Source of the DNA: Rebecca billardiae RCC1528
Taxonomy: Eukaryota; Protista; Haptophyta
Length of the DNA: 64,000 nucleotides
Reading direction: 5' to 3'
Assembly (NCBI GenBank): GCA_965240325.2
Contig: OZ251234.1
Coordinates: 1,798,001-1,862,000 of the forward strand
Shown here: positions 1 through 64,000 of the stretch, piece by piece
Numbering within the stretch: position 1 is the stretch's first letter
How the letters are laid out: the number at the start of each line of letters is the position of its first letter
Made by a program: the position numbers and the translations under genes
Notes under the pieces: generated by a model
Database searches by the model: none
Seen by the model: only the letters and a program-made list of their open reading frames with translations
What the model was told of the DNA's origin: nothing

Positions 1-3000
1 GAGCGCACCTCGGCCGCCGACGTCGAGCTGTTCCTCGGCCGCGCGTCGGGCGACGTGTGCGCGGGCAGGCCGTTCATTCTCGCGCGGGCCGACCGCCTGT
101 CCACCGCGGCGCAGGAGGCCGTGCGCGCCTTCCTGCTCGGCGCTGAGCGCGGCGGCAGCGCGCAGCTGAGCCTGCACATCACCGTGCACGGCCCGTCCTT
201 CGTGCCGCCCATGCCGTGGATCGGCACCCGCGTGTGGAGCGCGGGCTCTGCGGATGCGAGCGCGCCCGTGTCCGCGTCCGGCGGCGGCGGCTCGCTCCCG
301 TCGAGCGCGGCGGTCGCGCAGACCGTCCGCGCGGCTGTGACGGCCGACGCTGCCGTCGAGAGCGTCACGGTGGTGTGGTCCGCGTACGCCGGCGCGGGCA
401 AGACGCACCTCGTGCGCAAGCAGCTCGCGCGCGAGCCCGACGACGCCCGCAAGCTCGTGCTCGGCCTTGACGAGCACTTCTGCGCGGAGGACGTGGCGGA
501 GGCGCTCGAGCGCGCCGCGCTGCCGGCGGGCTCGACGGTCGTCGTCCAGCTGCACGCCGGCCACTTCGCGGACGCGGCCGAGCTGGACGCGCTGATGGCG
601 CGGGTCGACGCGCTGCTCTTCCAGCTCCTCGTGCAGCGCTACGTCTCGGGCGGCGCGCACAAGCGCTCCTTCACGCTCGCGCCCGGCTCGCGCTGGCGCG
701 TCTGGGTGGAGGTTCCCAGTGCCATCGGCCATCGCGGGCGCGCGCGCGAGCGCCTTGCTCCGGGTGCGCCCGACGAGGAGCGCGTGGCGAGAGAGCAGGC
801 GACGTGGATGTGTCGCGTGCTGCCCGCGCTCTGCCTCCTGAAGCACCACGAGCTCTCACCGTCCGCGCCGGCGGTGCTTGACCTGGACCCTTCCGTCGAG
901 CGCGTGTGCAAGTACCTGCGCGCGTACCGCGATGGCACGATCGACCGCAAGTTCGGCGGCGCGGGGAGCGCGCCCGCGAAGCACCTCGCCCTGTGCATCG
1001 ACGTCTCGGGCAGCATGCGTGGCTCCAAGTTCGAGACGGCTCTGCGCGAGCTGCTCCGCCTGTTCGACGAGCACGCCGTGCCGGGCGACCTGATCAGCGC
1101 GCTCAGCTTCGACCACACGCACCACGTGGCTGTCGAGGCGCAGCCGGTCCCAGCGGACGCGGGTGCGCGGACTGGGCTGCGCGCGCAGCTGGCTGGCTTG
1201 CCCTTCCTCAACGGCGGCACGGACATGTACAACGCGCTCGCGCGCGCGGTGCGGTGCTGCGAGAAGCCGGCCGAGTTCACGGGGGAGTCTTGGATCATCT
1301 GCCTCACCGACGGCGAGAGTGCGCCCACGCTCCCGGCCTCCGGGCTTGAGCCCGCCCTCGACCGCAGCACCAACCTGCACCTCGCCGTCATCGGCGTGGC
1401 TCTGCCCGATCGCCTCAGGCCGCACATCGAGTCGCTGTGCGCGCGACCGCCGGGCAGCCGCGGGCGGTATGTCGAGTGCGGGCAGTCCGCGGACGCCATG
1501 TCCACCGCGTTCGGCGCCGTCGCCGCGCTGCTGCCGGTGAGCCAGACCTTCGATCTCGACGGCGAGCTCTCGGACTCGGAGTGCCACGAGCTGCTCGCCG
1601 CGTACATGCCGCCTCACGTGCGCTCGCCCGCGAGCGGCATGCTGCTGCAGCACTTCTGGGTGCGGTACCTGCACCGCCGCGTGCGCGTGTTCGACGCGAA
1701 CGACTTCTTCAACTACAACGAGGAGCACGACGAGCTCGGCAGCACGATCATGCGCATCATGCTCGAGGAGGTGGGCGCGTCGCTGGCGCCCGACCAGGGG
1801 AAGCACTGGGCGGGCGACGTGCACAGGCAGATGATCTACGAGATGACGGAGGACGGCCCCAAGTTCGCGATGCTGTGCACGGCGCCGGACCTTATCGACG
1901 AGGACGAGCACGACACGATCGCGCGGCTCGGCTTCGACCTGCCCTCCGCCGACGACCTGACGGATCGCGCCTGCCTCGAGCGGCTGCTCGCGCGCGCGCT
2001 CGGTCTCGAGCTGGACGCGAGCGGCCGGCTCGCGCCGTTGCACGTGGAGGGCTTCGTGCTCACGCTCGACTTCGTGGTCAAGCTGCTGCGCATCCACGAG
2101 CGCGTCGCGTGCGGCGTGCCGTGCATCATGGAGGGCGAGACCGGCGTGTCCAAGACCGCGCTCACGCGCATGTACGCGATCCTGATCAACCGGAGCACGC
2201 ACGAGCGCACCGCGCGCGAGCGCGCCGCGCGCGCCGCGCACCGCGCGCTCGCGCCGCTCGAAGACGCGCTGCGCGGCGCGGAGCTGCTGCCGGCGCCGAC
2301 GGCGATGGCCCCTGCCGACCTTGAGCCCGGGCTCGGCAGCGAGGCCGTCGTCGCGCTCGGCGAGACCATCGCCGCGGCGCTCGAGCGCGAGGCGGCAGCG
2401 GCGGATCTGTGCCGCGCGGCGGTGCAGGCGCTCGCGCGAGAGCCGCCGCCCGGCTGCACGCCCGCGCCACCGGCCGTGGCGGAGGGCGCGGCAACCGGCG
2501 GCGGGCAGGCGCTCGCGGAGCTCGTGCGGCACGTGGCGCGCGCCGAGGTGCCGCCGCTCTTCTTCCACATCAACGTGCACGCCGCGCTCACCGCCGACGA
2601 CGTGCACGCCGCGCTCCGCCCCGCGTGCGCCGCCGCCGATGCGCTGCACGCCGGGGCGCGCGCGGCGAGCGGCGACGGCGCGGCGGCGCCCGCCGACGCC
2701 GACCCGGCGTCCGAGGCGAAGGTGGTCCTCTTCCTCGACGAGGTGAACACGGCATCGTGCATGGGCGTGTTCAAGGAGCTCATCGTCGACCGCACGCACC
2801 GCGGCGCGGCGCTGCCGAGCAACTTGCTGCTCATCGCCGCGTGCAACCCTGCGCGCACGCTCGAGGTCGGCGGCGACTCAGCCGGTAACGGCACCGGCGG
2901 CGGCGGGCCGCCGCCGCAGCAGCAGCAGCAGCCCGCCGCGGCGCTGAGCCAGGACGACCTGGGCAAGGACTGGGCACTCGGGCACTACCAGGTGCGCGCG

Positions 3001-6000
3001 ATGCCGGCGACGCTGCGCTCGTTCATGTGGGAGTACGGCGCGCTGGGGAGGGCGCAGGAGGAGGACTTCGTGCGCCAGCGCCTCGTGATGAGGGCGGATC
3101 TGCCCGCCGCGGCCGCGAGCGCGGCCGCGACGGCAATCGTCACGTGCCAGCATTTTGTGCGGCAGTGCTCGGCCGAGCACATTGCGCGCCGGCTGCGGAG
3201 GGCATGCCCGGGCATGTCCGAGGCGGCGGTGCGCGAGGAGGCGGACGAGCGCTCGCAGGCGACCGTCTCGCTGCGCGACATCCAGCGCACGTTCACGCTC
3301 CTCGACTTTTTCACGGGGCCGGTGTGGCGCGCGTGCGCCGGCTTTGGCGCGCCCGGCTCGGCTGCCGAGCGGCGCGCGCGCGCGGACGGCGCGGCGGATG
3401 CCGAGGTCGCGCATGCGGCGCTGATGCTTGCGATGGTCGTCGTGTACTACGCGCGGCTGAGCGCGGAGTATCGCGGCCGCCTCGAGGAGCAGATGGCCAC
3501 GCTGCCGACGTCGGCGGCGGCGGGGGCGGGCGGGCCGCCTGCGCGTCGCTCGTGGTCGCTGCGCGCCGCGCTCGCGCGCGCGATGGACACGGTGGTGGAG
3601 GCGACCGAGCTGCCGAGAGGCGTGGCGCGCACGGAGGGCCTGCGGGAGAACGTGTTCATGACGTTCGCGTGCGCGATGGCGGGCGTGCCGCTGATGATCA
3701 TCGGGCCGCCCGGCTCGTCGAAGACGCTCAGCGTGAACGCCGTGAGCAGCAACGCGCACGGAATGGAGTCGGCGCGCGCCTTCTTCCGCCCGCTGCCGCG
3801 CATCGAGACTTTCCACTACCAGTGCTCGCACCAGTCGACCTCGACCGACATCGAGCGCGTGTTCGTCCGCGCGATCGAGCGGCAGCGGCTGCAGGACCGC
3901 GAGCGGCTGCGCTGCCTCGTCTTCATGGACGAGGCCGGGCTGCCCGAGGAGGGGCGCGAGTCGCTCAAGGTGCTCCACTACTTCCTCGAGCAGGACGCGA
4001 CGCCGAGCGACCGCGGAGGTGCCGCCGAGCCGTCGGCGGGGTCGCGCACGCGCGTGAGCTTCGTCGCGGTGACCAACCACGTGCTCGACGCGGCCAAGTC
4101 GAACCGGTGCGCGTGCCTGCTGCGCTCCGAGCCGTCGGAGGACGAGCTGCACGCGATCGCCAGCTCGTGCCTCTTCGACAGCGCCGAGTCCGCGCCGTCG
4201 CCCCTCCACCTCGTGAGCGGCCTCCCCGCCGAGGGCGTGCGCGTCGAGCAGCTGCTCCTCGGCCTCTGCACGGCCTACCGCGATCTCTGCCGCGAGCACG
4301 AGTGGTTCGAGGCGCGGTTCGGCCTGCGCGACTTCATCCACACGCTGCGCCTCCTCCGCCGCACCTCGGTCGCGTCGAGCACGGGCCTCGCGCTCTCGGG
4401 CGAGGCGCTGCTGCGCGCGATCTCGCGCAACTTTGGCGGGATCGAGCGCGAGCGGCTGGCGACGGTGGCCACGACCTTCTTCGCGCGCGTGCTCGGCAGG
4501 CGCGACGCCGACGTGTCCGCGCGGGTGCGCGCGCTGCTGCCGCCGCAGCTCGACGCGCTCGAGGCGGCGATCGCGGACGGCGCGCCCACCGCCGACGCGT
4601 TCGCGCCGCGCTACCTGCTCATCCTCGACCCGAGCCCGGACGAGGCAGCGCTGCGCTTGCCGCGCGAGCACGGCATCGCCGCGCTCGGCGGCGGCGGCGG
4701 GTACGGCGGCGGCGAGCCCTCACCCGGCGGCGGCTCGAGCGTCGTGCTCAAGCTCTCCGACTTCCACGAGGACGCGGAGGCGCGGCGCGTCGGCATCGTC
4801 TCCTCCGTGAAGCACGCCGCGGCGCACGGCCGCTTCGTCGAGCTGAGCAGCTGCGAGGCCACGCACGAGAGCTTCTACGCTCTCTTCAACCAGCAGTTCA
4901 AGACGATCGCGCCGACCGCCGAGGGTGGCGAGCCGCAGACCTTCACCACGATCGCGCTCAACGCGTACTCGCAGATGTGCGTCGTGCGCCCGGCGTTCCG
5001 CTGCGCTGTGCACATGCCGCTCGCCGGCGTGGACAAGGCGCCCGCCGCCTTCCTCAACCGCTTCGAGAAGCACGTGCTCTCGGCGGCAGACGTGCTGCGC
5101 GCGCGGCTGCGCGGCGCGCCGCCGGGACTCGCGAGCGCGCTCGAGGCCGCGCGGCTCTCCATGTGCAAGCTCGCGGCCAAGCTCGAGGGCGCGAGCTCGC
5201 TGCGCGGGTACGTGGAGGAGCAGACGGCCGACTCGATCCTTCTGGCGATGCTCGTGCGCCCCGAGCCGCCGAGCGCGGCCGCACCGGACCCCCCGTGTGC
5301 ACGCGCCGCGCCGCCGGCCGCCCACCCGCCTGTGGCCGCGGCGAGCGCGGCGCTGGCGCGCGCCTTGGGCTGGCCAGCGCTCAGCCACGCCAGCTCGTGC
5401 GCGCTGCCCGATGCAGCCGCGGCGGAGCTGCGGGGGTCGCTCGGGCCTGAGCTCGCCGCAGCGTGGGACGAGGCGCTGGCGCCGCCTTGCCCTGCCGAGC
5501 GCGTGCCGTCTTGGGAGCAGGCGGCTGCGGACGCGCTCGCCGGCGCAACGGGCGTCGACAGCCCGCCGCGCACGCGGCTGGCGGCAGCCGTGTGCGCGCG
5601 CATCGTCGCGTGGCGCGCGTGCGTGCGCTTGCTCGGCCTCGCGACGCCCGAGGCGATTTGCCGGCTCCACGCGCGGGTGCCCCCGTCGCTCCTCGCCGCG
5701 TACCTCGACGCCGACCTCGGGCACTTTGCGCCCACGTGCGTGGCGCGCGCCAAGGCGCACGGCGGTCTGCAAGTCGTGCACGCGCGCGCGGCGGTCGCAG
5801 GCGCGCAGCGGCTGTGGGCCGCCGCGGCGCAGCCAGAGGGCCGCGTCGTGCAGCTCGCGATGATGGGCACGGAGAAGCGCCTGGTCGACGAGCTCGAGGC
5901 GTGGGCGCGAGGCCCGCCCAGCGGCGTGCTCGTCGCGATCGTCGACCTCAGCGCAGTGCGGCCGTCGCGCGTGCACTTCCTGCGGTTTGCAGCGGAGCGC

Positions 6001-9000
6001 GCGCTGCGCGATCGCGCCGAGCGCCTGGCTGGGAGCGGCGGCGGCGGCGGCGTGGCGCACGAGGCGGCGTCCATCGGCGCGCGCGCGGCCGAGCCGCCCG
6101 CGCCGGCGGCGCCTGGCCTCGTGCTCGTGCTCCAGCCGCCCGCCTCCGCCTCTCTCTGCGCGGACTCGAGCGCCAGCTACCCAGCCCTCTTCCACGGCGG
6201 ATGGCGGCACACTTTTGTGGACGATGCCGCCGCCGTCGCCGGCCAGGCTGCTGGCGGCGCGTGTGCCGAGGGCCACGCGCGGCTGGCCGGCGAGGCGGCG
6301 CGCGCGTGGTGCCTCACCGCGTGCGGCCTCGAGGCCGAGTGGGACTCGCCAGCCTACCTCATGTCCCTCGGGCCCGCCATGCGGCGCGCCGTGGCGGGGC
6401 GAGTCGCCGGTCTCGACGACGCAGCCTCCGGCGGCGCGGTTGCGGGACCCGGCGCCGGCGCGGGCGCGTCGAGCGACCCCTCTGCCGGCGCGGGCACGCT
6501 GCCGGCGCGGGCGGAGGCGCTGGAGCGCCTGCTCGGTGCGCGTCTCGGCGAGGGCGAGCGCACCCTCGAGCACGCGCTGTGCGCGCGCTTCGCGCGCGTG
6601 CTCCCGAGCGAGGTCGTGCGCGCCGAGGTGAAGGCCGCCGCCGCTCGGCTCGTGGCGGCAGACGGTGCGGCATCGCTGTGCGAGGAGGTGGGCGCGGGGT
6701 TCGCGGCCGCGTACGCCAACTTCGTCGCCGCCTTCGTCGCGCGCACGTGCGCCGACGGCACCGCTGTGCTGCTGATCGAGCACGCCGCGCGCGCCGCCGA
6801 GCCGCCGGAGTGTGGCGTCCCCGGCGCCGCGCCGAGTGCCCAGCCGGCCGCGGGGCCTGAGCCGCCGCAGCCGGCTGGCGTGCGCGCGTTGCCGATCGAC
6901 CCGCTGGTGGCGCTGCTGCCCGTGCCGCCGCTGCGCGAGCTTCAGCTGCTCTCGCAGCCGCACCCTGCGCGCGGCTGCGCGCGCCCAGCCGCCTTCCCGT
7001 TCTTCCGAGTCGCCGAGGCGGCGCTCGACAGCGCCCTCGACGAGGCACGGGCGCAGCTCGATGCAGCCGAGCCGAGCCGGAGCGGCGGCGGCGGCGCCGC
7101 CGCGCAGTCGGCGGCGCACGTGCTGCGCACGCCCGCCGCCGATGCGGACGTGGCCGCGCGCGCTCGCGAGCTCGTGCGCGCCGAGCGCGGCGGCGAGCAC
7201 CGGCTTGCCGCGTGGCTGATCGAGCGGCTCGAGGGCGACGAGGAGCTCGCGCTGGCGTTCGCGCGCGAGGCGTGCTCGGCGCTCAGCCTCGGCGCCGCCG
7301 CGCTGGACGCCTCGGCCACGCGGGTTGTCGTGGAAGCGGTGCTCCTGCCGCAGCTACTCGAGCGCGCGCGCGGGTGCGCGTGCGCGCTCAGGCTGCTGCA
7401 GGGCGCGCGAAGGCTCCGCGTGGATGCGGTCTCTCTCGCGGGCTTTGCAACGGCGCTGCCGCTCGAGCTCTGGACCAGCGGCCAGCTCGGCGCCGCCGCG
7501 CCGTCGGCGGACGCTGGCGCAGCCACGCCGGCTCAGCGCGCCGCCATGCGAGCGGCTGAGTACGCGCTCGACCGCGCGGCCGCGCTCGCGGCTGACCTCG
7601 ACTCGCCGGCCGCGGCGTGGCAGGCGTGGGGCACCTCGGCGCGCGAGCTGCTACAAGAGGCGCAGTGCGTCCTGCACGGCGAGGAGGCGCCGTCGGCGGC
7701 GCTGCTCGCGCCGCTTGACGCGCTCGCGTGCGCGGAGGCGCTCCACGCCGCCGGCGAGGGCGGTGAGTCCCTCGCGCAGCTGCTCCGGCTGCCGCCGAGC
7801 AGCGGCGGTGGCAGCAGCAGCGACGAGGGCGTCTTCGAGCGCGCGTGCGAGCTACTCGAGGCACGGGCCGCCGAGGGAGCCGGCGCGAGTGGGCGGCGAG
7901 GGGATGAGCGCGCGCGGCGCGCGCTGTGGCGGCTGCTGCGGTGGCGCTCCTCGCCGTGGCGCCTCTCGGCGCTCGGCGCGGAGGCGGTGCCGGCGACCGC
8001 GCGCAGCGCGGCCGCAGCTGTCTCGCAAGCCCGGCTTTTGAACGAGGGCCAGGCGGTCGCGCTCATGGCGCGCGTGCTCGCCCACGCGCCCGCTGCAGAC
8101 GCGTCGGCGACGGCGGCGGCGGCGGCCGGCGGAGAGCCGCGCGCTGACCCGCGCGGCGCGCCCGGCTGGGCGGCGGTCGAGGCCGCGCTGCAGGCCAGGG
8201 CGGACGATCCGCGCCACGCACCGTGGTCGCCGGCTGCGTGGGTCGCGGGCGACGCCGCCGCCGACGGGCACCCGGGCCAGCGCCTCGAGCGCGCGTGTGG
8301 CGTGGCGCTCGTGAAGCTCGAGCTGAGCGCGCCTCGCGCATACGCGGACGGCCGCGCCGAGCACGAGCTGCGCTACTTCTGCCAGCGCCTCGGCGGCGAC
8401 GACGTGGCGGCCGCGCCGCGCTCCGCCGGCCGGCTCGAGGCGCTTCGGGACGAGGCGGTGAAGGCGCTCTTCGCCAAGTTCATCGCCCACGCCCTCGTCC
8501 GCGTCGCGACGGGTGGCGCGCGCGCGCGGCAGGGCGTGAGCATGCGCGAGCGGGCCGCCTTTGCCGCGCTCGAGCGGCAGCGCACTGCTGACTGGCAGGC
8601 CGCCAAGGAGCGCGGCGCGCTGCGGCTCCTGGCGTCGGACCCGCGGCTGCAGGCAATCGTCGTGCGCACGATCCTCGCCAAGTACGGCGAGCCCGCCGTC
8701 GAGCAGGTGCTCTTCGACGCGCGCGCGCTGCTTGCGGAGCCGTGGGCGGACGAGCTGCGCGCGCACGTGCTGCCGCCGGCTGCGCTCGAGGCGGCGTCGC
8801 AGCACGCGCGCGAGCACACACGGCAGCGGCTCGCGCGCGCAGCGATGCAGGAGCGCCAAGACGAGGCGTGGAAGGCGGCCAACTGCCGCCTCTGCCCGCA
8901 CTGCCGCACGCTCGTGTACCGCAGCGAGGGGTGCGAGGCGATGGTCTGCGGCCGCGACTACCACGACGCGGCCGCGGCCCAAGGCACCCGTGCCGGCTGC

Positions 9001-11634
9001 GGGCAGACGTTCGAGTGGGGGCTGGCGCCGCCGTATGTGCCGGACATGAGCCAGAGCGCGATCGACGCGCGCGTGCGCGCCGCCAACGCCGAGTGGGCGC
9101 GCGTGGACAGCGCGCGCGCGCACTGGGATGCGCTGCAGGCGGACGCGGCGCGGCAGCCGTGCATCGCGGCCGCGGTCGACGCGGACGCGGTCTCGATGGC
9201 GGTCGGCAGCGCCACCGTCTCGGACGCCGTGCTGCACGCGCCGGACGGCGGCGCGCCGCCCGCGCTCCGGCACTTCATGCGCGCGCGGCGCACGCTCCGC
9301 CGCCTCGCCGGCCTGCCCGATCTCGTCGCGCTGTACGCGTGGCTGAGCGAGCACCTGCAGCACCTCGTGACGCACGCCGACGCGGCGCGGCTCACGGCGG
9401 GCCACGTGCTCTCCGAGCCGACGCTGCGCGCGCGCTTCCCTCCGGCGGAGGCGCGGCGCGTGGGCGCGCTGTGGCACCGCGTCGTCGCGTGCTTCAACCT
9501 GTACGCGCGCGAGGTCGGGCACCAGCTCGGCGCCGGGCCGTGCGCCGCACCCAACCCGCTCCCGGCGCTGGACGAGAGCACGGCGCTGCTCCACCTGCTC
9601 TCGGACGGGGCCTCGGTCGACGACGGCAACGACGCGCTGATGCGCGTGATCGTGGCGATGGTGGGTGAGTACAACGAGTTCGCCTCCTCGGCCGCGCCGC
9701 GCGCGGCGGCCTCGCCGTCGGCGCCGCGCCTGTTGCAACCCGGCTGGCTCACGCAACGCCATCTCGTGCTCGGAGATGTGCTGCCGCACGAGATGCGTGC
9801 GCACGCGCACGCGGCCGCTGGCCCCGAGACGGCCTTCGAGAGCTCGATCGACGAGTACTGGGTCCGGCCCGGCGGCCCCGACTTCGACCTGCGCGCGCTC
9901 GAGCGGGACGTCGCCGAGACCTTCCTGCGCCGCTGCCAGCTCATCGACGACCCGGCCGCGCGCCTGCGCCGCCGCTTCCGGTTTCGGTCGGTCGAGCTCG
10001 GCGGCGGCGTGGGCGGCAGCAGAGCGCCGGCCGCGCTCGCGCCGATGGAGGTCCGGGTCGAGCTCCACGCCGTCCTCCGCGCCCTGCGCCACGGCGCCGG
10101 CGAGGACGAGGACGGCGCGCCTGTGCCCGAGCTGAGCGAGGCCGAGAGTGCCGTCATCCGCGCGGCGCTGCACACCGCGCCGCGCGACGCGCTCCGCACC
10201 GTGCTGCGCGCCGTGCGCTTGACGGCCGACCTGTTCGAGCAGCGGCAGGCGCAGCTGGCTGAGGAGGCGGATGAGGAGGGCGGCGCTGCGCAGCGGCAGC
10301 ACCAGCCCGAGCGCCACCGCTCGAGCGCGCAGCCCGGCCCACACCGCGCCACCATGCGCACCGTGCTGCACAGCGCGGGCGCTCACGACGACGCGCGCGC
10401 GCTCGGCAGCGTCGGGCTCGGCGCGCTCGATGGGACGATCGCCGAGCACATCCTCGGCACCGAGGTGCCGCACGGCGCGGCCCGACTCGCCGTGTTCGTC
10501 ACCGACGCGCTCGTGCTGCGCACGCACGACTTTGCGCACGTGCCGCTGCGGTACCAGCAGGAGCTGAGCTGGGACGGCCGCTGCGGCGCGCGCGGCGTCT
10601 CGGACGAGCAGGCGGCGGCCATCTTGGATGAAGTCCTGGCGCACTGGGAGGGCGATCTGCTCGGCCGCGAGCCAGCCGAGTCGATGCGCACGTACCTGCG
10701 CGAGATGCACGCGCTCGACGCGGACGAGGTCGACGTGGACGCCATCCCGGCCGACGCGCGCCTCGGGCACTACGTCTGCGTGCGCCTGGCGCTGCGCCGC
10801 ACGGCGCGCGCTGGCTCGTCCGCGACGGCCGCCGAGCCGCAGCCGCTGGCGCGGGCCGGGCACGCCGCTGCCGCCGAGGACATCTGGGGCGTCACAGACG
10901 GCGAGACCATCGCCATCGCGCGCGACGGCGATGGCGTCGAGCCCCATGCGCCCGACTCGCCGCACGCTGAGAAGCTCTGGTTCGAGGCTTGCCTCACAGA
11001 GCCGCGAGGGCCGGAGGCGGCCGCGCCGCAGTGTGCGGAGGCGCCGCCCAGCGGCGAGCCGTCTGCTCCGGCCTCGGCTGAGGCGTGGGAAGCCGACGCC
11101 GCTGTGCCAGCAGCGCTCGAGGCACCCCCACCTGCGCTCGAGGCGGCTCCTGCCGAGGCCTGCACGCGCCGCGCCGCCCAGCAAGAAGACGCGCCGCCGG
11201 CCGAGGGCCGAGGACCTGCTGCAAGTGAGCGTCCTCGCCCCGAGAAGCCGCAGCCCAACTCGAAGACGCGCGCCGCGCCGCGCGCCCTGCTCTTCGCGCT
11301 CCTCGCAGCCGCTCTCGCCATCTGCCTCCAGCTGGGGGCGCGCCTCCCCGCCCTGCACTGGCCTTTGCGCGCGACTCCGTTCCGCCCGACCGAGCAAGGA
11401 GGACACGACGGCGCTGCTGCCTCGACCCAGTCGGAAGTCTGCGACTTTGTGCGCGCACACCAGCTACCCGAGCGTGCGTGCGATGATCTCGCTCAGCTCG
11501 GCGTGCGAGCGCTTGATGATCTGGACCTGCTCGAGGAGGCGGGCGTGCAGGTGCAGGACCTACCATTCGCCCGTGCCCCGGTCGACCGGCTGAAGTGGGA
11601 GCGGGCCGTGGCCACGCGTCGGCACACGCCGTAG
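1..11634 (+). CDS. RNF213/mysterin-like giant AAA+ ATPase and putative E3 ligase with vWA insertion and Rcat/IBR-like finger (5' partial)
   Basis: Frame is open from base 1 (ERTSAADVELFLGR...), so the start lies outside the window. RNF213-type motifs occur in the expected order: VVWSAYAGAGKT, LTLDFVVKLLRIHERVACGVPCIMEGETGVSKT, FLDEVNT, IAACNP, VSLRD, IIGPPGSSKT, VFMDEAGL, LKVLH, NHVLDAAKSNR, FGLRDF, RNFGG, SFYALFNQ, FLNRFEKH, FHGGWRHTFVDD, LPDLVALY. vWA motif DVSGS..GGT..LTDGE at about 980-1540. CPHC..GCEAMVC at about 8880-9040. Confidence 0.88.
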   Translation, partial: ERTSAADVELFLGRASGDVCAGRPFILARADRLSTAAQEAVRAFLLGAERGGSAQLSLHITVHGPSFVPPMPWIGTRVWSAGSADASAPVSASGGGGSLPSSAAVAQTVRAAVTADAAVESVTVVWSAYAGAGKTHLVRKQLAREPDDARKLVLGLDEHFCAEDVAEALERAALPAGSTVVVQLHAGHFADAAELDALMARVDALLFQLLVQRYVSGGAHKRSFTLAPGSRWRVWVEVPSAIGHRGRARERLAPGAPDEERVAREQATWMCRVLPALCLLKHHELSPSAPAVLDLDPSVERVCKYLRAYRDGTIDRKFGGAGSAPAKHLALCIDVSGSMRGSKFETALRELLRLFDEHAVPGDLISALSFDHTHHVAVEAQPVPADAGARTGLRAQLAGLPFLNGGTDMYNALARAVRCCEKPAEFTGESWIICLTDGESAPTLPASGLEPALDRSTNLHLAVIGVALPDRLRPHIESLCARPPGSRGRYVECGQSADAMSTAFGAVAALLPVSQTFDLDGELSDSECHELLAAYMPPHVRSPASGMLLQHFWVRYLHRRVRVFDANDFFNYNEEHDELGSTIMRIMLEEVGASLAPDQGKHWAGDVHRQMIYEMTEDGPKFAMLCTAPDLIDEDEHDTIARLGFDLPSADDLTDRACLERLLARALGLELDASGRLAPLHVEGFVLTLDFVVKLLRIHERVACGVPCIMEGETGVSKTALTRMYAILINRSTHERTARERAARAAHRALAPLEDALRGAELLPAPTAMAPADLEPGLGSEAVVALGETIAAALEREAAAADLCRAAVQALAREPPPGCTPAPPAVAEGAATGGGQALAELVRHVARAEVPPLFFHINVHAALTADDVHAALRPACAAADALHAGARAASGDGAAAPADADPASEAKVVLFLDEVNTASCMGVFKELIVDRTHRGAALPSNLLLIAACNPARTLEVGGDSAGNGTGGGGPPPQQQQQPAAALSQDDLGKDWALGHYQVRAMPATLRSFMWEYGALGRAQEEDFVRQRLVMRADLPAAAASAAATAIVTCQHFVRQCSAEHIARRLRRACPGMSEAAVREEADERSQATVSLRDIQRTFTLLDFFTGPVWRACAGFGAPGSAAERRARADGAADAEVAHAALMLAMVVVYYARLSAEYRGRLEEQMATLPTSAAAGAGGPPARRSWSLRAALARAMDTVVEATELPRGVARTEGLRENVFMTFACAMAGVPLMIIGPPGSSKTLSVNAVSSNAHGMESARAFFRPLPRIETFHYQCSHQSTSTDIERVFVRAIERQRLQDRERLRCLVFMDEAGLPEEGRESLKVLHYFLEQDATPSDRGGAAEPSAGSRTRVSFVAVTNHVLDAAKSNRCACLLRSEPSEDELHAIASSCLFDSAESAPSPLHLVSGLPAEGVRVEQLLLGLCTAYRDLCREHEWFEARFGLRDFIHTLRLLRRTSVASSTGLALSGEALLRAISRNFGGIERERLATVATTFFARVLGRRDADVSARVRALLPPQLDALEAAIADGAPTADAFAPRYLLILDPSPDEAALRLPREHGIAALGGGGGYGGGEPSPGGGSSVVLKLSDFHEDAEARRVGIVSSVKHAAAHGRFVELSSCEATHESFYALFNQQFKTIAPTAEGGEPQTFTTIALNAYSQMCVVRPAFRCAVHMPLAGVDKAPAAFLNRFEKHVLSAADVLRARLRGAPPGLASALEAARLSMCKLAAKLEGASSLRGYVEEQTADSILLAMLVRPEPPSAAAPDPPCARAAPPAAHPPVAAASAALARALGWPALSHASSCALPDAAAAELRGSLGPELAAAWDEALAPPCPAERVPSWEQAAADALAGATGVDSPPRTRLAAAVCARIVAWRACVRLLGLATPEAICRLHARVPPSLLAAYLDADLGHFAPTCVARAKAHGGLQVVHARAAVAGAQRLWAAAAQPEGRVVQLAMMGTEKRLVDELEAWARGPPSGVLVAIVDLSAVRPSRVHFLRFAAERALRDRAERLAGSGGGGGVAHEAASIGARAAEPPAPAAPGLVLVLQPPASASLCADSSASYPALFHGGWRHTFVDDAAAVAGQAAGGACAEGHARLAGEAARAWCLTACGLEAEWDSPAYLMSLGPAMRRAVAGRVAGLDDAASGGAVAGPGAGAGASSDPSAGAGTLPARAEALERLLGARLGEGERTLEHALCARFARVLPSEVVRAEVKAAAARLVAADGAASLCEEVGAGFAAAYANFVAAFVARTCADGTAVLLIEHAARAAEPPECGVPGAAPSAQPAAGPEPPQPAGVRALPIDPLVALLPVPPLRELQLLSQPHPARGCARPAAFPFFRVAEAALDSALDEARAQLDAAEPSRSGGGGAAAQSAAHVLRTPAADADVAARARELVRAERGGEHRLAAWLIERLEGDEELALAFAREACSALSLGAAALDASATRVVVEAVLLPQLLERARGCACALRLLQGARRLRVDAVSLAGFATALPLELWTSGQLGAAAPSADAGAATPAQRAAMRAAEYALDRAAALAADLDSPAAAWQAWGTSARELLQEAQCVLHGEEAPSAALLAPLDALACAEALHAAGEGGESLAQLLRLPPSSGGGSSSDEGVFERACELLEARAAEGAGASGRRGDERARRALWRLLRWRSSPWRLSALGAEAVPATARSAAAAVSQARLLNEGQAVALMARVLAHAPAADASATAAAAAGGEPRADPRGAPGWAAVEAALQARADDPRHAPWSPAAWVAGDAAADGHPGQRLERACGVALVKLELSAPRAYADGRAEHELRYFCQRLGGDDVAAAPRSAGRLEALRDEAVKALFAKFIAHALVRVATGGARARQGVSMRERAAFAALERQRTADWQAAKERGALRLLASDPRLQAIVVRTILAKYGEPAVEQVLFDARALLAEPWADELRAHVLPPAALEAASQHAREHTRQRLARAAMQERQDEAWKAANCRLCPHCRTLVYRSEGCEAMVCGRDYHDAAAAQGTRAGCGQTFEWGLAPPYVPDMSQSAIDARVRAANAEWARVDSARAHWDALQADAARQPCIAAAVDADAVSMAVGSATVSDAVLHAPDGGAPPALRHFMRARRTLRRLAGLPDLVALYAWLSEHLQHLVTHADAARLTAGHVLSEPTLRARFPPAEARRVGALWHRVVACFNLYAREVGHQLGAGPCAAPNPLPALDESTALLHLLSDGASVDDGNDALMRVIVAMVGEYNEFASSAAPRAAASPSAPRLLQPGWLTQRHLVLGDVLPHEMRAHAHAAAGPETAFESSIDEYWVRPGGPDFDLRALERDVAETFLRRCQLIDDPAARLRRRFRFRSVELGGGVGGSRAPAALAPMEVRVELHAVLRALRHGAGEDEDGAPVPELSEAESAVIRAALHTAPRDALRTVLRAVRLTADLFEQRQAQLAEEADEEGGAAQRQHQPERHRSSAQPGPHRATMRTVLHSAGAHDDARALGSVGLGALDGTIAEHILGTEVPHGAARLAVFVTDALVLRTHDFAHVPLRYQQELSWDGRCGARGVSDEQAAAILDEVLAHWEGDLLGREPAESMRTYLREMHALDADEVDVDAIPADARLGHYVCVRLALRRTARAGSSATAAEPQPLARAGHAAAAEDIWGVTDGETIAIARDGDGVEPHAPDSPHAEKLWFEACLTEPRGPEAAAPQCAEAPPSGEPSAPASAEAWEADAAVPAALEAPPPALEAAPAEACTRRAAQQEDAPPAEGRGPAASERPRPEKPQPNSKTRAAPRALLFALLAAALAICLQLGARLPALHWPLRATPFRPTEQGGHDGAAASTQSEVCDFVRAHQLPERACDDLAQLGVRALDDLDLLEEAGVQVQDLPFARAPVDRLKWERAVATRRHTP

Positions 11635-11869
11635 CCGCCGCGCTACGGACGGCACGGTCCGTCACTCACCCACGGAGTACGGTCACAATGGTCACATCGT
11701 CGTTTGCACACGACTGCTGCGGCTTCCGCCGAACGCGACGACGCCGGTGCTGTAATATGCTGTTGAGCCTGACGATGCTGATGATGAGCGCGCAGCGGAC
11801 AATCTGCGAGCGCGCGCTGACGGTCAGACGTCAGTGTCACGGCGGTGGGAATCATCAATGCATGCGCCG

Positions 11870-11900
11870 ATACATACACACACACACATATATATATATA
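11870..11900. repeat. (CA)n/(TA)n microsatellite
   Basis: atacatacacacacacacatatatatatata read directly from the sequence. Confidence 0.9.
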
Positions 11901-12693
11901 CAGGGGTCGTCTCAACAATTAAACGTCACATTCTGATGACTGAGCTGCACGCCACTGCTCACCCTGCCCCCCTGGGCTGATCCAGGCGGCCCCCACGGCC
12001 CGTGCACGACGGTTTCGACCCAGCGCGTCAGCCCGGAGCCCCAGCGCGCGTGGGCTGGAGTTGGGCACATCACCAGCAGGTCACACGGCTGCAGGCGTAC
12101 AGCCTGTCGCAGCTGGCCAGATCCTGCCGCAGGCTTGTCGTCACTGGTCGCGGGCCGTGTGCCCACACAGACCAGGCCTAAATTGTGCTTGGCAGTGGAT
12201 CTGGTACCCCCTAGGGAGGGCTGCATGCCACATGGGGGGGAGCTCATGGGATGCAGCTGCTGTGGCACAGTGCCCAATCCCGCGCGCCCACCTGCGCAAG
12301 GACCTGTCGGGTGAGCTCCCCTGCGTGGGAGGCCAGCAGCAGCACCCGCTGACACACCCCGAGGGTGGCCAGCCTCCCGACTTGAGGGGGCTGGAGTGGG
12401 GCTGGTGCAGCCAAGAGCTCTGCAGCCTAGCTGCTGGTGGCTGGCCTGCATGGATTTTCAAGCTGACCACCCACTGCTGCCTGCCGCACCCCTCGCTGCA
12501 CCCACCTGGGCTGCTGCACATGCGCACTCTGGATGGCACCACAGCCCAGCATGGAGAGCTGGCCAAGCAGCCACCCACTCGTCAGAATAGCCAGGGAGTG
12601 GGCTGTGCTAGACCACATCTAGCCAGGCAATCAAGTGCTCACATGCCTGTCCAGTGGCACAAACAGAGATACAGCTAATTGTTGAGAACCCTG
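11901..12693. mobile_element. Non-autonomous TIR DNA transposon (Tc1/mariner-type MITE), 793 bp
   Basis: Left end TA|CAGGGGTCGTCTCAACAATTA; right end TAATTGTTGAGAACCCTG|TA (reverse complement CAGGGTTCTCAACAATTA). Imperfect TIRs, TA on both sides, no transposase ORF, CpG-depleted interior. Confidence 0.7.
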
Positions 12694-13131
12694 TATATAA
12701 TATATGTATATATATATTATACTGCTATCGGGGTACTGCCGTACTGACGACGCCGGTTGCTAATGCTAACTATTTAAACTAAGGCTTCGCATCGTCTGCC
12801 CATCGTATACTCGGTATAGTCGCGTCGTATGATCATAATAGTACTAATTGAACGAATATTTCATTAATGTACTAATCACAGGCTACGCGACGAGTCGAGT
12901 GGCGTGACCACGTGACGCCGACGAACGACAGGCGTCGTCAGGCCGGAACTTACGATATACTACGATGTGCATGCCGTGTCAATATGATGAGCAGGCATCA
13001 TCAGCATCAGTCGTATCGTCAGTAAAGTCGTCGGTGGGCACTCGGTGGCATCTGACGACTGTCGTAGTAGTCATACGCTGAAACTGTAAGTATATATATA
13101 TTATATATATAGATATATGCCAGTGACTGAA

Positions 13132-14800
13132 TGACCGCGTTCCGCGGTCCTTTTTCCGTAGAACGAACGTAGTTCAGGGCCCGCGGTGGCGGTGCACCCT
13201 CCGTCGCAGTCGTCTATTGACAGACCAGTTGCATATGCCCGTACAACTAGACTCCATCAGCGGCGCGCCGCCGCCCGCCGCGCCGGGCGGGCCCATTGCA
13301 GCCGCCGGCGCGGCGCCGATTGTGTACAGGCGGATGCGACGAGGCGTGATCGACGCATGAGCGCGACTCCACGTGCACACCAGGCCACGCGGAGCTGACA
13401 GCCAGGGAGCACGGTGCGGGGCCGCGGATTCGTTCGGGCCGCTGCTGCTGACCGCTGTCCCCGGGGTCACCCCCCGCGCCGGCAGCGCCCGGGAGTAGGG
13501 CTGGAGGAGTAGGGTCCGAGTAGGGTTCGACCAGCGCCTGCGCGACGGCCGACAGGCGGGCGCGAGGCGTGATCGACGCATGAGCACAACTCTACGTGCA
13601 CGCCAGGCCACGCGGAGCTGACAGCCCGAGGGAGCACGGTGCCGAGGTGCGAGGGCACCGGTGATCCGGTTCGCGCACTCTCCGCGCGTGCACGGGCAGC
13701 TGACACACCTCGATCAGGCTCGGCACGCGTTGCAGAGGCACGGCCAGCTCTGGGGACGTCACGCACCACCGTCGCCCGCGCAGCTCGTCCTCCTCGTAGA
13801 GTACCGTTCAGTTCCGAGGCGTAGCCCTCGCTCAGAGTCGACCGACGATGGACTCGGATCGTCGGCGCGCCTGCTCTCTCTCAATCAAGAAGAGTTCTGG
13901 GAGACCCCGGAAAGGCATGGCAAGGGCGGCGCGTGGTGAAGTCGAAGGCTCAGAGATCGATCAGTCCGGCATCAGGCGCCGCTGCCCCCGAGCTTGCGAG
14001 AGCCCGAACACAGGGCGGCGGCTGCGGCGCCGGCTCGCGGACACGCCGGGGCCGCGCAAGGCCGCGCCGAGGCATCGACAGGGCGGCAGGGGCGGCGGGG
14101 GCGCGCGGAGTGAGCGGGGGCACGACGAACGCGATGTCGACGGCAGTCGGGACCCGCCGCAGCCGCGCGCTCCAGGCGCCATTCGCCGCGCGCACCTGCC
14201 CATCGCCGTCCTCACCCGTCGCTCGTGAGCCTCGTGCCCGTGGCTCGCCTCCAAACGCGGGCCGCCTCTGGTGGGCCGCCGCCCGGGGCCACGCGCGCGC
14301 CCAACCAAGTCCGTTCGCGTCAGATAGTATTGAGATTCGCCGAGGTTGGCCCATCGGCTACTGACCCTTGCCTCGTCGGCTCCTGATACAGACACGGCGC
14401 GATTGAATAGCGTTGATTCAACTGATTCAAGGGACGTACATGGTGACATCGGTTCGCGGCAATCTCTATCTAGATACGCCATCGCTCCTTGGACCTTGCT
14501 GCAATCTCATTGGCCGGAAAAATCGCTTGTAACGGTTCGTTACGTTAGGGATCCTAAAGGGCGTGAAGTTTTTTGGACGGGCGTCACTCCACGCTTTACT
14601 ATGAACTTGCCGTGATGGGCGCGACCTTTTTCGGCCGTGATGCATCGGTAGAGAGGGTCTCAAAATTCGAAACTCGGTCTCCTCCAGCCATGAAAATCGT
14701 CCCCCGTCCCTTTTTTCTTGATCAAAGATCTTTTTGAAACGTTGTTCGGGCCCGCTGGTGCGGGCTCCACGCTGCGCGCTCCGCCCTGCACCGCGGGCCA
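13132..14800 (-). mobile_element. 1669-bp interspersed repeat, copy 1; non-autonomous Helitron2/Helentron-like element
   Basis: Near-identical to 19739-21407. Boundaries A|TGACC...GGCCA|T with no longer TSD. Perfect terminal hairpin GACCGCG-TTC-CGCGGTC at 13133-13149. Asymmetric 11-bp inverted repeat GGCCCGCGGTG (13178-13188) / CACCGCGGGCC (14789-14799). Internal ~65-bp duplication at about 13340 and 13562. No credible coding sequence. Confidence 0.6.
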
Positions 14801-17146
14801 TAAGTATTTAACCTATAGTATAGTCGCGATTGGCGCTGCTGATGTGAGTGATGAGCCACCGGCCGAGAGTACACTGTAGCAGCTATATATTGAACGGCGC
14901 ATATGTCTAGCCGTCCTCGAAGCGCCTGCGCCATCCAGATGCAGCGAGGAGGCGAGGCACACGCCGGGCAGGGCGGAGCCACGCGGCGAGATACCAGACT
15001 TTATGATAGATTGTATATGGCGGGCGGATTTTGTTCCTCGGAAAGTCGGAAACAAAGTGCGAGCGGCAGCCAGCGCTCGGGCCGAGTGCGCAGCAGGACT
15101 GGCCGCTCGACGCCGACAGACGCGCGGTGTGAGACTATGGATAACCCCGTACGCGGTTCACCAATTGGCGCCGTCCGGGGCCCCCGCCAACCTTGCCTAC
15201 TATTTGCCTAAGGCCCAGGAGCAGCACAGCGAGAAAGTTGTTCTGGGTCGTTGTGCGAGCGCACAGAGTACTCAGTAGGTGGGTCCCTGGCGATTTTCCA
15301 GCGTTCTTTTAAACATTTACCGGGTTTTCTGGCCGGATTTCTTTTCGCGCGGGGCGCGGCTCGGGAAAATCGCCGGGCCGCCGGCCGAGGTCCGATCTGA
15401 ACGCTCCCGACGATGTCGGAGCGCCTCTCCAGCGCGACCGAGCCGCCGTGTGTCGGGTAGACCACAGCCAACACCTATCGCGCGCTCGAGCGCTTTGCGC
15501 GTGCTCACGGATGGGATCCGTGGTCACACATCCCCCGCCTGGCACGTGCCCGCATGTTTGACTCTCGCCCGGCTAGACGCGTACAGACAACTTGAATCGA
15601 TCGGCGGGTGTTCGACCCGTGCCTTCGAGCAGGGTCAGTTTTTGCCACATGCGGGTCAGGCGACGGGAGGCATGGGCCAGTATCGTGCTCGGGCATGCTC
15701 TTGACGCTCCCGCCATCTTGAGCAGCTCAACGCACCGTGAAGGTGACATTTGGGCTGCGCGCAAGCTGCTCGTGAGAACGCACGACAGCCAGCCCCGGGC
15801 TCTCGGGGAGTCATGTAAGCGATTGGCGACTTCCGAGAGGGCGTGTTTGGTGGGGGTTGGTACCAATCATCGACCAGCAGGCCTAGGATGGGTGCACTGA
15901 GGACTTGGGATGCTGAGAAGCCGCCGCGATGTGCGGCGAGCACGCCGACTTGCCATCCGTGTGCACGATCCAGCGCCAGGAAGATCAGCAGGGCCTTTGA
16001 CAGCGGCAGCAGGCGCTCAGCCATCCTTCCCTATGCCGAGTGTGGGCATAGCCTGCGGTGCTCGAGGGTGGTCGCAGGATATGGGTCCATTCTTGACAGA
16101 ACGCGGTCGCGTTGACAGGCGCGGGTGCCACCCCACGCTGTTGCTCCTGCCATCGGGTGGTCCCACTCGTTCCGCTTGTGGTCTGCGAAGACTCGTACTC
16201 AGCAACTCTACGGCTAGGCGTAGTAGCCCCCCAGACGCATGTCTGATGATTGCCCGGCACGTCCTCGTCGTCACGTTGGGTGTACTTGAGCGAGCGGAAG
16301 CCGCAACGTGATGGCTAGGCCAGCAGCTCAACCATCTGACGTCTCGCCGGCCAATTGGCTGAGTGCTCTCAGCCTAGCAGCAGCGTCGGTGAACCTATCG
16401 TATTGCTGCCTGGCGAGAAGATGGTAGGAGGCATCGTCGGCGGCATGGGCTGCAGCTGCGGTAGTCGTGGACTGGTGGCGGCCTCACGCGGGTGGGCATA
16501 CGACGACCGGTGACACGCGGAGTACGAGCACGGAAGCCGCTGAACGCGGCAAGCTCCGGCGGTGGCGTTGGCTGAGAGTCCAGCCTCGACGGCGGAGGGC
16601 TCCCGTGTGACGACGATGGCATGCTCGGTGGCGGGCGATGGTGTGCGCCTCGGCACGCAGCCCGCCACAAACACTGCCACTCGCAGGCAGTCCGCCGGTT
16701 GCGGCCCGGGTTGCCTGTGTCCGCGTCGCTCCGGGCGCCTATTCGATGACCCAACAAACGTACCCACTTATCGGAACGAATTTGAATATATAGTGAACCG
16801 CATCCACGGCCAATATAAAGTGGGTAATACTCGTACTATATACGGGTAAGTGGCTATATATAAAGTGGGTAATATGCTCGATCTTGCTGTAGTTTGTTGG
16901 AGGTATCAGCGCACAGCATAGAGCCCCACTCTTTGCTTCATAAAATGGTTCGGTCGGGTGTCAACGGTTGCCAATAAGTCATTCCGATCGCATGTCGCCA
17001 TCTAGCCACCATAACCATGAAGTAACGCTTCGCCTCGGCCGCCTGGCCCTGGCTCGGGCCGAATGGCAGGCAGGTGTTGTGTCTGTCTGCTGTCAAGTTG
17101 TGATACAGCGCGCATTGTCAGCGCGCTCCCACCAGTCCTCTAGTAC

Positions 17147-17150
<4 letters not shown>

Positions 17151-17237
<87 letters not shown>
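17151..17237. repeat. (TA)n microsatellite, about 43 units
   Basis: Pure TA run about 220 bp downstream of the enoyl-CoA hydratase stop codon. Confidence 0.97.
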
Positions 17238-17240
<3 letters not shown>

Positions 17241-17460
17241 TTAGTATTATTGTGCCAATAACTACGACCCCACATATATACTGTAAGCGCAAACGACTCA
17301 TCATCATTGCTCTGGCTCAGCAGCATACAGTACATGCTGCATGCTGCTGCTGACTCGACATGGCACCGTCGACTTGCCTTGCATATCAGCTTGCTGGCTC
17401 GCTGCTGCCAGGCCGCCTCGGCGCCTCGTCGCGGCCGGCCGCCCGGCCGACGGCGGGCGC

Positions 17461-18324
17461 TCAGCGATGCAACCACTCTGCCTGCGCCTTCCCCACGAAC
17501 GCCTTCATCCCGGCCTTCTGATCCTCGGTCGCAAACGTCGAGTAGAAGAGGTGGCGCTCGAGCCGCAGGCCCTCGGCGAGCGACGACTCGAACGCGGCGT
17601 GCACGCACGTCTTGGCGAGGGAGACGACCGGCTTGGAGAGCGCGGCGATCTTGGCGGCGGTCGCGAGCGCGTCGTCCAACAGGTCGTCCGCGGGCACCAC
17701 GCGGCTCGCCAGGCCCCGCGCGCACGCCTCCTCCGCGCCGATGTGCTCGCCCGTGAGCACGAGCTCCATGGCGCGCGCCTTGCCGAGCGCGCGCGTGAAG
17801 CGCTGCGTGCCGCCCAGGCCGGGGATGGTGCCGAGCTTGATCTCGGGCTGGCCGAAGGTGGCCGTGTCGCCGGCGATGATGAAGTCGCACGCCATCGCCA
17901 GCTCGCACCCCCCGCCAAGCGCGAAGCCGTTCACGGCTGCGACGATCGGGATGCGCGCGCGGCTGAGCCCGTCGAGGTCCTGGAACATGCGCTGCGTGTA
18001 CATCTCCATGTACGACTTGGAGGACATCTCCTCGATGTCCGCGCCAGCGGCGAAGAACTTCTTGCTCCCCGTCATCACCAGCGCGCCGAGCTCGGCGTGC
18101 GCGTCCGCGGCGGCGACGCACTTTGCAATGTCTGCGACGAGGTGCGACGAGAGTGCGTTCACCTTGGGGCGGTTGAGCGTGATCAGGCCGACGGCGCCGC
18201 GCTTCTCGAAGAGGATCGTCTCGAACGAGGCGGGCATCGTCGGCGCCTCGCAGTGGTGCTGCCGCCGCGGCGCGGCGGCGCGCAGCAGGGCACGCGTCGG
18301 GCGCAGGCGGAGCATCGTCGCCAT
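17461..18324 (-). CDS. ECHS1: Mitochondrial-type enoyl-CoA hydratase (crotonase superfamily), 287 aa
   Basis: ITLNRPKVNALS, FAAGADI, AAVNGFALGGGCELAMACD, FGQPEIKLGTIPGLGGTQR; both catalytic Glu present. Arg/Leu/Ala-rich presequence MATMLRLRPTRALLR gives the start at 18324 rather than the ORF-track start at 18609. Confidence 0.95.
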   Translation of the reverse strand: MATMLRLRPTRALLRAAAPRRQHHCEAPTMPASFETILFEKRGAVGLITLNRPKVNALSSHLVADIAKCVAAADAHAELGALVMTGSKKFFAAGADIEEMSSKSYMEMYTQRMFQDLDGLSRARIPIVAAVNGFALGGGCELAMACDFIIAGDTATFGQPEIKLGTIPGLGGTQRFTRALGKARAMELVLTGEHIGAEEACARGLASRVVPADDLLDDALATAAKIAALSKPVVSLAKTCVHAAFESSLAEGLRLERHLFYSTFATEDQKAGMKAFVGKAQAEWLHR

Positions 18325-18483
18325 CGTCGCGATGGCGGCCGAGGACGGAGGGGCGCTTACCGTACGGCCGTCGGCTGGTCCGGGCGACCCGAAAAACGCG
18401 GGCAAATAACCGAAAACTACCGCCGCGTTATTCCAAACTGCTTGCGACAAAGCAGCCTCACAAAGGTCACGTACGGACGGGAC
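18325..18483. promoter_or_regulatory. Probable compact bidirectional promoter
   Basis: 159-bp relatively AT-rich gap between divergent ATGs at 18324 (-) and 18484 (+). Positional inference only. Confidence 0.45.
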
Positions 18484-19741
18484 ATGGCGGTGGCGGCAGC
18501 CGTCGCTCGCGGCGGGCGATCCTTCCTGCTCGTGCTGGCTGCGGCACAGGCCGCGCATCTTCCGCACGGCACCTGGCGCATGCTGGGCGTCACGCACATG
18601 CACTTTCACAAGGCGGGCGGCACGTCTCTCCAGTTCTACCTCGTCGCCGCGGGCTGGAAGGTCTTACGTCAGACGGCGGAGCAACCTCCCGGTGCGCACG
18701 CTGTTTGGCGTGACATCCAGTATTCCAGTGGCGGGGGGCAGATCACCGACTGCAGTGCAAACTGGACGGCCGCCATCGCGCAGGTCATCGAGGCGCTGCA
18801 GCTTGCTAACAGCTCGGGCCAGCTCATATGAGGAGAGCTTCCCGACGCCACACATCACGGCAGCGCTCACGTGCGTGACCGCAGTCGTCGCCTCGCTCCG
18901 CCGGCCGTTTGAGCGATGGGCGAGCCAGTACGAGCGCGAGCTGGAGATCCGTTGCAAGCGCAGGCACCTCGACGACTTCAAGAGATGCGTGCACAACTAC
19001 AACGTGAGCCGCTACACGACAGCGCCCAATAAGCGGCAGGGCGGGCGGTTCCGAGCGATCGCGTGGCCGAACTATTACGTGCGCTCGATGCTCGGGCGGA
19101 CGCGGGAGGCGGTGGTTGGCGGCGTGACGACGGCGCAGCTTGAGCAGGCGCAGGGCCTGCTCAAGCTCTTCGACGCGATCGTATACGTCGAGCAGCCGGA
19201 TAACGTCAAGCTGGCCATCCTCGCCGCGCGCCTCCCACCCTCGCCCCGCACTGGCGCGGGATTCACCGCTGCTTCTTACCCGCACAGGTCCAACAACTTC
19301 CTGATTCGCGGCCGCGGGCCTCACGTGCCCGCGTATCAGGCGCTCAGGACGAGCTACCCAGACGCGTTTGACCCGCGGACGCCTGCGCACCGGGCACGTT
19401 TCGACGCGGAGAACGGCCCGGACGAAGCCTTCTACGCCTTTGGCAAGGCGCTCTCCGATGCGATGGCGGCCGAGCTGATGATGAGCCCGTCGCGCCGCCG
19501 CCCGGCGCGGCTGCTGGCTGCCGAGGACTCAGAGCTGGAGGATGGGCATCCAAGGACAATGCCATCTACGCACTCGCCCGGCGCGCCTACACCCGATGCT
19601 CGCGCGCGTCCATCAAGTTCCCGCTCACGTCCGGCCGCCATGAGACGACTGCTGTCAAAGGGTGCCACCCCTGGGCCCCTGGCGGCTGCGGCAACCTGGC
19701 GACACCGCCGCAGCGGCAGGGCTCAGCTTATAATAATATGA
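18484..19741 (+). pseudogene. Golgi/secretory-type sulfotransferase-like gene interrupted by a frame change at about 18815-18830 (pseudogene, assembly error or small intron)
   Basis: N-terminal hydrophobic segment and 5'-PSB motif HFHKAGGTS lie in the frame that stops at 18831. The 3'-PB motif LRRPFERWASQY, plus NYYVRSML and N-x-x-D-x-x-FY, lie in the 18692-19741 frame. The final TGA is supplied by the first bases of repeat copy 2. Confidence 0.65.
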
Positions 19742-21407
19742 CCGCGTTCCGCGGTCCTTTTTCCGTAGAACGAACGTAGTTCAGGGCCCGCGGTGGCGGT
19801 GCACCCTCCGTCGCAGTCGTCTATTGACAGACCAGTTGCATATGCCCGTACAACTAGACTCCATCATCAGCGGCGCGCCGCCGCCCGCCGCGCCGGGCGG
19901 GCCCATTGCAGCCGCCGGCGCGGCGCCGATTGTGTACAGGCGGATGCGACGAGGCGTGATCGACGCATGAGCGCGACTCCACGTGCACACCAGGCCACGC
20001 GGAGCTGACAGCCAGGGAGCACGGTGCGGGGCCGCGGATTCGTTCGGGCCGCTGCTGCTGACCGCTGTCCCCGGGGTCACCCCCCGCGCCGGCAGCGCCC
20101 GGGAGTAGGGCTGGAGGAGTAGGGTCCGAGTAGGGTTCGACCAGCGCCTGCGCGACGGCCGACAGGCGGGCGCGAGGCGTGATCGACGCATGAGCACAAC
20201 TCTACGTGCACGCCAGGCCACGCGGAGCTGACAGCCCGAGGGAGCACGGTGCCGAGGTGCGAGGGCACCGGTGATCCGGTTCGCGCACTCGCCGCGCGTG
20301 CACGGGCAGCTGACACACCTCGATCAGGCTCGGCACGCGTTGCAGAGGCACGGCCAGCTCTGGGGACGTCACGCACCACCGTCGCCCGCGCAGCTCGTCC
20401 TCCTCGTAGAGTACCGTTCAGTTCCGAGGCGTAGCCCTCGCTCAGAGTCGACCGACGATGGACTCGGATCGTCGGCGCGCCTGCTCTCTCTCAATCAAGA
20501 AGAGTTCTGGGAGACCCCGGAAAGGCATGGCAAGGGCGGCGCGTGGTGAAGTCGAAGGCTCAGAGATCGATCAGTCCGGCATCAGGCGCCGCTGCCCCCG
20601 AGCTTGCGAGAGCCCGAACACAGGGCGGCGGCTGCGGCGCCGGCTCGCGGACACGCCGGGGCCGCGCAAGGCCGCGCCGAGGCATCGACAGGGCGGCAGG
20701 GGCGGCGGGGGCGCGCGGAGTGAGCGGGGGCACGACGAACGCGATGTCGACGGCAGTCGGGACCCGCCGCAGCCGCGCGCTCCAGGCGCCATTCGCCGCG
20801 CGCACCTGCCCATCGCCGTCCTCACCCGTCGGTCCTCGAGCCTCGTGCCCGTGGCTCGCCTCCAAACGCGGGCCGCCTCTGGTGGGCCGCCGGGGCCACG
20901 CGCGCGCCCAACCAAGTCCGTTCGCGTCAGATAGTATTGAGATTCGCCGAGGTTGGCCCATCGGCTACTGACCCTTGCCTCGTCGGCTCCTGATACAGAC
21001 ACGGCGCGATTGAATAGCGTTGATTCAACTGATTCAAGGGACGTACATGGTGACATCGGTTCGCGGCAATCTGTATCTAGATACGTCATCGCTCCTTGGA
21101 CCTTGCTGCAATCTCATTGGCCGAAAAAATCGCTTGTAACGGTTCGTTACGTTAGGGATCCTAAAGGGCGTGAAGTTTTTTGGACGGGCGTCACTCCACG
21201 CTTTACTATGAACTTGCCGTGATGGGCGCGACCTTTTTCGGCCGTGATGCATCGGTAGAGAGGGTCTCAAAATTCGAAACTCGGTCTCCTCCAGCCATGA
21301 AAATCGTCCCCCGTCCCTTTTTTCTTGATCAAAGATCTTTTTGAAACGTTGTTCGGGCCCGCTGGTGCGGGCTCCACGCTGCGCGCTCCGCCCTGCACCG
21401 CGGGCCA
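19739..21407 (-). mobile_element. 1669-bp interspersed repeat, copy 2 (same orientation as copy 1)
   Basis: Differs from 13132-14800 only by a few substitutions and small indels. Same A|TG...CA|T boundaries, hairpin and asymmetric inverted repeats. Confidence 0.6.
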
Positions 21408-21798
21408 TGATCTAGCTGACCATGAATCGTGTCGAGTGACTTGAGTGAGCACAGGAGTCTCAGAGCCTGTGCGGGCGCCGCAGATCGAGCAGTAGTAGGC
21501 GTCACACCCGTTCGCCCGTTCGGAGAGTGACCGCGACCGGATATCCGGACGTGCAGCGCAGGCACGCTCGGGCTTCTGATCACTGACAGTAGTACTGCGG
21601 CAGTCCGCGAATCACTGCCGCCTTGGCGCAGACAGATTGCGGCAGCACGGCCCACCGCGAGTCGCTACCTCGGGCCCGCTCTCCCGGTAGGCGACAGGCC
21701 GCGTTATTCTCACGCGGCTGATGCGGTAATGCCGGCTGCTCTCCGCACTGCTGTTCGGGCGGCGCACACACTCCTGCAAATGTTGGACTCGCCCCGCT

Positions 21799-24700
21799 TC
21801 ACCGCTCGGGCTTCTCGGGCCGCGGCGCTTGCGGCGTGGGCACGACCCGGTCTCCGCCAGCCCCGCCGCGGCTGCTCCGGCTGCCGCTGCGCCGGCTCGG
21901 CGCCGGCTGCGGGCGCGCGGCGGCGGCGGCGGTGCGCACGGGCGCGGCCAGGAGCGCCGCGGTCAGCGACCCGGGCGCATCGTGCTGAGACTCGGCATGC
22001 CCGTGGCTGCTGCGCGCGCCCGCCGCGCCCGCTCCGGGGCCGACGGCGCCGAGCTGCGCGGAGAGGTGGCTCACCTCGCGCGAGATGCGCGCGACGAGCA
22101 CCGCCACCTGCTGCTCCGCGCTCACCGCCGACGAGCGCGAGTGCGCCGCCGCCGCCGCCGCGCCGGCACGGCCCGGGCTGTGGCGCGCGCCGCCGGGCGG
22201 CGCCGGGCTGCTGCCGCCTCCGGGGCCGGCAGGCCCGGCGGCTGCGGCGGCGACGGCGGCGGCGGCGGCGGAGCGCCAGTGCGCGCCGACCCCGCCCGCG
22301 CCCGCGGCCCCGGCGCACCTCGGCGAGAGCACGGGCCAGCGCATCGCGCCCGCGCCCGCGCGCCGCGCCGGGCTCAGCGCGCGCCGCACGGGACTAGCGC
22401 CGCCCCCGCCAGGGGCCACCGGCTCAGAGCCGCCGCCACCGCCGCCGCCGCCAGCGCCGGCGGCGGCGCCGGGCAGGAGCGCGGCCGAGCCGGCCGTGGA
22501 GCGGCGCGCGCCGAGCGCGGGCGAGCTCTGCTGCCGCTCGATCCGGCGCGTGCGCACGCGGAACTCGCGGTCCGTCTGTAGCAGTGAGCGGCGCGCGCCG
22601 TCCAGGCCAGCGACGAGACTTGCTTCGACGGCGCCGTCCGTGGCGTCCGAGCGCGCGGTCAAGGGCGGCGTGGCGCGCGCGGCGGCGGCGGCTCGCGTGA
22701 GGGTCGGGGAGAGCGCGGGCGGCGAGGAGCCGGAGGACGCCGGCGAGTCGAGCGCGCGCGGCTCGAGGCTGTCGAAGGCGGAGCGCGCGGCCGGCCGCAG
22801 CTTGGACGGCGACAGTGACTCTGCCGCGCGCGCCGCGAGCGCACCAGGCAGCGCTAGCGGCCACTGCACGCCGCGCCCGCCGCCGCGCCTGCCGTGGCCG
22901 GCGGCGGCAGCGCCGACGGCGGTGTTGGCGCCCGCCGCGCCGCTCGGCGGCGAAGCGTCCTCCGCGGCGGGCGCGGCGGCGTCGGGCGCGCGCGAGGGCG
23001 CGCTGCCCTCGACGCGGCGCGCGGGCGAGCGCGCGCGCCAGCCGCTGCGCGCGGCCGCGTCACTCCGCCACCGCCCGGCCGGCGACGCAGACGACAGCGG
23101 CGGCGTGACCACCACCGGCGGCGGCGGCTCAGGCGGCGGCGTGTCGCGCGCGCGCGCGCTGGCCTCGGCCGCGGCCGGGGCGGCGGCGCAGGTGGCGGCA
23201 CCGCGCGGCGGCGAGCGCCCCGGCTGCGCGGCGCCAGGCTGCGGCCGGCGCGGCGCGGCGGCCGTGCCGGCGGCAGGGGGCGACGCGGCGCGCGGCCTCG
23301 AGCTGAGCGCGCGGCGCGCGCCGCCGCGCGCGGACGGCGAGGAGACCGCGGTGCGCGGCGTGCTGTCCACGCTCGACTCCTCCGTCGCGGCGTGTGGCGC
23401 GCGCCGCTGCCACTTGCGCCTGCCGCGCAGCCGCGCCTGCGTGAGCGCGATCAGCGCCTCAAGTGCCGCGGGTGCCTCCTCCATCACGTCCAGGAACGAA
23501 GCCTTGCCGATGCCGAGGAGCAGACAGCGCGTGAGCGCCTGCACCGTCGCGGAGCGCGGCACGTCGTCCAGCAGCACCTCGAGCTCGCCGAAGAGCTCGC
23601 CCTCGCCCAGCACAGCCAGTAGCAGCTGCGTGTACTTACTCGCGTTACTCACATGAGTACTCGCAGGGCTGCCGCCGCCACAACTGGCGCCGGCGCCGGC
23701 GCCGCCCGCGCGGCCGTCAACTCGCGCCGCGGTGTCGGCGGTGCCGCCGGCGGCGCCGACGACGGCCGGGGCGCCGCGCGCGCGCACGCCACTGCACGCG
23801 CCCGGCGGCGGCGGCGCCACCCGGCTCGGCAGCGGCAGCGCCGGCTCCACGGCCGCGAGCGGCGGCGGCGGCTGCGGCGGCGGCTGCGGCGGCGGCTGCG
23901 GCGGCGCGGTGTCCGCGTCAGTGTCCCCGGTGGAGCAGCGCGGGCCGAGGGCGATGGTGGGCCTCCGCGGCTGCGGCACGCTGGCGCCCACGCTCGCCGG
24001 CATCGCGGCGACGCTCACGCCGCGCGTCTCGGCGCGCAGTCGCGCCTCGGCGGCAGTACGCCCGGCGGCGGCGGCGGCGGCGGCGCGCCCGTCAGCGTCG
24101 GCAGAGCGCCCGGCCACGGCGGCGGCGGCGGCGGGGCGCCGGTCGCCAGCTCGGTCCGGCTGGGGCTCGCGCAGGCCGGGGATGCGAGTGCGCGCGGCTC
24201 GGGTGGAGAAGGCCGCGACGCCCGACGCGACGGTCGCGCCGCCGGCGTGGCTCGCGCGCCCGCCCTCGCCCCTGCGCGCCCAGCTCCCACCGGCACACTC
24301 GGCACTCTCGCCCTCCTCCTCCGCGGCGGCAAGCTCAAATCGTGCCGCGCGGTCCGCGCGCAGCTCTCGGCTCAGCACGAGCTTGATCGCCGCGCACTGG
24401 CCCTCGCGTATGAAGAACATGCGCGGGTCGGCGGAGACCTCGCCCTGCGAGATGATCGCGTCGCCGGGCATGTACGTCGCAGGCTCGATCTCGAGCGCGA
24501 GCTGCGCGATCAGCACCGGAGGCAGCGACGCCAGCTGCGGCACGTCACCCAGCATCGAGCAGTGGAGCGCGTAGGACGCGTCGCGGCGCACCGCGTGCGG
24601 CATCTGGCGCAGCAGCGCGATCGAGCCGCGGTGGCGGTGCGCGTGCGTGTAGTACGCGTGGAGCCGCAGCGTGCGCACCAGCTCGGGGTGCAGCGCGCCG

Positions 24701-25890
24701 CGGTGCACGCCGACGAAGTCGTTGAGCTCGTCGAGCACCGCGCGGCGGCGCGTGGCCGCGCGGCCGGCCTGGTCGGCGAGTAACGCGACCGCTCCGAAGA
24801 TGGTCGCGTTCAGCGCGCAGCCGACGGTGACGACGGCCATCGAGACGAGCTTCTCCGGGGTGGACTCGGGCTCGTACGCGTCCGGGAAGCCGAACGTCGT
24901 GAACACGCCCACCGCCCAGTGCAGCGCGTCCGTGTAGCAATCACGCGCGTCGCCGAGCGCGAGCCCGCCGCGCGCGCACGCGGCGCGGGAGTAGGGGCTC
25001 GCCATTGCGCGCGTCTGCAGCGCGGCGAAGGCGCACGCGGCGACGTGCGAGGCGTACGCGTAGAGCCAGAGCACGCCGAGCGCGCGCACGCCCACCACGA
25101 GCAGCGCGTAGAACTCGCAGTACCGCGCGACGAAGCTGTACGCGCGCAGCAGCCGCGCAACACGCGCGAGCGCGCACACGCGCAGAGCCGAGATGGGCGC
25201 ACCGCCGCGCGCGCCGGCGGTGAGCGCGGCGACGAACTCGGCGGCGAGCGGCGCGAGCGCGCCGAGCGCGTCGAGGCACAGCGTCGGCGCGCCCACGCGC
25301 CGCGCCGTCTGCCCCGACGCGGCGAGCGTCTCGAGCCAGCCGTGCGGCGCGGCGGCGGCGGCGGCCGCGGCCGACGGCGGCGCGGCCGACGCACGCGCGC
25401 GCGCGGTCGTCGTCATGGCGTGCACGCGCAGCGGGCGCGCGTCGAGGTCGGCGCCGGGCGCGAGCAGCACCACGAGCACGACGTCGAGCGCCTGCGCCGC
25501 GAACACGAGCACGAGTGCCGCGCCGCTCGGCGCGGCGCGCTCGGCGACGCCCTCGACGGCCTCGCGCAGTGGCACGTACACGAGAAGCGCGGCGGCGGAG
25601 AGGCCGACGGCGAGCTCCCACGCGAGGCGGAGCTCGTCGCCCACCAGGTCGAGCAGCAGCCGCCCGCGCGTGCGCCACGACGCGGCCGCGAGCGCCGCGC
25701 GCCGGCGCGCCGCGCGCCGCTCGGACCGCTCGGCTGAGCGGAAGGAGCTGCTGCCGCCCGCCGCGGACATGCGCGTGCTGCGCCGCGAGAGCTGGCGCGA
25801 GAGCTGGCGCGCGGGCGGCGGGGGCGGCCGCGACGCACGCGCCGTGCCGCCCTCCCGCGGCGCGTACTGCGGGCCGCCCGCCCCCGCCAT
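21799..25890 (-). CDS. Cyclic-nucleotide-binding-domain ion channel (CNG/EAG/HCN-like), 1363 aa
   Basis: S4-like LRVCALARVARLLRAY; HVAAC; pore YTDALHWAVGVFTTFGFPD; S6 NATIFGAVA; C-linker; CNBD PGDAIISQGE..MFFIREG ... GELFGELEVL..PRSATVQA. Long low-complexity C-terminal tail. Unrecognised introns are possible. Confidence 0.85.
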   Translation of the reverse strand: MAGAGGPQYAPREGGTARASRPPPPPARQLSRQLSRRSTRMSAAGGSSSFRSAERSERRAARRRAALAAASWRTRGRLLLDLVGDELRLAWELAVGLSAAALLVYVPLREAVEGVAERAAPSGAALVLVFAAQALDVVLVVLLAPGADLDARPLRVHAMTTTARARASAAPPSAAAAAAAAPHGWLETLAASGQTARRVGAPTLCLDALGALAPLAAEFVAALTAGARGGAPISALRVCALARVARLLRAYSFVARYCEFYALLVVGVRALGVLWLYAYASHVAACAFAALQTRAMASPYSRAACARGGLALGDARDCYTDALHWAVGVFTTFGFPDAYEPESTPEKLVSMAVVTVGCALNATIFGAVALLADQAGRAATRRRAVLDELNDFVGVHRGALHPELVRTLRLHAYYTHAHRHRGSIALLRQMPHAVRRDASYALHCSMLGDVPQLASLPPVLIAQLALEIEPATYMPGDAIISQGEVSADPRMFFIREGQCAAIKLVLSRELRADRAARFELAAAEEEGESAECAGGSWARRGEGGRASHAGGATVASGVAAFSTRAARTRIPGLREPQPDRAGDRRPAAAAAVAGRSADADGRAAAAAAAGRTAAEARLRAETRGVSVAAMPASVGASVPQPRRPTIALGPRCSTGDTDADTAPPQPPPQPPPQPPPPLAAVEPALPLPSRVAPPPPGACSGVRARGAPAVVGAAGGTADTAARVDGRAGGAGAGASCGGGSPASTHVSNASKYTQLLLAVLGEGELFGELEVLLDDVPRSATVQALTRCLLLGIGKASFLDVMEEAPAALEALIALTQARLRGRRKWQRRAPHAATEESSVDSTPRTAVSSPSARGGARRALSSRPRAASPPAAGTAAAPRRPQPGAAQPGRSPPRGAATCAAAPAAAEASARARDTPPPEPPPPVVVTPPLSSASPAGRWRSDAAARSGWRARSPARRVEGSAPSRAPDAAAPAAEDASPPSGAAGANTAVGAAAAGHGRRGGGRGVQWPLALPGALAARAAESLSPSKLRPAARSAFDSLEPRALDSPASSGSSPPALSPTLTRAAAAARATPPLTARSDATDGAVEASLVAGLDGARRSLLQTDREFRVRTRRIERQQSSPALGARRSTAGSAALLPGAAAGAGGGGGGGGSEPVAPGGGGASPVRRALSPARRAGAGAMRWPVLSPRCAGAAGAGGVGAHWRSAAAAAVAAAAAGPAGPGGGSSPAPPGGARHSPGRAGAAAAAAHSRSSAVSAEQQVAVLVARISREVSHLSAQLGAVGPGAGAAGARSSHGHAESQHDAPGSLTAALLAAPVRTAAAAARPQPAPSRRSGSRSSRGGAGGDRVVPTPQAPRPEKPER

Positions 25891-27289
25891 GCCCCTCCCT
25901 CAGAGCGCCCGGCGGCCGGCGGCAGGTGGGGCCGCCATCGCTCTAAAGCTGCCTGTTGTTGTGACGCGCTGCTGGTCTTTCGGGGCGATGGCCGACGGGT
26001 ACCCCGTACCGGGGACAAGAAGGGGTTCGGCGGAGGGGGCAGCGTTCCTATTGTCGGGGACAATCTCAGACTGGGGGTTCGATCTCGACGAGGGGGTTCA
26101 ACCCGGTCGGGGTTCGAGGGGTTCAAAGTCCGGAAGAGTCCGAATAACCAGGTGGCGTAGTGATTTTGAATCGACGACTGCGGTTTGGAGTTTGAATTCA
26201 GCCGAGAACAGAGCGCCCGCGACGGCCCCACCCCTCGGTCGGCGACCTCCGCACGCGCGCGCGGCGCCCCCAACCGCCGCCGGCGCTCGCCCTCGCCTGC
26301 CTCCGCCCGTCGGTGCGGCACGCCGCCAAGCTGAGCACGCCGCGCCCTCCGATACACGTCATGCGGGCCTGCCCTTCTTCCTGCCCTTCTCCTGCTCTTC
26401 CTGCTGGCACGCCGACGGTTCCGACGGCGACGCGTGTCCAGCACAACCGCACGCGGCAGTGCTCGGCGCGCACATCCCAAGGCGCGTCGACCGCTTCTTT
26501 CTGCATGGCAGTCTACTTGCCATCTGCATCATCCTCGCCTCGGCTGAGCGCGCCCCGCCGACGGGCGGCGCCGTGGCTCGGCGCGCCGCGCCGCGCCGCG
26601 CCGCGCCGCGCCGCGCCGCGCCGAGCAGCTCGGCTTGCCGCCGGGCGGCGGTGCCGGGCTCGGCGGAGAGCGGGCGTCGGCGGAGATCGGTGTGCACGAC
26701 CTGAAGTGCATCGGCTCGTTCTTTCTGCGCGGCCGCGCAGCCACTACCGTCATCGGACTCGACTTGGTCAAGCGCGCCGCGCGCGCGCAAGCGGCTTTGC
26801 GTCTGTGATCGCACGCGCAGCACTACCGCTGTGGCAGACTCGGCGGCGTCGGAGGCGATCGATCGGCGTGCTCCGCCGGCGGTGCATCGCCCGCATCTTT
26901 CGGCGCCCCGCTCCTCTCGGCGCGGCGCAGTACTCGCCCCCGGCTGCCGACTCGGCCCAGCACGCCGCGCGCACGGCCGGCGCCGCACCGCGGCGCGCCG
27001 TGCCGCGCGGCCAAGCTTGCGCGCCGCATGGCTACGGTGACGGACTCAGCGGCGAGCGGGCTTCTACGGCGGTGGCGACGATCGGCGTGCCTGGCTAGCC
27101 GGATGTCGTCCGCCTCTCTCGGCGCGGCCGGCGCGGCGCAGTGCTCGGCGCCGACCTCCGACTCGGCGCGGCGCGCGGCCGCGGCCGTGCAGCGCGCCTC
27201 GACGTGCGCGGCCGCGCGGCCGAGGTCGCACGCCGCACGGCGGCCGTGACGGCCTCGTTCGAGAGCGGGCGTCGACCGCGTGGGCGGAG

Positions 27290-28385
27290 CTCGGTGCGCA
27301 CGAGCTGAGCCTCCCGACCACGTCGCGCTGCGTGGCGCCGTGCTCGGCACCGGCACCGGACTCGGCGCGGCGCGCGCGGCCGGCGGCGCGCTGCCGGCCA
27401 CGCGCTGCGCGCCTCAGCGGCGCGCCGTGCTGTGCGGCCGAGCGCGCGCGCCGCACGGCTACGGTGACGACGGGCTCGGCGGTGGGCGGGCATCGGCGGC
27501 GTTGGCGGAGCTCGGCGCGCACGAACGGAGGCGCATCGACCACGTCGCGCTGCGTGGCGCCTTGCTCGACACCGGCCTCGGACTCGGCGCGGCGCGCGCG
27601 GCCGGCGGCGCGCCGCGCGCCTCAGCGCCGCGCGCCGCGCCGTGCTGTGCGGCCGAGCGCGCGCGCCGCACGGCTACGGTGACGACGGGCTCGGCGGAGA
27701 GCGGGCGGCGGCGGCGTTGGCGGAGCTCGGTGCGCACGAACGGAGGCACATCGACCACGTCGCGCTGCGTGACGCCGCGCTCGGCACCGTCCTCGGACTC
27801 GGCGCGGCGCGCGCGGCCGGCGGCGCGCCGCGCGCCTCAGCGCCGCGCGGCGCGCCGTGCTGTGCAGCCGAGCGCGCGCGCCGCACGGCTACGGTGACGC
27901 GCTCGGCGGCGGGCGGGCATCGGCGGCGGTGGTGGAGCTCGGCGCGCACGAGTGGAGGCGCATCGACCACGTCGCGCTGCGTGGCGCCGCGCTCGGCACC
28001 GGCCTCGGACTCGGCGCGGCGCGCGCGGCCGGCGGCGCGCCGCGCGCCTCAGGGCCGCGCGCCGCGCCGTGCTGTGCAGCCGAGCGCGCGCGCCGCACGG
28101 CTACGGTGACGACGGGCTCGGCGGAGAGCGCGTGTCGGCGGCGTTGGCGGAGCTCGGCGCGCACGAACGGAGGCGCATCGACCACGTCGCGCTGCGTGAC
28201 GCCGCGCTCGGCACCGGCCTCGGACTCGGCGCGGCGCGCGCGGCCGGCGGTGCGCCGCGCGCCTCAGCGCCGCGCGGCGCGCCGTGCTGTGCAGCCGAGC
28301 GCGCGCGCCGCACGGCTACGGTGACGACGGGCTCGGCGGAGAGCGGGCTGCGGCGGCGTGGGCAGAGCTCGGCGCGCGTGAACTG
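27290..28385. repeat. GC-rich tandem repeat, ~215-bp unit x ~5, with decayed copies back to about 26550
   Basis: Anchor GACCACGTCGCGCTGCGTG at 27316, 27538, 27753, 27965 and 28180 (spacings 222, 215, 212, 215). Confidence 0.92.
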
Positions 28386-28745
28386 AGGTGCATCGATCCG
28401 CTCTCCCCGTGCCACCACGCTTCCCGAACGCAGGTGCGCGCGAGAGCACCACCCTGCCGTGCCGTGTGTGCGCGCCGTGTGCACCGCGTGTTTGTGTCCT
28501 GTGCTGCCGTGCAGGTGGGCGCAGGCAGGTGCTCTCCATCTACATGGCGCAGGGGCGCAAGTGGCAGTCGTGCAGCACGCCCTCTCTACCTGCAGACGCT
28601 GCAACCTACTCGGCGCGCAACGACGATCCTGCCCATACGTACTCCAGACTTGAGCATGGTGCGAGCACGCTCGCGCAGCGCAGCGCACCAACCATCCGCC
28701 GCGTTTGCGCGGCAGCATGCGCACTGTCTTCTCTCTGACATGTGC

Positions 28746-29117
28746 CCTCCTTCCCTCACCTCTCCCTCTCCCCTCCCTCTCCCTTCCCTCCCTTCCCTCC
28801 CTCTCCCCTCCCTCTCCCCTCCCTCTCCCCTCCCTCTCCCCTCCTCTCCCCTCCCTCTCCCCTCCCTCTCCCCTCCTCTCCCCTCCCTCTCCCCTCCCTC
28901 TCCCTCTCCCCTCCCTCTCCCCTCCCTCTCCCTCTCCCCTCCCTCTCCCCTCCCTCTCCCCTCCTCTCCCCTCCCTCTCCCCTCCCTCTCCCCTCCTCTC
29001 CCCTCTCCCCTCCTCTCCCCTCCCTCTCCCTCCCTCTCCCCTCCTCTCTCCTCCTTCTCCCCTCCTCCTCCTCCTTCTCCCCCCTCTCTCCCCCTTCTCT
29101 CCCCCTTCTCCCCCTCT
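28746..29117. repeat. Polypyrimidine tract, (CCCTCTCCCCT)n-like
   Basis: About 370 bp of almost only C and T on the + strand. Confidence 0.95.
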
Positions 29118-30642
29118 GACGCCATCCTTATCCCCGCAAATTAGCCTAAACCCAAAATATTTGCCCGACGCGACGGGAGTGGTGGGTTTGGCAGTCCGCG
29201 GCGGTTATCGCGTTATGACTGCCGCGTCGCTGCTCCGCCGCCGCCCGTGCCCCTCCCCGCTAGGTGGGCGTATACCTGGCCGGACGCGGGCTCGGCGCTC
29301 GCAGCGGCATCGCCGGAGTGACCGCACGGTGACGAGATGTGAGTCGGAAGCAGCTCGCCTTTGCGGCGCGGGTACCAAGCGGAAAGTGAGCGTACCTGCA
29401 GGAGGGCCGACCCTCGGCGTGACAGGCGCACCTTCGGGGCCGGTCAGGGCAGCCCACGTCGTGCAGCCGACCGCTTCCGCCGCGACTGCCCCCCGGCGCA
29501 CCCTGCCCCGGCCGACGCCTGAGCACAGCGGCCCCGCCCGGGCCCGGGGCCCCCGGGCGGCAGGCCGCGGCGGCGCCGGCACACTCACGGACAGCCAGCG
29601 GCGCTCCTCCGCCTCCTTCGCTCCCCGTTCCTCGTTGTCCCCCCCTGGCGTGGTGCGCGTGCATCACGCTCGAACTCTCACGATGCTGCTTCGGCGTCCT
29701 TCTGCGGCGGCATCCGACGGTCGTGCGCACTGCGAGGCGGAGCGCGAGGTGCTGGGCACTGCCGTCCGTCGTGCTCCCTCCTCCTCATGGCCCACTGCTT
29801 TACTCGAGGGGAACGCTCAGCGCCTTCTGCTTCTCTCATCCGCTCGTGCGCGACCACGCTTGTGCTGGGTGTCCTTCTGAGGCGTCCGGTGGCCGGGCGC
29901 ACATCGGGGACGCACATCGGGGTGGTAAGTGAGGTGCCGGTGCGCTGCCGTCCGTCGTGCGCGCTCCTCGCTCATCTCCACCTGCTTCGCTCGAGCGTGG
30001 GCGCGCTCGGCGCTGTCTGCCTCGCTCGCGCGCGAGCGCATTTTGGCGCTGGACGAGACTCGTGCGCATCCATGCTGCTTCTGCGTCCATCGGCAGCGTC
30101 CGGCGGCTGGGCGCACGGCGGGGCGGCGCCAGCGGGCGTGTGTCGGGCACGCTCCACGCTCCTCACCAGCTGCTGCGCGCTCGCGGGGGCGTACTCAACA
30201 ACACGCTCCTCACCAGCTGCTGCGCGCTCGCGGGGGCGCGCTCAACAACACCTTCTGCCCTTCGTCCGAGCTGGAGCGCATGTCGGCGGCGCGGGCAGTG
30301 AGCGCACACATGCTACTTCGGCGTCCCGTTCTCGGCCATCTGTTGGGCGGCCGGCGGGGCGGCGCGTGAGGTGTCGTTGCGCTGTCGTCCGTCGGGCACA
30401 CTCGTCGCTCATCACCTTCTACTTCGCTTGAGCGGAACCGCGCGCTTCATCACCTTCGATCTGCCCCCCGCTCGAGCGAGCGCGCTTCTTCGGCGCGGGC
30501 CCCTCGGGGCGCAACAGCGGAGCCGCGCGCGCTCCGCGTGTTCGCGCTCGCCGCACGCCGCTGCCGCGCTGCAAGCACGCCGCCGCCACTCGCCGCCGCA
30601 CGACTCACCCTTCTCTACAGCTCGCCGTCGCTCACTCGCGCG

Positions 30643-30720
30643 TCTATCTGTCTATCTATCTGTCTATCTATCTGTCTATCTGTCTATCTGTCTATCTGTC
30701 TATCTGTCTATCTGTCTATC
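30643..30720. repeat. (TCTA/TCTG)n microsatellite
   Basis: tctatctgtctatcta... read directly from the sequence. Confidence 0.95.
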
Positions 30721-30769
30721 CCTCGCGCGCGCGCCGATCATCATGCGCCGATCATCGTGTGCGCACCCT

Positions 30770-31430
30770 ATCTTCTCCGCGCGTCACTTGCGCCTATCTC
30801 ATCTCCGCGCGTTACTTGCGCCTACTATCTACTTCTCCGCGCGTTACTTGCGCCTGTCTCCGCGCGTCACTTGCGCCTATCTACTTCTCCGCGCGTTACT
30901 TGCGCCTACTATATCTACTTCCCCACGCGTTACTTGCGCCTGTCTCCGCGCGTCACTTGCGCCTATACCTCCTCCGCGCGTTACTTGCGCCTATACTATC
31001 TACTTCTCCGCGCGTTACTTGCGCCTGTCTCCGCGCGTTACTTGCGCCTACTATATCTTCTCCGCGCGTTTACTTGCGCCTATCTTCTCCGCGCGTTACT
31101 TGCGCCTGTCTCCGCGCGTTACTTGCGCCTACTATATCTTCTCCGCGCGTTACTTGCGCCTATCTTCTCCGCGCGTTACTTGCGCCTGTCTCCGCGCGTT
31201 ACTTGCGCCTACTATATCTTCTCCGCGCGTTTACTTGCGCCTATCTTCTCCGCGCGTTACTTGCGCCTGTCTCCGCGCGTTACTTGCGCCTACTATATCT
31301 TCTCCGCGCGTTACTTGCGCCTATCTTCTCCGCGCGTTACTTGCGCCTATCTCCTCCGCGCGTTACTTGCGCCTATGTCCTCCGCGCCTATCGTCTCCGC
31401 GCGCATCTTCTCCGCGCGTCACTCGCACCT
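30770..31430. repeat. Minisatellite: 22-bp core TCTCCGCGCGTTACTTGCGCCT x ~22 with short alternating linkers
   Basis: The core recurs with linkers G, ATCT or ACTATATCT, forming a three-unit higher-order repeat of about 80 bp in 31020-31330. Confidence 0.93.
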
Positions 31431-31545
31431 GTCTTCTCATGCGCGCGCGCCGATCATCATCATGTGCGCGCGCCGATCATCACTTCGTGCTCAGCGTAAC
31501 CATCGCATCATCATCCGGGTGCCGAGCGTGCCATCATCGCACACA

Positions 31546-31793
31546 CCTTTCGGCGCGCTTACATGGGCGTACGTGGTGTCTGTGGCCGGGGCGTGGGGGA
31601 CGACGTCGTCGGCGGGCTGGCGTTGATACCCGCGCGCGCCGATCATCATTCGTGCTCCGCGCAACCATCATCATCATTCGGGTGCCGAGTGCGCCATCCT
31701 CGCGCGCACCTTTCGGCGCGCTTACATGGGTGTACGTGGTGTCTGTGGCCGGGGTGTCGGGGACGACGTTGTCGGCGGGCCGGCGTTGATACC
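31546..31793. repeat. Local direct duplication (~85-bp block, 163-bp period)
   Basis: CCTTTCGGCGCGCTTACATGGG..GGCGTTGATACC at about 31546 and about 31709. Confidence 0.85.
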
Positions 31794-32538
31794 TGCGCCG
31801 CGTGGCGGCTCTGGCGGATGCAGCTCTCGCCGGTCGGCTGCCACTGCAGCGGGGCGCGCGCGCTGCTGGGCGTTTTCGGGCGCGAAAAGCGACGTGGCCC
31901 GCTGGCCACCTGCGGCGCTTTCACCTGGCCTTGGTCTTCCTCGCTCGTCACCTTCTGCGTCGCTCGAGCGCGCACGCGCTCATCGTCGTCAATCACCTCC
32001 TGTCTATCGCTCGAACCGCTGCTTTCCGTTCCGTTCCGTTTCTACGCGCGTTCCTTTCCTCACGCCGAGCGTGCCTGGCCCTTCCCGCCACGCGCCACGC
32101 GTTCCTCTCCCATTCCTGTGCCATCTTCCTCACTCATCACCTCCTGCTTCGCTCGAGCGCTCGAACGTGGTCGCGTTCATCGTCAATCGCCTTGTGCCTC
32201 TCGCGCGAGCCGTTGCGGCGAATTCGTCACGCGCGCGCATGGTCATGCGCGCGCGCCGATCATCGCGTGACGATCATCATGCGCGCGCACCGACCAGCGC
32301 CGATCATCATGCGTGCTGAACGGTCACCTCGTCGTCGGCTCGTCGCGCTGCTTTGAGCTTGAGCAGTTGGCACACGCACAAAGCTCCACACACCAAGGGG
32401 GTTCAATCACACACAGGCTGCACAGCCAAGCAAGCTCATGCACTGCGCGTCACAGGCCGTGGGCGCTGACCCTTGCAGCGTCTCCTCGCGCTCTCATGTG
32501 GGCATAGACCCTGCTCTACTCAGCACGCAAGTCACCAC

Positions 32539-32718
32539 AGCACGGCTATGCCGCCGCGTCGCGCAGGCGGCGGCAGCCTGCTCGGGGCTCTCAGCAGTCG
32601 ATGCACCCGTGGACCTGTGCCCGGCGAAGAGCACGGCTATGCCGCCGCGTCGTGCAGGCGGTGGCAGCCTGCTCGGGGCTCAGCAGTCGATGCACCCGTG
32701 GACCTGTGCCCGGCGAAG
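32539..32718. repeat. Tandem duplication, 2 x ~90 bp
   Basis: AGCACGGCTATGCCGCCGCGTC...GGACCTGTGCCCGGCGAAG starts at 32539 and again at 32630. Confidence 0.9.
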
Positions 32719-32772
32719 GTCGATCGATTCAACGGTCGTTTCGTCAGGCGTCACCGCTCAGGACACCACCAC

Positions 32773-35447
32773 TCAGAAGCGCTCCACCTCGCCCATGGAG
32801 GAGCCGTCCGAGTCCGAGCGATACCCTCCGCCGCGCGCGCCACCCGTGCCAGCACCAGCGCGCGCTTCGGGCTCATCCGCGTCGCTGTTGTCGGAACTCT
32901 CGTCGTCGTCGCTCGACGGGGGCTGCCCCCGCCCCACGCGCACGTGTGCGTGCGCGCGGGCGCGCGGCGCACGCGCGGGCACGGGCGGCGCTGGGCGCGG
33001 CAGCGGGTGAGGGCACACTCGCGCGGCGGCGGACGTGCGCGCGGTCGCGCAGCACCGACGGCGTCGCGCGCGTGCGCGCGCGCGCGGCGCACGCACCGCC
33101 ATGCCCCCCTCCACCACCCTCGTCTCGCCCCTGAGTCCGGTGTAGGCCACGGGCGGCGGCGCGGTCGCGGGGCGCGCGCCGTCGTCCGCGGCCGCGCGCG
33201 CGCGGGTCTCCGCCTCCCTCGCCGCGGGCGGCTCCACCGAGGCTGCCGGCAGCGCAGCCGGCGGTGGCGTCGCCTCGGCAGCGCGCGGCGCCGCGCTGCC
33301 CACATCAGCCGCCGCCGCCGCCGGGGACACCTGCGGCAGCTCGGGGCGCTGCGGCGCCGCCTCGCACGACGCCGCGCCCGCGCCAAGCGTGCCGCCGGCG
33401 CGGGCGGGCGGCGCGGCCGTCCCCTCACGGCCAGCCGCAGAGGACGCGCCCGCTCCAGCCGGGCCCAGCGCTCCTGCGCGTTCGCCCGTGTCCGCCGCGC
33501 CGCCGTCCGCTCCTGCTGCGCCCGCGCGCGGCGGCCGCTCGGCGCCCGAGCTCTGATCGGGCGGCAGCGTGTTCGCTTGCGCATGCGCGGCGGCGGCGGC
33601 TGCGGCGGCAGCTGCGGCCGCGGCCTCGGGAGCGTGAGAGCTGGGCGCCGGTGGTGGGTGCGGCGGCGCAGCCTCCTGATGCTCGTGCGCCGCACAGGCC
33701 GGACCCGCCGCATCGGCCGAGCCGCTGCACTGCCCAGCCCCGACGACGCCCGCCGCAGGCGGCGGCGGCGGCGCGGGCGGCGCGCTTGGCGCCGCCACAG
33801 CGGCCGCGGCTGGCTGCGCGCGCGCGGCGCTCACACTGCCGGCGCCGGGCGGCCCGGCCGACTCTGCGAGCCGGGGGGCGAGCGCGCTCGCGAGCCGCGT
33901 CGCCAGCTCGCCGTGCTTCGCGCCGCCGAGCGCGCCGCCCGCCAGCTCGGCGATGGCGCCCCGGTCGGGCCGAAGCTGCGCCGTGACCGCGGCCGCAAGA
34001 GCGTGCGCGTCTGCGGCGTCCGCGCCGCCGCCGCGCGGCGTGCCGCCGCGAGGCGTGCCGCCGCGCGGGTTGTCCGCGGCCTCGCGCAGCGCGGACCCCA
34101 CCGAGGCCGGGTCGGTGAGGTGCAGCAGCAGCTGCACCGCCTTGATCACGTGCTTCGGCCTCCCCCTGTCCGCCAGCCGCTGCCGAACGACGTCGAGCGC
34201 CACCGCCAAGCTCTCCTCCGACTCCGCCACCGCCGCGGTGAGTAATGTGAGTGCCGAGCGCTCGGGCGGCGCGAGCGAGTTGGCGGTGCACAGCCGCGCG
34301 GCCGCCTCGAGCTCGGAGCGGCCGGCGAGGCGGTTGGCCACGGCGCGCCGGGCGCTCTGGCCCAGCCGGCGCGCGGAGAGCCGCCGCCGCCGCACAGCCG
34401 GCGCCGGCACCGCCGTGGCGGCTAGGCCGGCCTGGGGCTGAGCCGAGGGCGGGGGCAAGGTGGCTGGCGGCGGCGCCGTCGACGGGCGCGCGGCTGGCTG
34501 CGCCGCTGAGGCGGCGGGCGATGGGGCGAGCGCAGCCGGCGGCGGCGCGCCCTGCTCGACCGTCGCCTGCGCCGACTGCCGCTGCGGCTCGCCGTGCAGC
34601 GGCGGCGGCGGCGCGTGCGGCGGCGGCGTGGCGGGCCGCGGCGGCGGCGTGGCGGGCCGCGGCTGCGGCGGCGGCTGCGCGCCGTGAGCGGCGGAGACGT
34701 CCACCACGGGCCCCGGCGCCTCGCCGGCGGGCGCGCTGCGGGGCGGGACGTGCGCACCCGCGGCCTCGTCGTCGCCAAAGTCGATGTCGATCACGTCGAC
34801 CGACTCCGCCGCCTCGGCGTCGGCGCGCTCGGCGCGCGGGCGGCCGAGCACGTCCGCACCGACCTGGCCGCCCGCCGAGCCCATCGACACGGCCTCCCAG
34901 GCTTGCGCCGCCTCGTCGGCGTCGCGCTGGACGGCATCCGCGGCGCGCTCGGCTTTCGACACGTCCGGCAGCGCCGCCGGGAACTCGTACACGTCCTCCT
35001 GCACCGCGGCGCCGGTGCGCGCGCGCGCCTGCGCGAGCGCGGTGTCCGCCTGCCTCCGCGCCTCGCGCGCGGCGGCAGCCTCGCCGTTCGCCTCGTCGTC
35101 GTCGCTCACGATCGCCTCGTCCTCGCCGTCCGCGATGCCACGCGAGGTGGCGTCGGGGCCGGCGCCCACCTTGCTGCACGCCGCACGCCGCCGCGAGCGC
35201 CGGGGCCAGGGGCGATGTGTGAGCCATCGGGCGGGTGTGTGCCGGTGTGCGCCGACGGGCGGGCGGCGCGGTCGAGCGGGCGCGCGGCGCGCGAGGGCAG
35301 GCTGGGACAGGCGTGCCCGTACCTGAGGAAGCTCGCATAGCCCTCCGTGCGGGTGGCCGCGCTCCGGCTCTTCACGAAGCCGAGCTGCGCGCTCTCGTCG
35401 CTCTCGGCGTCGCGCGCCTGCTGCAGATTGATGCGCGTCGACGCCAT
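32773..35447 (-). CDS. Hypothetical Ala/Pro-rich protein with acidic patches; spliced
   Basis: Exon 1 is 35447-35323 (MASTRINLQQ...YASFL). GT-AG intron 35322-35174 (GTACGG...GTGCAG) joins in phase 2 to the long ORF (SKVGAGPD...). A second in-frame intron is probable at 33096-32923 (GTGCGT...GGGCAG). No recognisable domain. Confidence 0.6.
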
Positions 35448-35644
35448 CCTGCAACGGCCCACTGTGCGTCTGCGTCCGGATGAGGAACCCACCTGCGGCG
35501 CAGTCCGGCCGCGTCAAAATCACGGCGAAGAGTGAGTCGCACGGCCAACGGTCTTCGCGCGATCACACCCTCCACACCGTCGTCGCCGGGGCGGCAGCGC
35601 ACCAGTCGTGCGCCTCGACAGGGAGCAAGGAACCGCCGGCACGG
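35448..35644. promoter_or_regulatory. Probable bidirectional promoter / 5' UTRs
   Basis: 197 bp between divergent ATGs at 35447 (-) and 35645 (+). Positional inference only. Confidence 0.4.
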
Positions 35645-37321
35645 ATGGACGAAACCAGCGCCGCGGTGAAGCTGCTTCAGCGCAGATCGGCGCGAGGTGA
35701 CGCGCGTGCCACGTACCTCCTGGCTGATCGCGTCGCGTGCGGAGACGGCGTCGCTCGGAATGAGCGCGAGGCGACGCGCCTGTTCAACATCGCCGCCGAG
35801 CGCGGGTCTGCGGAAGCTCAGCTTACACTTGGCAACTACTATGATCAGGGCCTGCGTGGACTGGACCGAAACGCCATCAAGGCCGAGCGCTGGTACCGGC
35901 TGGCGGCCGAGCAGGGCAACGCAAAGGCGCAGTACAATCTGGGCGTGTGCTTTGCGAATGGCGATGGCGTACCGCAAGACCTGGCAGAATCCTTGCGCTG
36001 GTACCGGCTGGCGGCTGAGCAGGGCCACGCGAGAGCGCAGTGCGCTCTGGGCTTGCTCTCGTACAAGGGCGAGGGCGTGCCGCAAGACATGGTCGAGGCG
36101 GTGCGCTGGTTCCGGCTGGCGGCCGAGCAGGGCAACGCATTCGCGCAGTACTGTCTGGGCCGCTGCTGCTACAAGGGAGAGGGCGTTCAGCAGGACTGGG
36201 CGGAGGCGGCGCGCTGGTTTCGGCTGGCGGCTGAGCAGGGCCATGCTCATGCGCAGTACTGTCTGGGCCGCTGCTGCTACAGGGGAGAGGGCGTTCAGCA
36301 GGACTGGGTGGAGGCGGCGCGCTGGTTTCGGCTGGCGGCAGAGCAGGGCCATGCTGAAGCGCAGTACCGTCTGGGCCGGTGCTGCAAACAGGGCGAGGGC
36401 GTGCCGCAGGACTGGGCCGAGGCAGTGCGCTTGTACCGGCTGGCGGCCGAGCAGGGCAACGCAAACGCGCAGCACAATCTGGGCGTGTGCTGTGAGAATG
36501 GCGATGGCGTGCCACAAGACCTGGCGGAAGCAGTGCGCTTGTACCGGCTGGCGGCTGCGCAGGGCAACTCATATGCGCAGTACAATCTGGGCCTATGCTG
36601 CCACAAGGGTAAGGGCGTGCCGCAGGACATGGCCGAGGCGGCGCGCTGGTTCGGGCTGGCGGCCGCGCAGGGCGACGCACATGTGCAGCACAGTCGGGGC
36701 CTGTGCTGCATGAATGGTGAGGGCGTGCAGCAGGACTGGGCGGAGGCGGCGCGCTGGTTCCGGCTGGCGGCCGAGCAGGGCCATGCTCAAGCGCAGCACA
36801 ATATGGGCGTGTGCTACCAGAACGGCGAGGGCGTGCCGCAGGACTGGGCCGAGGCGGTGCGCTGGTTCCGGCTGGCGGCCGAGCAGGGCCACGCGGATGC
36901 GCAGTGCTGTCTGGGCGGGTGCTGCCATGAGGGCAAGGGCGTGCCGCAGGACATGGCCGAGGCGGTGCGCTGGTTCCGGCTGGCTGCTGATGGTGATCAG
37001 CCACTGGCGACGTCCCAGCTTGGAGCTCTGACGCTGGCGGGTCTAGTCGTGGAGCGCGATGTGGTGGAGGGCGCGCGGCTGCTGCGCCGTGGGCACGAGC
37101 TCGACAGCAGCACTCGTACCGACCCCTGTGAAGTGCTCAACGCCCTGTTTGCAGGGGACCGCGAGGTTGTGTCCAAATGCTGCCTCGTGTGCGCCAAGAC
37201 GGACCGCGTCGGCCTGAAGAAGTGCGACCGATGCCACGTGGCAGTGTTCTGCTCGCACGACCACCTGCGGCGCGCATGGAAGGCGCACAAGCCGCACTGC
37301 AACGAGTGGCGGCAGCAGTGA
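35645..37321 (+). CDS. Sel1-repeat (13) + MYND zinc finger protein, paralog 1, 558 aa
   Basis: 36-aa repeats AxAQxxLGxCxxxGxGVPQDxAEAxRWFRLAAEQG. C-terminal CLVC..CDRC..FCSHDH..WKAHKPHC. The start MDETSAA is shared by all three paralogs. Confidence 0.92.
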   Translation: MDETSAAVKLLQRRSARGDARATYLLADRVACGDGVARNEREATRLFNIAAERGSAEAQLTLGNYYDQGLRGLDRNAIKAERWYRLAAEQGNAKAQYNLGVCFANGDGVPQDLAESLRWYRLAAEQGHARAQCALGLLSYKGEGVPQDMVEAVRWFRLAAEQGNAFAQYCLGRCCYKGEGVQQDWAEAARWFRLAAEQGHAHAQYCLGRCCYRGEGVQQDWVEAARWFRLAAEQGHAEAQYRLGRCCKQGEGVPQDWAEAVRLYRLAAEQGNANAQHNLGVCCENGDGVPQDLAEAVRLYRLAAAQGNSYAQYNLGLCCHKGKGVPQDMAEAARWFGLAAAQGDAHVQHSRGLCCMNGEGVQQDWAEAARWFRLAAEQGHAQAQHNMGVCYQNGEGVPQDWAEAVRWFRLAAEQGHADAQCCLGGCCHEGKGVPQDMAEAVRWFRLAADGDQPLATSQLGALTLAGLVVERDVVEGARLLRRGHELDSSTRTDPCEVLNALFAGDREVVSKCCLVCAKTDRVGLKKCDRCHVAVFCSHDHLRRAWKAHKPHCNEWRQQ

Positions 37322-37994
37322 GCAGACTCTGTCTCCGCAGAGTCATTGAGACAATAATCGACATTACTTGGCGCAGCAGCATCCGGCCGGCGCCGGCCGG
37401 CGCCGGGCCTGAATCAAGGCCGCACTCAGTCAACATTCGGACGGACTTGAGTCTTAGTGTAAGTGACATAGCCTGGTCCCGCCTTCAGGACTACTACGTG
37501 CACGTGGGCGGCGTTGAGTCAGGCGGTTGAGTCTTGAGACGGACGCGCCCGGGGCGCTGACTCACCATGGCCGGCGCTGACGGATGCCGAATGGGTTGAG
37601 CGTCACCATGCGCGTCAGCAGCAGCGCACGCGCAGTGCCTAAATGCGTCGCAGTCTATGTACGACCACCGCCGCGTCGAGCGTGCCTGCGCTCCGTGCGC
37701 CGTCACCGCTGCTCGCGCGCGTTCTCCCCAGTGCGCCCTGCGCCTGCGGCGCCAGCGTGCGCTGCTTGCCTGGGCCAGGGCCATCGGTAGAGTTTGGGGT
37801 GTGCACTATACATCTCGTACGGTGGCAATACGCGAGGAGCGAGGTCGCGCCCACGGCGACGACGCCGCGCCACGCCAGCCGCAGGCGCCACAAGCCTACA
37901 GCCGTCTCCGCCGGCGTCCGCGCGTTCCTGGGCGGCGCCATCGTGGCCGCGCGTGGGTATACCGGCTCCGGTTTGGACGGCAGGGCCGACCACG

Positions 37995-38154
37995 ATGCAT
38001 GCACGCGCGGCGGCGGCCGCGGCCGCGGTGCTGCTCCTGTGCGTGGCGAGGGGTGCGGACCCGCGCCAGGGCAGGGCGGCGGACCCACCGCCCGCTACAT
38101 CGTCTCGTTCGCGGGCGACAGGCGCGCCGGCCGCGCGACGGCTCTGGACGCGAA
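37995..38154 (+). pseudogene. Truncated duplicate of the subtilase 5' end (signal peptide + start of prodomain), frameshifted
   Basis: Matches 42976-43154 ([35 protein letters not shown]), then breaks off; carries a 1-bp deletion. Confidence 0.8.
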
Positions 38155-38334
38155 AGCGCCGCGCTGGCTCCGGATCCGGTTGACCCGCAGTCCGGCCGCG
38201 TCACGACTGAGAGAAAGAGCCGCCGACGGCGAGTCGGCGCGGCCAACGGTCTTCGCCTCATCCTCCCACACCGTCGCCGGGGCGGCAGCGCACAGTCGTG
38301 CGCCTCGACAGGGAGCAAGGAACCGCCGGCACGG

Positions 38335-39687
38335 ATGGACGAAACCAGCGCCGCGGTGAAGCTGCTTCAGCGCAGATCGGCGCGAGGTGACGCGCGTGCC
38401 ACGTACCTCCTGGCCGATCGCGTCGCGCGCGGAGACGGCGTCGCTCGGAATGAGCGCGAGGCGACGCGCCTGTTCAACATCGCCGCCGAGCGCGGGTCTG
38501 CGGAAGCTCAGCTTACACTTGGCAACTGCTATGATCAGGGCCTGCGTGGACTGGACCGTGACGTCGTCAAGGCCGAGCGCTGGTACCGGCTGGCGGCCGA
38601 GCAGGGCAACGCAAAGGCGCAGTACAATCTGGGCGTGTGCTGTGAGGAGGGCGATGGCGTGCCGCAAGACCTGGCAGAATCCTTGCGCTGGTACCGGCTG
38701 GCGGCTGAGCAGGGCGACGCGAGAGCGCAGTGCGCTCTGGGCTTGCGCTCGTCCAAGGGCGAGGGCGTGCCGCAAGACATGGTCGAGGCAGTGCGCTGGT
38801 TCCGGCTGGCGGCCGAGCAGGGCGCTGTGGCTGCGCAGTCCAATCTGGGCCGGTGCTGCAAGAGGGGCGAGGGCGTGCCGCAGGACTCGGCTGAGGCGGC
38901 GCGCTGGTTCCGGCTGGCGGCCGCGCAGGGCGATGCTTATGCGCAGTGTGATCTGGGCGTGCGCTACGAGAAGGGTGAGCGCGTGTCGCAGGACTTGGGC
39001 GAGGCAGTGCGCTGGTACCGGCCGGCGGCCGAGCAGGGCTACTCATATGCGCAGCACAATCTGGGCGTGTGCTACCACGAGGGCAAGGGCGTGCAGCAGG
39101 ACTGGGCCGAGGCGGTGCTCTGGTTCCGGCTGGCGGCCGAGCAGGGCCACGCGGATGCGCAGTGCTGTCTGGGCCGCTGCTGCCACAAGGGTAAGGGCGT
39201 GCCGCAGGACTGGGCCGAGGCGGCGCGCTGGTTCCGGCTGGCGGCCGAGCAGGGCCAGGCGGATGCGCAGTGCTGTCTGGGCGGGTGCTGCCACGAGGGC
39301 AAGGGCGTGCCGCAGGACATGGCCGAGGCGGTGCGCTGGTATCAGCTGGCTGCTGATGGTGAGCAGCCACACGCCACGTCCCGGCTTGGACTGCTGACGC
39401 TGGCGGGTCGGGGCGTGGAGCGCGATGTGGTGGAGGGCGCGCGGCTGCTGCGCCGTGGGCACGAGCTCGACAGCAGCACTCGTACTGACCCCGGTGAAGT
39501 GCTCAACGCCCAGTTTGCAGGGGACCGCGAGGTCGTGTCCAAATGCTGCCTCGTGTGCGCCAAGACGGACCGCGTGGGCCTGAAGAAGTGCGACCGATGC
39601 CACGTGGCAGTGTTCTGCTCGCACGACCACCTGCGGCGCGCATGGAAGGCGCACAAGCCGCACTGCAACGAGTGGCGGCAGCAGTGA
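38335..39687 (+). CDS. Sel1-repeat (10) + MYND zinc finger protein, paralog 2, 450 aa
   Basis: Same termini as paralog 1; exactly 108 aa (3 repeats) shorter. Confidence 0.92.
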   Translation: MDETSAAVKLLQRRSARGDARATYLLADRVARGDGVARNEREATRLFNIAAERGSAEAQLTLGNCYDQGLRGLDRDVVKAERWYRLAAEQGNAKAQYNLGVCCEEGDGVPQDLAESLRWYRLAAEQGDARAQCALGLRSSKGEGVPQDMVEAVRWFRLAAEQGAVAAQSNLGRCCKRGEGVPQDSAEAARWFRLAAAQGDAYAQCDLGVRYEKGERVSQDLGEAVRWYRPAAEQGYSYAQHNLGVCYHEGKGVQQDWAEAVLWFRLAAEQGHADAQCCLGRCCHKGKGVPQDWAEAARWFRLAAEQGQADAQCCLGGCCHEGKGVPQDMAEAVRWYQLAADGEQPHATSRLGLLTLAGRGVERDVVEGARLLRRGHELDSSTRTDPGEVLNAQFAGDREVVSKCCLVCAKTDRVGLKKCDRCHVAVFCSHDHLRRAWKAHKPHCNEWRQQ

Positions 39688-40404
39688 GCAGACTCTGTCT
39701 CCGCAGAGTCATTGAGACGATCGGGCATTACTTGGCGCAGCAGAATCCGCCGGCGCCGGCGGGCATTACTTGGCGCAGCAGAATCAGCCGGCGCCGGCCG
39801 GCGCCGGGCCTGAATCAAGGCCGCACTCAGTCAACATTCGGATGGACTTGAGTCTTAGTGTAAGTGCCATAGCCTGGCCCCGCCTTCCGGACTACTACGT
39901 GCACGTGGGCGGCGTTGAGTCAGGCGGTTGAGTCTTGAGACGGACGCGCCCGGCCCCGGGGCGCTGAAGCCTCACCATCCCGCATCCGGCACTGACGGAT
40001 GCCGCATGGGTTGAGCGTCACCATGCGCGTCAGCAGCAGCGCATGCGCAGTGCCTAAATGCGTCGCAGTCATGTTCGACCGCCGCCGCGTCGAGCCTGCC
40101 TGCGCTCCGTGCGCCGTCACCGCTGCTTGCGCGCGTTCTCCCCAGTGCGCCCTGCGCCTGCGGCGCCGGCGGGCGCTGCTTGCCTGGGCCAGGGCCATCG
40201 GTAGAGTTTGGGGTGTGCGCGATACATCTCGTGGTGGCAATACGCGAGGAGCGAGGTCGCGCCCACGGCGACGACACCGCGCCATGCCAGCCACAGGCGC
40301 CACAAGCCTACAGCCGTCTCCGCCGGCGTCCGCGCGTTCCTGGGCGGCGCCATCGTGGCCGCGCGTGGGTAAACGGCTCCGGTTTGGACGGCAGGGCGAC
40401 CACG

Positions 40405-40565
40405 ATGCATGCACGCGCGGCGGCGGCCGCGGCCGCGGTGCTGCTCCTATGCGTGGCGAGGGGTGCGGACCCCGCGCCAGGGCAGGGCGGCGAGCCCACC
40501 GCCCGCTACATCGTCTCGTTCGCGGGCGGCGGGCGCGCCGGCCGCGCGACGGCTCTGGACGCGAA
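40405..40565 (+). pseudogene. Second truncated duplicate of the subtilase 5' end
   Basis: Same breakpoint (GCTCTGGACGCGAA). The frame stays open to 40806 and overlaps the Sel1 ATG out of frame. Confidence 0.8.
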
Positions 40566-40750
40566 AGCGCCGCGCTGGCTCCGGATCCGGTTGACCCGCA
40601 GTCCGGCCGCGTCACGACTCAGCGAAGAGCCGCCGACCGGGACGGGGAGTCGGCGCGGCCAACGGTCTTCCCCTCATCCTCCCACACCGTCGCCGGGGCG
40701 GCAGCGCACAGTCGTGCGCCTCGACAGGGAGCAAGGAACCGCCGGCACGG

Positions 40751-42337
40751 ATGGACGAAACCAGCGCCGCGGTGAAGCTGCTTCAGCGCAGATCGGCGCG
40801 AGGTGACGCGCGTGCCACGTACCTCCTGGCCGATCGCGTCGCGCGCGGAGACGGCGTCGCTCGGAACGAGCGCGAGGCGATGCGCCTGTTCAACATCGCT
40901 GCCGAGCGCGGGTCTGCGGAAGCTCAGCTTACACTTGGCAACTGCTATGATCAGGGCCTGCTTGGACTGGACCGAAACGCCATGAAGGCCGAGCGCTGGT
41001 ACCGGCTGGCGGCCGAGCAGGGCAACGCAATAGGGCAGTACAATCTGGGCGTGTGCTGTGAGGAGGGCGATGGCGTGCCGCAAGACCTGGCAGAATCCGC
41101 GCGCTGGTACCGGCTGGCGGCTGAGCAGGGCTACGCGAGAGCGCAGTGCGCTCTGGGCTTGCGCTCGTCCAAGGGCGAGGGCGTGCCGCAAGACATGGTC
41201 GAGGCGGTGCGCTGGTTCCGGCTGGCGGCCGAGCAGGGCAACGCATTCGCGCAGTACCGTCTGGGCGTGTGCTGCAAGAATGGTGATGGCGTGCCGCAGG
41301 ACTGGGCCGAGGCGGTGCGCTGGTTCCGGCTGGCGGCCGAGCAGGGCAACGCATTCGCGCAGTACCGTCTGGGCGTGTGCTGCAAGAATGGTGATGGCGT
41401 GCCGCAGGACTGGGCCGAGGCGGTGCGCTGGTTCCGGCTGGCGGCCGAGCAGGGCAATGTGGCTGCGCAGTCCAATCTGGGCTGGTGCTGCAAGCGGGGC
41501 GAGGGCGTGCCGCAGGACTCGGCCGAGGCGGCGCGCTGGTTCCGGCTGGCGGCCGCGCAGGGCGATGCTCATGCGCAGTGTGATCTGGGCGTGTGCTACG
41601 AGAAGGGTGAGCGCGTGTCGCAGGACTTGGACGAGGCAGTGCGCTGGTACCGGCTGGCGGCCGAGCAGGGCTACTCACATGCGCAGCACAATCTGGGCGT
41701 GTGCTACCTGAACGGCAAGGGCGTGCAGCAGGACTGGGCCGAGGCGGTGCGCTGGTTCCGGCTGGCGGCCGAGCAGGGCCACGCGGATGCGCAGTGCTGT
41801 CTGGGCGGGTGCTACCACGAGGGCAAGGGCGTGCCGCAGGACATGGCCGAGCCGGCGCGCTGGTTCGGGCTGGCGGCCGAGCAGGGCCACGCGGGTGCGC
41901 AGTGCTGTCTGGGCGCGTGCTACAACGAGGGCAAGGGCGTGCCGCAGGACATGGCCGAGGCGGTGCACTGGTTCCGGCTGGCTGCCGGTGGTGATCAGCC
42001 ACTGGCGACGTCCCAGCTTGGAGCTCTGACGCTGGCGGGTCTAGTCGTGGAGCGCGATGTGGTGGAGGGCGCGCGGCTGCTGCGCCGTGGGCATGAGCTC
42101 GACAGCAGCACTCACGACCCCTGTGAAGTGCTCATCGCCCAGTTTGCAGGGGACCGCGAGGTCGTGTCCAAATGCTGCCTCGTGTGCGCCAAGACGGACC
42201 GCGTGGGCCTGAAGAAGTGCGACCGATGCCACGTGGCAGTGTTCTGCTCGCACGATCACCTGCGGCGCGCATGGAAGGCGCACAAGCCGCACTGCAACGA
42301 GTGGCGGCAGCAGACTCTGTCTCCGCAGAGTCATTGA
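40751..42337 (+). CDS. Sel1-repeat (12) + MYND zinc finger protein, paralog 3, 528 aa
   Basis: Same architecture. Repeats 5 and 6 are identical 108-bp units. A 7-bp deletion removes the stop used by the other paralogs and adds TLSPQSH. Confidence 0.92.
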   Translation: MDETSAAVKLLQRRSARGDARATYLLADRVARGDGVARNEREAMRLFNIAAERGSAEAQLTLGNCYDQGLLGLDRNAMKAERWYRLAAEQGNAIGQYNLGVCCEEGDGVPQDLAESARWYRLAAEQGYARAQCALGLRSSKGEGVPQDMVEAVRWFRLAAEQGNAFAQYRLGVCCKNGDGVPQDWAEAVRWFRLAAEQGNAFAQYRLGVCCKNGDGVPQDWAEAVRWFRLAAEQGNVAAQSNLGWCCKRGEGVPQDSAEAARWFRLAAAQGDAHAQCDLGVCYEKGERVSQDLDEAVRWYRLAAEQGYSHAQHNLGVCYLNGKGVQQDWAEAVRWFRLAAEQGHADAQCCLGGCYHEGKGVPQDMAEPARWFGLAAEQGHAGAQCCLGACYNEGKGVPQDMAEAVHWFRLAAGGDQPLATSQLGALTLAGLVVERDVVEGARLLRRGHELDSSTHDPCEVLIAQFAGDREVVSKCCLVCAKTDRVGLKKCDRCHVAVFCSHDHLRRAWKAHKPHCNEWRQQTLSPQSH

Positions 42338-42975
42338 GACAATACTTGGTGCAGCAGCATCCGCCGGCGCCGGGCGGCGACGGGCCTGAATCAAGGCCGC
42401 ACTCAGTCAACATTCGGACAGACATGAGCCAGATTAGTGTAAGTGCCATCATCATAGCCTGGTCCCGCCTTCCGGACTACGTACGTACGCGGGCGGCGTT
42501 GAGTCTTAGACTTAGGAGGTTGAGACGGTCGCCACGGGCGCGGACTCACCATCAGCCGCTGACGGATGCCGCATGGGTTGAGCGAGGCCATGCGCGTCAG
42601 CAGCAGGGCACGCGAAAGTGCGTAAATACGTCGCAGTCTATGTTCGACCGCCGCCGCGTCGAGCCTGCCTGCGCTCCGTGCGCCGTCACCGCTGCTCGCG
42701 CGTGTTCTCCCCAGTGCGCCCTGCGCCTGCGGCGCCGGCGGGCGCTGCTTGCCTGGGCCAGGGCCATCGGTAGAAATTTGGGGTGTCCGCTATACATCTC
42801 GTGGTGGCAATACGCGAGGAGCGAGGTCGCGCCCACGGCGACGACACCGCGCCATGCCAGCCACAGGCGCCACAAGCCTACAGCCGTCTCCGCCGGCGTC
42901 CGCGCGTTCCTGGGCGGCGCCATCGTGGCCGCGCGTGGGTAAACCGGCTCCGGTTTGGACGGCAGGGCGACCACG

Positions 42976-45900
42976 ATGCATGCATCACGCGCGGCGGCGG
43001 CCGCGGCCGCGGTGCTGCTCCTGTGCGTGGCGAGGGGCGTGGACCCCACGCCAGCGCAGGGCGGCGGACCCACCGCCCGCTACATCGTCTCCTTCGCGGG
43101 CGACAGGCGCGCCGGCCGCGCCGGCTCGAGGGCCGCGACGGCTCTGGACGCGAACGCGCGGCTCGCGGCAAAGGCGCGCAGGCGCTTCACCGCGGTGCTC
43201 GACGGGTTCGCGGCCGAGCTGACGGCGGAGGAGGTGCGCGAGTGCGAGGACATGGGCGCGAGCGTGACTGTCGACGCGCGCGTGTACGCCGGCGTGGGGC
43301 CCGGCAGGCGTGCGAAGCAGGGCGGGCGAGGCGCGGGCGGCGTCGGGCGCGCGTCGGGCGGCGGCGGCGGCGGCGTGGCGAGCTGGGGCCTGGACCGGAT
43401 CGATCAGCCGGACCTGCCGCTCGACTCGCAGTACTCGCCCACGCTCGACGGCTCGGGCGTGCACGTCTTCGTCATCGACACGGGCGTCAACGCCAACCAC
43501 ATCGACTTTGCCGGCCGCGTGGGCGACGGTTTGAATCTGGTCGACGACGGCCAGCCGGCCGACGACGCCGACGACGGGAACGGGCACGGGACGCACTGCG
43601 CGGGCACGGCGGTGGGCACGGTGCACGGCGTGGCGAAGGGGGCCACGCTGCACGGCGTGCGCGTCCTCGACGACGACGGCAACGGCTTCGTCTCCGACTC
43701 GATCGCCGGACTCGAGTGGGTGGCGGCGCATCCGGCCCGTCTCAAGGTGGCGTCGATGTCGCTGGGCGGCGGGCCCGCGGCGGCGGAGGACGAGGCGGTG
43801 GCGAACGCGGTCGCGCTGGGCGTGACCGTCGTCGTCGCCTCGGGCAACGACGGCGGCGACGCGTGCGACTACTCGCCCGCGCGCGCGGCGGCGGCGATCA
43901 CAGTCGGCTCGACCACCGCCGCCGACGTCGCTTCTTCCTTCTCCAACTCTGGCGCGTGCACGGACATCCAGGCGCCCGGCTCGGAGATCGCGTCGGCGTA
44001 CATCGGCTCGCCGACCGCGACGTCCACGCTCTCCGGCACCTCGATGGCCACGCCGCACGTCTCGGGCGTGTGCGCGCAGCTGCTGCAGCTGCTCAACTCG
44101 CCCGACCCCGCGGCGGTGCGCTCGGCGCTCCTCGAGATGTCGGTGCGAAATCGCATCGCGGACTCGTGGCGGGTGGGCAGGAACGTGCCCAACGTGCTGC
44201 TGCAGGCGGTGACGCAGGCGATCGGCCCGAGCCCGCCGCCCGCGCCGCCCTCGCCGCCCTCGCCGCTGCCGCCGCCGCCCGCGCCGCCGCTCCCGCCCGC
44301 CCTGGAGCTGCAGATTGTGATCCAGCCCGACGACTATCCGGCCGAGGTGCGGCCGAGGGCAGCTGGGGAGATGCGATCTCCCGCGCGGAGCGGGGTGCAG
44401 CGGGGAGCGGGCGCGGCAGGGGCGGCGCGCGTGGGTGCACGGGCGCGTGTGTGAGTGCGTGTGTGTGCAGCCGCCCCGGCGGCCTCAGGCCTGCGGTGCG
44501 CGGGCGCAGCACACACACACGCGCACGCACGCACATGCACACACGCACGCCCATCTCCGCGCGCGCTGAGTGCTGCGAGCGCTGACGGAGCCCCGCGCTC
44601 TCCCCCTCGCGCGCTCGCGGCCGTCCGTTCGCCCGCCCGCCCGCAGATCTCCTGGGAGCTCGTGGGCGCCGGCGCGTCCGAGCCGCTCGCCGCCGCGCAG
44701 CTCGGCTCCAGCTCGGCGCGGCGCGAGTGGAAAGAGTCGCTCCCGCTCGGGCAGTACGTGTGGACGGTGTTTGATTCGTTTGCGGATGGGATCTGCTGCG
44801 CGTACGGCGACGGCTTCTACGAGCTGCGGCTCGACGGCAAGCTGCTGGCGACGGGCGGCGAGTACGGCGCCTCGGAGAGCGTGGCCATCAACGTGGTGGG
44901 CCCATCGCCAAGCCCGTCGCCGGCGCCGGCGCCGCCGCCGAGCCCGCCGCCGCCGCCGCCGCCGAGACCGCCGCCGCCCTCGCCGCCGCCGAGCCCGCCG
45001 CCGCCACGGCCACCGCCGCCGGCATCGCCGCCCCCGAGCCTTCCGCCGCCGCCGCCGCCGTCGCCGCCGCCGAGCCCGCCGCCGCCGCCGCCGAGCCCGC
45101 CGCCCTCGCTGCCGCCCTCGCCACCGCCGCCGCCCCCGTCTCAGCCGCCGCTGAGCCCACCTCCGACGCCACCGCCACCGCCCTCGCCACCGCTCTCGCC
45201 GCCGCCGAGCCCGCCGCCGCGGCGTCCGCCGCCGAGCCCGCCGCCACTCCCTCCGCCGCCGCCCCCTTCGCCGCCGCCGTCGCCCCCGCCCCCGCCGCCG
45301 AGCCAGCCACCCTCGACGCCAGACCCGCCCTCGCCGCCGCCGTTGCCTCCTCCGCTGACGAGTGAGCCGCCGTCTCCGCCGTCCCTGCCGCCGATGCCCC
45401 CTCCGCCGCCGCCCTCGCCGCCACCGTCGCCACCGCCACCGCCGCCGCCGAGCCCGCCGCCGAGCCCGCCGCCGCATCCACCGCCAAGCCTGCCGCCGAG
45501 CCCGCCACCCAGCCCGCCGCCGAGCCCGCCGCCAAGCCCGCCGCCGCCGCCGCCGCCCTCGCCTCCACCCTCGCCGCCGCCGCTGCCTCCGCCACGCCCG
45601 CCGCCAAGCCCGCCGCCATCCCCGCCGCCGCATCCACCGCCCAGGCTGCCGCCCAGCCCGCCGCCCAGCCCGCCGCCGAGCCCACCGCCGCCAAGCCCGT
45701 CGCCGAGCCCGCCGCCTGCACCGCCGCCGAGCCCACCGCCGAGCCCGCCGCCGAGCCCGCCGCCGCCCTCTCCACCGCCTCCGTCCCCGCCTCGCTCGCC
45801 CCCGCCGAGCCCGCCGCGCGCCACCCCGCTCCCCCCGCCCTCGCCCTCGCCGCCCTCGCACCTCTTCTCGCTCGCCATCGTGCCCGACGACTACCCCGAG

Positions 45901-48449
45901 GAGACGAGCTGGGCGCTCTACTCGGACGCGACGGGCGGCTCGGAGGGCGAGGCGGGAGATTGGCGCGAGATTGCGTCCGCGCAGCTGCTGGTGAACGACA
46001 CGCTCGCGCCGAGCGCGGAGCTTGAGCTGGCCGACGGGCGCTACCGGTTTGTCATCGTCGACTGGTCCGCGCCACTGCGGCCTGCGCGCCTCCCCGCGCG
46101 CGCACGTGCGCTCACCACCCCTGTTGGCTGAGGGCATGGACGAGATGCAATCTCAAGGCTGAGTGCATGGCCGAGATGCAATCTCAAATCCAGCGGGGCT
46201 TGGACGAGATGCAATCTCAAATCCAGCGCGGTCGGCAGGCGGCGCGTGCACAGCTGTGAACGGATGACTGCAGCGAGCAGTGCGGCACTCCAAGTGCAGC
46301 GCAGCACCGGTGACGGCGCACCGCTCAGCCGAGCCCGCCCGCCGCCCGCGCCACCGCCGCGCCGCGCGCAGGTACGGTGACGGCATCTGCTGCGTGTTCG
46401 GCGCCGGCAGTTACACGCTCAGCCTCGACGGCGAGACCGTCGCGACGGGCGGACAATTCTTTTATTTCGAGGAGACGGATTTCGACACGCGCAGCTCGCC
46501 GCCCTCCGCGCCGCCGAGCCCGCCCGCGCCGCGCGAGCCGCCGTCGGCGCCGCCCAGCCCGCCCTCGCCGCCGCAGGAGGCGCTGCTCATCCGGATTAGT
46601 CCGGATGATTACCCGCTCGAGGTGAGCTGGACGCTCGAGCGCGACGCGGGCGGCGGCGTGTGGGCGCAGCTGGCCTCGGCCGCGCTCCCGCCGTCCGCCG
46701 AGCCGCAGGAGTGGACGGAGCGGCTGCTGGCGGGCCGGTACAACTTCACCATCCTCGATGAGTACGGCGACGGGCTGTGCTGGTGCGCGCGCGGAGCCGC
46801 ATGGAGCGCCAGGCGCGCCGAGCGCGCCAGGCCACGGCACGATTCCGCGCGTGCGCGCGCGCGCGGCGCCCTCGCGCGGTTGCGGGACCCCACTGCGGCG
46901 GCACGGTCGGCCGCGCGGCTGCGGCTGCGCGAAGAAGGCCGTCGCCTGACTGACCGCGCCTTGCTCGCCGGGCGCCACGCACACCACGCACACCGCCCGC
47001 TGGCCTGCCCTGCTGCGCAGCGAGTGGGGCGCGGGCTCCTACTCAGTGGAGCTGGGCGGGGAGCAGCTTGCAAGCGGAGGGGCGTTCGCAAGCTCAGAGA
47101 GCCGCGTGTTCTTCGCGCTGGCGCAGCCGCTGCCGCCGCCCAGCCCGCCGCCTAGCCCGCCGCCCAGCCCGCCGCCGCCGCCTCCCAGCCCGCCACCCAG
47201 CCCGCCGCCGAGCCCGCCGCCGCCACCGCCCAGCCCGCCGCCGAGCCCGATGCCGCCGCCGCCCAGCCCGCCGCCCAGCCCGCCGCCGCCGCCCCCCAGC
47301 CCGCCACCGAGCCCGCCGCCGTCGAGCCCGCCTCCGAGCCCGCCCCTATCACCGCCGCCGAGCTTGCCGCCAACTCCGCCGCCCAGCCCACCGCCGAGCC
47401 CACCCAGCCCGCCGCCATTCCCGCCACCGCCGCCGCCCACGCCGCCACCAAGCCCGCCACCGCCGAGCCCGCCTCCACGCCCACCGCCCAGCCCGCCGCC
47501 GCCGCCGCCGCCGCCACCGCCCAGCCCGCCTCCCAGCACGCCACCGCAACCCGCAAGGCCGCCGCCACCGCCGCCACCGCCGGCACCACCCCCCTCACCG
47601 CCGCCCTCGCCCACGCCTCCGCCCTCGCCGCAACCCTCGCCGCCGCCCGGCCCGCCGCCGCCCTCGCCACCTCCGAGCCCGCCGCCGCCGAGCGCCCCGC
47701 CAAGCCCGCCGCCAAGCCCGCCGCCCGCCCCGCCCGACCCTCCGCCGCGCCCGCCGCCCAGCCCGCCGCCGCTGCCCCCGCCGCTGCCGCCGATCACTGG
47801 CGACACGAGTATCTCGCGCGTGCGCGCGCAGGCGACGATGGCCGGGCAGCAGACCGACTGGAGCGAGGCCACACAATCCGGCCAGCAGCTCCGCGCCAAC
47901 TTCACCGCGGCCGTGGCGGCGGCGCTCAACCTGAGCGCGCCGGACGTGGAGATACTGGCCGTGCTCGACTCGAGCGTCACCGTGGTCTTCGACGTGCTGC
48001 ACAGCGAGAGCAGCGCGGCCGTCGTGCCGACGGTTGAGGCGCTGGCCGTCGTCGTCGCGGCGTCCGCCAAAGCGATCAGCGCTTCGGTCGAGGCCGCGAC
48101 GCGCACCAGCGTGCTCGCCGTCAGCGTGAGCTCGGTCGTCGCCGTCGAGAGCGGGGCGGCGGACGGCGGGACGGGCGGTGGCGCCGATGGCGCCGATGGC
48201 GATGACGACGACGGCGACGGCGACGGCAATGACGGCGGTGGCGGCGGCGACGGCGGCGGCGGCACGGACCCTCGCGCGGCGAGCGTGCCCACGACGCCGT
48301 TTGTGCAGAGCGTCGGCTTTGCTGTCGTGATCGGGGTTGCGTGCTGCCTCGTGCTCCTCGCATGCGCTGGCATTGCGCTCTACAGCATGAAGGCGCTTGT
48401 GCAGCAGCGGACCACGCAGACCATCCGCATCGGCGGGGCGCGGTTATGA
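42976..48449 (+). CDS. Membrane-anchored S8 (proteinase K-like) subtilase with three repeated DGICC modules and polyproline linkers; 4 exons, about 1542 aa
   Basis: Signal peptide; catalytic motifs [20 protein letters not shown] and [10 protein letters not shown]. Exons 42976-44346, 44647-46064, 46372-46782 and 47021-48449 join through GT-AG introns in phases 0, 2, 2, restoring PDDYPAE|ISW, DW|YGDGICC and GDGLCC|EWG. C-terminal [26 protein letters not shown]. Confidence 0.88.
46127..46230. repeat. Intronic triplet of the palindromic motif GAGATGCAATCTC
   Basis: Copies at 46142, 46173 and 46206 inside subtilase intron 2. Confidence 0.85.
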
Positions 48450-48693
48450 GCTGCGCGCGCATCATGGCGCACGCCCCCCCCGAAAGCCTGCTTTGAAAGC
48501 ATCATATGCATCAGTCACAGTCGCGCGAGCGATCGACAGACAGCATCGTCATCCAGCCGATGATATATCGTCGTCGTGGCGGATGCATTCATGCATGCTG
48601 TGATATATGTAGTGTCGTCGTCGGACGAGTCGCCATATAAGACTGCTGCTGACTGCGGCCGCGGCGTGGGTTCGTGTCCTGCGATACTGATGG

Positions 48694-48696
<3 letters not shown>

Positions 48697-48760
<64 letters not shown>

Positions 48761-48769
48761 TATACATAC

Positions 48770-48830
<61 letters not shown>
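48697..48830. repeat. (TA)n/(TACA)n compound microsatellite between convergent genes
   Basis: Read directly from the sequence; lies between stop codons at 48449 and 48876. Confidence 0.97.
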
Positions 48831-48875
48831 CTACTGCATGTGACACTGCTCATTGACAGCTAGGCTACTACAACA

Positions 48876-51800
48876 TCAGGCAGCGCCGATCGTGTGCAGC
48901 CAGTGCACGCACACGCCGACCGAGGTGGCGAGGAGCTCGTTGATCGCCTCGCCGGTCGCGCCGCCCTGCGAGAGCAGGCGGTCGACAAGCGCGGGGATGA
49001 GTACGGCGAGGGCGAGGATGATCGGCTCCTCGATGCTGAGCGTCTGCCCCTCGGCCAGCGTCCAGCTGAAGAGGAGGTAGCGCGTGCGCTCGTTTCCAAA
49101 CGCAAAGGCGTACGCCATGCACAGCCACGCGAGCGCGGCGAAGATGGCCCACATGGCCAGCCACGCGAGCGCGAGCCGCGCGCGCGGCGGCGGCGCGAGC
49201 GCGCGCGCGGCGCGGCCCAGCGCGCCGCGCAGCCCGAGCTGCGCGCGCGCCGCCTTGAGCGCCTCCTCCGCCACCATCTCGTCGTACCAGTCGACAAGCT
49301 CGGTGAAGGAGATCGCACCGTCGCCGTCCGCGTCGAGCTCGCGCGCGAGCGCGCGCACGCGGCGGGCGCGGAGCCGGAAGCCGAGGGAGTCGAGCAGCGC
49401 GGCGAACTCGGCCTCGTCGACGAAGCCGTTCCCATCCTCGTCGAACACGGCGAACTTGTGCCGGAGCAGCTCGATCGTCAGCGGGTCGAGGTTGTGGCCG
49501 GCGGTCGGCTGCAGAGACGACACGACTCCCAGCGGCATCGGCGCGGCGGCGGCGGGGGCCGAGGCGGCGGCGGCGGGGCGGACGGCGAGGGGCGGGATGG
49601 TCGGAGGCGCGGCGGCCGGCGCGGCCACCACCAAGCTGGCGGGTGCTGGCTGCGCCGGCTTGGTGGGCATCGGCGGGCTCGACGGGGGCGAGAGTGCCGG
49701 TGTGCCGTTGCGCGGGGCGCGCGCGTGTTGCGCGGCCGCGCCGCGCGCCGCGCCTGGCTTGCGCGGTCCATCCCGCGTGCGCTCCTCGCCCTCTCCCTCG
49801 GTGTCCTCACCACTCGCGGGCGCGTCGAGCTCCGGCGCGAGGCGCGGCGACATGGCGGGGCGGTGCTGCTCCGCCGAGCGCGCTGCGCCACCCGCCTTGC
49901 CCCGCGAGCCCGGGCGGCGCTCGCCGGCGGGGCCATCCGGAGTGAGCGCAGGCGGAGTCGGCGGCAGCGCGGAGCGCGCGTCTCCGTCCTCGTCCGAGAG
50001 CTCGTCGTCCGCGGCGACGATGGTGAGGCTCGCCGCCACGATCGCCCCGGGCGAGGGCGAGTCGGGCGCGTGCAGCTCGGGCGGCGAGCGGATGGGCTGC
50101 TCCGACGACACGCTGGCGTCGGCCGCAGCCGATCGCTGAGCGTCAGGCGCAACGCGTGGGCGCACGCCCGCGGAGCTGACGGGAGTCACGTCGTGCCTCG
50201 CGTCGGCGCGCTTGGCGGCGGGGCCGAGGCCGCCAACGGCCCTCGGCACCGCCACCCCGCGGGGGGGCACGGGCTCGGCCGCCCCAGGCTGCACCCCGTC
50301 CTCCCCGGCGCGGGCCGTCCCCACGCTGTCGCTCGCGCGTGCGCCGCTCGCACTACCGGACGCTGATGCCGCCGGCAGCGGCGCGGCCGGTGCGCGATCG
50401 AACCGACGCCAAGGCGCGCGGCCTTCGCGCTCGAGCGGCGTGACCGGCGCGGCGAGCGACTCCGAGGAGAACCGGCTGGAGCCGCGGCTGAACCGCGAGC
50501 CCGGCGCCGAGCCCGAGCTCGAGCCGGACCCTGGCCGGCCCGCCGTCGCCGCAGCCGTGTGCAGCGGAAGAGTCTGTCCGCGTGAGCGCCGAGCGTGCTC
50601 GCACGCCGCGCCGGGCTCGTCAGCGGAGACTCCGTCGCCCTCGGCGGAGACGAGCACCGCCGGCGCCGGCGACGCCGGCGTCGAGGGCGGCGCGCCGTCC
50701 GCCGGGGGCGCGCCCAGAGCCGGCGCGCGCGGCTCGTTCGGCCCAGCCGCTGAGGCCGGGGCGACCTCGGGTGGCGGGGCGGCCGCCGCGGCGGCGCCCG
50801 GCGCGGCGGCCGCCGCGGGCGCGTCCGCGGCCGCGGGCGCGCCGGTGCCGAGGCCTGCCAGCTCGCCCTGCAGCCACGAGCCGCCGTGTCGCCGGTCAGA
50901 GAACTTCCTCCGCAGCGCGAACGAGCTCGAGCGCGACGAGGCGCGCGAGCTCTCGAGCTGCGCGAGCGCGCCCGCCATCCCCCTCCGCACCGAGAGCGCA
51001 AAGGGTGCGCGCTCATGACTCCGCTCCTTCAGCTCCGCTTGGAGGAACGCGGCGAAGACGCGCTTCGAGAGCGGCGCGGCGCGGCGGCCGTAGCCCCAGC
51101 GGAAGATCGCGCGGAACAGCGCGAGCGCGGGCGCGGTGAGCGCGGCGGTGAGCAGCGCCGTCAGCACCGCGTGCGTCAGGTTGAGCTGCGCCGCCGCGCT
51201 GCCCTCCGACGACGCCGACGGCGACGCCGACAAAGACGCGTCCTCGTCCGTGCCGTCGTCGAATAGCATGCACGTGATGAGCAGGCCGAGCATCGCGATG
51301 GACCAGAAGGACTGGGCGAGCTCGGCGCGCTTGGCCTCCTCCGGGTCGGCGAACACGATGCCGAGCAGCGAGTGCTCGCTCTGCAGCTTGAGCAGCACGC
51401 GCCGCAGCAGCGACGTGAGAGCGTGGTCTGTTGAGCGGTCCGCGCGCCGCGGCGCCGCGGCGGGCGGCGCGGGCAGCTCGGCCACCGCCGCGCGCGCGCG
51501 CCGGCCGCGCGCGATGCGCTGCAGCACGGCCGCGGCCTCGTGCCGCTTCTCCAGGACGTAGTCGTCGAGCGCGTCCAGCCGCTCCTCGAGGCGCTCGGCG
51601 AGATCGGGCGGCAGGAGCGGCGGCGGCGGCGGGGGCGTCAGCGCCCGCGGCGCCGGTGCGCGCCCCTGCTCGCCGCCGCCGCCGCCGAGGGGACTCGGCA
51701 GCTCGGCGGCGGGCGCGGGGCTGACGGGCGCGGCGGGCGCGCGCCTGACGCCGCGAGCGCCCGCCATGATGAGCGCGAGCGTGGGCGCCGCCCCATCGCC

Positions 51801-54800
51801 AGCCGCGCCTGCCGCCTGCCGCCGATCGCGCGCCCGCGTGACCGCCAACGCCGCGGCCTCAGCTGCCACATACGGCGGCGGGGCAGGCTTCGACCGGGCG
51901 AACGAGCCGGGTGCGCTCGTGGCGCCGCCGCCGCCGCAACTCATCTCTGCGCGCTTGGCCACGCGCGCGCGCGCGCGCTCGGCAGCCTGCTCAGCCTCGC
52001 GCTTCGCCATGCGCTCCATCGCGCGCTCGGTCGAGCGGTGCGCCGCCTCCGCCGCCTCGCGCCTCCGCGCGCGCTCCGCCTTCTCCGCCGCCGCGCCGCC
52101 GCCGCCGCTGGCTCTGCCGCCGCCGCCCGTGAGCGCGGCGGCGACACTGGCGAACGAGGAGCCGCGCGAGACCGCCGCTCGCGCGGCGCCGAGGACTGAG
52201 CTCCCACCGGCGGAGTCGACCGAGTCCGAGCACGCCGAGTCCGAGCGAGCGGTGACAGTGCTCGCCTCCGCGCCGGCCTTTGAGTGACGCTTCACGTCTC
52301 CGAGCGTCGGCTGCAGCCGCGCGCTGAGCGCCTCGACGCGCGCGCGGCGGCGGCGCGTGTCGCGCACGTCGAGCGCGCCGAGCGCCGCCACGCTGAGCAC
52401 GCACGCGCCGCTCAGCGAGAGCACCGCCGCGAAGATCCAGGCGTTCGCCGCTACCTCCTCGGGCGTCGCCGAGAGCGGGCGCGACGCCTCCGCGGCGCTG
52501 AGCGTGTTCAGTTGGAAGGACTGGGCGTCCTGCCGCGCCTCGTCCGCCGAGGTGGGGACGCTCACGCCGGCGAAGTCGGTGAGGTGGTCGCACGCGCAGT
52601 AGTGCAGCGCCGGGTCCGCGCCCTCCACCGCCGAGCAGCCCGCGCCGTCCCACGCGCGCATGCTCTCGTCCCAAAAGACGCAGCCGCGCGACACGGTCGC
52701 CAACGACCGCTGCGCCGGCTGTGCGGCCGAGGGCGCGCCGAGCAAGCTCGGGATGGCAAGAAGGACGGGGAGGCCGAGCTCGCGCACGCGCAGCTCGGCG
52801 CCGTCGGCGTAGAGCGTGACGGAGAACACGGGCGTGCTCAGCCCGCTCGCGCCCGCGCCCGCCGCCGCGCCCTCGGCCGAGCTGTTCTGTCCGCGCACGT
52901 TGCGCGCGGTCGACCAGAGAACAACGTCGACGGCTGCGTCGGGCGCGACGGGTGATGGCAGCGAGGAGAGGATGGTGGGTGGGAGGTCGACCGCGCCGGC
53001 GCCGCCCGGGCCGCGCAGCGTCACGTTGCGCAGCTCGGCCGCGCCCGCGCGCAGCGCGCTCACATTCACGCTGCCGCTGCTAGCTGCCAGCTCGGCGCGC
53101 GCCTCGCCCGCCACAGCGCCGGCTAGGAGCGCAAGGCCCAGGGAAGACGCCGCGTCAGCCGCAGCGGCTCCGATGGCCTCCGCCTGAGCGGGCGCGAGCT
53201 CGGTCTCCGGCGCGGAGAGCGCGGCGTCCACCGCCTCCAGCAGCGCGCGCGCCGTGCCGCTGTCCAAGCCCTCCGACACCGACTGCGCAGCGAGCGCCGC
53301 CGCCTGCGCCGCCGCCCCCTGCTGCGCGCGCGCGCCGAGCGCGGCTGGTGGCACGCTGCGCAGCACGCTGCTGAGGGTCGACGCCGCGAGCGCGCGGCTC
53401 TCGGGCGTCGACGCGCCCGCGCCCGCCGCCCCGCCCGTCAGCTCGAGCAGCACCTCCGCCGCCGCGCCCAGCTCGCCCACGTCGCCGGACAACGCCGCCT
53501 CCGAGTCCGGCAGCTCGGCTGCCAGCGCCGCAAGCAGCTGGTTGGCCGTGTCACCGTGTCCGGTTGCGACGGCGACGCGCGCGCGCGCGAGCGCGGAGGC
53601 GAGCGCGGGCGCGCCGAGCGGCGCGGCGGGGGCTCGCACGTGCAGCGGCCCGGACTCGGCGCGCGACACCGCGCCGAGGGCATCCCGGACGAGCACCACG
53701 ACCGTGCGGTTGCCCGCCGGCAGCAGTGCGCTCGCGGATGGCGCGGCGCGCGCGGCGCCGAGCGCGAGCGGCGGGTTGGGAGGCGCGGCGCCGTCGGCGC
53801 CGGCGCGGCTGTGCGCGAAGGCGTAGCTGAGCGGCAGGTCCTCCGCGTCGTCCGTCCAGCCGGGCGCGCGCAGCCCGAACACCGTCTCCAGCGCGACGCC
53901 GCCGCCGGCCGGCGAGATTGCAATCTCGCCGCCGTACGGCGGGCGGTTGATACTGACGCTTACCTCACCATAGGCTTGGGCGGGTGCGGCACCGGCGGCG
54001 TCGAGGCGCGTGACGGCGAGGCGGAAGGAGTAGCGCGCGCCGGGCGTGAGTACGCCCGAGCGCAGCGCGAGCGCGGGCCCCGCCGCGCCCGTCGTCGTCA
54101 CGCCCTGCGCGTCGGCCAGGTCGAGCGCCGCGGCCGACTCGGCGCCACCCTCGCCCACAATCGAAGCGGACCATGCAAATTCGTACCGCGCTTCGCCCGA
54201 GGCGCGCGCGGCCTCCGAGTCCGGGTCGAGCCGCGTGACGATCGCGAGGCGCTCGGTGTCCAGCGCCCACGTCGGGTTGTACGCACGCCGCGCCAGCGGC
54301 GCGAACGAGATGGTGGGCAGCCGAGCCGATCCCGCCACCATCTGCACTCGAATCGAGGCGCGCGCGGGCGCGCTCGCGGCCGCGCCGTCCGCGACCGCGC
54401 GCGTGAGAGTGAGAGTGAGCGCGTACCAGCCCGCGCCGAGGTAGCCGGCGGGCAGGGTGAGGAGCGCGGAGGAGCCGTTGCTGTGCGCCGGCGGCAGCGG
54501 CACCTCCGAGCCGTCCGCCTCCGCACGCAGCCCCCACTCGAAGCGCAGCGCAGCGCTCGCGCCCGCGCCCGCTGTCGGCACGTTTGGGTCGAGTGAGGCC
54601 GACGCGTCGACCGACAGCGGCGCGTCGGTGGGCGCGCGCCGGTCGCCGCCCGCGATGACCGCGCGCAGGGGCTGCGGCGGGACGACGACGCGCACCGTCG
54701 CGCTCGCGCGCTGGCTCGGCGCCGCCACCATCGCCGCGCTCAGCTGCATCTCGTAGGCGTGAGACGCGCTCAGCGAGAACGGAGGGAGCAGCACTTCAGA

Positions 54801-56946
54801 CCGGGCCGCGCCCGAGAGGTCCGGGGCTGAGGGCGAGAAGTCCGGGGCGGCGTCGGCGGTGGGCGTGATCGAGAGGAGGCGCCATTCGAACGCGATCGCC
54901 GGCTCGAAGCCAGCCGGCCAGCACGCTGCGAGCTCTGCGCTGCCCTGCAGCAGCAGCGCCGAGGCCGCGCGCGCCACGCGCTCCGGTGGGCCAACAACCT
55001 CGAGCGAAGGCTCGGCGCCGCCCGAGCGCGACACGGCGAATTCGACGGTCTCCGAGGGTACGCCGAGCCACGAGGTGAGGCGGAGCAAGAAGACAAAGTC
55101 GCCGCGCACGCCGAGCGCGTCGGGCCCGAGCGTGAGCACCGCCGTGTCGGCGGGCAGCGCGCTCAGCCGCGCGTTGAGCGACGCGGCGCGCGCCGAGCGG
55201 CTCGGGTCGACGCGCCACTCAAAGGCGGCGGGGCCGATGCCGCCGCGCTCGGAGGAGGAGGCGTCGAGGGTGAGCGACGCGTCCGGGCAGCCGGAGAGGA
55301 GCGACGGGCCCGAGATCACGCCAACGGGCGTGGGGCACGGCGCCTCCTCGCCGCACGGCGCGTCCGCGTCGACGGCCGCCGCCTCTGCCGCCAGAGCATA
55401 GAGCTGCTCAGGCGCTGCGCAGCCGTGCGCGCAGGCCTTGGGCAGCAGCGCGGCCTCACGCACGCGCAGCGCGGCGCCGGGGCGCAGCGTGGTGAGCGCG
55501 TCGAGCTGCGCGACCAGCGTGCTGTCGTCCGCCCAGTAGCAATGCGGCGCCGCGCGGCCGCCGCCGCGCAGCAGGTCGACGCTGCCCTCGTCGAGCACGA
55601 CGCTGCACGGCTGCGCGCCCGACATGCCCGCGCGGTCGGTCGGCTGACCGTCGAAGCGCAGCAGCAGCGCGGTCGCCTCCGCGTTGTAGCGCGCCGAGAG
55701 CAGTCGTGGCGGGTGCAGCCCGACGAACTCGAAGGACACGCCGCCCTCCCCCTCCTCCCCCGCGTCCGCCTCCGCGGGCGTGAACTGCTGCCCGTTGAGC
55801 GACACGCGCACCGCCGCGCGCCCTGCGGCACCATACCGCGTGACCACCTCCACGTGCGAGCCGTTGGCGCGCGCCGGCGCGGAGGCGAGCGCGGCGCCAA
55901 AGGCGACGCGGAGCAGGCTCGGCTCGCCCAGCGCGTCGAGCCCCTCGCCGAACACGTCGACGCGCGTGCCGCCTTCCGCGTCGCCCGACGCAGGCACGAC
56001 CCGCCCCAGGCGCGGCTCGTCGTAATAGGCAAAGTGCGCACCGCCGCCAGCCGTGGTCGAGTGTGCGGTGCCGTTGCCCAGCGAGATCTCGAGGGCGTAC
56101 GACGCGGCCGAGCCGGACGGCGCAGGGGGGAGCGTGCAGCGCGCGCGGCTCGACCCGTCCGCCGCTGGGGCGAGTAGCGTCGCCGGCGCCGCGCAGCCGC
56201 CGCCGCCGCCGCCGCCGGCCAGCACGCAGCACAGCAGCCCGGCGCCGTACTCGGCAAAGCCCGAGCCCAGCACCGTCACCGCCGTGCCGCCGCGCACAGG
56301 CCCGCCGGGCGGGTGCACGGACGCGACCGCCACATCAGTGCCCAGCTCGTACAGCTCGAAGCGAATCGGGCCAAAGAGCGGCTCGACCTGCGCCGCGCCA
56401 CCGCCATCAGCGCCGAGCATGAGGCCGACTGTGAACGCACCGCGCGCGGCGGCTGGTACGGTGCAGACCGCGCGCGTCTCATCCAGCACGCGCGCAGGCG
56501 TGTGGAGCGCTGGCGCGTCGGCCGGAGGCGCGTCGAGCGCGGGCTGGCCTAGTGGCGTGAACGCGCAGTGCACCCCGTCGTCGCTGCCGCCACCGCTGCT
56601 CAGCGTGCCGAAGCCGCCACCGCGGAGCGTGATCTCAGCGGGCTCGCCAGCAGGAGCGCCGGTGGGAGAGGCGCTGAGAAGCATGGCGGTGACGACTGGC
56701 GGCGGCGGCGGCGGCGGCGGCGGCGGGCTGGGTGGCGGCGGGGGAGGCGACGATGAGGGCGGCGCCGAGGGCGGCAGGCTGGGCGGCGAGCTCGGCGGCG
56801 GCGGCGGCGGGAGAGGTGGCAGCTGCGGCGGCGAGCTTGGAGGCGGCATGCGCGGCGGCTGGCTCGGCGGGCTCGGCGGCGCGAACGGCTCCGTGCGCGG
56901 CGGTGGCGGCGGCAGCGGCGGCGAGCTCGGCGGCGGCGGCGGCAGT

Positions 56947-56977
<31 letters not shown>

Positions 56978-57181
56978 GCGAGGGCGGCGCACTTGGCGGT
57001 GTGCTCGGCGGCAGCAGCGGCGGCCCGTGGGGTGGCGACGATGGTGGCGGCATGGGCGGCGGCCGCGGCGGCGAGCTTGGAGGCGGCATGCGCGGCGGCT
57101 GGCTCGGCGGGCTCGGCGGCGCGAACGGCTCCGTGCGCGGCGGTGGCGGCGGCGGCGGCGGCGAGCTCGGCGGCGGCGGCG

Positions 57182-57213
<32 letters not shown>

Positions 57214-60200
57214 GGCGAGGGCGGCGCACTCGGCGGCGGCTGCGGCGGTGGGGCGGACGGCGGCGCCGAGGGCGGCGCACTTGGCGGTGTGCTCGGCGGC
57301 GGCAGCGGCGGCCCGTGGGGTGGCGACGATGGTGGCGGCATGGGCGGCGGCCGCGGCGGCGAGCTTGGAGGCGGCATGCGCGGCGGCTGGCTCGGAGGGC
57401 TCGGCGGCGCGAACGGCTCCGTGCGCGGCGGTGGCGGCGGCGGCGGAGGCTGCGGCGGCATCGACGGCGGAGGGCGTGGCGGCGAGGGTGGCGGGCTAAA
57501 TGACGGCGAGGGCGGCAGTAACATGGGCGGCGGGGACGGCGGGAGTGAAGGCGGCAGAAACGGTGACAGCGAGGGCGGCGTCGATGATGCCGGGCTCGGC
57601 GGCGGGCTCGGCGGCCGCGGCCGCGGCGGCGGGCTCGGCGGCGGGCTTGGCGGTGGTGACGAGGGCGGCACAGGCGGTGAGCTCGGCGGCGGGCTCGGCG
57701 GCGGGCTTGGCGGTGATGACGGTGGCGGCACCGGCGGCGGGCTCGGCGGCGGCGATGGGGGCAACGATGGTGGCGGTGACGGTGGCGGCGCGGGAGGCGG
57801 CAGGCTCGGCGACAGGCTCGGCTGTGGTGACGGCGGCGGCACCGGCGGCGGGCTCGGCGGCGGCGATGGGGGCACCGGTGATGGCGGCGGTGACGGTGGC
57901 GGCGCGGGCAGCGGCGGCACCGGCGGCAGGCTCGGCGGTGGTGACGGCGGCGGCACCGGCGGCGGGCTCGGCGGCGGCGATGGGGGCACCGATGGCGGCG
58001 GTGACGGTGGCGGCGCGGGCGGCGGCGGCACCGGCGGCGGGCTCGGCGGTGGTGGCGGCGGCGGCACTGGCGGCGGGCTCGGCGGTGGTGACGGCGGCGG
58101 CACCGGCGGCGGGCTCGGCGGCGGGCTCGGGGGCGGTGACGGCGGCGGCACCGGCGGCGGGCTCGGCGGCGGCGATGGGGGCACCGATGGCGGCGGTGAC
58201 GGTGGCGGCGCGGGCGGCGGCGGCACTGGCGGCGGACTCGGCGGTGGTGACGGCGGCGGCACCGGCGGCGGGCTCGGCGGCGGCGATGGGGGCACCGATG
58301 GCGGCGGTGACGGTGGCGGCGCGGGCGGCGGCGGCACCGGCGGCGGGCTCGGCGGTGGTGGCGGCGGCGGCACTGGCGGCGGGCTCGGCGGTGGTGACGG
58401 CGGCGGCACCGGCGGCGGGCTCGGCGGCGGCGATGGGGGCACCGATGGTGGCGGTGACGGTGGCGGCGCGGGCGGCGGCGGGCTCGGGGGCGGGCTCGGC
58501 GGTGGTGACGGCGGCGGCACCGGCGGCGGGCTCGGCGGCGGGCTCGGCGGCGGTGACGGCGGCGGCACTGGCGGTGGGCTCGGCGGCGGCGATGGGGGCA
58601 CCGATGGTGGCGGTGACGGTGGCGGCGCGGGCGGCGGCGGGCTCGGTGGCGGGCTCGGCGGTGGTGACGGCGGCTGCACCGGTGGTGGGCTTGGTGGCGG
58701 GCTTGGGGGCGGCGATGGCGGTGGCACTGGCGGCGGGCTTGGCGGCGGCGATGGGGGCACCGATGGCGGCGGTGACGGTGGCGGCGCGGGCGGCGGCGGG
58801 CTCGGTGGCGGGCTCGGCGGTGGTGACGGCGGCGGCATTGGCGGCGGGCTCGGCGGCGGCGATGGGGGCACCGACGGTGGCGGTGACGGTGGCGGCGCGG
58901 GCGGCGGCGGGCTCGGTGGCGGGCTCGGCGGTGGTGACGGCGGCGGCACTGGCGGCGGGCTCGGCGGCGGGCTCGGCGGTGGTGACGGTGGCGGCACTGG
59001 CGGCGGGCTCGGCGGCGGCGATGGGGGCACCGATGGTGGCGGTGACGGTGGCGGCGCGGGCGGCGGCGGGCTCGGTGGCGGGCTCGGCGGTGGTGACGGC
59101 GGCGGCACTGGCGGCGGGCTCGGCGGCGGCGATGGGGGCACCGATGGCGGCGGTGACGGTGGCGGCGCGGGCGGCGGCGGGCTCGGTGGCGGGCTCGGCG
59201 GTGGTGACGGCGGCGGCATTGGCGGCGGGCTTGGCGGCGGCGATGGGGGCACCGACGGTGGCGGTGACGGTGGCGGCGCGGGCGGCGGCGGGCTCGGTGG
59301 CGGGCTCGGCGGTGGGGACGGCGGCGGTACTGGCGGCGGGCTTGGCGGCGGCGATGGGGGCACCGATGGCGGCGGTGACGGTGGCGGCGCGGGCGGCGGC
59401 GGGCTCGGTGGCGGGCTCGGCGGTGGTGACGGCGGAGGCATTGGCGGCGGGCTCGGCGGCGGCGATGGGGGCACCGACGGTGGCGGTGACGGTGGCGGCG
59501 CGGGCGGCGGCGGGCTCGGTGGCGGGCTCGGCGGTGGTGACGGCGGCGGCACCGGCGGCGGGCTCGGCGGTGGGCTCGGCGGCGGTGACGGCGGCGGCAC
59601 TGGCGGTGGGCTCGGCGGCGGCGATGGGGGCACCGATGGCGGCGGTGACGGTGGCGGCGCGGGCGGCGGCGGGCTCGGTGGCGGGCTCGGCGGTGGTGAC
59701 GGCGGAGGCATTGGCGGCGGGCTCGGCGGCGGCGATGGGGGCACCGACGGTGGCGGTGACGGTGGCGGCGCGGGCGGCGGCGGGCTCGGTGGCGGGCTCG
59801 GCGGTGGTGACGGCGGCGGCACCGGCGGCGGGCTCGGCGGTGGGCTCGGCGGCGGTGACGGCGGCGGCACTGGCGGCGGGCTCGGCGGCGGCGATGGGGG
59901 CACCGATGGCGGCGGTGACGGTGGCGGCGCGGGCGGCGGCGGGCTCGGTGGCGGGCTCGGCGGTGGTGACGGCGGCGGCATTGGCGGCGGGCTCGGCGGC
60001 GGCGATGGGGGCACCGACGGTGGCGGTGACGGTGGCGGCGCGGGCGGCGGCGGGCTCGGTGGCGGGCTCGGCGGTGGTGACGGCGGCGGCACTGGCGGCG
60101 GGCTCGGCGGCGGGCTCGGCGGTGGTGACGGTGGCGGCACTGGCGGCGGGCTCGGCGGCGGCGATGGGGGCACCGATGGTGGCGGTGACGGTGGCGGCGC

Positions 60201-63200
60201 GGGTGGCGGCGGGCTCGGCGGCGGGCTCGGCGGTGGTGACGGCGGCGGCACTGGCGGCGGGCTCGGCGGCGGGCTCGGCGGTGGTGACGGTGGCGGCACT
60301 GGCGGCGGGCTCGGCGGCGGCGATGGGGGCACCGATGGTGGCGGTGACGGTGGCGGCGCGGGTGGCGGCGGGCTCGGCGGCGGGCTCGGCGGTGGTGACG
60401 GCGGCGGCACTGGCGGCGGGCTCGGTGGCGGGCTTGGCGGTGGTGACGGCGGCGGCACTGGCGGCGGGCTGGGCGGCAGGCTCGGTGGCGGTGACGGCGG
60501 CGGCACTGGCGGCGGGCTCGGCGGCGGCGATGGGGGCACCGATGGTGGCGGTGACGGTGGCGGCGCGGGTGGCGGCGGGCTCGGCGGCGGGCTCGGCGGT
60601 GGTGACGGCGGCGGCACTGGCGGCGGGCTCGGCGGCGGGCTCGGCGGTGGTGACGGTGGCGGCACTGGCGGCGGGCTCGGCGGCGGGCTCGGCGGTGGTG
60701 ACGGTGGCGGCACTGGCGGCGGGCTCGGCGGCGGCGATGGGGGCACCGATGGTGGCGGTGACGGTGGCGGCGCGGGTGGCGGCGGGCTCGGCGGCGGGCT
60801 CGGCGGTGGTGACGGCGGCGGCACTGGCGGCGGGCTCGGGGGCGGGCTCGGCGGTGGTGACGGTGGCGGCACTGGCGGCGGGCTCGGCGGCGGCGATGGG
60901 GGCACCGATGGTGGCGGTGACGGTGGCGGCGCGGGTGGCGGCGGGCTCGGCGGCGGGCTCGGCGGTGGTGACGGCGGCGGCACTGGCGGCGGGCTCGGTG
61001 GCGGGCTTGGCGGTGGTGACGGCGGCGGCACTGGCGGCGGGCTGGGCGGCAGGCTCGGTGGCGGTGACGGCGGCGGCATTGGCGGCGGGCTTGGCGGCGG
61101 CGATGGGGGCACCGACGGTGGCGGTGACGGTGGCGGCGCGGGTGGCGGCGGGCTCGGCGGCGGGCTCGGCGGTGGTGACGGCGGCGGCACTGGCGGCGGG
61201 CTCGGGGGCGGGCTCGGCGGTGGTGACGGTGGCGGCACTGGCGGCGGGCTCGGCGGCGGCGATGGGGGCACCGATGGTGGCGGTGACGGTGGCGGCGCGG
61301 GTGGCGGCGGGCTCGGCGGCGGGCTCGGCGGTGGTGACGGCGGCGGCACTGGCGGCGGGCTCGGGGGCGGGCTCGGCGGTGGTGACGGTGGCGGCACTGG
61401 CGGCGGGCTCGGCGGCGGCGATGGGGGCACCGATGGTGGCGGTGACGGTGGCGGCGCGGGTGGCGGCGGGCTCGGCGGCGGGCTCGGCGGTGGTGACGGC
61501 GGCGGCACTGGCGGCGGGCTCGGTGGCGGGCTTGGCGGTGGTGACGGCGGCGGCACTGGCGGCGGGCTGGGCGGCAGGCTCGGTGGCGGTGACGGCGGCG
61601 GCACTGGCGGCGGGCTCGGCGGCGGCGATGGGGGCACCGATGGTGGCGGTGACGGTGGCGGCGCGGGCGGCGGCGGGCTCGGTGGCGGGCTCGGCGGTGG
61701 TGACGGCGGCGGCACTGGCGGCGGGCTCGGTGGCGGGCTTGGCGGTGGTGACGGCGGCGGCACTGGCGGCGGGCTGGGCGGCAGGCTCGGTGGCGGTGAC
61801 GGCGGCGGCACTGGCGGCGGGCTCGGCGGCGGCGATGGGGGCACCGATGGTGGCGGTGACGGTGGCGGCGCGGGCGGCGGCGGGCTCGGTGGCGGGCTCG
61901 GCGGTGGTGACGGCGGCGGCACTGGCGGCGGGCTGGGCGGCAGGCTCGGCGGCGGTGACGGCGGCGGCACCGGCGGCGGGCTCGGCGGCGGCGATGGGGG
62001 CACCGATGGTGGCGGTGACGGTGGCGGCGCGGGCGGTGGCGGGCTCGGCGGTGGTGAAGGCGGCGGCACTGGCGGTGGGCTCGGCGGCGGCGACGGCGGC
62101 GGTGATGGCGGCGGGCTCGGTGGCGGCGATGGAGGCGGGCTGGGTGGTGGCAACGGCGGCGGCGGACTGGGCGGTGGTGATGGCGGCGGAGTCGGAGGCG
62201 GCACTGGCGGTGGAGGGCTTGGGGGCGGTGACGGAGGCGGTGAAGGCGGTGGGTCCGGCGGTGGTGAGGGCGGTGGCGAGGGCGGTGGAGTCGGCGGTGG
62301 CGAGGGTGGCGGCGAAGGCGGCGGGCTCGGCGGCGGCGACGGCGGTGGCGACGGTGGCGGGCTCGGTTGCAGCGCCGGTGGTGGTGGACTCGGTGGCGGC
62401 GATGGTGGCGGCGAAGGCGGCGGGCTCGGCGGCGGCGAGGGCGGTGGTGGACTCGGCGGCGGCGACGGCGGCGGCGACGGCGGTGGGCTTGGCGGCGGCG
62501 ACGGCGGCGGTGAAGGTGGCGGGCTCGGTGGTGGTGAGGGCGGCGGTGGACTTGGCGGAGGTGATGGTGGTGGTGAAGGTGGTGGGCTCGGGGGTGGTGA
62601 CGGTGGCGGGGAGGGCGGCGGATTCGGCGGTGTTGGCAGGGGCGGCGGGCTCGGCGGCGGAGAGGGCGGTGGCGACGGTGGTGGGTGCGGTGGCGGGGAC
62701 GGCGGCGGACTCGGCGGCGCCCGCGGCGGTGGGCTCGGTGGCGGTGCGGGGACCGATGCGGCCGGCGGCGGCGACGGCGGGGGGCTCGGCGGCGAGGGGT
62801 AGCCCAGCTCGTAGAAGAAAAGCGCCCCCGCGTCCGACCCGCTATCCCAGTCCTTCGGCGCGCCCGCCAGCACGTGCACCAGCCCGTCCTGCGGCGCCAG
62901 CCCAAAGTCTGACGCCAGCGCCGACCCCATCCACACGCCCACGCCCAGCGTGATGCTCAGCCCGCCCTGCAGGTTGGAGAAGACCTGCTCGCTGGTGACG
63001 AGCCCGGCGGTGGACAGCTTGACCACCACGAACGAACCCGCCTCCCAGTCGCCGTCGTCGCCGCCCGGGAAGCCCAGAGCCACGTCCTTTGTCCCATCCG
63101 TGTTGTTGCCAACAGTCGCCATCGCGTACCCGAAATTGTCAAAGTTACTCAGCGCCAGCGTCAAGCCACCGATGGCGTCGCCGATCTTCTGATAGGCGCT

Positions 63201-64000
63201 CACCGTGCCGTCACGGTTGAGGAAGAGCACGTACACGAACCCTTTCTGGCTGTCAGGCGCGCCGACGGTCACATCGGGCACGCCGTCGCCGTTCAGGTCC
63301 CCGAGCGGCGCGAACGCGGCGCCAAACTCATCGCTATTGCCCAGGTTCTCGCTGAAGCCGCCCACGCCCTCGGCGATCTTGGTGTGCGATTTGACGTCAC
63401 CGCCGGAGTTGGTGAAGAGCACCCACGCGGCGCCACCGCCGTCCCCCGGCGCGCCGACGATGAGGTCGCTGATGCCGTCGTTGTCGACGTCGCCCAGGTC
63501 CGCGATGCCGCGCCCGAACAAATCGCCAGACGACAGGGTGCCCGTGAAGCCGCCCTGGCTGGAGCCGATGGTGACGTACGAGCTGACGGTGCCGCTCGTC
63601 GTCAGGTAGCACACGTACATGATACCATTCCCGCCCCCGCCGGAGGGCGCGCCAATTGCCACGTCAGGCACCAGGTCGCTGTTCCTGTCGCCTATCCGGG
63701 CGACGCTCAGCCCAAACTGGGCACCCGATTCGAAGGTGGGCAGGCCACTCTGCCCGGATCCGAGGCGCAGGTCGCTCCGAACAGTGCTGTTCGCGCGAAG
63801 GAAGAGTACGAGCAGCCCGCCGTCGCCGGATGCCGCGCCGGGCAGACCGGCGATCGCGTCGGGAGCGCCATCCCCGTCGATGTCGCCGACGAAGTCCAGG
63901 CCCTGCTCGCCCATCAGGTCCCAGGCGGCGCTAGCCGTGGGGCTGAGGCCCCCAGAGAGCGCCGAGATCTTATGCTCGCGGGTGAGGCTCACGAATGCGC
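48876..64000 (-). CDS. Giant polycystin-1/REJ-like receptor: FG-GAP repeats, polyproline stalk, IPT/TIG, REJ, GPS, about 6 TM, IQ motif, EF-hand pair (5' partial, >5038 aa)
   Basis: FG-GAP motifs FG..GDxDxDGxxDxxVGAP at 62800-63990. IPT motif PPGGPVRGGTAVTVLGSGF. REJ motifs LDASSS, IAGGDR, NRPPYGG, WTDDAEDLPLSYAF, VRDALGA. GPS CVFWD..WDGAGC..CACDHLTDFA. PKD1-like TM segments HSLLGIVF..TCMLF and AYAFAFG..EEP. EF loops DEDGNGFVDEAE and DADGDGAISFTE. Frame is open at the window edge. Confidence 0.87.
56700..62800 (-). repeat. Coding tandem array encoding about 2000 aa of SPPP/VPPP/APPP polyproline
   Basis: Highly homogeneous repeats (e.g. [33 protein letters not shown]) that stay in frame for about 6 kb. 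Confidence 0.95.

Follow-up and report, generated by a model that had tools for sequence, protein, structure and literature searches.

A predicted one-zinc, Rcat-derived finger in a vWA-type RNF213-like giant AAA+ protein from a haptophyte alga

The window, by which we mean the entire 64,000-nucleotide stretch of Rebecca billardiae DNA analyzed here, opens inside a very long reading frame whose visible features are collected in Table 1. The frame product has 57 homologues, the best of which (50% identity) comes from Pavlovales sp. CCMP2436, and the same organism supplies the nearest relative of its AAA region (50-55% identity). Residues 652-1700 match RNF213 structures in the Protein Data Bank (PDB) with an E-value of 3e-40 (phmmer), and the hallmark of RNF213, a dynein-like AAA core in which AAA3 and AAA4 are active, has its counterpart here together with Walker A and Walker B motifs. 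Judged from these alignments, the frame product is a vWA-containing, RNF213-like giant AAA+ protein. The frame has a GC content of about 75%, and long spurious open reading frames occur in every frame.

Table 1. Features of the open frame. Positions are those of the window; residues are counted in the open reading frame (ORF).
Feature	Window position	Strand	Basis or remark
Open frame, 3,877 codons plus stop	1..11634	+	Uninterrupted; open to first window base, 5′ end cut by window edge
vWA domain, residues 329-466	985..1398	+	Pfam VWA_2 E 3e-8; VWA_3 at its cut-off
DVSGSM, MIDAS-like motif inside vWA	1000-1017	+	Motif position
AAA region, residues 652-1700, aligned to RNF213 AAA3-AAA4	1954..5100	+	phmmer against PDB chains 6tax, 7oik, 8s24 and others
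Walker A GETGVSKT	2134-2157	+	Motif in AAA region
Walker B-like LFLDEV	2728-2745	+	Motif in AAA region
Walker A GPPGSSKT	3703-3726	+	Motif in AAA region
Walker B-like VFMDEAG	3919-3939	+	Motif in AAA region
Long entry helix, residues 2934-2961, ending QDEAWKAAN	8800..8883	+	AlphaFold model helix 34-61
One-zinc (predicted) Rcat-derived finger, residues 2962-3012	8884..9036	+	HMMER homologues, family profile, Foldseek, VIA, Cys census
Cys2965, predicted zinc ligand	8893-8895	+	
Cys2968, predicted zinc ligand	8902-8904	+	
Cys2978, candidate ubiquitin-thioester nucleophile, context G-C-E-A-M-V-C	8932..8934	+	Aligned to ARIH1 Cys357; invariant in 166/166 family domains
Cys2983, predicted zinc ligand	8947-8949	+	
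His2988 of finger	8962-8964	+	
Cys3000, predicted zinc ligand	8998-9000	+	
F-x-W of finger, replacing F-C-W of Rcat second zinc site	9010-9018	+	
Long exit helix, residues 3020-3051	9058..9153	+	AlphaFold model helix 120-151
Helical core with LPDLVALY and FDLRALER, residues 3069-3326	9205..9978	+	Structural match to RNF213 E3 shell
LPDLVALY	9313-9336	+	Motif position
FDLRALER	9883-9906	+	Motif position
Further helical C-terminal region, residues 3327-3560	9979..10680	+	Conserved in family alignment; modelled helices, moderate confidence

An earlier, sequence-only reading of this DNA had proposed that the host protein is RNF213-like, and this is borne out both by the AAA3-AAA4 match and by a structural comparison farther downstream. 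Residues 3069-3326 superimpose on residues 4745-4979 of human RNF213 (VIA-align Z 10.3, rmsd 3.5 Å over 222 residues; the next unrelated match has Z 5.8), and the best eight Foldseek matches of this helical core are all RNF213. The modelled core is thus the structural counterpart of the final portion of the RNF213 E3 shell, and sponge and haptophyte relatives share it (E 1e-46 to 1e-71). By position, the helical region that follows could be the counterpart of the E2-docking C-terminal domain (CTD) of RNF213. Profile searches against the PDB, VIA-align and hhalign gave no significant match between this region and the RNF213 CTD: the C-terminal family profile retrieved no RNF213 among the PDB sequences, and its hhalign comparison with bat RNF213 was not significant, LPDLVALY / LPEILALQ being the sole consistent stretch. 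A word-indexed search with the C-terminal region returned zero matches, which reflects a limit of sensitivity because an exhaustive HMMER scan with residues 2751-3560 against 1.84 billion representatives gave 455 matches at E ≤ 1e-3.

Upstream of the helical core lies a compact finger. No other Cys cluster, and no CxxC outside this finger, occurs among the 3,877 visible residues. The Cys-rich motif to which the sequence-only reading had pointed is real: the peptide CRLCPHCRTLVYRSEGCEAMVCGRDYHDAAAAQGTRAGCGQTFEWGLAPPY is found verbatim in frame 1 (window 8884-9036, ORF residues 2962-3012), with LPDLVALY and FDLRALER downstream. The same reading had noticed that the customary GCxH of such a finger is changed to GCEA, and Ala2980 indeed occupies the position of the His. 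The finger is bracketed by two long helices. In the family-profile alignment the entry helix falls on ARIH1 residues 325-345 and so corresponds to the linker helix that precedes the ARIH1 Rcat (RING2). Judged from the order of elements in the model, the two helices probably form a hairpin with the finger at its tip.

Homologous fingers are numerous. More than 100 of the best 150 matches in the HMMER scan align over the ~80-residue finger segment alone, with 35-57% identity and E-values of 1e-10 to 1e-16, and by this measure the finger is a member of a widespread domain family rather than a chance cluster of Cys residues. In a regex-free HMM census of the proteins fetched, exactly five Cys residues are shared by all 166 family domains and the His is conserved in 134, while the sixth Cys of the window motif is found in 131 and appears dispensable. 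The position two residues after the catalytic-position Cys is most often Ser (56 of 105 family fingers) or Ala (22 of 105). Among 67 mid-size relatives, the consensus order of domains is RING1, IBR, finger and ZZ, with IBR detected by Pfam in 38 and ZZ in 20. Members of this subfamily with a named organism come from rotifers (Rotaria), where UniRef names them "RBR-type E3 ubiquitin transferase", and from one MMETSP marine-eukaryote transcriptome; the others are from metagenome or transcriptome assemblies. Upstream Cys clusters of a further protein, P0086, resemble RING1 and IBR by eye, and this assignment was unconfirmed by Pfam and phmmer.

Several lines of evidence tie the finger to the Rcat of RBR ligases. 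First, among the matches listed for the finger-family profile against the PDB, 33 of 37 are RBR ligase sequences and the other four are the weakest; ARIH1 ranks first (E 1.7e-4), followed by HOIL-1, parkin, CUL9 and ARIH2. In this alignment the family sequence GCdsmvC lies on GCNHMVC of ARIH1, such that the Cys of the GC pair falls on Cys357. Second, the best 50 Foldseek matches of the AlphaFold finger model (pLDDT 82.6) are RBR ligases without exception (50/50), but with E-values of 0.1-2.5, and a VIA scan of 48,161 chains places HOIL-1 RING2, parkin and RNF216 among its top six matches with weak scores (Z 3.1-3.8). A rotifer homologue in the ESM Atlas has only sub-threshold RBR look-alikes. 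On the other side, the Pfam models that come closest are IBR models, of which IBR_2 is best at 20.7 bits, below its 27-bit cut-off; in 105 family fingers these models give 62-66 weak matches (best E 0.0013-0.0017), consistent with sub-cut-off scores. The sequence-only reading had called the finger Rcat/IBR-like, and the alignment to ARIH1 Cys357, the Foldseek ranking and the RING1-IBR-finger order in the small proteins all agree with that view.

What the finger keeps and what it lacks can be read from the alignment. A canonical Rcat has a second zinc site of the form F-C-W-x-C ... H/C ... C, and the His two residues past its catalytic Cys is part of a catalytic triad. With the Rcat domains of ARIH1/HHARI, parkin, HOIL-1 and RNF216 the finger shares a linker helix ending in W-x-x-x-N, the CPxC knuckle, the G-C-x-x-M-x-C strand and a C-x3-F-x-W segment past the fourth ligand. 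The first zinc site (the CPxC knuckle and two later Cys residues) is present, its columns invariant in 166/166 domains, as is the catalytic Cys in an invariant G-C-x-x-(M/hydrophobic)-x-C strand. In contrast to canonical Rcat domains, the finger family has neither the second zinc site nor C-x-His: the corresponding residues here are F-E-W-G-L, the family has no conserved Cys or His downstream, and C-[D/E/N]-[S/A] takes the place of C-x-His. Ligands 3 and 4 are separated by an extra loop of 12-16 residues in which a His is conserved. By these alignments the finger is a reduced Rcat that retains four predicted zinc ligands and the catalytic-position Cys2978.

The E3 module of animal RNF213 holds a C3HC4 RING and an RZ finger (PF20173) with a catalytic Cys. 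A motif search found neither a C3HC4 pattern nor the C-x3-H motif of RZ fingers in the 3,877 visible residues, and across the visible frame no Pfam RING or ZnF_RZ-type match appeared at E ≤ 1. The finger itself gave no ZnF_RZ-type match at E ≤ 10. The full-length orthologues P0003 and P0014 likewise lack RING and RZ by Pfam, and inspection revealed no other Cys-rich finger in them. The sequence-only reading had seen no RING or RZ, and this absence holds for the visible frame and both full-length orthologues. Pfam also detected no RING1 or IBR ahead of the finger, and the visible residues contain no second Cys cluster.

Taken together, these observations lead us to favor the hypothesis, to which we give a probability of about 60%, that the frame encodes a vWA-type RNF213-like protein with an inserted reduced-Rcat module that acts as a predicted transthiolating E3. 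A helix-finger-helix module of ~120 residues would have entered the protein immediately ahead of the conserved E3-shell core. Of the Rcat, this module keeps the linker helix, the CPxC knuckle, the G-C-x-x-M-x-C strand and, from the first zinc site, also the fourth ligand, while it has lost the second zinc site and C-x-His and gained the loop, usually with a His, between ligands 3 and 4. Such an enzyme would operate without RING1 or IBR. By analogy with RNF213, the helical shell or CTD would offer a docking site for E2~ubiquitin, ubiquitin would be handed to Cys2978 on a mobile finger, and this Cys would then transfer it to a substrate, a step that the AAA core may control.

Several features count against this scheme, and most of them would also be expected if the finger were instead a non-catalytic zinc ribbon of the IBR/BRcat type, serving as a structural or ubiquitin- or ligand-binding knob on the hairpin and forming no thioester. 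The finger matches Pfam IBR models at scores short of their cut-offs; three VIA matches to parkin (ranks 2, 5 and 14) cover its residues 330-370, which we take to be IBR and not RING2; the triad His is replaced by Ala and the second zinc site is missing; and neither Pfam nor the Cys-cluster search of the visible frame finds a RING1 or IBR that could recruit E2~ubiquitin. Moreover, sponge and Prymnesium relatives keep the core and lack the finger, and the existence of such sister lineages implies that the basic function of the scaffold is independent of it. The lack of a match between the C-terminal region and the E2-docking CTD of RNF213 also speaks against a transthiolating E3, and the fold statistics of so small a domain are weak (Foldseek E 0.1-2.5, VIA Z no higher than 3.8). 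However, the catalytic-position Cys is invariant in all 166 domains even though four other Cys residues suffice for one zinc, the profile aligns to the Rcat including its linker helix and not to the BRcat of ARIH1, and the consensus of the RING1-IBR-finger-ZZ proteins offers no alternative Rcat candidate. We therefore consider the non-catalytic ribbon unlikely, but deserving of serious attention.

Another possibility is that the finger and the animal RZ are one and the same module, either because RZ is a very diverged Rcat or because the algal finger is a diverged ancestral RZ at the same site, in which case there would have been no swap or insertion. In RNF213, transthiolation runs through a mobile finger that holds a single zinc, a loop Cys and, close by, a His (PMC12075652), and the algal finger would likewise hold a single zinc, with a free Cys nucleophile between ligand pairs and a conserved His nearby; moreover, both fingers lie upstream of the conserved shell segment. 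We nevertheless judge this identity very unlikely. No PF20173 signal is detectable in the window finger or in 105 family fingers, whereas the true RZ fingers of P0203 and P0204, our positive controls, score E 1e-16 to 1e-17, and hhalign of the family against RZ gives a probability of 12% over a 12-residue knuckle only. Ligand spacing differs, as does the distance to the core: the human RZ (C4505-C4528; its residues H4509 and C4516 are cited in PMC12203941) precedes the conserved shell segment by ~200 residues, whereas the algal finger ends ~65 residues before it. The proposal that the finger stands where animal RNF213 has its RZ is accordingly only roughly right. A forced global hhalign of finger-bearing against RZ-bearing E3 regions gave a probability of 5.8%, was biased by how the sequences were cut, and established no positional equivalence.

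The phylogeny also separates the two fingers. In the tree, a split with support 100/99 sets the RZ-bearing proteins far apart, and the clades between carry no finger of any kind. The vWA-type branch of RNF213-like giant AAA+ proteins appears to be ancient and is separate from the distant RZ-bearing proteins. In orthologues from Chrysophaeum and Seminavis, and in metagenomic relatives, homologous flanks enclose a finger in the corresponding position. By the tree and this survey, the finger is a lineage-restricted insertion found in diatoms, a pelagophyte, a Pavlovales-like lineage and the source genome. The idea that one catalytic module had been swapped for another must consequently be replaced by one of insertion into a separate vWA-type family, whose members in sponges and Prymnesium have no finger. 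A chance Cys-rich stretch, or a non-expressed or mis-joined part of a gene, might be imagined in so GC-rich a frame (~75%) with spurious long ORFs all around, but is extremely improbable given hundreds of homologous fingers (E 1e-10 to 1e-16), the same placement in Chrysophaeum, Seminavis and metagenomic relatives, and a continuous frame with conserved domains on either side.

If the finger is a catalytic reduced Rcat, as we favor, its presence suggests that the RNF213-type ATPase scaffold gained a cysteine active site more than once. More tentatively, and with somewhat less than even confidence, we speculate that RNF213-type AAA scaffolds are a general chassis on which unrelated single-zinc, free-Cys fingers have been mounted independently. 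Proteins of the animal and NHL-type branch may have adopted RZ, and those of the diatom, pelagophyte and Pavlovales-like branch a stripped-down Rcat. The algal protein would then be an ATP-gated transthiolating E3 with an orphan Rcat, lacking RING1 and IBR and receiving its E2 on a non-RING helical domain. We found no description of this architecture in a literature search of limited coverage.

The mechanism of RNF213, with its mobile one-zinc finger, loop Cys and E2 bound to a helical CTD, has been resolved only recently, and independent recruitment of the RBR catalytic finger into the corresponding portion of the E3 module, in a distant branch of this ATPase family, would, if true, give it convergent support. 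It would also mean that an Rcat is usable outside the RING1-IBR context. The family defines a minimal Rcat of one predicted zinc, five Cys residues and a loop His, a form shared by many RBR ligases that Pfam IBR models miss at their cut-offs. With a single Cys of the finger as the target for mutation, the system is compact and testable. It also invites us to ask how marine algae use such ligases; a role in defence, along the lines of the immunity ligase suggested by the sequence-only reading, is conceivable.

Among known systems, the closest overall is RNF213 (mysterin) of mouse and human (PDB 6TAX, 7OIK, 8S24, 9JWG), in humans an immune ubiquitin ligase, which like the algal protein is giant and has a dynein-like AAA core. 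The N-terminal stalk of RNF213 carries a CBM20 domain, and density for its RZ finger is seen in a pocket formed by the shell and the CTD. Unlike RNF213, the algal protein has a vWA domain inserted in its AAA region, lacks RING and RZ, carries an Rcat-type finger, has a C-terminal region that is unalignable by sequence, and belongs to a separate family branch. In RNF213 the E2 docks on the helical CTD and the RING is dispensable (PMC12075652), and by analogy this catalytic logic, including the mobile one-zinc finger, could carry over to the algal protein. The RZ fingers of RNF213 and ZNFX1 (PF20173) show the same design of one zinc, a free Cys nucleophile and a nearby His on a large NTPase (PMC12075652), a design that is predicted for the algal finger, but their ligand set (C-x3-H ... 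C-x2-C) and spacing differ and no sequence relationship is detectable. The nearest relatives of the finger itself are found in the unnamed RING1-IBR-(one-zinc Rcat)-ZZ subfamily of RBR ligases, where 35-57% identity extends to the flanking helix and an A-x-P-Y tail. Those proteins are 250-900 residues long and often have ZZ, UBA, PUB or WWE domains, but no AAA core. They possess their own RING1 and IBR, and the Rcat of RBR ligases is accompanied by these two domains, whereas the algal finger stands alone.

The cysteine-rich peptide singled out by the sequence-only reading is present verbatim in the window protein, a vWA-containing RNF213-like giant AAA+ open reading frame (ORF), where it forms the sole Cys-rich cluster and holds the sole CxxC of the visible sequence. 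The frame comprises 3,877 codons in DNA of approximately 75% G+C and is open from the first base of the window, and therefore the 5′ end of the gene lies outside it. Long antisense and off-frame ORFs overlap the gene, which we took for probable composition artefacts at this G+C content and not for genes. The only strong matches among PDB sequences are mouse and human RNF213 (E 3e-40), aligned over residues 652-1700, which correspond to AAA3-AAA4 of RNF213 and the following lid region. Pfam recognizes the vWA domain, together with weak AAA matches, and finds no RING, RZ or IBR above threshold in the visible protein. Inspection of Cys clusters likewise revealed neither these domains nor a RING1, in agreement with the earlier remark that RING and RZ were not seen.

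Features of the window protein and overlapping frames
Feature	Window position	Strand or frame	Residues	Remarks
Visible ORF	1-11634	+, frame 1		stop at 11632-11634
GAGKT P-loop	391-405			
vWA domain	985-1398	+	329-466	DxSxS MIDAS-like motif DVSGSM; between P-loop and AAA3-like module
Gly/Pro/Gln low-complexity insertion GGDSAGNGTGGGGPPPQQQQQPAAAL	~2830-2930		~945-975	inside AAA3-like module, flanked by Walker B region and conserved YQVRAMP motif
Finger	8884-9036	frame 1	2962-3012	invariant Cys2965, Cys2968, Cys2978, Cys2983, Cys3000 (HMM census)
Hydrophobic transmembrane-like segment ALLFALLAAALAICLQLGA	11284-11340	frame 1		preceded by long Ala/Pro/Glu-rich low-complexity stretch
Putative protein tail	11284-11631	frame 1		ALLFALLAAALAICLQLGA, then ~95 more residues
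Overlapping ORF, 1,202 aa	7852-11460	-		others in further frames

A query with the AAA region retrieved 57 long relatives, including haptophytes (Pavlovales sp. CCMP2436, 50% identity; Prymnesium), a pelagophyte protein labelled "VWFA domain-containing protein" (Chrysophaeum), the diatoms Thalassiosira and Seminavis (the latter entry labelled "protein ligase RNF213"), Ectocarpus and Ochromonas, sponges (Oscarella, Oopsacas), Paratrimastix, Polarella and Diplonema and, at the most remote end, bat RNF213. Database labels name the relatives as RNF213 or VWFA proteins, with the finger left unannotated. The Chrysophaeum (P0003) and Seminavis (P0014) orthologues have the vWA domain placed as in the window protein, between P-loop and AAA3-like module. 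SAM domains (PF00536, PF07647) occur in several relatives by precomputed Pfam, and the window protein has no Pfam match to SAM.

Residues 2751-3560, searched exhaustively with HMMER against 1.84 billion representative proteins, have 455 matches at E ≤ 1e-3. A handful of long proteins align over the entire C-terminal region, and of the 150 best matches more than 100 cover only the segment surrounding the finger, at 35-57% identity. The finger consensus is D-E-x-W-K-A-x-N-C-R-x-C-P-x-C-x-R-x-V-x-K-x-x-G-C-D-S-M-x-C-G-x-D-Y-H-G-G-N-x-Q-x-G-C-G-x-x-F-x-W-x-x-A-x-P-Y. For 67 members of intermediate length (250-900 residues), the consensus runs C3HC4 RING1, IBR, finger and ZZ; Pfam reports IBR in 38 of them and ZZ in 20, its RING models match several and a few have UBA, PUB or WWE, and rotifer members are labelled "RBR-type E3 ubiquitin transferase" in UniRef. 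Because the finger follows RING1 and IBR in these proteins, it occupies the Rcat position in a widespread subfamily of RBR proteins.

Direct comparison with Rcat points the same way. When a profile of 105 fingers was run against PDB sequences, 33 of the 37 listed were RBR ligases, the other four being the weakest rows. The best match is ARIH1 (E 1.7e-4), with HOIL-1, parkin, CUL9 and ARIH2 next, and the ARIH1 alignment starts in the linker helix and continues across the active-site strand, placing the family G-C on G-C357. With a finger model built from a deep alignment (AlphaFold, pLDDT 82.6), all 50 best Foldseek matches are RBR ligases (E weak, 0.1-2.5), and an independent VIA scan of 48,161 chains returns HOIL-1 RING2 (Z 3.8, rmsd 2.7 Å, 54 residues), parkin and RNF216 in the top six. 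Such fold statistics for a 60-residue finger are weak singly and carry weight only through their mutual consistency. We consider homology to Rcat, taken by itself, to be very probable.

Since our first finger alignment relied on a regular expression, the census was redone by HMM without a pattern filter, yielding 166 domains. Five Cys residues are invariant (166/166), as are the Pro following the first and the Gly preceding the last; the extra Cys2962 of the C-x-x-C-P-x-C motif is kept in 131 domains and His2988 in 134. By homology with ARIH1, Cys2965, Cys2968, Cys2983 and Cys3000 would be the ligands of the first zinc site, which is complete as judged by ligand pattern, and Cys2978 would be a free Cys at the catalytic position. 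The second zinc site of canonical Rcat, F-C-W-x-C, is instead F-x-W, with no conserved ligands downstream. The His of canonical C-x-H has become Ser or Ala (Ala2980 here, as had been remarked), the Cys is followed by an acidic residue or Asn (Glu2979), and a His-bearing loop of 12-16 residues lies between ligands 3 and 4. A literature search of limited coverage gave no account of a one-zinc Rcat subfamily, or of any RNF213-like protein bearing an Rcat-type finger.

We propose that E2~Ub would dock on the helical shell/CTD, as in RNF213, and that ubiquitin would be handed to Cys2978 on a finger held by a helical hairpin. Cys2978 might then discharge it to substrate, assisted by His2988 or Glu2979, with the AAA core gating transfer. 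To the compound reading, an Rcat-derived finger working by this transthiolation mechanism, we assign a probability of about 0.6; catalysis by the finger is predicted with slightly better than even confidence. A role as a cell-autonomous immunity ligase, as suggested earlier, would be speculative. The main rival holds that the finger is a non-catalytic IBR-like zinc ribbon. Pfam IBR_1 and IBR_2 match 66 and 62 of the 105 fingers, with best E-values of just 0.0013-0.0017, and the finger of the window protein reaches 20.7 bits against a cut-off of 27; the Cys assigned by homology to the catalytic position is invariant, and we judge this rival unlikely.

In an AlphaFold model of the E3 region (residues 2901-3560, 18-sequence alignment, pLDDT 71), a helix of 28 residues leads into the finger, a helix of 32 residues leaves it, and the helical core follows after a disordered link. 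The eight best Foldseek matches are all RNF213, and VIA-align superimposes residues 3069-3326 on human RNF213 4745-4979 (Z 10.3, rmsd 3.5 Å, 222 residues), the next match being unrelated (Z 5.8). In hhalign, LPDLVALY falls on LPEILALQ in a register agreeing with the superposition, over a non-significant stretch. The modelled core thus has the RNF213 E3-shell fold, and the RNF213 C-terminal-like motifs proposed earlier hold at fold level. In human RNF213 the E2-docking CTD starts near residue 4986 (PMC12075652), so motifs of the LPDLVALY/FDLRALER type belong to the end of the E3 shell. The C-terminal 230 residues match the RNF213 CTD by neither profile, VIA-align nor hhalign. The human RZ spans C4505-C4528, with H4509 and C4516 cited in PMC12203941, which places it approximately 200 residues before the segment common to both proteins; for the algal finger the distance from its end is approximately 65 residues. 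The claim that the finger sits where RNF213 has RZ is thus sustained for the same part of the E3 module and not for the distance; sequence and fold comparison did not demonstrate a common insertion point or three-dimensional place.

Ten finger carriers were found among the relatives plus the window protein: the latter, P0001, P0010, P0159, P0189, P0193, P0003, P0014, P0163 (Seminavis) and P0157, which shares a cluster with a Leptocylindrus protein. Drift has changed the active-site strand to N-C-G-Q-F-x-C-G in the named diatom proteins and their clade-mates, with all five Cys retained. In the full-length P0003 (4,961 residues) and P0014 (5,102 residues), Pfam detects neither RING nor RZ, and inspection shows no further Cys-rich finger. 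An HMM built from finger-bearing E3 regions shows the core strongly conserved beyond these carriers (E 1e-20 to 1e-71, starting at the equivalent of residue ~3074), in Oscarella P0178, its clade-mates P0176 and P0190, Prymnesium P0166, P0200 and P0201, none of which has a Cys finger upstream. The LPDLIEFYQWLH core of the sponge proteins P0178 and P0195 (Oopsacas) and of the transcriptome entries P0176 and P0190 is nearly identical to the diatom/pelagophyte consensus, and no Cys finger, RING or RZ was seen in these four.

In a maximum-likelihood tree of the AAA4 region, a 33-row clade (100/99) contains an unresolved node with four branches, and three of these hold every finger-bearing protein; the window protein, the Pavlovales sequence and P0001 group at 100/100. 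The finger is absent from the fourth branch and from the sponge-containing clade wherever the core is seen. The two RZ-bearing proteins lie beyond a 100/99 branch, their placement being uncertain because of long branches. The most economical history is a single insertion, in the clade ancestor, of a module made of linker helix and Rcat, followed by loss; alternatively, the finger was gained within a subgroup beyond the resolution of this tree. Neither history is a one-for-one replacement of RZ, so the proposed swap is not supported in that form. Another RNF213-like AAA protein, P0086 (3,277 aa, ENA, contig of 1.18 Mb; PDB RNF213 E 7e-30), has a Cys-rich end (residues 2856-3232) that closes with one-zinc Rcat fingers in tandem, one at 3067 and one at 3165, and the C-terminal core does not follow. 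Upstream of the fingers, two Cys clusters are spaced like RING1 and IBR, an identity that neither Pfam nor phmmer confirmed.

By sequence, the finger and RZ are unrelated. Neither the window's finger nor any of 105 family fingers gives a PF20173 (RZ) signal, for which genuine RZ domains reach E 1e-16 to 1e-17, and hhalign aligns the two families over one knuckle at 12% probability. In P0203 (5,201 aa, Logan), NHL repeats and a true RZ (PF20173, E 2e-16) accompany an RNF213-like AAA core, with no RING. In RNF213 RZ (mouse numbering), one zinc is held by Cys4451, His4455, Cys4471 and Cys4474, with Cys4462 as nucleophile and His4483 as base (PMC12075652). In its predicted design the algal finger would thus share with RNF213 RZ a single zinc, a free Cys and a His close by.

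Follow-up and report, generated by a model that had tools for sequence, protein, structure and literature searches.

Three adjoining, intronless genes on the + strand (A, B and C) were recognized by ORF and domain analysis as encoding Sel1-repeat/MYND proteins in a 64,000-nucleotide window from the GC-rich haptophyte Rebecca billardiae RCC1528 (contig OZ251234.1, positions 1,798,001 to 1,862,000; all coordinates below are counted from the first base of this window). An ORF check placed the gene starts at 35645, 38335 and 40751, each beginning with MDETSAAVKLL, with lengths of 558, 450 and 528 codons. Gene A extends to 37321 (558 aa, stop TGA) and contains 13 Sel1 units, with the regular units at 35924–37003 and a MYND finger at approximately 37181–37300. 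Gene B, a hybrid copy, extends to 39687 (450 aa; 10 Sel1 units, regular units 38614–39369, finger at approximately 39547–39666), and gene C extends to 42337 (528 aa; 12 Sel1 units, regular units 41030–42001, finger at approximately 42176–42295). The ORF of gene C is 7 codons longer because the ancestral stop was lost through a 7-bp deletion. An intact subtilase gene (Peptidase_S8; Pfam PF00082, E 1.6e-45) follows on the + strand at 42955–44454; it marks the right end of the ancestral duplicated unit and lies outside the Sel1-MYND family.

Segmental triplication and exchange of repeat units

Tandem segmental duplication built the locus from a unit that comprised the Sel1-MYND gene, its intergenic DNA and the 5′ end of the subtilase gene. 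This tandem triplication spans 35534–43127 with a unit of 2.4–2.7 kb. Its boundaries were defined using blastn, where 35534 matches 38231 and 40647 on the left, 38144 matches 40555 and 43127 on the right, and inter-duplicon homology stops at 43127. All three duplicons lie on the + strand. In duplicon 1 (35534–38230), gene A is followed by its 3′ flank, a fragment of the subtilase 5′ end and junction filler (38145–38230); duplicon 2 (38231–40646) has the same series of elements after gene B, with junction filler at 40556–40646; and duplicon 3 (40647–43127) contains gene C with the intergenic stretch and reaches into the 5′ part of the intact subtilase gene. The first subtilase 5′-end copy (37972–38144, + strand), which covers the signal-peptide region, is frameshifted, and its two-frame translations match the true 5′ end. 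The second 5′ fragment lies on the same strand at 40383–40555, inside a segment (39764–40555) that aligns to 42340–43127 at 89%.

Repeat periodicity at the locus is no chance pattern, with TRF scores of 872–1268 for the 108-bp and 324-bp periods. Two adjacent units in gene C that had been noted as identical do match exactly (41231–41338 and 41339–41446); the perfect tandem duplication of these units, C3 and C4, occupies 41200–41457 on the + strand (base i equals base i + 108 over 41200–41349) and is the youngest unit gain at the locus. The sequence-only reading had further described gene C as a mosaic of the other two. Mosaicism proved real: unit C1 is closer to B1, A is the closer match for unit C2, for the DRNA patch and for the final, degenerate unit of C, and the unit orthology map equates C5–C8 with B3–B6 and matches B7 to A10. 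The mosaic copy is nevertheless better read as B, a crossover hybrid, than as C. The 5′ part of duplicon 2 is closest to C (96.3%) and its 3′ part with the intergenic stretch is closest to A (95.5%), so that the middle copy resembles C on the 5′ side and A on the 3′ side, the pattern that unequal crossover produces. Arrays gain, lose and swap units in 108-bp register. Diversification by unequal crossover or conversion, as originally suggested, is borne out by the in-register unit map, the duplicon boundaries, the hybrid B and the perfect duplication in C.

Protein architecture and variable positions

Approximately 130 loci carrying the family-specific tail were found in the 72-Mb genome (41 contigs), with tandem clusters also elsewhere in the genome, conserved caps and 5 to 23 units per gene (between paralogues of this one genome). 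Genes A, B and C and 42 paralogues are single uninterrupted ORFs, and the genes of the trio are intact, showing no more degeneration than other family members. Outside the coding sequence, dispersed family copies have just ~50–110 bp ahead of the ATG in common, and their 3′ flanks share no sequence. Transposon or viral cargo was rejected on the basis of the lack of conserved flanks or termini among these dispersed copies and a GC content at the locus like that of the rest of the host genome.

Sel1 (PF08238) was detected in A, B and C with Pfam E values of 1e-112, 2e-87 and 1e-107 (285–362 bits against a gathering cut-off of 30.7; 9–11 stretches per protein), and zf-MYND (PF01753) scored 27.2–27.9 bits against a cut-off of 22.7. 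These were the only domains above Pfam cut-offs in the three proteins; no NOD module, death-type domain or enzymatic effector was detected. N-terminal codons 1–93 carry about 5 nonsynonymous differences in each pairwise comparison of the trio. In a C-terminal stretch of 62 codons that takes in the finger, A and B differ at 1 residue, on the N-terminal side of the finger, and the finger itself has the same sequence in A, B and C. The initial description of near-identical N-termini, identical MYND fingers and 13, 10 and 12 repeats is thus matched by ORFs, Pfam, repeat register and unit HMM, with register and HMM giving the same unit counts. The MYND zinc ligands (C65, C68, C79, C82, C88, H92, H100 and C104) are invariant in 42 family tails, as is C64. 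No signal peptide or membrane segment was visible when the protein sequences were inspected by eye, and from this we infer cytosolic or nuclear adaptors.

The AF2 model of gene B (pLDDT 93.8) showed a helix periodicity of 13-7-13-3, and its top Foldseek matches were all SLR structures (6ok3, 4bwr and 8sxq; E 2e-24, TM 0.7–0.83). The predicted fold is an alpha/alpha superhelix of antiparallel helix pairs of the right-handed SLR type. Across 26 regular units, entropy was ~1.8–3.4 bits at positions 1, 4, 5, 8, 11, 12 and 35, while positions 3, 7, 13, 16, 18, 19, 22, 30 and 31 were invariant. A scaffold near-invariant even at the DNA level beside a variable first helix had been proposed, and this agrees both with the entropy profile and with a nucleotide identity of 72% over codons 1–14 versus 86% over codons 15–34. 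Six of the nine variable positions form one face of helix A, and the variable positions fit one 120-degree arc on a helical wheel, in keeping with the earlier placement of these sites on the first helix. In solved Sel1 structures such as LceB (PMC10868440), helix A runs along the concave side. By homology and helix periodicity, the variable residues would lie on the concave face.

The choice of variable positions, on the other hand, is generic to Sel1 repeats, which weakens the sequence-only reading. Unrelated Sel1 proteins vary at the same positions (Spearman 0.80; 1,202 units from 120 proteins), so the variability pattern alone is nothing special. Scaffold positions 9, 17, 18, 25, 29 and 36, normally variable in Sel1 proteins, are frozen in the family. 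Residue use at the variable sites departs strongly from expectation under GC-driven neutrality, with Gly/Ala/Arg/Pro at 12% versus 53% expected and Pro at 0.2% versus 12.6% expected.

Rates of change and competing explanations

Values of dN/dS were obtained by pairwise counting over 137 independent close unit pairs from the whole family at the nine variable positions. The most conservative value, relative to own-codon dS, was 1.37 (bootstrap 1.09–1.74), and relative to all-codon dS it was 2.34 (2.05–2.70); across dS choices, values at 7–9 variable positions spanned 1.37–3.3. Scaffold dN/dS over family-wide unit pairs was 0.37. Variable-position dN/dS was 2.58 for unit pairs of at least 95% identity and 1.43 and 2.44 on cross-validation, and the bootstrap interval lay above 1 for every dS choice, youngest pairs included. 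In per-site Bonferroni tests, positions 1, 4, 8 and 35 still exceeded 1.5 times pS. By this counting across the family, positions 1, 4, 5, 8, 11, 12 and 35 change faster than silent sites, and the other 27 unit positions are under purifying selection.

Faster-than-silent change at the hypervariable sites shows up family-wide but not for the trio taken alone, where counts are too small to test selection, variable-site pN (0.123) is about equal to own-codon pS (0.133), and scaffold pN/pS is ~1 (about 0.6–1.2 for scaffold and N-terminus). Non-coding divergence in the trio (0.044–0.093) is close to pS (0.036–0.078), so silent sites are not grossly constrained. GC-biased conversion could still lower dS. 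Differing variable codons showed a single-base difference in 76% of cases in the closest pairs versus 38% in random pairs, and changes per pair were under-dispersed, not clustered.

We regard the locus as probably a young tandem cluster of a ~130-gene Sel1-MYND family in which selection maintains diversity among germline-encoded binding specificities. Each protein has a Sel1 superhelix of 5 to 23 units, a conserved N-terminal cap and a constant C-terminal MYND finger. The ancestral unit was tandemly duplicated, after which unequal crossover left the hybrid middle copy. The variable residues would face the concave groove and determine which ligand is bound. MYND fingers bind PxLxP-type peptides of partner proteins, and here the finger may dock all members onto one common partner with such a motif. 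A variable groove combined with common MYND docking would therefore amount to a germline repertoire of binding specificities, for which viral or other foreign proteins and endogenous clients are candidate ligands. That the ~130 solenoids constitute a NOD-less, germline-encoded intracellular recognition repertoire with one PxLxP hub, diversified in groove residues and unit order through selection and in-register recombination and directed against viruses or foreign proteins, is a more specific proposal that we hold to be quite doubtful.

A somewhat unlikely alternative is neutral birth-and-death of a redundant family, in which exposed helix-A residues are unconstrained and units are shuffled non-adaptively by unequal crossover. 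Under such neutrality, dN/dS above 1 would come from depressed silent change (codon bias, GC-biased conversion) and inter-unit micro-conversion, which fits a GC3 of 0.81, the generic Sel1 nature of the variable positions, a most conservative ratio of just 1.37, the trio ratios for scaffold and N-terminus, and the 24% of differing variable codons in close pairs that differ at more than one base. It fits poorly with bootstrap intervals that exclude 1 for all dS choices, with the excess at four positions, with trio non-coding divergence close to pS, with strongly non-neutral residue use (proline included), with under-dispersed changes and with genes as intact as those of the family at large. An immune-like sensor of non-self, viruses or pathogens, resembling fungal NLR or Ectocarpus NB-ARC-TPR proteins with MYND as the signalling adaptor, is in our view unlikely. 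Arms races between haptophytes and giant viruses are well known, and most of the related Sel1/MYND clusters in the ESM Atlas come from haptophytes. The large clustered family, repeat-number variation, unit shuffling and faster-than-silent putative binding face likewise speak for a sensor; the same features have been described in fungal NLR repeats (PMC4986451, PMC1805685) and in candidate receptors of brown algae (PMC3341825). The domain content given above, unit identities of 0.61–0.66 (below an 85% criterion) and the capacity of non-immune substrate-adaptor families to give the same pattern count against it.

Mis-assembly, or haplotypes placed in tandem, is a very improbable source of the triplication. 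Repeats are difficult to assemble, the sole public run that contains this sequence is too shallow to span any junction, and no independent evidence backs the perfect 258-bp duplication in C; however, the copies differ by 4–10% in non-coding DNA and in unit order and number, blastn shows sequence differences between the two homologous junctions, the 72-Mb genome comes in 41 contigs and 2.4–2.7 kb units are short relative to long reads, three exact contig pieces of the public run fall between genes B and C and at the 5′ end of C, and tandem clusters of this kind are numerous in the rest of the genome. Equally remote is a role as organellar RNA-binding alpha-solenoids with the variable positions serving as a nucleotide code. 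MYND-bearing solenoids of green algae have been proposed as PPR/OPR analogues, with Chlorophyta expansions flagged in a 2026 survey (PMC13126933), and ~130 alpha-solenoid genes with few variable positions per repeat do recall PPR/OPR proteins. The pI of 6.2–7.1 and net charge of −5 to 0 indicate that the surface is not basic, the MDETSAAVKLL N-terminus is acidic and unlike a transit peptide, and the closest structures are protein-binding SLR proteins.

Beyond the brown-algal candidates, which were proposed on sequence alone, the means by which unicellular algae recognize viruses or foreign proteins are barely understood. If the constant finger and the fast-evolving, reshuffled groove hold, the Sel1-MYND family would be a concrete, testable candidate for an algal recognition repertoire, and this evolutionary mode, if true, needs no NOD module; the family could equally consist of diversified client adaptors. 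Were the neutral reading right, the locus would still illustrate cleanly how a repeat-protein cluster is built and remodelled by tandem segmental duplication and unequal crossover.

Comparison with known systems

The 36-residue unit is shared with SLR proteins (Oxalobacter 6ok3, E. coli EsiB/c5321 4bwr, Legionella LceB 8sxq, LpnE, Helicobacter HcpC and SEL1L/Hrd3), as are its division into helix 13, loop 7, helix 13 and link 3, the consensus, the right-handed superhelix and the variable positions. Unlike other SLR proteins, the family has a C-terminal MYND finger and its own N-cap, ~130 paralogues in tandem clusters, a frozen scaffold and faster-than-silent variable sites. MATH-BTB and F-box families of nematodes and plants are expanded substrate adaptors under diversifying selection, and they resemble the Sel1-MYND family in joining constant docking to a variable binding module, in their large tandem families and in selection on the binding surface. 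A difference is that MYND is not known to recruit a cullin.

Repeat-number variation and unit shuffling within and between paralogues are also found in fungal NLR (STAND) proteins such as HET-E, HET-D, HET-R and the nwd family (PMC1805685, PMC4986451). In the fungal repeats, apparent positive selection acts on a handful of surface positions, for which the pairwise counts given above provide a tentative counterpart here. The fungal proteins have a NACHT/NB-ARC domain and an N-terminal effector, and the Sel1-MYND genes have neither. High internal conservation of the fungal NLR kind, which had been ascribed to the array, is not seen here. The criterion for highly conserved fungal WD40, ANK or TPR repeats is an amino-acid identity of at least 85% among the units within a gene, across 100 aa or more (PMC4986451), whereas mean within-gene unit identity is 0.66 in A, 0.61 in B and 0.65 in C, with a family mean of 0.71 (61–71% overall), and 0 of 42 family genes reach 0.85. 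The variation described here lies between paralogues, and the fungal criterion of repeat-number polymorphism concerns alleles or strains.

The NB-ARC-TPR and LRR-ROCO candidates of Ectocarpus (PMC3341825, PMC11378527) likewise form a clustered, fast-evolving algal repeat family with shuffled units and hypervariable positions, proposed from sequence alone. In Ectocarpus there is one repeat per exon with exon shuffling and an NB-ARC or ROC-COR module; the genes here are single-exon, recombine in register and carry no such module. The same domain pair occurs in the Chlorophyta MYND alpha-solenoid expansions (PMC13126933) and in ESM Atlas clusters named 'Sel1 repeat/MYND finger' (automatic names only), the likeness being one of domains. 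These clusters have 57–211 members, with Haptophyta as the commonest recorded taxon, and no publication on their evolution was found in the literature. Full-tail relatives occur in metagenome, MMETSP and SRA-derived eukaryotic contigs, and the P0126 relative has 42% identity and shares the N-terminal motif. The size of the expansion in R. billardiae may be lineage-specific.

Genes, domains and repeat register

Three uninterrupted open reading frames (ORFs), all beginning MDETSAAVKLL, were found on the forward strand of the very GC-rich window (GC content 0.60-0.84 per 2 kb). These are gene A (35645-37321, 558 aa), gene B (38335-39687, 450 aa), and gene C (40751-42337, 528 aa). Using Pfam, Sel1 matches were obtained in A, B, and C (E values of 1e-112, 2e-87, and 1e-107) together with a C-terminal zf-MYND domain (27-28 bits, above the cut-off of 22.7), and no other domain was shown. 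Read in a fixed register of 36 codons, each protein consists of a two-unit degenerate cap (codons 1-93), regular units (10 in A, 7 in B, and 9 in C, hereafter A1-A10, B1-B7, and C1-C9), one degenerate last unit, and then a linker and the MYND finger. This register bears out the 13, 10, and 12 Sel1 repeats counted in the sequence-only reading.

The repeats were detected by TRF at periods of 108 bp and 324 bp (scores 872-1268). The two adjacent units of gene C previously read as identical do match exactly, and perfect period-108 identity in this gene spans 41200-41457. The ancestral TGA stop, kept in A and B, is missing from gene C (42314-42337), where a deletion flanked by short GCAG repeats removed 7 bp (TGAGCAG); the ORF of C consequently continues for 7 more codons (TLSPQSH).

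Construction of the tandem locus

The genes lie in three tandem segmental copies (duplicons), among which homology begins at 35534, 38231, and 40647 and stops at 38144, 40555, and 43127. The right homology end falls 173 bp inside the adjoining intact subtilase gene (42955-44454; Peptidase_S8, E 1.6e-45), and each intergenic stretch therefore holds a frameshifted subtilase 5' copy. Homology was also seen between the two junction fillers (38145-38230 and 40556-40646). Each subtilase copy (37972-38144 and 40383-40555) comprises codons 1 to ~58, the signal-peptide region, plus upstream DNA, and is placed in the same orientation ~190 bp ahead of B or C. With these sequences ahead of them, B and C may be preceded by a duplicated subtilase promoter. 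The 3' flank of B includes a tandem repeat with a 38-bp unit (39722-39802; 2.1 copies, 95% matches). Outside the duplicons, a 916-codon Ala/Pro-rich ORF on the reverse strand (32773-35523) ends just upstream of the left boundary, and a long forward-strand ORF rich in SPPPP and PPPSPP (44455-46131) immediately follows the subtilase domain and represents either a tail of extensin type or a proline-rich gene of its own.

Unit orthology was established as A1 = B1 = C1, A2 = B2 = C2, A9 = B5 = C7, and A10 = B7 = C9, with B3-B6 being 97, 96, 94, and 91% identical to C5-C8, respectively. Internal duplicates were A3/A4 (94%) and C3/C4 (97%), and units A3-A8 had no close partner. In the 5' block, B was nearest to C (96.3%; other pairs 94.8% and 94.6%). 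In the block made up of the last unit, the tail, and the intergenic stretch, B was nearest to A (95.5%) and most distant from C (92.8%), and unit B7 was 95.4% identical to A10 versus 89.8% to C9. Such a pattern is expected for B if two earlier tandem copies underwent a single unequal crossover near B6/B7, with the distal copy supplying the 5' part of the middle copy and the proximal copy supplying the 3' part. Small patches overlie this pattern, and changes specific to one lineage are clustered in runs. Identity between A and C is 97% at 36954-37064, whereas the counterpart patch in B (39320-39430) is ~88% identical to A, to C, and to outside paralogues; this B-specific stretch is a conversion patch, in which the donor direction could be either way. 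Diversification by unequal crossover or conversion, as proposed earlier, was upheld. The mosaicism attributed to one paralog was also recovered, although the main hybrid would be B instead of C.

A recent ectopic import of A3-A8 was rejected because no close donor was recovered: the best single-unit match among 60 fetched family loci was 90% (none > 92%), and genome-wide no block matched better than 83%. These units may stem from a longer ancestor whose copies lost different units, or may belong to old arrays in which the flanks were homogenised. Judged by their sequences, A, B, and C are too divergent from each other for an assembly duplication. One shallow public run contains three exact pieces of the locus (40154-40422, 40658-40808, and 40816-40966) and bridges no junction.

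The family and its variable positions

The genome searched consisted of 72 Mb in 41 contigs. Gene C as the query matched well over 80 genomic places, and the tail peculiar to the family (last unit, linker, and MYND finger) matched ~130 at ≥ 50% identity, many of them clustered in tandem (contigs C3, C5, C10, C13, and C16). An ORF ending in a MYND finger was present in 57 of the 60 fetched loci, 39 of which also carried the canonical N-terminus (M..SAAVKLLRRRSARGDARAT...). Together with A, B, and C, these gave an intact set of 42 genes (277-878 residues, 5-23 units per gene). The eight zinc ligands of the MYND finger were invariant. Same-strand tandem Sel1-MYND clusters of 3-4 genes over ~8-14 kb were observed at G000 C10:2879400-2890800, C10:3308130-3317339, and C3:1168500-1182830. 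Certain copies are nearly identical: loci L033 and L039 overlap and contain one gene, with L053 matching them at 96% identity downstream.

Dispersed copies have only 50-110 bp in common immediately before the ATG and no shared sequence downstream, and were therefore considered ordinary gene duplicates; on these flanks, transposon or viral cargo was rejected. The shared 50-110 bp (80-90% identity among 35534-35644 and loci L005, L007, L008, L011, L014, L016, and L019 on other contigs), beyond which the similarity stops, may represent a 5' UTR or core promoter conserved in the subfamily. Pseudogenisation of the trio (A, B, and C) was likewise rejected, the three genes being no more degenerate than other family members (0.65 versus 0.57 departures per unit from the near-invariant scaffold positions, p = 0.26).

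Across 366 regular units of the 42 genes, entropy was 2.2-3.7 bits at unit positions 1, 4, 5, 8, 11, 12, 14, 20, and 35, and < 0.7 bits at most remaining positions. In an AF2 model of the gene B product (pLDDT 93.8), each unit forms helix A (from position 36 to position 12), a loop of 7 residues (13-19), helix B (20-32), and a link of 3 residues (33-35). Positions 1, 4, 5, 8, 11, and 12 occupy one 120-degree arc of the helical wheel, and conserved positions 2, 3, 6, 7, 9, 10, and 13 occupy the opposite arc. The best structural matches of the model were SLR proteins; LceB matched at 37% identity (TM 0.83), and its authors assign the concave inner surface of that protein to helix 1 and the convex surface to helix 2 (PMC10868440). 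By analogy with this structural match, the variable stripe would most likely line the groove of the solenoid. An RNA-binding solenoid was rejected on charge. Identical positions vary in unrelated Sel1 proteins (Spearman 0.80; 1,202 units, 120 proteins), and which positions vary is generic to Sel1.

Changes were counted by the Nei-Gojobori method in 137 independent unit pairs (greedy pairing, 85-99% nucleotide identity). At the nine variable positions pN was 0.192, and pS was 0.146 for their own codons, 0.089 for all codons, and 0.065 for helix-A scaffold codons. By pairwise counting, variable-position dN/dS was 1.37 against own-codon dS (bootstrap 1.09-1.74), 2.34 against all-codon dS (2.05-2.70), and 3.26 against helix-A scaffold dS, and scaffold-position dN/dS was 0.37. 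In pairs of at least 95% identity, the all-codon value was 2.58; when sites were set on half of the genes and tested on the other half, values of 1.43 and 2.44 were obtained. After Bonferroni correction, positions 1, 4, 5, 8, 11, 12, and 35 exceeded pS, and positions 1, 4, 8, and 35 exceeded 1.5 times pS.

Non-coding divergence within the trio (0.044-0.093) was close to pS (0.036-0.078), which indicates no strong slowing at silent sites. Of the variable codons that differed in the closest pairs, 76% did so by a single base (38% in random pairs), and changes per pair were under-dispersed, which argues for point substitution over conversion tracts. Gly, Ala, Arg, and Pro made up 12% of residues at variable sites versus a GC-driven expectation of 53% (Pro 0.2% versus 12.6%), and polar and aromatic residues were enriched. 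The kind of residue at these sites is thus constrained, although turnover is fast. Within the trio alone, where counts are small, variable-site pN (0.123) approximated own-codon pS (0.133) and scaffold pN/pS was ~1. The selection signal belongs to the family and is not displayed by the trio locus alone; faster-than-silent change on one face, as anticipated by the sequence-only reading, found support at the family level, with the caveats of pairwise dN/dS.

Relatives and comparison with known systems

A word search with whole proteins was dominated by long, generic Sel1 proteins and gave no useful information, and a tail-only word search returned 0 matches. An exhaustive profile search gave whole-tail matches to P0126, P0175, P0204, P0207, P0215 (from MMETSP), and P0242, of which P0126 was 42% identical over 468 residues and had the same N-terminal motif. 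These relatives were located on eukaryotic contigs of public runs and metagenomes. ESM Atlas clusters auto-named "Sel1 repeat/MYND finger domain-containing protein" contained 211, 73, 68, and 57 members, with Haptophyta as the commonest recorded taxon. Given the profile matches and these clusters, the Sel1-MYND architecture is already present in databases. No literature report was found on a Sel1-MYND family in algae; the nearest was a 2026 survey noting MYND-bearing alpha-solenoid expansions in Chlorophyta (PMC13126933).

A non-self or immune role would be a candidate reading of the family. The suggested likeness to fungal NLR sensors did not extend to membership: the criterion for their repeats is 85% unit identity, as against 61-66% (amino acids) in A, B, and C and a within-gene mean of 71% across the family, and fungal NLRs carry a NOD domain, whereas none was seen by Pfam in A, B, and C. 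The likeness does stand in evolutionary mode.
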